Positions 1-48,462 of a stretch of 48,462 nt of DNA are shown here, one piece after another. A program made the translations under genes and the position numbers. The DNA lies in contig CT868043.1 of assembly GCA_000165425.1 (NCBI GenBank), forward strand, positions 186,001 through 234,462. Direction: 5' to 3'. Under the pieces are notes generated by a model. The model worked only from the letters and a program-made list of their open reading frames with translations, searched no databases and was not told the DNA's origin. This DNA is from Paramecium tetraurelia (Eukaryota). Position 1 is the first letter of the stretch. Each line of letters begins with the position of its first letter.

Positions 1-133
1 ACAACTTACTTTACTTGGGACTCCTGATTTTCAATACATAAAGGACGATAGATGACATAGACAATTTATATCGTTAATTAAATATAGATCAAAGTTTAAA
101 AAATGAATATATGACTTGAATATGAAATTAATG

Positions 134-950
134 TCATTTCTTCTTTTTTCCATGTGTAGTATTAAAAGATCTAATTTTAGTGGAATCACCATCTTGAGTT
201 GAATATTCTTAAACATTGGATAACTTTTTCTTCTTGTTTTAGTTTTAATCAACACATGCAAGACAAATGAACTTGATCTTAGAAATATTTTTAAGTTCTT
301 TGTCACTTTTTCCACTGCAAGTATAATGAATCCAATTATTACAGAATTCACATAGAATATAGTCTTCTTTAGGATCGTATAATCTTTTGCAATTGCAATA
401 TATTAACCATTCATTTATAGGAGGGTTAAACTCTTATAATTTTGTGTTGTATTCTGCACGTGTATAGAAATGGTCATCGTCTAGTACGATTGTCCCTTCG
501 ACAAACATATCAATTGGATCGACTTTTATTTTTTAAACAAATGTAGTAGATAGAAACCATTAAGTAATGTCAGTGAGAAATAGGTCTTTAGATGTGCATT
601 CTTGTAGCTTTTAGAATTCATCATCACGATTATCAATGTCTTCAGGTTTGAAATATATTCGACCTTTTATGAATCCCGCCCATTCATTTTGAATCTTTAT
701 TTTTATCATTTCAGTGATTTGAACGTAGTAGGACACTCTGCCAATTGTAAATTAAGCATTTTCAGTCGGCGCCAATTTTTATTTTTAACGTGTTAGCATG
801 TACTCACATTCAACTATGAGATCAGTATTTCTGAAGTAGGAGATGAAGGTTTCAAACTATTTGATTTAATCTCTAATTGATTACATCTTGCTCATCAAGG
901 CTTTTCATGATCGCTGCTTGATCTTCTTTTGAAAATTTAACAGATTTCAT
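134..950 (-). CDS. BAH-PHD chromatin reader protein (EBS/SHL-like), ~262 aa, one 28-nt intron (857-884)
   Basis: Code 6 translation: MKSVKFSKED...GRVSYYVQITEM...KGRIYFKPED...DLFLTD...DDHFYTRAEYNTKLQEFNP (BAH), immediately followed by IYCNCKRLYDPKEDYILCEFCNNWIHYTC...FICLAC (C4HC3 PHD finger). It ends HGKKKK-TGA and the spliced length is divisible by 3. Confidence 0.85.
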
Positions 951-1009
951 TTCTGTTTTCTCTTATAATATACAAATATAATTATGATTACAAAAATATA
1001 GGATTATGA

Positions 1010-2574
1010 TCATTTCCTGCTATTCTAATTGCTTGAGGGAACATAAGCAGATGATCTTCTAGCTGCAGCCACTCTTTAAGCTGGAGTTCTCTCCTCCTCA
1101 AAATGAGAATTCCTTGATTTAGCCACAATTGTCGTTTTCTCCTTTCCGGAATTTCGTACATCCTGTTTCTCTTCAAGAATTGGCATCAATTTGATCATCT
1201 TTGGATTTAACACACTCTATCTCTTACTAAAATTATTGTTATATCATATTACGATCTATCGATTTCTGGATGTAAAGGCTACATTCTTTTAGGTGGACTA
1301 CTCTTAGGTCTCTGAAAATCTCTGAACACAGGTATGCCATCCTCTCCATATTCCACTTCCATTATTTTTGATTCAAGAATTTCTCTGCAAGATGGTCGAT
1401 CTTATGGATTGTGAGATAGCATCTTTTGTAAGAGAACAGTTAATGAATGACTTGAATTGAGGTCTTTTTCTAATTGAGCAAAGTCAATCTTCATTTCCAT
1501 ATTGGTCTGCTTCACTGGCTATGCGAAGAGAGGATGACCAATTAAAAGATAATAGAGGATGCAACCTAATGAAAAGACATCGCATTTCTCATCATATGTA
1601 GCATTGTTATCGTTTTCTGCCAAAAACACTTCCGGTGCCATGTACCCTGGAGTGCCACAATATTGATACACAGCCATTCTTTATTGTTTTGGAGTAGCAA
1701 TCCCAAAATCGCTGATCATAACATTATTACCAACATTGATGAGTCCATACCTTTTAAGGGGGATGAAATCTCTAAAAAGAATATTATCTGGTTTTAAATC
1801 TCTGTGTATTACACCCTAATCATGAATATATTGTACACCTTCAAGGATTTATCTAAATATCACTTTTGCACTCAGGAATGGAACTGGGGCATTGAAGACT
1901 TTCAAAGCATATTCAAGTGTGCCTCCCCTTGCCAAATCCAATATTAAATAGATTTATGCTTTATTTTCAAATACTTCGTGTAAATTAATCAGATTTGGAT
2001 GATTGAGTTTACGCATCACAACAATTTCATTTTCCACCTAATCCCTTCCTTTAGGATCCTGGAACACTTGCTTCTTATAGAATGCTTTGGCAGCATAAGA
2101 TTATTGATCATTTTTTCCCTTGGCTTCATAGACCGATGCAAATGATCCTTTACCAATTAATTTGCTTATTTCATAATGTGCTTGATAATCTAACATATGC
2201 AACTTGTTTCTGAGGTGATCAAACCAATACATAGTTTAGAAATTGAAGTTATAAAATTCAACAGAATCACAATCATCTCTTTCGAGAGTAAATTTGTAAA
2301 TTTGTGTATGGAATTCATCGCCTTTCATTTGTTTGTGTATTTATTTCGAAGTTTATTCGGCTTTAACTGAGAATCTCACTTCACAATTGAGTTTAAGTAT
2401 ATACATTTTAGTGTTCTTATTACTTATTTTGTATATGAAATCATCACTGCATAACAGTAAAGTCACTTCTTTGTGATTACTCATCTTGAAAAATTGGGTT
2501 TTGAATAGGATTTTATCCTATGGAATGGGTGCATCATATTTTAAAAAAAGCTTAGTTAATTGTTGTTATAACAT
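1010..2574 (-). CDS. Ser/Thr protein kinase (CAMK-like) with N-terminal PH-like extension, ~512 aa, intron 1227-1252
   Basis: Motifs [33 protein letters not shown] and KCDVFSLG in one frame under code 6; spliced length 1539 nt. Confidence 0.93.
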
Positions 2575-2599
2575 ATTAATATAAATTATTCAAGTCGAG

Positions 2600-5449
2600 T
2601 CAAAGTGATTCTTTAGCCTACAATTAGACCTTTTGTAATTTGTAAACTTGTCTATTCAAAGCTGATTTTTAAATCAAGAAACCTAATTTTGCATAAAATC
2701 TTAATAAATGAGAACATTATTCACCACATTACCTTTAATGATTTTATCTCAACTTCGATAAATATTCATTGAATTCTTCTTACTTTAATTCTTCTCCATC
2801 ACCTTTATTGAAGAACTTTTTAATTTAATTGACTGCCTCTTAAAATTATGGGTCATTCTTGGCTTTTCCTTATTAGAGTTTCTTAAATGCTTCTTTGTCT
2901 AATTCATTGAAATCAGGTTTATCAATAATAATCTGAGAGTTCTACTTCTTCTATTAAAATTACTCTTAAGTTTGTGTGAATAATGGTATTTAACCTTCAG
3001 TCTGAATTCCAATATCTATTACAACAACAGATTACAACTCTGCTCGTGGTAATCTTTTCTATGATTGTCTAATTTATCGTAATTCCGGATTAAGTCCATC
3101 ATTCTCAACCACTTCAAATTCTTGAATAATCTCTTCACCTAGAGCATTGATTCTCTTTTTAATTAGAATCCTTTGACCAAATTCATCAACTCTATCTTCT
3201 TCGACTATCTTCTCATTATTCTCATCAAAATACGACCTCTAATGAATATGTCTTTTAGCACCATTAGACAGATTAATAGTTTACTATTGATATTCAACAG
3301 AATTCTTAGTAAAATTGGTTGTCTGAATTTTCATGTTATTTTCATGATCAACCATATGGATAGACTCTTAGCCATGTTCATCAACTAACACCTTTTACTC
3401 AATAGTCTTTCCATTCTTGGTAATTCTTTCAATTCTTTCATTAGGTCCAACTTAAATGATGACTTGCTTGCCTATTTCCAAACCATCCAAAGTGATAACA
3501 GTTTCAATAGTTTATTTACCATCTTCATTTTTAAAAGTCTTTTACATTTACACTTCCTTAGTTCTCATATTCATTTTTCTTTGACATTCAACTTATTATC
3601 CCTTTTCATTAATATATGTGTATTTGGTCACTTGAATTTCATCTCCATATTCATCATTAAACACAGCTTCAGTTTTGTCCTTGTATTGCTTCAATACAAT
3701 ACTAGATCTTCGTCCATTTGGATGAATAGTGATTTCATCTATTTTCTTACTCTAATCATCACTATTCACATATATCTTTCTCATAATTTTGAGTCCTCCT
3801 TCTTTCACTTCTTCCTCATGTTAATACATTTCCCCATTGTCATCTTTCAAAACCTACTTAGTAATAGATTCCACAACTTCATGCTGACTATTTCTTTTGA
3901 TAATCTTTAATGTATCCTAACCATATTTTTATTTCTCCAATATTCTCATTACACTACCATTCTCCGTTGTCCTCTCCTCTATAATTGATTCCTTATGATC
4001 TAATCTCTTTGCTGACAATCTAATCCCTACCGATTCTCCCTTGTCCTCATATAACAATTATCCATTCTGCTAATATACTTTATACTAATGTTTTCCATCT
4101 GCCTATTGAGCTATCCACTCCTCTTCCAATTGCTTATTCCCATCAACTGATTTCACTCTAACAATCTTTTTGGCCTATGCAGTATTAACTTCATATTAAG
4201 TAACATCATCTGATTTCTAAACTACCTTAACCTTCTAATTTCCATACTTAGCCACAATCCATTCATTTTCATCTATAGTTTGTTCCTTTGATTTTATCTA
4301 CTTAATCAATTCTTCTTATTCCAACATAATTTCTTATTGGGGATCACTTTATCTGGCCCTACTTTTGATTACTTCTCCACTCTCTACATCTACCACAACC
4401 TCCTCTATCACTTATTAACCATTAATTTCCTTAACTCTAAATTCTATTCTCTTATTCTATAGTAATTCTGGATCAAATTCAGGATCATATTCAATAATCC
4501 CTGCCTCGATTGCCTTTCTCTTGTGTTCCTACAATTACACTTATTTAATGATATCACCCAAAGGAGGAAGATTCTCTTTCAATTCCTTCGATTTAAATTC
4601 CTTAGTTGCTTCAATCTGTGTTATTTTTTGTTATAGAACCTAAGTCACATGTTACAAAGATTATTAGGCAAAATATTTAACTTTTAAGGCAGGAGTATCT
4701 TGATTCACATCTGAGAATATTTCTGTTTATTTTTAACATGCCTTAATTCCTTCTTCAATAATTGATTTTACATTATCATATTGAGAATGCAAATAAAAAT
4801 AATTGACAAAATGATTGCGCAATTCTGATATGGCTTACAGTGAGAATTTAGATGGAAGAGAATCAGTTTAAGCTTCGGCATCAAAAGTTTCTGGTTTACT
4901 TATTGTGATTTCATTGGTATTTTAATTGAGTAACAATTCCTCCAACTCAACTTAACATGCTTTCGATGTCTTATATACAAATTATTCGTCATCATCTGAT
5001 AATTTTCTAATCTTTCTTTCCAGTGATACATGTTCCATTTTAGAATTCAATTCAACTCCATCTCTTTTCAATTAATCCAAGTACTTCTTGTAGTGTGCTT
5101 ATTTAGGATCTTACTTGGATGGCATCTTACGATACTGATCACAAAGTGAACAATTGATCAACCTTAAAGATCTTCTTCTTTAGGCTCGTTATTGAAATAG
5201 TTTTCTGGTCACTTCATCAAAATCATTGTCTTTGAGACACTTGATCAATTGGGTAATCAATTAAAACACTTTTATAGTTTAACCTCTGAACTCCTCTCTA
5301 ATGTAAGGTACTATTGATTAGATCACTATCCAAGATATAGTATGAACAGAATGAAACACATGTTATAATTTGTCTTGCTCTATTTTTAGAACATCATCAC
5401 TTAGTTTCTTAAGAATCACATCCAATTTGTGAGCCAATTCTTTTTCCAT
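2600..5449 (-). CDS. Hypothetical ~949 aa E/K/Q-rich coiled-coil protein with a C-terminal HxxxCGxxCxH motif
   Basis: ATG at 5449 (MEKELAHKLDVIL...). The 2850-nt span is divisible by 3 and ends ...HQRQCGEQCSHLLRFYAKLGF...AKESL-TGA. The interior was spot-checked, not fully translated. Confidence 0.75.
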
Positions 5450-5479
5450 TTTATAATTTTAATAATATTTTTTATTGTT

Positions 5480-6847
5480 TCAAAATTGTTTTGGCAATAG
5501 ATACTTTGGAACCTCATTAAATTTAGGAGGGATATTGTAAGCCCCTGGGCCAGGAATCATATCCTTTTTGATTATGCTTTAACGAATGTCTTTAGAGAAT
5601 CCCCATTAAGGACCTTCGAGAGATGATTTAACAGAATATTATCCAGGTCCTGGTAAGTACTGCGTTAATAATTATTTAGTCCTATGTTCTGGTACAATTT
5701 TCACTGAACCTTCCTTGTTTTTACATACTGAATCATCTGGACTGTACTGTCCTGGCCCTGGAATATATGCCGAAATATTGGGGTTATACTTTGACCCCTT
5801 CATTGAGACCATCTAAGTGTTTTGATTCTAAGGTATCGAATATTATCCAGGACCAGGAGTGATTGTCACTGAATCATTTATATCCTTCCTCAATGCTTGA
5901 GGCATCTTGAAGGACGGAGCTGACTTCTATAAAGAACTTAGACTATCCAAACTCCTACACTTTACTAATCAATAAATTACTCCTTATAATATTTTCCAGG
6001 TCCAGGCACCAATTTATCCATTAGATTTGATGAGCTCCTCAATTCAGAACCAATCTTATAGGATGGATAATTGGATTTGATTGTTGAAATATCTTAATCA
6101 TAAGCTCCAGGACCAGGTTGAGTTGAGCTGTAATCTTTAGTACCCAGTTTCTATTTGATTGTGAAGTTTTTGGATAAATTGAGTAGACTCTTTAAATGGT
6201 ATGCTCCAGGTCCTGGTTATAAGTCTTATTTCCTTAATTCTGGAGATCTCTGAGAAGTGCCAATCACCCAAGAAGGTTAAGATTTCTCTTGTAACAACTT
6301 GACAGCCTTGTCAATATTGTATTCTAGAAATAATATTCTAATTTACATCCAGGTCCAGGAGATATTCCGCCTTCCAGAGAGGTTAATCTTGGTTGGGTTG
6401 GAAATTTAATTGAGTTGTTAGAGATGTAAGAACTGTTTAAATCATACTGTCCAGGACCAGGCATGATATCCTTTTAGGATGTATGATGTTTTAGACCGAG
6501 AGTATACATGGGCTATTTTTTGTAAACAGAACTGAAGCTTTCATCATCGTAGTTTCCTGGTCCTGGAGATTATGAAACTTGTTTCAATTCATGTTTTCCA
6601 CTTATGGTGTATTTTGGTCCATTTGCTATTTTAGATTCGTATCCATATTGTCCTGGTCCAGGTCCTATTGATGTTGATCTGCCTGCCCTTTAGGCTGCTC
6701 CTCCGATACTACTCTAATAAGTTGGGTTTACGTCCATTGAGGAGCTTGCATTTTGGATACCAATTTTGGAAGATAGGCATTGGGAGCAGGTGCAATTGTT
6801 TTGAGAGCAGGATCTGATCTTTTGGCTTAACCAATTGAATAAACCAT
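5480..6847 (-). CDS. SHIPPO-repeat / ODF3-like (sperm-tail PG-rich repeat) microtubule-associated protein, ~431 aa, 3 tiny introns
   Basis: About 11 xPGPGxY repeats (CCAGGACCAGG-like on the + strand) spaced ~33-36 aa apart, plus an N-terminal APAPNAY. Introns lie at ~6710-6732, 6324-6346 and 5955-5980. Confidence 0.9.
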
Positions 6848-6887
6848 TCTTTATTTATAAAATTAATGTCAATAAATATTAAGAATA

Positions 6888-8505
6888 TCAATAATTTTCA
6901 ATTTAATTTTGAGTTTTCTCCAAAATATTGATGCACTCATCGATCCAATCTCTCACTTCTTGATTGTTAATATTTTAGTATAAGGTCAACAATTTATCTT
7001 AGATGTTGTGTATATTTAATTGATTCATTATGTAAACTTGTGATTAGACCTTATTATCTCCAGGAATCTACAATTAAACCGTATAGTTATCAATAGAGTG
7101 CAATAAGATCCATAAAGATTTCAAAGTGGAGATTAATATTTCATTGTCTAAATATTCCAATATCCTTGAAATAAGATTCAAGATCTAATTGCTAATGAAA
7201 ATTTGGTTAATCTCAATCTTTTCATACTGTAACATGCTATGAATCAAGTTAACTCCAGTTAGAATCTACTACTATTCTGTCTATATTGTTATTGATATGA
7301 TTTTCTCTATTACAAAAGGGGTTTTAGATAAGGAATTGGCAAAATACTCATTCAGATTGCATAGGTTAGTCAACGACACCATTGATCTCAATCTATACTC
7401 CTTCTCGTAAGATGACAAATTTGTAATATATATCTCCATTAGATGATATTTATATTCCAACTTCTTAATTTAATCGAATTCATTTAAGTTGCTTAGTGAA
7501 AATATAATATCTAAGGAAATAGAATGATGTTCCAAATCTTGTCCCTATAAAATAATCCCAACAATTTTAGAAAAAGAGTCTAAATCAATAATTAATGGTA
7601 TCGCATTAATTTGATATTGACAGAGATTCCTGATGGCACTTAAACTATGGCTAATGTCTTTGGCATCAGAAGTTTACAATTATTTATCTATAATTTGTAA
7701 GGATAAGTGCAACTCTTCTTTGTTCAGAAATTCTCGATTGGCTGTCAAAGTATCCAATACCCAGACTATGGTGTTCAGATTCATAGACATTTGTAGCAGA
7801 TGCTTAAATCCAAAATGCTATTTGAATTTCTGAACCAATATTTATTAATCATAGAATGCATTTCCTAGAGCATACAAACACTAATAATTAAGAAGCTCAA
7901 TCATACTGAATCAACCAAGATAGCATTCTGTGAAGTCAGCAATCTCCCAAGATTCTAAATTAATGCATCACCAAGTATATTCAACATGGGGAGATAGGAT
8001 TAAAAATACAATCTTGAATTTTTATCCATCATACCAAAAAAATTGGCTAAAATAGTGGCTGCTTCAACTTATAATTGAGATGCCTGATCGTACTGTTCAT
8101 TCAATAGAACAAGAATGTATCTACATTATGTTATTGGTTTTACTCGATAAAGTCATTCTTAAACAAACAAAATGAGAAGGTCTCTTCTCCATAATCAAAA
8201 TTCTGTAACATTCTCAAACTCATTAAATTATTCATAGTTTTATCTAATTCATCAGGTTATCTGTTTCTGTAGGTATCAATACATTGTTTCATCAATTCTG
8301 TGATGTAGTAATCTAATTACTGATTTATATTGAAATTTGATACCTCAAGATTCATTTAGATGTGTTCATGTGTCTCGTTTAATTTTTGTATGATTCTTTT
8401 GGATTTGAAGATCTCCTCTCTCTTTTCTTTTCTAATTTGAATGTGGAACTATTCTTTCTTGTTTTAAAGTAACAAATTAGATGAGGTATTTTAATTAGTT
8501 TACAT
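6888..8505 (-). CDS. Divergent importin-alpha-like ARM-repeat protein, ~522 aa, introns 8121-8143 and 7881-7906
   Basis: N-terminal IBB-like segment KKEQFHIQIRKEKREEIFKSKR, followed by ARM-like helices QLQVEAATILANF, CLYALGN and MVSLTNLC. An in-frame TGA lies just upstream of the ATG at 8505. Confidence 0.7.
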
Positions 8506-8644
8506 TTAATTATTATTAATTTCTCATCAACCATTGTAGTTGTACTTTCGAATTAAGTATCCATTAAATTTTTTCAATTATTCTTAATTAACAACAGCGT
8601 CTAAAAATTACATCTGTGAATAAATTTTACATTTTTTATTTTAA

Positions 8645-10245
<1,601 letters not shown>

Positions 10246-10346
10246 TACTTATATATATGTATGATTATGGTCATTTATTTCATTTGAAATAAGTTCATTA
10301 GCTTTTCTGTGATGTTTTCAGATTTACTGACTATTATTTATAAATA

Positions 10347-12091
10347 ATGAATAAATTTACTTTGAGATTTCCTTTTGAATTGGAACAAAAATATGAGGAT
10401 GCCACAAGAGATTCTTCGTTGTCACATTTTAAATCATATCACCCATTCCTCATAATGATCAATCTAGGTGTGGCCATTATCCAATTGCAACAGGGATAAC
10501 TGACAAATGGAATATTGTTATCAATAAGCACCATAATTCTCATAATACAATTTCCCATAGTGTGTAGGATGAAGCAGAACAAGAATATTTGCAGTGTGTT
10601 TGTTTTTAACAACATCATAATGACTGTAGTTTAGTTGTTTGTTGATAAGAACACGAGCAATTATAACAATCTGTACGTTGCTGGATGTGTAATTACAATG
10701 GTCAACATAACCTTATTGGAACATTATGATTTCATTTGGAATGTCATTTCACTCACAATTGTAATCACAATACGGTTGATATACGTGATATTTTATTTTA
10801 AATTTGATGGCATAGCTATCATTTATACGGTTGTCTCATGTTATTTATACATTATGATGTATCGCAAAGCCTACGTGAGGAGAGCACTCTTTTTGTAATA
10901 TGAAAATGAGAAGGAAATTAGTAATTATACTTATTATATCTAAAGGAAATATTTTAGACGAAATAATAAAGGATGTCTACATACATTTTAAATTTGACTA
11001 AGATTCATTTCAATTTGAATTGAAGTATGCAAATAAATTAGCCCAACAAAGGATTGGCATTCTGGGCAATTAAGACTTAAAGGATTTCCTCCATCATTAT
11101 TCTATCTATGATTCTAAACAATAATAGCAATTTGAAAATCAGAATAAACCTCGAAATGCTAATTTGTAACATAGTGCAGCTATGGATTGCGTGAATGTGG
11201 GACAATACCTGTATGAGATGATGGTGGCTCTCAAGAAGAATTCATCACAATTAGAAATGGTAGTGAAGGATAATTCAACACATCAGATATATAATGTTCG
11301 TTGTTTCTAATATAGTGTAATTGACAAAGAAATTATTATGCTAATGGAACAGAAATCCAGGATTTTGGAGGAAGACAAACAATTGAAATTGAAGGATCAA
11401 GAAATCAAGTTACTTACTAAACAATTAATTAAAATAAACACAAGAACAAAAAAACAATTAAGTTAATTATGTTCTATACTGGAAAATTCTGAGTCCAATC
11501 CATACTTCAAGATTAATGAAAGCACTGTCAATGCCCAAATCATCTCGAACACTAAAATTCAAATGATATTAGATGCCTTCCAAATCTATTATTATAGGAG
11601 AGAGTAAGAATAGCTATTAGACATATTCCCAATTAATCAAATTGTTTATAAATGCTTAACCATTATGAATATCATAGCTGAAGTTGAAGATAAACAAATC
11701 ACTTATGAGTCAGAATTAACTGAATCAGATATTATTACTTCCATTTCCCATATCTTTTACTTTATTCTATAGAATCTCTTATACTTGTTTCTTGTTTAGT
11801 AGAACCATAAAAGCATCAAATTTACCTTGAGAAATATTGATAAGGAAAAAGTGGTGATGTTCAATTTCTACATTGATGGACTTCTATCTTTGGAGTTCTT
11901 AAAATAGAACTCATTCATTATGTCCATGGTTTATAAAGGATTACAAATTATAGGACCCAAGTCTGAAATTATTTCAACATCTGACATTATTAACAACACT
12001 CAAAGTAAATCATTCAATAATTTTAGATCCGTACTTAATTTAAGTCAAAATTTATAAGAATCTTCACAGTATTATCAAATAACAATAATGA
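10347..12091 (+). CDS. Multi-pass membrane protein resembling a degenerate sensor histidine kinase (TM bundle + PAS-like + HATPase-like), ~565 aa, introns 10921-10945 and 12005-12026
   Basis: Starts MNKFTLRFPFELEQKYE, then ~6 hydrophobic segments, a soluble PAS-like part (FELKYANKLAQQRIG), a coiled coil and a C-terminal alpha/beta region (FILQNLLYLFL...GLQIIGPKSEI). The spliced length is divisible by 3. Confidence 0.65.
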
Positions 12092-12141
12092 TATAATTGT
12101 ATTTTATTATATATTTTTATGAATTAAACATAATCTAACCT

Positions 12142-12728
12142 ATGAAAAGTCAGATAAAAGGAAAAAGATTTACTCATTGATGGCTTATCATGAATTGATC
12201 CAAGAACTATTATTGAAGGACTCAAAAGCAATCTGCATTCTGATGACAATTTTAAAGTGTTACATTATTCATAGACTTTTTCAGATGCAGAAGATAAGAA
12301 ATACACAAAGAATTTTTAATGGTTTGATAGAGTAAATGATGAAAGAATTAGCTTCACTGGATTGCAAGAACTATTCACCTCTATTGGTTATGTTTTTGAC
12401 GAATAAGAATTAAGCGAATTGTATAAAGAGTTAGAGGAATTGAAGTTCAAGGTATCAGATCATTTGCCTTGTTCATTTTTGTGAGTAAGAAAAGAGGTAG
12501 GGAAGAATAACTGATAGAAGATAGAATAGAGCATTTAAGGAATGGTCTTTAAATCAGTAGATCTAGTAAACCCACGGTATATTTAGAGTGAGCAATTAAA
12601 GGAATTGTTGATCACTTTGGGGTATAGATTTAATGAGGATGAAGCAGATGAGTATTTGAAATTTTATAGATCCAAAAAATGAAGGCAAATTCCTCTATAT
12701 TGACATAGTTAAGATTATACTTAAATGA
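12142..12728 (+). pseudogene. Frameshifted pseudogene of a calmodulin/myosin-light-chain-like EF-hand protein
   Basis: Calmodulin-like segments FQWFDRVNDERISFTGLQELFTSIG, FKSVDLVNPRYIQSEQLKELLITLGYRFNEDEADEYL and FIDPKNEGKFLYIDIVKIILK-TGA lie in different frames. The shifts at ~12440 and ~12663 have no GT..AG intron to repair them, and the 5' ATG frame hits TGA after 12 codons. Confidence 0.75.
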
Positions 12729-12751
12729 ATTGTTATACATAGATAATAAAC

Positions 12752-13104
12752 TCATATATTTATTGCAAAGGCAGCTATTGTTAACCATATTGGTACGGCG
12801 AAGAGTTCAAAATAATGACAATCATTATAACAATCCATGACCTTGACCCATGTCATATATCCATTGGTTCTACATTAGATATATTCTGACTCACTGGACT
12901 TCTCTGAAATACAAGTAGTAAAGTTGTTATAAGATAATCTATGGTTTTTAGAATTGGCAATTACCTACAATCGGTGTCAATGCCACAATTGCTTCTTGCG
13001 GGTTCACATGTGTTTTAGACGCAATCCATAACTTCTTCCAAGTAGATGTCTGTTGCTTAAAAGGTAGATAATATGAAGGTTAGTAAAAGAATGTTCTTGA
13101 GCAT
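12752..13104 (-). CDS. Small secreted Cys-rich protein, probably GPI-anchored, 108 aa, intron 12939-12964
   Basis: Signal peptide MLKNILLLTFILSTFQA, 8 Cys in the mature part, and a hydrophobic C-terminus LFAVPIWLTIAAFAINI-TGA. Confidence 0.8.
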
Positions 13105-13135
13105 TAGTGATAATAAAAATAATTATTTTGCAATA

Positions 13136-16100
13136 ATGTTTTATAAAGTTAAAAATTCTGAAGTTGAAGGATAACATTAATTAGCAGAGATTGTACCAGT
13201 AATTATAAGTAAATTCCGATTACTCATAGCTGTAAAACATTGCTGACCTATTAGATTCTTTTGTCCTTAATGTCATGTTTCGCATTTGCTTTAATATTAT
13301 AATGGAATCAACGACTTTATCAATATTTTCTATTCATCAAAACAACTGAATACGATTGTACACATTACCTTGTATCAAATTCAACTAATGAGAAAATGGT
13401 TTGTAAGAAAATTCGTATAAACAACAATTCCTATTTTACATATAGGTAAAGGTTATTTAATTTTAAACAGATTTCTTAAATATTAGTTGAAGGACAATTT
13501 CTTCTAACCAGTTAATTATGTTGAGTCCAGTGTGTCTCATGATGAGAAGTCCAAAAAATTAGATGTATTGTTGAATACTCAAGGATCTAGAGAGATCAGA
13601 CAGATCATTTATGGGAACAGTTAATTGCAAATACCCATAAAATCCATATTCACTTATTTATTTTAGGAATTAACAAGTCCATTCTACATCTTATAGTACT
13701 TTTCAGTATTGTTGTGGATAGCAGAAGGTATAATTTATCGACCTACTTAGGATTTATAATATTTGCAATCGTCCTGCTATCCTTTTCTTTTTTGGCTTGC
13801 ATAATCAACTATTACCTTATGAGAAGGTCGAGAGTCCAATTGTAATAATTGGCAACAATCCAATAGTCAGTGACATTGAAGGACAATTCAATAATACAGG
13901 GAAGTGATTTAGTGGTAGGAGACTTATTCTATGTCTATGACAACTAATAGCTCAATTGTGATTCCATATTAATCTCTGGAGATGTGATGGTTAATGAGGC
14001 AACTCTAACTGGTGAATCCATTCCTGTTCCAAAATAGTCAATTACGGAATTAACAAATGAGATTTCTTAGAATACCCTATTTGAAGGTACTAAAGTCATT
14101 TAAGTGTCTCAATATCAATAGAATATTGCTCTGGTAATAAGGACAGGCTATAGTTCAGTGAGAGGATAGTACTTTAGGAATGTAATATTTCCACCTCCTC
14201 CTTCCAGATAATTTTACCTCTAAGCCTGTAAATTTTTGGTGATTCTTGGTCTTATTATTCTAACCATCTTCACATTGCTCTATCTTACACAATATCAATT
14301 TATGAATTATTCATCAAAATTGATAATAATTAGGTAAAATAACCTTTTTATTTAAGATATTTAGATGTAGTTACTTGGATTGTCCCACCGGCATTGCCAA
14401 TCTTTTTCTCTTTGGCACAAGCAATATCATTATTAAGGTTGAAATCAGAAGATATAATGGGATCTAATCCCATAAAGGCTGAAGAAGCAGGTAAGATTGA
14501 CACAATTTGCTTTGACAAAACTGGTACTCTGTCTACTTTGGGGTTGCAAGCACATGATTATTATCCACAAAATGATGAAATCTTGGGAATTATGGCTTGT
14601 TGTCATCATTTAGTAATAGTGAAAGATGAACTAATGGGAGATCCATTGGAATTAGAAATGTTTAAGAAGACAAATTGGGACATTAGTTTTGATGATCAAA
14701 AGTATTTTCAGGTGACTAATTAACTAAAAACATTTAAAATTATACGTATTTTTGAGTTCAGTTCTCAACTTTAGATGATGAGTGTTGTGGCTCATAATAT
14801 AAATGACGACAGTTACACTTTATTTATTAAAGGATCACCTGAAAAATTGATTTAAATGTCAGCTAATTAATTGAATAATACTATCCAGGAACAATTGTAG
14901 ATAAAGACGTTTAATGGACTTAGAGTGATTGGATTAGGTTATAAGGCATTGCTTCCTGATTAGATTAATTTGGATAGAAATGTTTTAGAGAATTAAATCA
15001 ATTTTTCAGGTATCTTTACCTTAGAGAACAGTTTGAAGAAAGACACAAGTCATGTGATAGAGGAATTATTGGATTCCAATTTGGATATCAGAGTCATATC
15101 TGGAGACAATGCTCTAACAACAACGCATTGTGCATTTGAATCTAAAATAATAGAAAATAAATCCAATACTCTCATTATAGATTATGATCAATCTACTGAT
15201 TCCTTATTGATTTAAGATTTAAGACAATAGATCCCCTCGTCTAGTCGATCCTCATGCGATGGCAAACCAGGATCGCAGTATAATTTCATCTTGACATAAT
15301 TAGATGCAATTTATAATAGTGATTGCAATTATGCCATAACAGGTAATTTGTGGAGTGTTTTGATGCAAAACAAAGTGAACGAGGTGTCTATGAATTAATC
15401 AAGTGATATATAATAGTATAACTAATTAAAGTAGATTGACGAGATTGATCAAAAATCTATTGAGTGTTTGAATAAGGTGGTCAGAAAAACTAAGATATTT
15501 TCTAGAATGAAACCACATCAAAAGAAAGAGATCGTTTAATATTTATAGAATCAACTGAATAAGTATGTCATGATGGTGGGAGATGGAGCAAACGATTGTG
15601 TAAAATATACTCATTTGATTTTTAGTCAGCCATAGCCGAATCACTTGTGGGTGTGTCCTTTAGTTCCTCAGATGCCTCATATACATCTCCTTTCAGCAAT
15701 AGGTCTGACTCCATTAAGTGTGTCATCTCTATTCTACTCTAAGGAAGAGCAACCAAGAGGATCATCATTGAACTATTCTAATACTTAGTACTCATCAGTG
15801 TCTTAAAATTTGCTGGAACTGCTCTCCTATAATTTCAAGGCATGAATTTTGGAGATTTCCAATATATCTTCATGAATTACATGTCAAGTGTTCCTGTCTT
15901 AATTCTAATGACTCTGTCTTCTAAGTCTGATAAATTGACTACATCAAAGCCAAATGATGATGTATTTGCCATTCCAAACCAATTACAATTTTACAATATC
16001 TTCATCTTTACATCCTTAGGGTGTATCATTTTATCCGCTATTGTGATGCAACACTCCGAACAACCTATACCCTCTCCTATTGAAACTTACACTAGAGAAG

Positions 16101-16477
16101 GCCCATTGAATTCAGTAATGATGCTGGCCAATCAGTATTACAATATGCTCATCTGCATTATTTTATATCAATCTCATCCTTTTAAAAGTAATGTGTCATA
16201 TCTAATATAAGCTAAATTCTATTAAAATTATCCTTTGACCATTTGGATACTTGGATGTTTACTTATAGCAATTGTCACAAACTTTAGTAATCCCTCTAGA
16301 GGATGGCTTTCTATTGTTAATATCAATGATGAAATGTAACATCTTTATTACTATTCAAGTTTCGATCACAGCGATCTTATTGTATTTTCTGTCATTATTT
16401 GTACAAGCGTTTTATGTTAAATTTGTTAAATCACAATGTAAAAATTATTTCCAACTATTAAACCTATTCAAAAATGA
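13136..16477 (+). CDS. P5B-type P-type ATPase (ATP13A2/Ypk9-like), ~1070 aa, 5-6 tiny introns
   Basis: Motifs LTGESIPV, TM4 VPPALP (P5B signature, versus PPELP in P5A), phosphorylation site FDKTGTL, GDPLE, FIKGSPE, ISGDN, FSRMKPHQK and MVGDGANDC. Confidence 0.93.
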
Positions 16478-17050
16478 CATATTCAAAATATTTTTAATTA
16501 AAGTAATTCAATTAAACTATCATAATTTTATTGATTTGTCTAATTATCAATTATTCATATTAATGTCCAATCTTGGAGGTCACCAAATTCAGTCTTTATT
16601 AACTCTATTTGTAAACTTCGACTTATTCTTGCTGTGCTTAACAAATAATAATAGTTAAGTTTTTCATTTGTTTTCCATTTGCTCTAAGGTACTATAATGG
16701 CTTTCTTATTGAAAGACATACTTAAAATATCACATATTCCAATTATTGTATCCATAGTTATTCATAAATTATCCAATTATACATTTTTATAAGAGAAATG
16801 AGATGAAGTTGTTATAAATCCAGAAGATGATTATTGGAGATTAGATATTCAGTTTTTAGATTTACGAGAATCTTTAGAGGTTGAGTTGTTTAATTTGGAT
16901 GGCTGTATAATTTTTAACGGAAATGATAAAACTGCATAATTCACACTACATTTGACTTTATTGATGAATTGAGGTGATAAAAAGTAGAAAGAATTTAATT
17001 ATAATAAATTATAGACTATTATCTTTTAAAATATTTTATAAAATGAGGTC

Positions 17051-18553
17051 TCATTTAAGATATTTAATTTTTGCAACTTTTAAGCTTGTCCCTTCAAATT
17101 CAGGGGATAAATAAAGTGAGTTTTACCCAAAATTATAATACCTTACCATTTATTTTTTTCTCTTTATTTTTTCAATTATCGTTTCTTGTTCATCGTTTTA
17201 TTTGCGTTGTTTTTCAATTACTTTTTTATTTTAATCTTCTTCGAAGAATAATAATTCTTACTCACTTTATACTTAAAGCACTCCAATATCTTAGTAAAAT
17301 TTTGGCCTAAATTTTACTTAATATGTTGTATAAAGATACCTAAGGTCCAATTTTTCAAGTAACGCTAATTAAATTTAGTTTTGGAAATTTAACTTATATA
17401 TTAGGAAAAATTTAGAATCTTTTAGGAAAACAGCTAAACCATCATTTTTCATAAAGCAAATATCAACAATCTCTTAATCAATTCTATTGTTTAAAGGTTA
17501 TATCTATTATTGCCATTAATCAAGTTAAAAAATTGCGATGGTCTGACCATTAACAACAGCAGCTAATAATGAATCGTTTAAGTTAACACTTAAGTAAGCT
17601 ATTGACATCTATTCATTTTGATATGGGAACATATTTCTCTTTCCTAAGCTTTTCCCATCGTAATACCAAAAGTGAATATGCTCTTTACTTTATGTAATTA
17701 ATAGATTATGCTTTTTACATAGAATAATGGACAGAATAGAAGAACCATGGTCTTTTTATTGATAAAAAGATCTATATTTCCCATCAAAATTCTTTTCCCA
17801 TACTTGAAATGATCCGTCATGGTAACCGACAAAAAATCTTGAGGGGTCTTTATCTTCAATTGCACAAGTAATATTAGCTTTTGTTTCACTTTCAATTATT
17901 TTCTGCTATTTTATTTTATCGTTTTCCAATGTTATCATATCAATAGATTACTTTTCTACAATTAATAAATAGTTGTCTTCCCAATTAGGTTCAATAAAAA
18001 ATACTTAAAACATTTAATGATACTATATTTCACCCATCATTTCATATTCTGATATTGAAATATCAATATTCCTATATTCTTATTCAATTTATCTATTTAG
18101 TGCTTTGATATCATTGCAAAGATTTAAAAAAAATTTTTCAGATTCTTTTTACCATAAATTAATTTCTTTTTTGATGGATTCTGCTTCCTTTGATTTATTT
18201 TGAGAGCTATTAGAAATAACCTATCTCAAGTCTGATAAACTCGAATTCTGTCCAATTTAAATAGACAGATATGGTCGACTCTCAAAAATTCCATTTAATT
18301 TACCTTCTATTCGACGAAATTCCTAATTCTACTTTTCCTTGAATTCAAGCACATTTTTGGACTAATTACCATTTTACCTGAGCTCCTCTAATACATCTGA
18401 TAGCTATTTTAAGTTTTCCAGAGAGCCACCAAATCTTTCTGAAACACAGGCCTTACAAAGCAAAATTTCTTATGGATCAATATTAGGTTTGATGCTTACA
18501 TATTTAATAACATTTCCTAAGTGGAAAGGACATACCCATTGCGAATGTTACAT
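17051..18553 (-). CDS. Divergent WD40-like beta-propeller protein with N-terminal Cys/His cluster and coiled coil, 500 aa
   Basis: Uninterrupted 1503-nt code 6 frame: CPFH...LLCKAC, a coiled coil, then WD-like blades (FFVGYHDGSFQVWEK, HGSSILSIILC, HIHFWYY, LSVNLNDSLLAAV). Confidence 0.7.
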
Positions 18554-18764
18554 TAATAGAATAATTTATGTATAATATTAATTACGTTTTTATGTTTTTT
18601 TTTCAGTTTAGTATTTCAAAATGAAGTCTTAAAATTATCTATAATATAGACTCTATCCCTTTGAATTAGTTATTGGTTGCCTTTCGTTGAATAGAAAATC
18701 AACTAGAGAATTCAAAATTAAGTAAGAAGAAAAAATAGTGACAATTAATATATATTAATATGAA

Positions 18765-21700
18765 TCAATTCTGAAATCTACTCAAATTTTACATTGCTAT
18801 CTGTAAATTATTCTAATCCTCAAATAATAGAGCTAGTTAATCTTATTTGATAATTATATATAGGTGCAAAATTTCTGCTTCAGAGTAAAATAATTAGATT
18901 TCTGAGTATTCCAAAAGATTTTAAATGCTGTTTTAATAAATAAAGAATATTTCCTTTTCGCATATAAAAAATATTTTATTTTATCCCTTCTAAAGAACCT
19001 CATGTGAACTAATTATATGAAATTTTTTATTAGAGATTTATTTGTTACAATCACATTTCTTCGCTTCCTTTAATTTTTATTGATGATAAGCTTGTTATTT
19101 ATTGAAAACCTTATACAATTTGGTTGATTCGTATATTGGTCTTTTTATTCTTATCTCGTTCCAGTTAGTTAATTTTACCAGATTGATCATAAGTCTATTG
19201 GTCAAATATTAACTTACCACATTAAACAAAAACTTTGAATCTCCAATAACATATTACATAAGTATTCTATTAACAAGATTAGAAGGCGTGCTTTAAAAGT
19301 TCTCTTTAACAAAATGTTATCGTTCTAATTAATAGTTATCTTTCAAATAAGAAATTTTCATTTTCATTGGGCACAATATTAACTTTCTCACATATATATT
19401 TATCTATTTCAATTAATTTTTTTAGACTACCTTTTCAACTTTTTTTTTGTTAAGCAATTTATAAATGTAATTACCTTTCTCTTTCATAGTGCGCTAAGAA
19501 TTTAAATATTCATAAAATTAGCCTTGTATTTATTCTTATTTTTTTAGTAATACTTTATCCATGCAAAATTGAAAATTTCCAAGATTTATTTTAACTAAAT
19601 CCAAATAATAATAAGATGAAGCTGCTGCGCTTAATTTAAATTCAAACTCCATAGAATTTTATAGTTATGAAACCTCAGAAAATAAAATAGTTTTTGATTC
19701 AGACATTTTCTTAGATTATGCATCTATTTACATCTTTTACAATTTAAAATTTATCTATTTTTAATTAAGTTCATTCGATGAATAAATCATAATGATATTA
19801 TCAAAGAAACAAATAAGTAGTTCTTTATAATCATTTTTTAGATTTTCAATATAAGAAATTGAACAGCCGACTATTTAAGTCTTAAGATCAAAATGATATT
19901 TAATTTTCTCTTACTATATTTATTGTTATATTTAACTTTACCATGCTTGTTAAAAGTCCTTAACAATAAATTATTTTTGATTGCCTACTTTAACAACAGC
20001 ATAATCGAACTTTTATCCATTAATCTCAAGATTTCCAGCTAAGCCAACCTAATCCAACTTTAAAGCAAATTAAATTGGATTATTCCAACTCCTAGTTTGA
20101 ATTTTTAGATTAACTGGATAAATAAATTCTTTGTCAGTTTAATGAGTTTTTGCTAATGGATATCGATCTCCACAAGATAGGGTTTCATTGTCACTTTTTA
20201 ATAATATTTATAAGGATTTCGATTCATTAATTACCATATATGGATAATCTTTTTGATTTTGAATATCATCTATAATCAAAAAATTTTCATTATTTTACTC
20301 CAAAATAGTAATTTTTAAAAACCTTCTTATCTATAAATTCACTGACCTAACAAGGACAACAAATTGTTATTGAACCATAATGCTGAATCTTGCTGTTTAT
20401 AAAACTATATCATCAAAATTCAGTTTTACAGAACATTCATAAGAGAAATCAGGATTGTTTAAATGTTCCTGATTCTAAAATTATAGAGGTTTTTTAATAT
20501 GGGATTCCAACAAGATTATTTAATCTTCAAAACAAATATAAATTGGTGAAGCCAATTTATTGAAAGCAACGTATTTGTAAAATAGTTAAAAGAATGGAAC
20601 TGTGTAATCTCCATATTGTATAAATTATTTTTCTATTTGAATTGGAAGAAATTAAGTAGAATGATTTACTTTCTTTTTGACATGCATAGTTTCTAATTTA
20701 ATGATATCTGACAAAACTACTGGCTATGATTTTAAATTGGTATTTCTTTCTTCAAAAACCAGATTTTACTTTTCTTAGATGTTTTCAAGCACAATCAATT
20801 AAAGAGAAGTATTATACTTTTACCCTCCCAAAAGCTCTAAGCTCTTTTCAGTACCTTGATAAAATATTAGATCTAAATCTGTGTTGTTAATTAAGTAAGG
20901 TGAATTAAATTGAATAGCAAGTCTATGTCTTCCATAGTTGTCTACAGTTGGTTTGATTAATAAAATTACATTTAATTATCTTCTATCTACGTTTAATTAC
21001 CATTTTTCATCTTCCAACAAAACTTACCTCCCTTTCATTAATTCATCAAATGTATATTGTATTGATTGATAATATCGGTCAATTTTGAAACTAAATAGGT
21101 AATCTTTTGAAGGATTGATTTCGCAATCCTCAATTATTTCTTTTTACATGATATTGAAATTCAGAAATTGTTTGATTTCAGGACAGTGCTTATCAATTGA
21201 AATGTTAAAAGGCGTTTGATTGATGAATTCTACCACTGGAGTAATTGAAATTATTGATCTCTCCATCATTATAGGATCTTGTAATGACTTCAATCTAAAG
21301 TACTTATTTTTCAGATTCAATATTTCTGAATTTCCTTTTTTTATTTTTTAAGAAATATCCTAATAATTATAAGATTCAGAGGCAAGTTTATCCTAAACTA
21401 AGCACAACCAACCTTTTGACATTTGATTTGGTATGATGTAAATATTATCGTACTTTTGAAATTTCTGAAATTATTCTTACTTTAAACCTTTAGTTAAATT
21501 GATAATTTCTTAATTCGAGATTTTAATTTATAAATCAATAGGGCTCAAATTTATTAATAAAATAGAGCTAGTAATAATTGTCTTTGAAGAATTCATAAAT
21601 TCATCTACAATTGTTTCAATAATTAATGAGAAACCTTGCTCTTTTATTATTTTCTTTTTCTGGACTTAAAAAGACCAATTGTCTATCTTTATAGTAGAAT

Positions 21701-24700
21701 TCACTCCAAACAACTCTAATTAAAATATTCCTTTGCATCTTATGATTTATTTCTAATTATTTGACAATTCTATAGGTTCTATATCTGGACCTCTTGCAAT
21801 AATCAACAAACCACTAAAATTTTATATTTCATAAGTTTCGTAAGTGAGTATTTAGTTATTACTTTAATTAATTGATTCATAAATTTGTTTCAGCTCTTTG
21901 GCTTTACGTTATTTTATTAACTTCTTGAATTTAAATAAATTCTAAAGGAATTCAGTTGATATGTTGATATGGCAAGTATCTTGTATATAAAAGTCTAAAT
22001 GCATCGTTGGCTATTAGCTTTAAATATTTAGATTGAGATCTAATAAAATAGGTTCTATGATAGGTTCCCATGCTAGTTTAGTTGAATGATAATTGACAGC
22101 TTCAAATTGATTTCTAATATGAAAATTTATATCATTTAGATTTAGTTCTAATTTCCAAAGTGGTTGGGTAAAAGTGAATCCAACTATTGGCAATGATTAA
22201 CTGAATAAATCATCTATGAATACAGCTTGAATTTAGGATTCAACTCCAGTTGTCAATGAATAGGTCTTATCTCTATATTAAATGAGATAACTTGCTAAGT
22301 CATGAGAGGCATAGAATTCAGTGATTTGAGTTGATAATTTTTAAATCTCTTTAATCAAATAGCTTATATCTCTGGTACCAAATGCAAATTTCAACTGATT
22401 TGTCTTACAATTCATATAGTGTTTTATCACATCTTTTTGAAAGAGGACTCTCCACCCAAAATCTATATTGCAAGAAGACAATAGTACTCTTTTAGTGCTC
22501 CTTTTCTTCAATTTGCTTGTCTATAATGTATATTATTAGGCAAATATTGCTTAGGCATCATAGAGTTTGATATCTATGGTCATCTCAGATTGATTATCAA
22601 CGACTAGAATTCCTTTAGGAATACCTTTCACTTATAAGCAATCTTCATCTAAACTATCCTACATAAACATAATAGTAATGTATTCCTATTTAAATGAAAT
22701 AGATTTTAGTTCACTTTATTTATACAGAACATATTTCTTATTAATTTCAACCTTCAATTAGTTACAAATAATCTAAAGATCAGGATACTAAGTCAAATAG
22801 GAATTAATAATGAATTTAGTAATATTCCAATCCTTTTTTAACTCGATTGGGTATTACTCCAGGATGGACCCTATTGTTTTAGCCCTATAGTTCAGAATAC
22901 AGTAATAAAGAGTAAGTTTAAGAATAGAATTTCCATCTAAAATCTAGAATAAAAATAAAATAATAAATTACTTGATGTTCAATTATTGTTGCACCTTTGT
23001 CACTCTTAATCTCCAGAAGTGTCTAATTTTCAAAATTATTCATTTCTTAATAAAAATCTCTAGTAATTGCAAAGTTCTAAAATGACAGTGTTACTTTATT
23101 ATTAAATTGATTTCCAAAACTAGTCAAATTTAAATAAGTTAGTTGAATATTGATAAATGGTTTTTATTCATTTGCTAACACTACAGCATGTAAACTATTT
23201 AATTTTATTTAAAAAAATGATTAGAATTCTTACTATTATTTTTAATTCTGCACATTATTTACAGGTTTATTACCATCCTATTCCAAAATATTTTATACAT
23301 AGTAATCATCATTCCGAGAGACTTGACATTTATTCACAACTATTTGTCTGTCCTCCTCATTTGCAAAAGCCAAAGTTATAACTTAATTATTTGTAGTTAA
23401 CTCAAGACTTAATTGCTATTTAATTTTGGTTTATTTATATGATATATTTTATAAATCTATCTTCATGATTTTCTCGTCTTTCTCAAATTCATACAAATTA
23501 ATGAATTTGCCCTGAAAAGTCATTCTACATTTAATTTAATCTTTGACATAGTCATTACTAAACATACAATACTTTTGTTAATTCTCTTCATTTCCTCTAA
23601 GTTGATTTTTCATTTCTTTTAATGGTTATTGAAAATGAGTTCCATAAAATTAATAAAAATATTTATAAATAGTAGGATTGATCTTAAAATTTAAGTCTCC
23701 TAATTCTATTTCAGTACTGATCTAGTTATCTTACACTTTAATTACTAATCCTACATCACAATTTGTTATCTTGACAAAATCTCTGGACATTATGATGCTG
23801 TTGAAACAGTATTATTGATGTATAAAGTCAATAGATGAATTGAACTTTTCAGAAAAGCCAAGTATTGTATCAAATATTTTAACTTCGTAAACTGATTGAT
23901 TTTGAGTTTTATAATTAAAATCAATGGATCCTGGACTAAAAAGAAAGGTTTCCTTTCCATTAGTTGAGAGTAAATAGACTTTTTCTAATTTAATTTAAAT
24001 ATCCTATTCTTTTTTATCGCTTACTATTTCTTTTATTTGTTGCTTAGCTTTCCTTGTTAATTTCGGTAATTGACTTTCTGAAACAACAAAAAAATAAAAT
24101 AAATCATAGTATTTTTCAAAATCTTATTGATTAAAAATGATTTGGAATGGACATGTCTATATAAAGAGGCTTTCTTTCTTTTCATCATTTGTGTGATGCA
24201 ATTCTAGACTGTATTTTTCTTCAAAATTTTTATTTTTGGATACTAAATAATTGATTTGATCTTAGAATTACAAGAGAACATCTCCTTACTTGACTGTGAA
24301 ATCCAATTGCAATTAATTAGTTTTATTGATCAGCAAATTGACATTTTTGATATCGAAGATCAATTTATTCAATTAATTCCTGTAATTAGATGATAACCCT
24401 ATTTAGCATGAGTTTACAACCAATTCAAATTTGAGTTAAAGACTTTTTAGATCAAAATCGGGATCTTAATCTATTTCATCAAGTATATTAACAATCTTTT
24501 CTCCCATTTTTTTATCATTTTTGACCATCCCTCCAAACCATCCCAATTTCTTTTTTCTCAATTAAACTATCTCGTCTCCCTTATCGTATTTCAAAATTTC
24601 AAATTGTATTTGTTTTAGATCATTCATTGATTAAGTTTACACTAGTTAACACAATCTCTCATATTCTTAACATTCAGTTGACTACTCTAATAGAGAGATG

Positions 24701-25545
24701 GTTTTCAAAATATTTTTAATCTCCCCTTTGACATTTTGATCATCTTCTTTATTTGAACTCCTCTCTACTTATTTGTTTTATCTCTATGTAAATTGTTATA
24801 CATAATCAGAGAATAGATAAATTGAATTACACTGAGTTTTAGAGCAATTAAAAATTAGCTAATCGAATACTATGCCTAATTAGAAGGATAGATTTTCTGA
24901 GTCTTGTTCAGCCACATCTTCAAGAGTAGCATATGCATTTAATTAAGTAATTGTATCTTGCCAAAATAGTTGTAGGTTATTGATTTCAATGTTCCTTAAT
25001 TTGGCTTGATTGGGATTCAGAGAGGATTTACAGGTTAAATGTTATAATTTGACACCAAAGGAGTTCTCAGTGCAATACTTATCTATGAAGGTGATGTTTA
25101 AACTATTTAATTCAACTTCGACGTTTTGGATCAAATTAAATACAAACTTCTTCTTTGGGTCTTATTGTTATTTATCTTGTGCTGCCATTCCTTTTAGGAG
25201 ATTTTCGACTAAGGAATTTCGAAATTTATCAAGAATTTATAATTTAATAGCACTTTCCATAACAAAATTTCCATATAAATTTAGTATTTCTATTACAATA
25301 TTGAGAGAATCAATTTTGATAGAAGATGATTTCCCTAAAGTAATAATCACATTATTGATCATGCTCTCTTTAATTATAAGTGGCAAATTGAATTTTTTAA
25401 AAATGGAAGGCTTGAATTACATGTTGTTTAATTGAATTTATCCCTTAGTCAATTGAGTCGTAATCTGCTCCTTGGAAATGTTATCAAAATACTCATACAC
25501 ATAAGTATTGATATAATCTGTGAGATAGGACTTCAAAAATTACAT
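18765..25545 (-). CDS. VPS13: VPS13-family bridge-like lipid transfer protein, ~2250 aa, at least one intron (22944-22971)
   Basis: Chorein_N start MQFLKSYLTDYINTYVYEYFDNISKEQITTQLTKGQIQLNNMQFKPSIFKKFNLPLIIKE and LIQNVEVELNSLNITFID. It also has NYHSTKLAWEPIIEP and VAB/SHR-BD-like repeats (IQFNSPYLINNTDLDL, ITPVVEFINQTPF). The spliced length is divisible by 3; the interior was not fully translated. Confidence 0.8.
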
Positions 25546-25626
25546 TATTAATAATAAAGAGTATAATAGGTCAATAGATTAATTAATTTATATTCAATTA
25601 TTATTAACATCTGATAATATATTTAG
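25546..25626. promoter_or_regulatory. Putative bidirectional promoter shared by VPS13 and KU80
   Basis: 81-bp very AT-rich spacer between two divergently oriented start codons. Confidence 0.5.
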
Positions 25627-27866
25627 ATGGCAGGAAAAGAAGCAACTTTAGTATTATTGGATGTGGGTGCCTCAATGTATGAACCATACAAGTAGGCTCA
25701 AGGAAAGAATATCACAAGATTGGAATTAGCTGTTGATTGTATAGGAATGATGATCTAATAAAAAATCTTTAATTACAAAAATCATGAAGTCGGATTGGTT
25801 CTGTTTGGAACAGAAGAGGCTGAGGACGGGAATACTTTTTATATTTAAGTAATGTCGCCCCCAGATCTAGAATTCTATAGAAATCTGACAGAATTACCAA
25901 ATCACGACGTTCCTAAAATAAAGGGCGGAGATATTTTTGATGCATTGGATAAAGCAGTTAGTACTTTGGATGAATACGTAAAGGCGAAGAAGATGGAAAA
26001 GAAGATATTTGTACTAACAGCAGGGTTCGGATAGACAGATTATAATGAGAAAAAAATAGGAAAGTTAATTAAGATGATTGAAAAAGTAGATGTGAAAATC
26101 AATTTCATAGCCATGGATTTTATGAATGAATATGATGTTGAATTGGATGATCCGACCAAACCTGAGAATTAAGCTACCTTAAATGATCGAATGCTTAATG
26201 CTGTCTACTAACATTAAGAACAATCAATAAATTCTCGTTTGATTTATTAAATGGTTTAAGAACTTAGGAATCATATGAGAATATTTCCAGCCAATATTGC
26301 ATTTGAATTATATTCACAATTTCATACAAAATAAATGCAAGCAAGAGCATCATTTAGAGGAGATTTCTAAATAAATGATGAAACATCCATTTAAGTATTA
26401 ATCTATAAGCGATGTGCAGAGGATAGATTACCTAGTTTAAAGAAACATTCAGCTATTGGAGAATATAGTAGTGAGCCAACTAGAAACATTGTTAGAAATG
26501 ACAGTATTCATTACAATCCAGAAGATCCCAATATGAATCCTATTGAGAGGGAAAATATCATTAAGGGCTATCAATATGGAAGAAACTTAATTCCTGTTGA
26601 TAGTCTCATGGAAGAGAAGATGAAGTATTAATGTAATAGATCATTTTAATTGCTTGGTTTCGTAGAGAGATCTTAAATCCCTCGACATTATTTCATATTC
26701 AATGTAGATATGGTGATAGCTATTGATTGTGAAAAGGCTAGGAAATCATTGTCTGCATTGATAATCGCTTTGATTGCCACTAAAAAAGTTGCAATTGCAA
26801 GATTCGTTGGTAGATAAAAATCTTCTCCTAAATTAATGTTGTTATTGCCCCATAAATCAAAGAGTTATTAATGTTTCTGGATGATTTCTTTACCCACTTC
26901 TGAAGATATTAGACATTTCCAATTCTCTACTTTAAGAAAGTCCACTCCGAATTAATAATCAGCAGTAGCTACGTTGATTGATAAAATGAATTTAGAGACT
27001 ATCCCAAATGAATCAGGAGAGCCAGAGGAACTATTAAAAATGAAATACATTGCAAATCCAACTAGACAATATTTCTAATAAGTGGTTATGCATAAAGCCA
27101 TTACAAGAACCGATGTCATCCCTCCAATCTCACCTTTAATTCTTGATTACTTGCATCCTGAAAGGAGAGTATATAATTATGCCTAAGATGCTATACAGAG
27201 AGTGAAAAATGCATTTAAATTCAAAGTAAACGATATCAAGAAGCCGTAAGATAAAAAGGTATTTTGGAAGTAATTATTTGATGAATAAACTGCATAATAA
27301 TAGGTTCCAGAATAGATAGAGGAGGAAATAGTAGAAATCAATAGAGAAGAGGAAGAGATGGTTAACATGTTTGCTAAATAGAAGTTTGGATTCAATGATG
27401 ATATAATATAAGAAATAGGTTCTGTGGATCCTATCTCTGATTTTAAGAAAATGATCACTGAAAAAAGGGTTGATTTAGTCGACTCTGCTCTTCAATAAAT
27501 TCAGAAGGTTATTAATGCACTAGTTGATTAATCAGTGAAGGGAAGTTTCTTCCCTAAGGCTTTGGAATGCTTAAAGGAGATGAGGAAGGCTTGTATTTCA
27601 GAAGATGAAGCTCCTGTTTTCAATAAGTTCCTATTTGTATTAAAGGACAAATACAATCAGTAATTATTTTGGGCTCAGATAGTGCAATAAGGAATCACTT
27701 TGATCAGTGATATTGAAAATCATAAATCCTCTGTCACTGCTGAGGAGGCTTAAGATGTATATATGATTGTAATAGTTAGTTCTTGAACAAGGAAGATAAT
27801 AAACATTAGTAAATGGTGGACTAATTACAAAATGAGGAAGAAGACTTGCTAGCTGATATTGAATGA
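25627..27866 (+). CDS. KU80: Ku80 (XRCC5) non-homologous end joining DNA end-binding subunit, 738 aa, one 23-nt intron (27757-27779)
   Basis: vWA start MAGKEATLVLLDVGASM...HEVGLVLFGTE and GDIFDALDKA. Ku core IIKGYQYGRNLIPV, FQLLGF, VAIARFV, MISLPTSEDIRHFQF and IANPTRQYF. C-terminal domain KALECLKEMRKACI...GITLI and terminal EEEDLLADIE, which resembles the PIKK-binding tail. Confidence 0.96.
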
Positions 27867-27914
27867 TTATAATAATTTATAAGAATCAAAAATTAAGTCA
27901 TTGATTTACAAATA

Positions 27915-28403
27915 TCAGCATGATTCCAACTATTATCTTAAGCCCGGTAATTAATTGAATAATTGTAATTTGAAATTGGGAAGCCTGTTAATGGCACCAC
28001 CTTATTTCTGTTATATGATAAATTTAGGATTAATCTATGAAACGGGCATTTGACTATGTATCTCATATGGCACTTCTTGTTCTTAGTAATGTAATATTTT
28101 ATAACCGAGACGAGATTCCTTAGGAGAAGTGATCAAATTTCTCTTTCTGTTTGGAGTTCTTGCACATCCTGTACTACTCCTACAAGTATAATTGTGATTC
28201 CTCATTGTGTTGGCATCCTCAGGTACTGATAATAACAGCACTGGTTTTGAGAAATGCAAAATGTTCATTTATTGTGTTTTCTTAGTTGGAATATAGTTAG
28301 TTCTCTTTCTATCGGTTTCAACTGTCTTTGGCTTAGCCTATCTAAAGAATTTCACAATGGCATTTGGTTTAATGAAAAAATTGGAATCATTTTGTATAAA
28401 CAT
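27915..28403 (-). CDS. Hypothetical protein, 162 aa, basic and low-complexity
   Basis: Open 489-nt code 6 frame MFIQNDSNFFIKP...QQLESC-TGA with no recognisable domain. The true start could be the downstream ATG near 28268. Confidence 0.6.
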
Positions 28404-28410
28404 TATTTAT

Positions 28411-31400
28411 ATGAATTATTAGATTAAGGGAAACATTAACTATCACCTTGATATTATTGCTTCTCAATTAAATGAAAGTTCCAATATCACTATCAATGCA
28501 TTTACATCCAAAAACACAAAAATACCTATTGGGTGCAAATTTCAATGGTTCAAAATATGTGACACCGAACGCATTAGAATTGAAAGTTAGGGGAATATTT
28601 ATCAATGCAGCATATTCGATATTGGTTATAGAATAGAAGCTAATGTGCAATCATTTGAATCTGGATAAGAAGGGTAAGCAATTGTGGAATTTCAAAAAAT
28701 TCAAATTTCCTCTCAATTGGAAATCAAGCTTTCCCAATTATATCATAATAACATGAAGTAACCTAACGGATAAACTTAGATAATAAATCATAGCCAACGA
28801 TTAAAATTGGATATTCTCTCTTGATTGTTTAGAAAATAGTACATAGCAATAAAAAATCATGTATTCTGATTAATAGTTGCTTCCAAGTTAGAACCAACTT
28901 TAAGCACATTTTATGAATCAGACTTTGAAATTCAAAAGCAAAGAGGATAAAGGTATCCATAAATATTCATTTAGATTCATTTTGTGCTTTTTTTGTTTGT
29001 ATGTAAGCTTTAAGAAGAGTTCATATCAAATTCATAGCGTATAATATTGGCAAAATGAATCAGAAGCAAGTCAACTTTTAATAACTATTGAATTCTCAAT
29101 TGTAATAATTGATCAATGAAAAAACTTAATATGGCCCTAAGAAACTTGAGATCCAATAGACCAATCTCTAATTGCCATCTAGTTCAGATCAGAGAACAAC
29201 CATTTAAATAAATCAATTAAGGTAAGAAATTACGTAGTTATAAAATGAGAAACAGAAGCAATAGTAATCGATTGATAAATTAAGTAGAGAGAACAAAGAA
29301 TTAGGTAATTTGTAATAAATAATGTAGAATCAAATTAAAGATAACAGACATCTTCTAAAGATCAAATAGAAAGTTTGGATAGACTAATACAATCTCTGAA
29401 GAATGAAGTATTCTCCTTGAAGTAGAGAGAAACTGATTTAATGAATTAAAATGCAAGATTGACCATAGTGTTGAATGAGAAGAATGAAAGATTTGAAAAC
29501 TCATTATCATAGTCATAAATCTTAGACAATTATCAGATTAAACAATATTAGGAATTGCTAACTGAATCAAACCAAGACAAATTAAAATTACAGGATGAAT
29601 TAAGCAAAGTCTAAAAATAAACTCATTAGTAAAAATCAAATTTAAATATTGAATTTGAGAGAGAAAAACTCATCTCAACAAATCAAAAACTGATGCAAGA
29701 GATTTAAAGTTAAACTAAAACCATAAATGAATTATAAATTGAAATTGAAATGCTCAAGAATATGAGTCGTATCTCTATGAATATGTCATAAATATAAGAT
29801 CCTATAGTATAAACTAAACTTGATTAAATCGAATAAGAAAATGTTTATCTCCAAAAAAAAATTGAGATTCTAGAGGATGAATTACAAAAAAAGAAGACAC
29901 AAAAACCTTAAAAACAGCAATTGGATAAAGATTTATAAATATAACAATTATGTGATGCAAATAAAAGATATTTAAATGAAAATATCAAATTGTATGAAGA
30001 AATTAGATCAATCAGGGAGAGATTAGACATTTCACAAATTATGAATTCATCTATTAAAAATTCAAATGTGCATGAGAACATTCTAAGTAATCAATTAGAA
30101 TAATAAATTGAATAAATGTCATCCATGCATAATCTAGAAATGCAATAACTTAAAAAAAAACTTGAAAAAGCTACAACTGATTTACAGGATGCATTCGTAT
30201 CCAAAAAACAATAGGAATAATTGGAAAAGTAAAATAAGAGATTAGCTGAAGAAAATCTTTATTTGTAAGAGTAAATTAAGAATCTGGCAGATCTTAATAC
30301 TTCAAAATCATTCTCTGTTAATATGACAAATATCATTTGCAGTGATCAATATAAATAACTTGAAGAGTAATTGAATATTTAGAAGAGAAGATTCTAGGAA
30401 GTTTAATCAAGATTAGATTTCTAGTTACAAAGAGATGCTCAATAATAAGAAAAAATTAAGCAATTTGAGGTAGAACTACTAAAATACTAAAGCCAAGTCT
30501 AAAAAGTAGATAAGTTAGAGAATAAATTATTGCCAGATGACTTATACAAGGAAAACAAATAAATTGATTAAGAATTGACTATTTTGATCTAAGAAAAAGA
30601 ATACCATACTTCAAAGATCAAACAATAAGATAATTAGATTTTTGAATTAAAATAAAAGGTTATGTAGTTATAAGAAGAGAATCGAACACTCAGGCTATTT
30701 CCATAAAGTGCTGAAACTCAAATGAAATAGTAAATAGCATAGTTGCAGCTATAGAATCAAAATTTAACTGAATAGATGTTGAAATTGTAAAATCAATAAA
30801 ATATCTTTAAAGATCTAAGCCAAAGTCATATCTCAATGAATGAAAGCATTTTTGAGTCCAAGATATATGAGGGCAAGGAGTATAAACTTTTAGAGAATCA
30901 AAAAGAATTACTTCATCTTGAAAATCAATAATTAAAAAAATAAATTAATAAAGATTAATTAGTTTAATAAGAAAACTAAGAGCTAAAGCATTTACTTGAA
31001 AAAGCTAGAGCTCAGTTTAATGATAAAATTTAATCTCTTTAATAAGAACTATAGAGCAAAATAGCAAATAATGAGAAGCTATCTCTCGAAATTGATAGAT
31101 TAAATAATATGAAGTCAGGTCAGGATTATGTGTAATCTACTTATGAAGATTCATTAGTCAAAAGTTTAAAACTACAAATTCTTGCTCTTTAATAAGAAAA
31201 TAGCAAATTAATGCAAGATGTTGCAAATTATAGATCAACTATTCAAGATAAATCTATGATTGATCAAATCAATTAGAGCTATTCTAAAAGATAAAACCAA
31301 GATTCAGATGACTCGTAGTAACTCATCAATTAATTAAGAATTTAATTGGCTGAGAAGACTCATCAATTGAAGATAGTTTCAACAAATTATTAATAAAGCA

Positions 31401-33229
31401 ATGAAGATCTTTAATTGATAATTAATAAACTAGGATAAGAGAATTAAAATATTAGCGAAGTTCATAATTCGATCAAGACTAGATTGGAGACATAAATCTC
31501 TAAATTAATCGAACAATTAAAAGATAAAGATTAATAAATCACTCAAATGTCGGTAGGGGTGAGTCCATATGGAAGTTAAAGTAGAATCACGCAATAAGAA
31601 GATGAACTCTAGAAGAAGACTAATTAAATTGAATAATTAATTTAATAAAATAAAGCATAGGCTTTATAAATAAATACTTTATATTTCGAACTCTAAGAAT
31701 TGAAATTGACCACTTCATCTAGATTTGTAAGCAAAGAAGGTAATAGAGAGACAGAATAATAAATAGGAAATCAAAAATTAGAATAGGAGAAGTAACAATA
31801 AAAAATAGTCATTAATGATCTTTTGAGTGAAAATTCAAAATTTTAAGGTACTATCTAAAAGTTGCACAAGGAACTTAATGAATCATAGGTAAAACTATAG
31901 TAAAAGATTGAAGATTGTTAAAAGATATTAAAGGCTTAATAGTCAACCTAGATAGAAATTGAAACCTTAAGAAAGGAAAATCAATCTTTGTCCTTGAAGG
32001 TTCAGGAATAAAAGGTGTAATCTAATTAAGAGATTGATGAATTAAAACTTAAATTACACTAATTAAGTTCATATAGTGTAATTGATGAAAAACAAGAGTA
32101 AATAAAATCCAATTCGATATTGAACTAAACTATTTAATAGTTGTAATAAAAGAATATTGAAATTGAAATGAGATGTAAATAATTATTATTAGAATCTCAG
32201 GATCTCACAGCTTGCATTTAAGAAAAGGATTTTTAACTTAAGTAGTAAGCACAACAAAATAATTGTTTAAGTAAAGAATTAGATAATGAACAGGAGAAGA
32301 GTTAAAATTTTAAGAAAAAGATTTAGGAGTTATAATAATTAATTAGAAACAACGAGAGTGAAAATTAAGAATTATAATTAAAAATTAAAGATCTTGAAAA
32401 TGCATTACTTATTAAGGATAAGACTATATTCAATTAAAATACTTAATTAGTTGAATTTGAAAAACTGATGTCTTTTGATAAAAGTTCTGATTCTTACTTG
32501 ATAACTAAAAGTTTTCATGCTTAATTCAATAATTCATAAGATTATACTGAAAAGATATACTCAGACAATTAAAAAACTGTATTAAATGGTTAGAAACATT
32601 AGAATCACAATGATTTTTAAACAAAAAATAAAATGGACACCATAGAATCAAAGTAGCAAATAGAATTGTAGAATTAAAAGATATCTACAGAATTATAAAT
32701 CTAAACAACAAGAGTGAATGCTTTACAATAAGAATTATAAGCATTCAAAGGGTAAAATTAGAAATTAAATGAATAAATAGTGTAATAAGAAGAATTTATA
32801 CGCTTGTTAAAGTAGAATCAATAACCACAATTGAATACTAGTAATTATAATGGTAGAATGGGACAGGGACAAAGTTAAAATGAAATAATTGATTTGTTGA
32901 AGGTTGAAAATAAGTAGTTGAAGGAATATAATTAAAAATTAGAAAAAGAAGTATAGGAATTTGAAAATTAGAAAATAATATCTTAACAAAAGATGACCAT
33001 TTCTGAATTTCAGTTAATGTAATTCGAATAAGAATAACTTAAAATGCAAAACTCTAAACTTTTAGAAATAGGTATTGATTTTTATAATTTAGTTAAATAA
33101 TAATAGTAATAAATTGATAGATTATCTAAGAGCAATCTCGCTTTAATGGAAGAGAACAATAGATTGAATGACTAGCTTAAAGATGTCCAAAATATAAGTT
33201 ATTATAGTAGTGACTCATAAATTCATTGA
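28411..33229 (+). CDS. Giant coiled-coil protein (~1583 aa) with an N-terminal Ig-like (AIR9 A9/SCAB-type) domain, 3 tiny introns
   Basis: N-terminus has CKFQWFKI...GNIYQCSIFDIGYRIEANVQS, followed by >1200 aa of Q/E/K/L heptad-rich sequence. Introns at ~28758-28779, 28953-28974 and 29305-29327 give a spliced length divisible by 3. Confidence 0.8.
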
Positions 33230-33789
33230 AATAGACTGACATATAAAGTTATTTCAATTATACATTGATATTATTTTATATTTCACATAAGTATTGTTTT
33301 ATAGTATTCTACTATTTGTATTGCTGATAAAAAATATGTAAACTAATTTAATTTGATATATTGATATTTTATTATTTCTCATTGTTACAATTTTAATTTC
33401 AATCTTTTTGGATCTAATATATTTTTAAAGTATTTATTATTTTAGATTTAACCTTTCTGGTTATGCTTCTACTATTAAAATCCATATTATTTTCTTTTAT
33501 GTAAATATTGTGAATCTTATTGTATTTTGAATTTCCTATGGCGATTGATCATCATCTCTTAGTTTCTCTACTCCACTTAATTCTTGATATTACTTTATAA
33601 CCCAATTATGTGTTTTATAGATTAATAATGTTGAATGTGAGAGATTCTCTGATAATCATATAAAAGATGACATAGAGTTTTAATTAAGGAGAAAACACCT
33701 GAAATTTATCAATTCGTTTTTATATGAGTATTGCTTAAAGTAACAAACTTCATATCTTTAAATTCATTGAATTTAATAATTATTTTATT

Positions 33790-36700
33790 ATGTTTGAAAG
33801 TAAGAGCGATTTGATAGTTGAAAACTGTTTGAAACATTAAGTGCCGGATAATTTGGAGGAATTCAGTTTTCAAATAGAGGAGTGGATGTACAAGCAAAAA
33901 TCAAACAGAGCCTTATTTATTAGTGAGGAGGATGGAAACGATATTTAATTTTTGATATCTCATTGGATAAAGAAAATGAATGTAAACATAGAGAATGCAT
34001 GATTTAGAAAGATTTGATTATACCCTATTTCGTAGAACATGAAAACTAGAATTATCACCATGCAATATATTATGTGTTATCTAGATTGAAAGTATATTGG
34101 TTGTTAATTGAAAATAGGCATAGTTCAATATTTCACAGAGGGTGGAAATAGAAGGTGAGAAATTAAAGTAGTTCTTTTAATATTGGTTAGAATTCTATAA
34201 TAGGGAATTGCAAAATCAAGTCTTTTGTGAAGCCAAATGTGTGTATAAGAGAGTACCAAATTATTATAAAATCAAGCTAATTCTAATCTTTTAGGGTATC
34301 GATCGATTCAGAGATTCAAATGGAGAAGTGAGAGTATCCTATTGGTTACCCAAAGTTCTCCCAGAAAACATCAAGGTGATAGTCACTGGTAAAACTGATT
34401 CAAAGGCATTTGAATATTACAAGACTTAAGGTGGATCGATTATAAATATGTAAATTTGAACATTATGCAAGTGATTGGAGTAAGAATGAATACTTGGAAC
34501 GCCTAATTACATTTGATTCTCTCTATGTAAAAATACATTTTCATAGATATTAGCGAATGTATAGGAAACTGCCTCGTAAATTATAAGAATAAACTCTCTT
34601 TAGTATGAGTTTCGAAGCCATCTTAACGAATTCGGCAGATGAATTTCAAAGCATCAACAAAGATATCTTTATGCATCTTGAAAGTAAGGGTATTTCAACT
34701 AGAAGTAGATGTTAAATAAGAGAGTGACTTTTATAATTTATTGATCTCTGCTTTTTTGAAATACTATCCAGAAATACATTATTCATAAATGTTAAATGTT
34801 TTAACATATGTCTTTAAAGGTATTTCCATTGAAGAAATTGTCTTAATTTGCAATTGTGAGAAATAACATTTCTTGATTATTTATGAATTTTTCAAAGTAA
34901 CCGTGTCTAATATTATATAGGTCTTTTTGATGGAGAAACAACAGATTTATTGTATATTTAGTTTGGTTTTCAAAAACGTCTTGAGTGGTTATTTTCCCCA
35001 CAATAAGACGTTATTCTAATCTTTCATAATGGTAATTGAACATTCACTGAATTCGATAAGGAAATTGGAAGAATTGATATATCAATATTCTAAAGGGAAG
35101 AGATATTTCAAGTTGAAGGAAGTGCTGATTAATATTGAGAGTTTTTTATTATATTGCACTCCCTATCATAAATTTGAGTTGTGTCATCTATGGCAGACTC
35201 TGGAGTAGAATGGCTACGATTTGGTGATGGAATACAATAAGGCAGTCGATAATTTCTAGGCCTTTTACAAACCTACAAACGAAGGGTTGTTTTATATAAT
35301 CCTACAGATCAGCAGGTTTCTGAGGGAGTATAGTATTTTTGAGAAGTAATTAATGTCAATAATGATTGTAGCGATCATACACCACCTTACAAACACCCAT
35401 AGTTAAGGGGACAATCAATTGATTTTGATGAGATAGGATTGTATAATGAATTGAAGGAGTTAAAGATGATAGCTAAGAAAAAGAAGAAGATAATGAACGA
35501 AGAATACTTTGCTTCTTAGATCACTAATATTGACACTCTGAATATGGATATTAAGGCGAATCGAGATTATTTTATCAATTATTATATGAGTCAATTTGAT
35601 TAAGGGTTAGTGTAAGAATATATCAATACTAAATAAGAAAATGTGTTAGATAAAATAATAAGGAATACAAGAAATCAACAATTCTATTATTATAAAAGAT
35701 GGGTTTGGGTGTAATTTCCTTGGCTCTCATTAACTCAGAAGAACAATTACTCAAAATTAATGGAGTAGTACAGCATCAATAACATGCCTCTCCAGGATGA
35801 GTTGTAACTCAACCAGAAGGCAATCAAATTGGCTTAAATTGCCAAACAGACATAGCAAATGAAGGAGCATAATAGTAATAATGTGAGTGAGCTTTTTTAG
35901 CATCGAAATTACCATCGATAAACTCGAGTATCAGATTAAGAAGGTATAGTCCATTGGAGATATCGAGAATCACTAACATTCCAAAGACTAGGGCAGACTC
36001 TGAACATACCAAATCGACTGAGAGGAGTGTAAAGAAATGCACATTGCCCAGCATATAGAAGATGTAATATCAAAAGAAGTTAGATTAAATTGTTTACTAA
36101 AAGTATAATTGGTATCACTATTATTTTAGTTAGGTTTTGAAGAATCGATTGAAGGAGTACAAAACAATTCGATAGAATCTGTATCCAGATGAGTTGAGTG
36201 CTGAGACTCAGAAGGCTCTTGAAACTACTAAGAAATAATCCGAAGAGTTGAAGAAACAACAGGAGAACTTATAGGTAATCCAACAAGAAATGAAGAGAAT
36301 CAATATCATTTGGAAGTTATGTCAATAAAATCAGGATTGCAACGATAGGGCTTAGTAATTGGTATAGCATTCTAAGAATTTGGATCGATTGATTTAAGAG
36401 TAAGTGATTTGGGTCAAAGATTGCAATGAGAAATTAGGAGAGATTAAGTTAAAACAGAAGATCGAGTTGAAGAAACAATAAGTGGAGAAGAAATAACAAT
36501 AATAATAATAGTAATAGTAATCATAAAGAAGATTTACCTTCATCTAAAACATGCCAACATCTGCAGGGATATTATCTAACATTGATACTTCTTATATTTA
36601 AGATACCAACAAAAAACAATTATAAATTAGCAGTAGTCTCATCAATGAGACCAGCGATACCAGAATTAAGTTTGTAAGGTTGAAGACTGGAAAGGTGGAA

Positions 36701-37166
36701 GATCCATTAGATTCTCACACTTAGGAACTTGTTTCATAATTACTTGATTTAGGCATTGAAAATCTCAATAAAAACAAATCTAAAGTGATAGAGTTTTGTG
36801 ATATGATCACTAAAAATGATGAATTGCAACTAGAAATATAGAACAGAGAATAACGGTTGATGCAATTGAGAAATAGCAAATAAGAACTAATGATCTTTGT
36901 CAAGGTAATTCTTCAATGGAAATTAGATATTGCAAACACAAAAGAAACCCAAAACAACAACCAGTAGTGACCAGTACTATTCTAGCTATCAATAGGATGA
37001 TGTGATCAGATAAAATGATTACAAAATTCAGAACTTAAAACAATTACAACAACACTTGGCTGTCATCAAATTCTATAATAACAATCTACATCAATTATTT
37101 CAATCTATACAAAAGACGGATCACAATATTTCATAAATTACTCAACTTTTGCAGAAGATGATATGA
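33790..37166 (+). CDS. NACHT/STAND-like (NPHP3/TTC41/TEP1-type) protein with degenerate NTPase motifs and C-terminal coiled coil; many tiny introns
   Basis: Carries LILIFQGIDRF (Walker B position), WLPKVLPENIKVIVT and RKLEELIYQY...LKEVLINIESF...ELCHLWQTL, then a coiled coil with a TAA/TAG-encoded poly-Q (~36490-36520). It ends LLQKMI-TGA. Not every intron boundary was resolved. Confidence 0.7.
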
Positions 37167-37194
37167 ATTATTATATAAAAATACTTTTCATTAT

Positions 37195-38372
37195 ATGAGA
37201 GATAATCGAGAAAGAGCTAATACTCAAGTCGATAATAATTCGTATGAGGACATCATCAAGAAATACAAGAACATAAGTCCCACCAGCAATATGTCAACCT
37301 AATTGGAGTCTATCGAGGAAGATGAAGTTCCCTCAAATTTTTCAATTGACTAGATGGAAAAGGAAACAGAGAAAAATTAATTTCTCAGGAAAGCCAACGA
37401 CTTGGATCTTGTCAATCAAAATGAATGTAATCATACTAGAATATTACATTAGCAATCTTTAGATGTACCTTGAGTGATGATAAATTAAAAGAACTCAAAT
37501 AAGGTAAAAATGAATGTTGTATCTGTCACAAAAGTGCCTCACTTATTCATAAGTTGACACAATGCAAATTCTGTGGTAATGTGGTATGCAAAGAACATGG
37601 AAAAAAGAAAAGAAAGGATCCCAGTAATCCTACCACTTTCAGACGATTGTGTGAAATCTGCGAAGACAAATACATTAGACTCAGTGTAGAAACAGCTTAC
37701 AAATAGAAGAGAGACCAATTGGCTCAATAAGCCTTGGAGTTGGATACCTAATCCAAAAGCCTGTTATAGGATATTAGATCTTTGTAGAATCAGGTTTCTG
37801 AAATCTAATAATAAGGTGTCAAACAATAAGGGGAATACAAGCAGATACAGAATGAACTTATTTTTAAAACGTAGAAATTAGACAATGAAACCAAAGGCTT
37901 TTAGGATGAGAATCTTAAGTTGAAATCGATAATTCAATCCATAAAAAAGGAAATGCTATCATTGAATGAAAGACTCAATGAAAAAAAGATAGATTCTCAA
38001 AAGAAGCAGCATAATTTACATCAAATTGAACAAGAAATTCAATACAATGATATTGAATGCTAAAAAGTTATGTTGGAAATTGAAAAGTTATAATTAACTA
38101 TACAATCCAAAAAACAAAAAGATCAATAACAAAAAATATAATAGAAATCTCAAATTCAAAAATCTGAGGTCAAAAATTATCAGCAATATATTTAAACCGA
38201 TGATTCTACAACTATTTAATAATTCAATCCATATTTAAATAATAATAATAATTTGACAATTAATACCAATTAGAGTATTGAAAACGAACCAGAAAAATCA
38301 GATGAGAAAAAAAAGAAATCCAAGAAGGAATCAGAAGATCGAGAAGAAGGTAGTTGTTGTTCAATCATGTGA
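37195..38372 (+). CDS. FYVE-like zinc finger + coiled-coil protein with polybasic tail and CaaX motif, ~383 aa, intron ~37427-37452
   Basis: CCICHK...QCKFCGNVVCKEH...RRLCEICE, then a coiled coil, ending EKKKKSKKESEDREEGSCCSIM-TGA. Confidence 0.8.
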
Positions 38373-38524
38373 TCATTAACTAAACATATTTATTCTAAAA
38401 TAATAGTATAATTTTATTTATTATCAATTTCATTTTAAGTATTGTCCTTATAATACTATTATATATATATATAAATTATAATAAAGATATAATAATTATG
38501 TTATATAATTAATCTTCATTTTAT

Positions 38525-39921
38525 TCAGGTTATAAATAATTTAGATTATAATCTAGGAGTACTATGAAAATACTTCATATCAGAAGTGTTTGTTGTTGGC
38601 AATCTTTCTGATTCCAATTTCAACAACATATCCCTTTTTTATCTCTCCATGTCCTCAATGACTTTCAATCTTCTCCTTTAGATTTCTAGTTTATTTTATC
38701 TAAAACAAGTTAATTTCATATTGTACATTTAATCCTGCAATCTCATATCCCTTTAAGAGATTCTTTATTCCAATTATTAAAGGTAGGATTATTTAAATTA
38801 ATCAGCCTTCATCACTTGAGATTGTTAAGTAAGCTATTTCTGATTCAATCTCAAGAGTTTCTGTTCAAGTTCTAATTGATTCTGATGTTGAACCAATTTA
38901 GATGTTTATTCTTTCAACAATTGCTTATTCAAGAGATTGAGAGATTTATTTCTAAATATGTTCTCAGATTTGGCCCTCACTTAATTCATTTATTGATGAT
39001 GTTCCAGTTCTTTATTATAATTATTTTGTAAGTCTGATAATCTCTTTTTCTCAATAAAATTTATCTTATCCTAAAAGTAATCCATCTTTTCTTTTAATTT
39101 TCTGATTTTGGTCTAAAATATCTAATTAGATCTCTCTTTGATCAACTCTTAATGTTCTTAGGATTATTGAACCTTTTAAGTGAGTTAATCCATCTTTTCA
39201 TATTTTTATTTATAAATTTTATTAATCTTGCTTTCATAATTCTTCAACTTTTGCTAACAAATCTAAATACATATCTTAATTTACTTCTTGGATTCTTTTC
39301 ATCTACAATTAAATAGTTGGAATAGACATTTTGATTATGAGATTCATTTATTTGCATTGATGAATTTAAAGTCTACTACTTTAAACTCATGTATTCATTC
39401 ACTTATCTCTCTTTTTTTTCTTATTTTTCAAGATAGCGTATGTTGACTTTCCTTAGATTGTAATCTAATTAGTTAATCAAATCATCGGTTTTCTTTTTAA
39501 ACTCCTCGTATTTAAGTTTATTCTAGATTTCAAATATTCTGCGTTGGATCTCCTTCTCGTGTTGTTTCTACTCACTTGACCATACCTCATTTTATGCAGT
39601 CTTCTTTTCCTTTTTCTATTTTTGTACATCATGAAGTTGCTTTTATTTCTCTTACTAGATCTTGAGCTACTCATTCTAATATCGTTACGAGAGGATCTGA
39701 TTAACAGCAGTAAGTGTACTTGTTCTTACAATTTTCGATCTTTTGTTTCTATTTAAAGATTGCGATCGAAAATGTTATTCAATTTCTATTCATTTATTTT
39801 TCTCTACTTCGCCAAGAGCTCTTCATGTTTCAACAATACATCCATCTATTGATTCTAATTGATTTATATATATGGATTATACAAATTTCTCAATCATTTT
39901 CTCTGGATGTGGAGCATTCAT
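38525..39921 (-). CDS. Hypothetical Q/E/K-rich coiled-coil protein, several tiny introns
   Basis: Starts MNAPHPEKMIEKF with GTA..TAG/CAG introns near 39870 and 39710. The body is heptad-rich and it ends STPRLQSKLFIT-TGA. Confidence 0.7.
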
Positions 39922-40030
39922 TACTTTTTTAATTATATCATCTATTTTACTCTATCTATATTTAGTAAAAAGAGTGATTTATAATAGATATTTATTAAAT
40001 CTAAAATCAATATCCATTTGATTTCCAGTA

Positions 40031-40726
40031 TCATAGATATCTTCTCTTAAGTAAATTAATTAAAATGTCAATATGCTAAGTATTTTTGTTTTGAGTTTCC
40101 ATGGGCTTAGGCGATCTCAATTTCAATGGATTGATATTATTCTTTTTATAAATTTGTTGCATTTGTTTAGAAAAATCTAATATCTCAGGAACCGAAGGAA
40201 AATCTTATTTAACTTTTTCGGGGCGTATTTTCTTATGACCCAATAAATCATTTAGTTTTTTAATGCTCAAATGTTCATTCAATTATTACGATTCGCTGTA
40301 TTCTACTTCAGTTATACTTTTTTTATTTTCCTTGTTTTTCAATGGACTCATCATAGGTTCCACTGACATTCTATTCTTTGATAACTCATGCGCAGAATAG
40401 CCTTGAATTATGGAAGGTAGCTTTTGCCTTACGAATTTTCTTTACTATCCTTATTCGAATTAATTTTCTGAGTATATCTATCTATGCACAACTGATGGGC
40501 CGTAGCGAAAAGAAAGTATTTTTCTTTCAGTCACACTCCCACCCAAAATAGGTATTTGATGTAAATTAGACGGAGAAACATCAGTTATACATCTAAAATC
40601 AGAGCTCATTTAATTTAAATTTCTTTGAATTGAAATACTCTTCACTTTCTTGCTTTTCTATAATGCTCTTCTAGATCGAGGTTCTTATTCATTATTTATA
40701 TTAAGATGTAAATCAAAATTATACAT
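40031..40726 (-). CDS. Hypothetical protein, ~231 aa
   Basis: Open 696-nt code 6 frame MYNFDLHLN...LINLLKRRYL-TGA. No domain was recognised, and the start could be the downstream ATG near 40609. Confidence 0.65.
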
Positions 40727-40735
40727 AATTTTATA

Positions 40736-42769
40736 TCATTAATATTTAAATCCATTTTAATTTCCAAATAACAAAGGTTATTCATTCTCGGTAAGTATGT
40801 AAACATTATTGCATTACACAATAGCACTTTGAGTGTTGAACTCAATCGAATTTGGCAACTCTTTCGACTTCTACAGTGTCTTCGTCTTCAAATTGAGAAT
40901 CTTATTATTAATTCAAATCAAATACCTATGTTTCATTACTCTTAACATCATGGACTGATCCGCCAAGAATTAGTATCTGATCATATGAAGTCTTGATGGC
41001 ACAACTATTAAATGGCAACCTCAAATATCCATTAGACAAGAATTTGAACTCTACTTTAGTCTTAAATCAATAATAAACATATCATACCCAAGAATTCTTC
41101 TGAATATCATATGATTCGATTGAGTTGCATGGAGTAAAGATATCGCATTTGCCACCTATCTTAAACAATGTATTGTGATCTATTGCAACCAATGCACACC
41201 CACTACATTTGAAGTAAGGATCCTCAATTGTTTACCATCTCTTTGTGTTTAAATCTAGTTTCTCAGCCTTAGCCATAGATGTATTTTCATCATTAGTTGA
41301 TGATCCACCGACAACAAATAGGAAATTGCCAACCTAACAAGCAGAAGTCATTGATCTCGGCAGGACCATTTCTGAATGTAAACTTAACTATAAAGTGGTA
41401 TGATTAAACTCATAAACCGACGCAATAGCTTTGAATCTCGATTTATCTCTATCAACTCCACCGATAACTAAATGTTTACCTGAAGAAGTAGTGTATAGTC
41501 TGTGAAATAAGGGGATCTTTGTTGTACTATTAATAGTTTCAATCCTATATTGCTCTGATTATATGTCATAGATATAGGCAGCATAACCGCCTTCCTCTAA
41601 TCTGACAAGCACTTATTATTCATCATCTTTAAAGTGATTTGAATGATTAATCTGGTATTTTGCTTCATCATTTGTAAGGCTTTCAGAGATTAATGTTATT
41701 GGATTTACCAGAGGAGGTGGTATTTCAGAGACACGAGTTAATTTTACTGTAGATTGATTTGATTTATCATCAAATTTAAGACTTTTGTTGATTGAATGAT
41801 TATTAATTTACTGATTGCTTGGTTATTAGGTATTCTTGATAAAATAACACATCTTTTTACAATATGTTTAAAAGAGTTCAATATTGTTTTTATCAAAAAT
41901 TATTTTAATTTGAGATTACTGATAATTTTCGATTAATCTATCTAAAGAAATAAGACTCTTGTCAGAGAATAATTATTATTTGGCATCACATATTTAGATG
42001 ACAGCCCTAACATAGTTATCATTGTGCAAATCTTCTTATAATTTACTAAGTTTATGTTGTTACTATTGGATATCTTATTCTATTTAATTTAACTATTTTA
42101 AGTATTCTTCTTAATTTTGATCTTTTAAATCTTTGTACAATGTTTCAAAATAATCATCTATGATATTTGAGATTTATTCATGGATTGATCTCAATTGCCC
42201 AAGATTATTATTATAAATAATAGATGGTTGTTCTTAGAAATACTTCTTACAATCTAATAATTTAAATTACAGCGATTTGGATATTTCATCTATCTTATAA
42301 GTGTTATCTTTTCTGACTCTTTGAATGTTTTCCAATTTGGGAACTCTTCCTTTCTTTTAGTGCATCTCAAGATGTTCATTGATGCATTCTGGACAGAGGG
42401 GTTCGATACAATTCTAAAAGAGAATTACAATGAAACATACTTGTTCCTGGCATAGATTAGTAATGAAGAATTCTGGATGAGTTGGACATGGAACATACAT
42501 GAAATTCGCAAATTAAGTCATGTTGGACATTTTACTAGTGTTGTTAATATTGACTTCTCCTAAGATACTGCCAATATCAGATTGGTCAACGTTAATTATT
42601 TTAGATTTGACTTATTAAGTAGGTGGCAATTTCTTATGATTCTGAATTGTAATTTAAAATTAGTTACTTGCTCATTCTCTTGAGTGTTCTGTCTTTCATG
42701 TGGAGAGACATACCTTTTGGATGCACTATGACTCCGACTGTCATTTAAGGGGGATTGAGACCTATTCAT
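40736..42769 (-). CDS. B-box zinc finger + coiled-coil + Kelch-repeat protein
   Basis: B-box-like CPTHPEFFITNLCQEQ/NCIEPLCPECINEHLEMH, a coiled coil, then Kelch blades with GG motifs (LVIGGVD, FVVGGSS, LFKIGGK, ILILGGS). Introns include 42414-42440 and ~40901-40925. Confidence 0.85.
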
Positions 42770-42789
42770 AAATATTCAAATTTTATAAT

Positions 42790-43825
42790 ATGTTAAATTT
42801 AATTTTCATTCTTGTTTCAGGAATTTATTCTCAAGAACCAGAACTTTGCTATAAATTAGATGGTCATTTATGTGTGAACAACCAAATAGCAGACACGACA
42901 TTTGTGCCCTTGGATTCAACTATAGGTTTATGGAGATTCGACAAGAATCAGATGGATGATAGTCAATTGTTAAACCACCTATTATAACCTTGTGAGCTTG
43001 GTCCAGGTAGAGGAGCTGTTGGCAATTCTGCCTATTATAGTGGAGAGCAATATTCGATAATCCCACATCATGATTAATACCATGACATAGTCACAATCTC
43101 AATGTGGATCTACCCATTGTCCTCATAGTAGTCATTTACAACCATTTTGCGTAAGGCTTTAAAGTCTACCGAATATACTCCAACTATTTTGTTGTGGCCA
43201 TTTCATGATGAGGCCAATGTTGGAGGGGGACAAATAGAAGTGATAGTTAGTACATCATATGACAAGGAGAACCTGCGTAGTAAGGGGAGTGTGACTGGCA
43301 GGAAGTGGAATCATTTAGCAATTGTCTTGTAAGGTTTAAGCATTGATTTATATATAAACGGTATTCACGACAATGTATTGTCTTTGAAGGCCAGACCCTT
43401 GAAAAACGATGGACCCTTTTATGTGGGAGGAGATCCCTGGTTCAACGGTCCTCTATTATATTTAGATGATTTAACCTTCTACAACATACCATTCTTATGT
43501 ACAATTATTATATATTTACATATAAGAATTGGAAATCAGCAAATTAGTTAATTTCCCTGGACAAGTAAACAATAGACTGTTCTATTTGGGTTGTGATGGA
43601 TGCAATTACCATCAGAGTTTGAGTAGTTGTAAATAAGGATGGCATTTGTGTTCTCTGTCTGAATTAACATCTGGAATATATATGCATGCTCGTTAAAATG
43701 GTTGGTTGCGATTAACAAAGGATTTTTGGTCAAGAGTGGATGAAATAGATTAAGAATTGGCGAAGAACTATTTAGATCCTCAAAAAACAAAGGCTGCTAT
43801 TTGTTGTTCAGATTCTTTTTATTGA
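42790..43825 (+). CDS. Secreted LamG/concanavalin A-like jelly-roll protein with a Cys-rich C-terminal module, one intron (~43499-43526)
   Basis: Signal peptide MLNLIFILVSGIYS, then GLWRFD, TISMWIYP, KWNHLAIVLQGLSIDLYING, FYVGGDPW and LYLDDLTFYN. The C-terminus reads LGCDGC...CKQGWHLCSLSEL...AAICCSD. Confidence 0.85.
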
Positions 43826-43849
43826 TTTATTATTGGAATTAATATTACC

Positions 43850-44590
43850 ATGGCTTACTCCCATAATAGTAATAATTAATATATGTAAAATACTAATTTG
43901 ATTTCATTAAAATCAAATACTCCCACTTGTATCACTGTGTCCATTGAGATCAATCCTAATAAATACAAAAAGAAATGCATTTTGTACATCATTGTCTATC
44001 AATAATAACGCAAGATCAGCACTCATCAGATACTCCAACCATTTCCTAATGAATATACAATCAGACAGTTAAAACATCAAAGTATGTACACTCTGAAGAT
44101 TAGACTGGAACATGGACAGGAGAATCTATTGCAGACTTTGCATTGCAACACTAAGTCAGATGCAAATGTTGTCATTGCAAGTGTCCAATAACATTCGCAC
44201 TTAATCAGAGACCCAGTATCTTCCAATAGTGAATAACAATTAGTGGATGTGATTGCTGCTGAAAATGAGGGAATCAATATATTCGAGAACAGACAAGAGA
44301 TCAAATCCATGATCCAGAAGGCTCGGAACAACTCTTCTGCCAAGGGATTCATTTATTCGGAATACAAAGTCAATAAGCCACCTGAATTGAAGCAAGAGAG
44401 ATTGAAACGCATTTGGATGATCTCGAAAGGATAGGAGTTCTTTGATGAGGTGTATGGCAACATCGATCCTGGCTTCCAATTCCTCAAAAATGATTGGTTT
44501 ATGGGACCATTTTACAGTTATGATCCTAATGAAGAATTATTACGTAAAAATTAAGAAAACCGTGATTTGTAAATTAATTAATCATTATGA
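43850..44590 (+). CDS. Hypothetical protein (~246 aa), possible N-terminal fibronectin type III-like fold
   Basis: Open 741-nt code 6 frame; EYTIRQLKHQSMYTLKIRL resembles the FN3 E-F strands. An alternative start exists at 43883. Confidence 0.6.
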
Positions 44591-44620
44591 CATTATATTG
44601 TATTTAAAATTTAACATCAA

Positions 44621-45710
44621 ATGGAGGCTTTTTTTGATTTTAGGTAATCATCCTCATTCACTCTAGTTATTTCGAAGATCTAAGAAAGATTTGCTCACAG
44701 GATACTTACAGAGAAAAATTGAGGCTCTTTCTTTTTAATCCATATATGGAAATGAAGGAGCACCAAGAAACTGTGGATCTCTTCATTGAATATGTAATAT
44801 ATTGCTCATCTCATTTAGGCCGAATTGTCTCAAGAATATGGAATCACTTTTGAGCATATGATCAATCATAACATTGGTATTAAGGAGCCTTAATTCTACC
44901 ATTACTTTTTCAATAAACTCAAAGACACAAATTACAGAAAAGCTCTTTAATGTATTCAAATGGCTAAGCAGTATTATTTTACATATATAATTATAAAATA
45001 GATTCTGCTACTCGAATTTCGAGTAAATAGATAGCATGAACAAAGAATTGGAAAACATCCTACTCTTCCAATTTGAATCCTATTACTATTCGCAAAACTA
45101 CTCCAAAAAACAAATAGAAGAGAAACTCAAACAATTTGAACTCAAGTTTTACTAATCCAAAAATAAGAGAATCTAAATCCACATCGATGAACAATTCAGA
45201 AAATTGGATCTCAAAGCTATCATCCATGAAATTGAGTCATTCAAAGAAAATAAGTGCAATTCCAATGCATCCACTCAAATCCCCATCTCTCAATCCTACC
45301 ATCATCTGAACCCTGAAGAATCAGATTTCAATTGCCAACTAGAATCCAAGGAATTCAAACTACTCAAACCCAAATTCCAAAACAATCGCAGCAACCTTCA
45401 AATCATCACCCAATCCCCTAATTTCTCCAATGACATTGCTCTTTCAGAAGAAATCAATAAACTCACCCCAATCAGTTCCTCTTCCACATCCAGCAGGTAC
45501 ATCTTTAAAATCAACAACAATTATAACATCAAATCCACCCAATAACAAAAATTAATCATACCCATACCCATCATCAATCAATAGATCAGTCCCTTAAAAT
45601 CATTCAGTCGAATGAAGTACAAAAGCATCTAGAAGCTCAGACAATTAATTTTTGAAGACAATGCGCAAAGCTCTGTCAAGGAACCCTTAAAATTTGAATC
45701 ACCTTAATGA
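44621..45710 (+). CDS. Mad3/Bub1 N-terminal TPR-like domain protein without a kinase domain, ~336 aa, introns 44644-44666, 44794-44818 and 44971-45001
   Basis: DLFIEYAELSQEYGITFEHMINHNIGIKEPQFYHYFFNKLKDTNYRKALQCIQMA resembles Mad3_BUB1_I. A KEN lies downstream at 45243-45251, followed by an S/T-P-rich disordered tail. Confidence 0.6.
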
Positions 45711-45754
45711 TATTTGTGTATACTTAATCTATAAACAAAATAATTTATTTAATC

Positions 45755-46887
45755 ATGTATTGCTTTTTTAAAACCACAACAACAACCAAAAGAAGTTTTC
45801 TTGAACTCTAACCTATGGTTTCCTAGTTGCAACAACATGAAGTCCTAGCAATACAGTATGCAGAACATCTGAGAAATTAAATTATGTTCGGCAACTTTTA
45901 ATTAATTCCAACTTATATTTAAACTTTCTTTAACAACTTGGTATCAACATTAGATATAATAATTAGAGGCCAATCCTAAATAGACAATCATTCTTCCATC
46001 CTTAATTCGAATATCAACCAATTGTAAGCAACTCTTAATTGAAGTCTCCATAAAGTAATAAAATACTCTATTTCAGATAGTTAAGAAGCTTTTGAAGTAG
46101 ATTACTTAATGTTATTATACACATTCTGTTGTGAATCTTTGTGTCATTCATTTGAGCAAATCAAAAATATTAGATAGGCAATTATTGAAGACAGATTACC
46201 GAATCCTAACGATGTAGCCTACATTCTTGAAAAATTGAAAGCAGCATACGCTTTGATCAAACATGCCCAAGTGAATTCAAATTCACTACTACCGAACTTA
46301 CGTAATCAAAGGCCTTAAGAATTTAAAGAATTTACAGAAAAATTTTTTTTTAGATTTAATACTTACATTATTGTGATGACAAACTTAATCTATTTTGAAA
46401 AATTGAGGGAAACGAATAATTATTAGAATTTGATTAGGCGATAAAATTTATGTGGTACAATGGTAAATATGTTAATATAATTTGGGAATTTATACGACGA
46501 TCGATTAGGATAGTACTTATATTACTTATCATTCTACCTAAAATGCCTAGGTTACAAATGTATAATTGATAGGTACGAGTACCAAATTTAATAAAATGAT
46601 TATGCAGAGAAAAGTAATTGGATATTTATTAAATTCAAGGTTATACTGTTATGAGTTAAGAAATCCTAGAAATAAGTTCAGAAATTAAAAACATTTGTTA
46701 AATAATATTAGTGACAAGGGATTTGAATGAAGATTATATGGATGTATTCAAAATATAGGCGGAAAGATGGATTCAATTTTCAGATACTCAAGTTAGAGTT
46801 TATTCAGGCACTAAAAGAAATCAATAAATAATCTATACTAATGATTCGATTTTACTAAACTCTGGCCATTTTAATTGTTTGGATTGA
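45755..46887 (+). CDS. All-helical hypothetical protein, possibly a divergent BRO1 domain, ~352 aa, 3 introns
   Basis: Introns 45941-45966, 46055-46076 and 46614-46639 give an open frame. The segments AFEVDYLMLLYTFC and LEKLKAAYALIKHA recall BRO1 helices; the family call is weak. Confidence 0.6.
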
Positions 46888-46992
46888 TTAATTATGAGAT
46901 GTTACTCAATAATTCTATTTTTCACTTTATAATATATCATCCCAGATTTGTATTTTATTATTAAATATTCATTTGGAATACTCATAACGAAA

Positions 46993-47905
46993 ATGGATAT
47001 TTAACTCAGATACTAGAATGATTAGACTGTCTTTAATGGAGTGGAATCATATGACGATCTTCAATAAGAAATCTAATTAAAATATCCACTCTTGATAAAT
47101 ATTGAATTGACGTATTAAGATGAAGAGGGCGATGTAATTTAGGTCTCAAATACAAGTGACATTATTGCGATAGTAAGAGTATGATTGATGATTTAAAGAC
47201 AGATTTAAGTAAAGTGATCCTTTAAATGGATGCTTAAATTGATTATGTAAAGTTGGGAGAATTAGAAAGACTTGAAAGAGAGGAAGATTAAAGATAGAGA
47301 TTACTTCAAGATAGAAGAAATCTATTGTAATATGTATATCTATTTTAAGTAATCATTTAGGAAATAAAAAAAGAAATGGAAAATTATGAAATATTTAATT
47401 TAGAGAAGAGTGCGAATGAAAGTAAATACAATGAAGAAATTGAAGAACTAATGGATCGCTGCAAAAAACTGAAAGATACAGAGAGAGAACCTATTATAGA
47501 TTTTAAAATAATCTTTTAGAATTCAAACATATTAGGTCTCATTAGAGAGAAGGAATCGAATTTATTGTTAATGGAAGTATAATTTGATTTCATATTTTAT
47601 AGGACAAAACAGGTTTCGACACTAAATTACAGTCAATCCAAAGGGAGGTTGATGATGCATTTGGAAACCTGTTGTAATAAAGAATTTTGGATCATCAGGC
47701 TAAGCATAACAATTGGATAGAAAAAAAATGCTAAATTAACAAGATTTACCAAGAATTGCAGATATTGGAGACTGAGAAACAGGAGCAATTGGAAAGATTG
47801 GATATGATATTGAAAAGATCATAAGAAAATATGGCCAAAATGAAGGCATAGTTAAATTAACCTCCAAGCAATGATGATTATTAATTTGATTCATTTATGT
47901 TTTGA
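46993..47905 (+). CDS. PB1-domain + coiled-coil protein, ~277 aa, 3 introns
   Basis: N-terminal PB1 with the acidic OPCA motif LTYQDEEGDVIQVSNTSDI. Introns lie at 47173-47198, 47334-47360 and 47577-47602. Confidence 0.82.
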
Positions 47906-48028
47906 TAGAGTTGAGTCTTCCACCCTATTATTATAAAATTTGTTAAGATGATATAGAAATATTAAAGAATTAGGAGTGATATGTGAATTAAATACAATTA
48001 AATCCGTTTTTATAATATTTTATTAAAA

Positions 48029-48462
48029 ATGAGAAGTTCGGCATTAGTCATATGTATACTAGTGTTGGGAAGTGGTAATATTGTATAACATTCTAGCCCT
48101 GTCTGCTGAATTGGATTTGGGTACATCCTTATTATCTATGGATTTATCTGATGTGGCCCTTCTGGATACTACATCGATGAGTTGTTCCACACCCCAGAAC
48201 GAATTTGAGAGAGTCTCTGCTTAAGTGGCAGCTTGGGCTGATATTGTTCAACATAAGGATTCCTTACATCGAGATATCGATAGATTAGAGACCATCAAAG
48301 AACTCATACAAGAGAGAAAGTTCAAATCATTAGAGAAGTAGTTGAATAAATTGGAATTGCCAAAGACAGAAAGCAAAATCGGAGAACCTATTTTGGCAGA
48401 GTTCAGACAGAAGCTCTAAGGATTGAGCAACCCAGAAACTGCTGATGAATGTGAAGCTACTT
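48029..48462 (+). CDS. Secreted protein, 5' part only (runs off the window end)
   Basis: Signal peptide MRSSALVICILVLGSALSA across a 22-nt intron (48075-48096). The frame stays open to the end of the window. Confidence 0.8.

Follow-up and report, generated by a model that had tools for sequence, protein, structure and literature searches.

The BAH-PHD gene and its transcript

The stretch of DNA analysed here (the window) covers 48,462 nucleotides of the Paramecium tetraurelia contig CT868043.1. Close to its start, on the minus strand, lies a gene that extends from an ATG at position 950 to a TGA at 134-136 and encodes a product of 262 amino acids. Exon 1 (885..950) contains the start codon and encodes the first 22 amino acids (MKSVKFSKEDQAAIMKSLDEQD), exon 2 (137..856) encodes the remaining 240, and the intron between them (857..884) is 28 nt long with the borders GTA...TAG. 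The ciliate code is required for translation because exon 2 contains 10 in-frame TAA codons, which are read as Gln. Over the 240 amino acids searched the product is 100% identical to a P. tetraurelia "unnamed protein product"; this database protein has 262 amino acids, equal to the 22 + 240 of the model, and its N-terminal residues are the same as the translation of exon 1.

Public RNA runs were compared with positions 1-3000 of the window. A transcript contig of 813 nt from run X4 spans positions 133-973 minus exactly the 28 bases of the intron. Since this contig has no other gaps, the gene contains no more introns, and its 5′ untranslated region (951..973) is at least 23 nt long; at the other end the contig terminates at 133, next to the stop codon TGA (134..136). 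The splice joint is seen in the X4 contig only; the raw RNA reads of 58 nt have a depth of 0-1 at the intron and do not show the joint directly. In three oligo-dT stranded RNA libraries the gene is covered solely by the first mate on the plus strand, which is the orientation expected for RNA of a minus-strand gene in most stranded libraries. The locus is thus an expressed and spliced gene of P. tetraurelia. The boundaries 134..950 given in a preliminary description of the locus were exact, as judged from the ATG at 950, the TGA at 136-134, the X4 contig and the match to the database protein of 262 amino acids.

The level of expression was estimated as the mean depth over bins 201-900 for the BAH-PHD gene and over bins 1101-1900 for the adjoining kinase gene. 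The respective values are 13.7 and 10.2 in X19 (ratio about 1.3), 3.2 and 20.3 in X20 (about 0.16) and 1.8 and 13.6 in X21 (about 0.13); in X4 the contig of the BAH-PHD gene, with the intron absent, has a depth of 115.7 versus about 33 for the kinase gene. Expression of the BAH-PHD gene differs approximately 8-10-fold among the libraries of one study, with small read counts and conditions given as codes, and therefore the depth ratios carry no information on developmental timing. The neighbouring genes encode a Ser/Thr kinase, a VPS13-like protein and coiled-coil proteins and give no functional hint.

An EBS/SHL-type cassette with a diverged BAH domain

The protein begins with a Paramecium-specific helical extension that starts in exon 1 and continues at the beginning of exon 2 (residues 23-38; 809..856). 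In the AlphaFold model residues 8-19 and 23-28 are helical (pLDDT 82-95), and the D/N-F-E/D-x-F-I-S motif of this extension is shared with one of the other Paramecium paralog groups (group 2, see below). The extension is followed by a diverged BAH domain (about residues 39-166; 425..808), recognized by PDB profile searches, hhalign and Foldseek, by a PHD finger (residues 176-223; 254..397), recognized by Pfam PF00628, and by a C-terminal helix with a disordered tail in the AlphaFold model (137..253). The C-terminal helix (residues 221-240) carries the lysine-rich stretch NKKKK, the conserved tail terminates in GKKKK, and residues 251-259 have a pLDDT below 50; in this tail 11 of 20 positions are invariant in four Paramecium species. 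The two lysine runs are probably nuclear localisation signals.

The PHD finger matches PF00628 with an E-value of 1.2e-5 (25.7 bits, cut-off 24). All eight C4HC3 zinc ligands are present: C176, C178, C191, C194 and H199, invariant in 48 of 48 family sequences, and C202, C220 and C223, conserved in at least 90% of them. The Pfam BAH profile (PF01426) does not match the 262-aa protein even at E<=10 and it also misses the paralogs P0007 and P0008, so the BAH assignment is based on the homologs, on the comparison of profiles and on the fold. In a phmmer search of the PDB the best matches were poplar SHL (5ZNP, E 2.1e-14) and Arabidopsis EBS (5Z8L, E 4.3e-10; 5Z8N, E 9.3e-10), with alignments running from the second half of the BAH domain through the PHD finger (residues 63-217 of the 240-aa query). 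Among the 47 PDB sequences listed, these three extend into the BAH half and 44 cover the PHD finger only. A profile built from the four Paramecium orthologs found SHL and EBS in the PDB with hmmsearch E-values of 2.9e-15 and 7.2e-13, respectively.

An exhaustive HMMER search returned 290 proteins at E<=1e-3. In 21 homologs, hand-picked for a match covering both halves, Pfam detected BAH and PHD at E<=0.01 in all but two, both of them Paramecium paralogs, and the BAH match exceeded the Pfam cut-off in 16. When the Paramecium clade (8 sequences) was compared by hhalign with 16 canonical members of the family, the two profiles matched with a probability of 99.05% and E 2.2e-18 over 155 columns (residues 63-232). 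The AlphaFold2 model, computed from a 48-sequence input, has a pLDDT of 89.4 and a pTM of 0.80, and SHL/EBS cassettes occupy the first seven places among the Foldseek matches of this model in the PDB (E 5e-14 to 5e-12, target TM 0.71-0.81, 181-195 columns aligned). Stand-alone BAH domains rank after them, the next best being TNRC18 BAH with H3K9me3 and BAHCC1 BAH with H3K27me3. Profile, homolog and fold evidence being concordant, the absence of a BAH domain, as the Pfam result alone might be taken to mean, was rejected.

These data establish the Paramecium protein as a bona fide cassette of the EBS/SHL type, the N-terminal half of which is a diverged BAH domain. The protein belongs to the EBS/SHL/EPR-1 family by its BAH fold, by the PHD finger placed directly after it and by its nearest relatives. 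The preliminary description had recognized a BAH domain fused directly to a PHD finger and a basic tail, on which the PDB searches, hhalign and the AlphaFold/Foldseek comparison agree; its claim of homology to EBS and SHL is borne out by the phmmer matches to both proteins and by hhalign. At the level of domain profiles the assignment was confirmed by PF00628 and by the hhalign match to the canonical family and failed for Pfam BAH.

The Pfam BAH result is also the one observation that would suit an open frame that arose by chance or was mis-annotated, with no real feature behind it. Such a reading is refuted by the spliced transcript contig together with E-values of 1e-14 to 1e-18 against SHL/EBS, and the orthologs, the database protein, the confident model and the fold matches to SHL/EBS oppose it as well; its probability is next to nil.

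Plant SHL (SHORT LIFE; 5ZNP, 5ZNR) and EBS (5Z8L, 5Z8N) have the same N-terminal BAH domain packed directly on the PHD finger and are similarly sized. No other PDB entries match as well in sequence or in fold, and the Tyr/Tyr/Trp cage of their PHD finger is identical to that of the Paramecium protein. The Paramecium protein departs from them at both ends, with the added two-helix extension of about 38 aa at the N-terminus and a helix and basic tail of its own at the C-terminus; it shares about 27% identity with a plant SHL-like protein and belongs to a separate clade. In EBS the PHD finger is reportedly autoinhibited by the C-terminus of the protein, a finding said to come from the work of Yang et al. 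on EBS in 2018.

Methyl-lysine pockets and the Paramecium histone H3 tail

The aromatic cage of the PHD finger is intact. It comprises Y175, Y182 and W197, plus Y188, all of them invariant across four Paramecium species. The best stand-alone PHD match is that of BPTF (2FUI, 2F6J; E 2.7e-6), a protein which couples its PHD finger to a bromodomain, whereas the Paramecium protein couples it to a BAH domain. In the phmmer alignment Y175, Y182, Y188 and W197 fall on BPTF chain positions 10, 17, 23 and 32, which we take to be the H3K4me3 cage; the four BPTF aromatics are said to have been described as such by Li et al. in 2006. The first, second and last of these residues also correspond to Tyr141, Tyr148 and Trp163, given as the PHD cage of poplar SHL by Qian et al. 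2018 (PMC6013494), so that the protein has the Tyr/Tyr/Trp cage of H3K4me3-reading PHD fingers. The segments IYC, LYDP and NWIH, in which the PHD aromatics had been reported as kept, are indeed present, and the aromatics are invariant in the four orthologs. The linker and PHD finger form the best conserved part of the protein (38 of 58 positions invariant in the four orthologs vs 60 of 128 in the BAH domain). Judged from its cage residues, the PHD finger looks fit for reading H3K4 methylation.

The same study describes a BAH cage of Tyr41, Trp63 and Tyr65, with His88 and Asp90 holding H3S28 and stacking on H3P30, and none of the single mutants Y41A, W63A, Y65A, H88A and D90A retained binding to H3K27me3 (PMC6013494; the cage is defined also in PMC13068663). 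Three of these five essential residues are replaced in the Paramecium protein. W63, the back wall of the cage, is I89 (656-658); H88, which holds H3S28 and stacks on H3P30, is I119 (566-568); and D90, which holds H3S28, is Q121 (560-562, a TAA codon). The other three orthologs have an invariant Ile at 89, L, L and Q at 119, and R, Q and K at 121. SHL Y41 corresponds to Y65 with the adjoining Y66, of which Y65 is Val in P. primaurelia and Y66 is invariant; SHL Y65 corresponds to F91, a Tyr in the other three orthologs. The loss of the BAH Trp, as originally noted, is thereby confirmed: GRIYFKPED stands at the place of RWYYRPEE, with Ile89 in all four orthologs.

In the 48-sequence family alignment, 35 sequences have W at the Trp column, 5 have F or Y and 8 have I or L, these 8 being exactly the sequences of the Paramecium clade; the His and the Asp are each kept in 23 of 48. 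The sample was drawn from matches to the Paramecium query, so these fractions are illustrative only. Compared with H3K27me3-reading BAH domains of the SHL, EBS, AIPP3, BAHCC1 and BAHD1 type, the Paramecium protein has Ile89 at the W63 cage position, and the conserved His/Asp pair is absent from all four orthologs. We read this BAH domain as other than a canonical H3K27me3 reader, since it has lost most of the residues with which its relatives bind that mark.

Neurospora EPR-1 and Fusarium BP1, fungal BAH-PHD readers of H3K27 methylation, belong to the same family as the Paramecium protein. According to the preprint of Wiles et al., EPR-1 is an ortholog of EBS/SHL, its homologs are widely distributed in eukaryotes, and it has kept the BAH aromatics and lost those of the PHD cage (10.1101/868117). 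The Paramecium protein shows the opposite, and as far as cage residues can tell, its pattern of loss is the mirror of that in EPR-1. The text of the preprint contains none of the terms ciliate, Paramecium, Tetrahymena and alveolat- (10.1101/868117).

The reading that we hold, with moderate confidence, is that the protein is a nuclear reader of H3K4me2/3 acting through its PHD finger, in which the BAH fold has been kept, the canonical H3K27me3 site has been lost and the BAH domain serves as a platform. It would enter the nucleus by means of its lysine-rich C-terminus, as the lysine runs suggest, and the intact PHD cage would dock on H3K4me2/3. As a rigid platform, the BAH domain would make non-specific contacts, be it with the H3 tail, with the nucleosome or with a partner protein. 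Of the chromatin features of Paramecium, H3K4me3 is the main predictor of expression (PMC8997361).

The histone itself provides a reason to consider another reading. Around K27 the H3 of Paramecium reads TKAARK(me3)TAP (PMC6586856), and Ser28 is absent from all Paramecium H3 variants (PMC8997361). Because the tail is TKAARKTAP, Pro30 is kept, but the residue gripped by the His/Asp pair of SHL is changed; and since Paramecium H3 differs just where the lost pair anchors, the BAH pocket may be re-tooled and not dead. The protein would then be a bivalent reader, whose re-tooled BAH domain reads Ezl1 methyl marks on the Ser28-less H3 at the same time as the PHD finger reads H3K4me3, a sharpened form of the idea in the preliminary description that we regard as possible, though on the unlikely side. 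Without the Pro30-reading His the pocket might not discriminate K27me3 from K9me3, and the site of action would be plastic genes co-marked by K4 and K27me3, or the developing macronucleus.

Several observations agree with this. Two of the three cage aromatics (Y65/Y66 and F91) remain and I89 is strictly conserved, so the half-aromatic pocket could still hold methyl-lysine; the SHL mutants on record are Ala singles and a W63L/Y65A double, and a single Trp to Ile change is not among them. The strand that replaces SDHxDxQ has the clade-invariant pattern T117..T120.W122-F123, a sign that this surface is under constraint, and T117, T120, W122 and F123 sit where SHL touches the peptide (PMC6013494). 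Ezl1 deposits both H3K9me3 and H3K27me3 and marks transposable elements with them (PMC6586856). H3K27me3 is found together with H3K4me3 at plastic genes of the vegetative macronucleus (PMC8997361). The fold matches that follow SHL/EBS, TNRC18 and BAHCC1, are BAH domains with H3K9me3 and H3K27me3, respectively.

Other features speak against a re-tooled pocket. Three of the five residues that are individually essential in SHL are replaced, and positions 119 (I/L/L/Q) and 121 (Q/R/Q/K) drift among close species, which suggests no specific new contact. Thr28 retains the hydroxyl, so the change in the histone did not require the His/Asp pair to be lost. Moreover, the BAH domain is less conserved than the PHD finger, and a paralog described below retains more of the canonical pocket. 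The more specific proposal, that a Paramecium-only clade rebuilt its BAH pocket in step with the Ser28-less H3 and reads Ezl1-made H3K27me3/H3K9me3 together with H3K4me3, appears doubtful to us; if true, the protein would be a reader of the plastic-gene chromatin co-marked by K4 and K27me3 or of chromatin destined for elimination.

Paramecium paralogs and the role of the protein

Paramecium has at least four groups of BAH-PHD paralogs, as counted by database names. The gene at 134..950 (262 aa) belongs to group 1. Group 2 is represented by GSPATT00030109001 (313 aa), which is 35.5% identical to the group 1 gene, group 3 by a P. primaurelia protein of 228 aa, and group 4 by GSPATT00001858001 (P0175, 246 aa); P0063 of P. 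pentaurelia, in the same 90% cluster as GSPATT00001858001, has Pfam matches to both BAH and PHD. Single BAH-PHD proteins are present also in Stentor and Blepharisma. In word-based homolog searches the only matches were the orthologs from Paramecium and a few environmental proteins without names, with no close second P. tetraurelia copy and no further named ciliates; as the method needs shared 5-residue words, this counts as weak evidence.

A maximum-likelihood tree was built from 48 hand-picked rows, which came from the Paramecium groups, from named taxa and from environmental matches. Groups 1-3 form one clade with a long stem (support 99/97) and group 4 joins the EBS/SHL clade of plants, algae and choanoflagellates at 98/83; the deep branches have weak support, and the rooting is arbitrary. 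Identity of the group 1 gene to its orthologs is 88.5% in P. octaurelia, 75.8% in P. primaurelia and 58.9% in P. sonneborni, and between P. tetraurelia and P. primaurelia the group 4 proteins are 90.7% identical, compared with 75.8% for group 1. The group 1 gene is thus a member of a clade that has diverged, evolves faster and is confined to Paramecium.

Each group has altered its cages in its own way. Group 4 keeps W63, Y65 and D90 of the BAH pocket, with Y41 changed to Cys and H88 to Gln; in its PHD cage, which is reduced, His and Leu occupy the two Tyr positions. In groups 2 and 3 the PHD cages are degraded (E/F and E/C at the two Tyr positions), and the Trp is L in group 3. The SHL-type His is absent from all named ciliate sequences in the alignment. 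Because it keeps the Trp and is placed in the canonical clade, GSPATT00001858001 is the better candidate for a Polycomb reader; its retention of W63, Y65 and D90, its better conservation (90.7% vs 75.8%) and its grouping with canonical EBS/SHL further weaken the case for a re-tooled pocket in the group 1 protein. The preliminary description had proposed that the gene at 134..950 encodes a reader linking active and Polycomb marks. As stated, this is not supported: besides the Trp, the His/Asp pair is also gone and varies among the orthologs, and it is a paralog that keeps the Trp. A Polycomb or developmental role of the protein is not supported, although it may have one.

The pace of change in group 1 raises the question of whether the gene is a duplicate that drifts and reads histones little, if at all, serving only as an adaptor between proteins or being on its way out. 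It evolves faster than group 4 (ortholog identities of 88.5, 75.8 and 58.9%), the stem of its clade is long, the sister groups 2 and 3 have degraded PHD cages as well, and the word-based search found no close second copy in P. tetraurelia. Against this, the frame is open and the transcript spliced, orthologs exist in four species with all zinc ligands and PHD cage residues invariant, the structure model is confident, and the depth is comparable to or above that of the kinase gene in two of four runs. Since the zinc ligands and the PHD cage are invariant and expression is clear, we consider such a drift quite improbable, and we keep to a PHD-based reader of H3K4me2/3 with the BAH domain as a platform.

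Development-specific PHD-finger proteins with a role in genome rearrangement have been described in Paramecium, namely DevPF1 and DevPF2 (PMC11385659). They are different genes, with PF13831 plus PF13832 and without a BAH domain, and the term BAH occurs 0 times in that paper. Literature searches by topic found no publication on a Paramecium BAH-PHD protein, and searches with the identifiers of paralog group 2 found none either; in the literature searched we found no reader of H3K4me3 or H3K27me3 in Paramecium.

The gene at 134..950 is a new, uncharacterised member of the known EBS/SHL/EPR-1 family with an informative pattern of cage loss. In practical terms, the group 1 copy is a candidate H3K4me reader and GSPATT00001858001 is the first choice as a candidate reader of Polycomb marks. 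The ancient EBS/SHL/EPR-1 family is represented in Paramecium by at least four paralog groups, each with another mix of kept and lost cage residues, and these groups form a natural series for assigning roles to the two halves of the cassette.

The kinase gene and other observations in the window

The neighbour of the BAH-PHD gene is a Ser/Thr protein kinase gene (1010-2574, minus strand; Pkinase, E 8e-65). A 26-nt intron at about 1227-1252 of this gene is indicated by reads with loose ends at 1226 and 1253, and therefore its coding region probably runs on to about 1010, leaving a gap of only about 37-60 nt before the start of the BAH-PHD transcript. Within the kinase gene, at 1650-1787, one contig of X4, a public sequencing run, skips 136 bases with the ends AG..TA; since this joint found no support in the raw RNA reads, the skip probably arose as an artefact, either of the assembly or from a paralog. 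Base differences at 2909 (G>A), 2933 (C>T) and 2945 (C>T), carried by some reads and one contig, may reflect a near-identical paralog or an allele. Two long adjoining ORFs of 921 and 1301 aa occupy 18765-25545 on the minus strand, the upstream one with a weak VPS13_N match below the cut-off (E 5e-13), and probably represent a single large VPS13-like lipid-transfer gene split by introns.

The replacement strand and the C-terminal tail

In the BAH domain of the plant protein SHL the peptide is contacted by the strand S-D-H-x-D-x-Q, whereas its counterpart in the window gene product is T-D-I-T-Q-W-F (residues 117-123; 554-574, minus strand). T117, T120, W122 and F123 are invariant in 8/8 sequences of Paramecium groups 1-3, and the strand they mark is a conserved replacement surface. 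The product ends in a disordered tail, QDGDSTKIRSFNTTHGKKKK (residues 243-262; 137-196, minus strand), in which 11 of the 20 positions, S-T-K-x-R-S among them, are invariant over four species. The plant protein EBS has an autoinhibitory tail, and the Paramecium one may be a similar fold-back tail, a nuclear localisation signal or a phosphorylation site.

The histone H3 tail and the group 4 paralog

In Paramecium H3 the residue following K27 is Thr and not Ser, ARK(me3)TAP (PMC6586856). In SHL, H3S28 is gripped by a His/Asp pair (PMC6013494). This pair is incomplete in all named ciliate BAH-PHD proteins tabulated: none has the His, and the Asp is kept only by Paramecium group 4. The Thr after K27 together with the incomplete pair may represent co-variation of reader and histone.

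Group 4 comprises the fourth Paramecium BAH-PHD paralog, GSPATT00001858001 (P0175; 246 aa), encoded outside the window, and its orthologs P0063, P0176 and P0177, with identity above 90% across four aurelia species. In GSPATT00001858001 the Trp of the cage is retained, as are Tyr65 and Asp90, and the protein clusters with EBS/SHL of plants and algae. As a candidate reader of Polycomb marks it ranks above the window gene.
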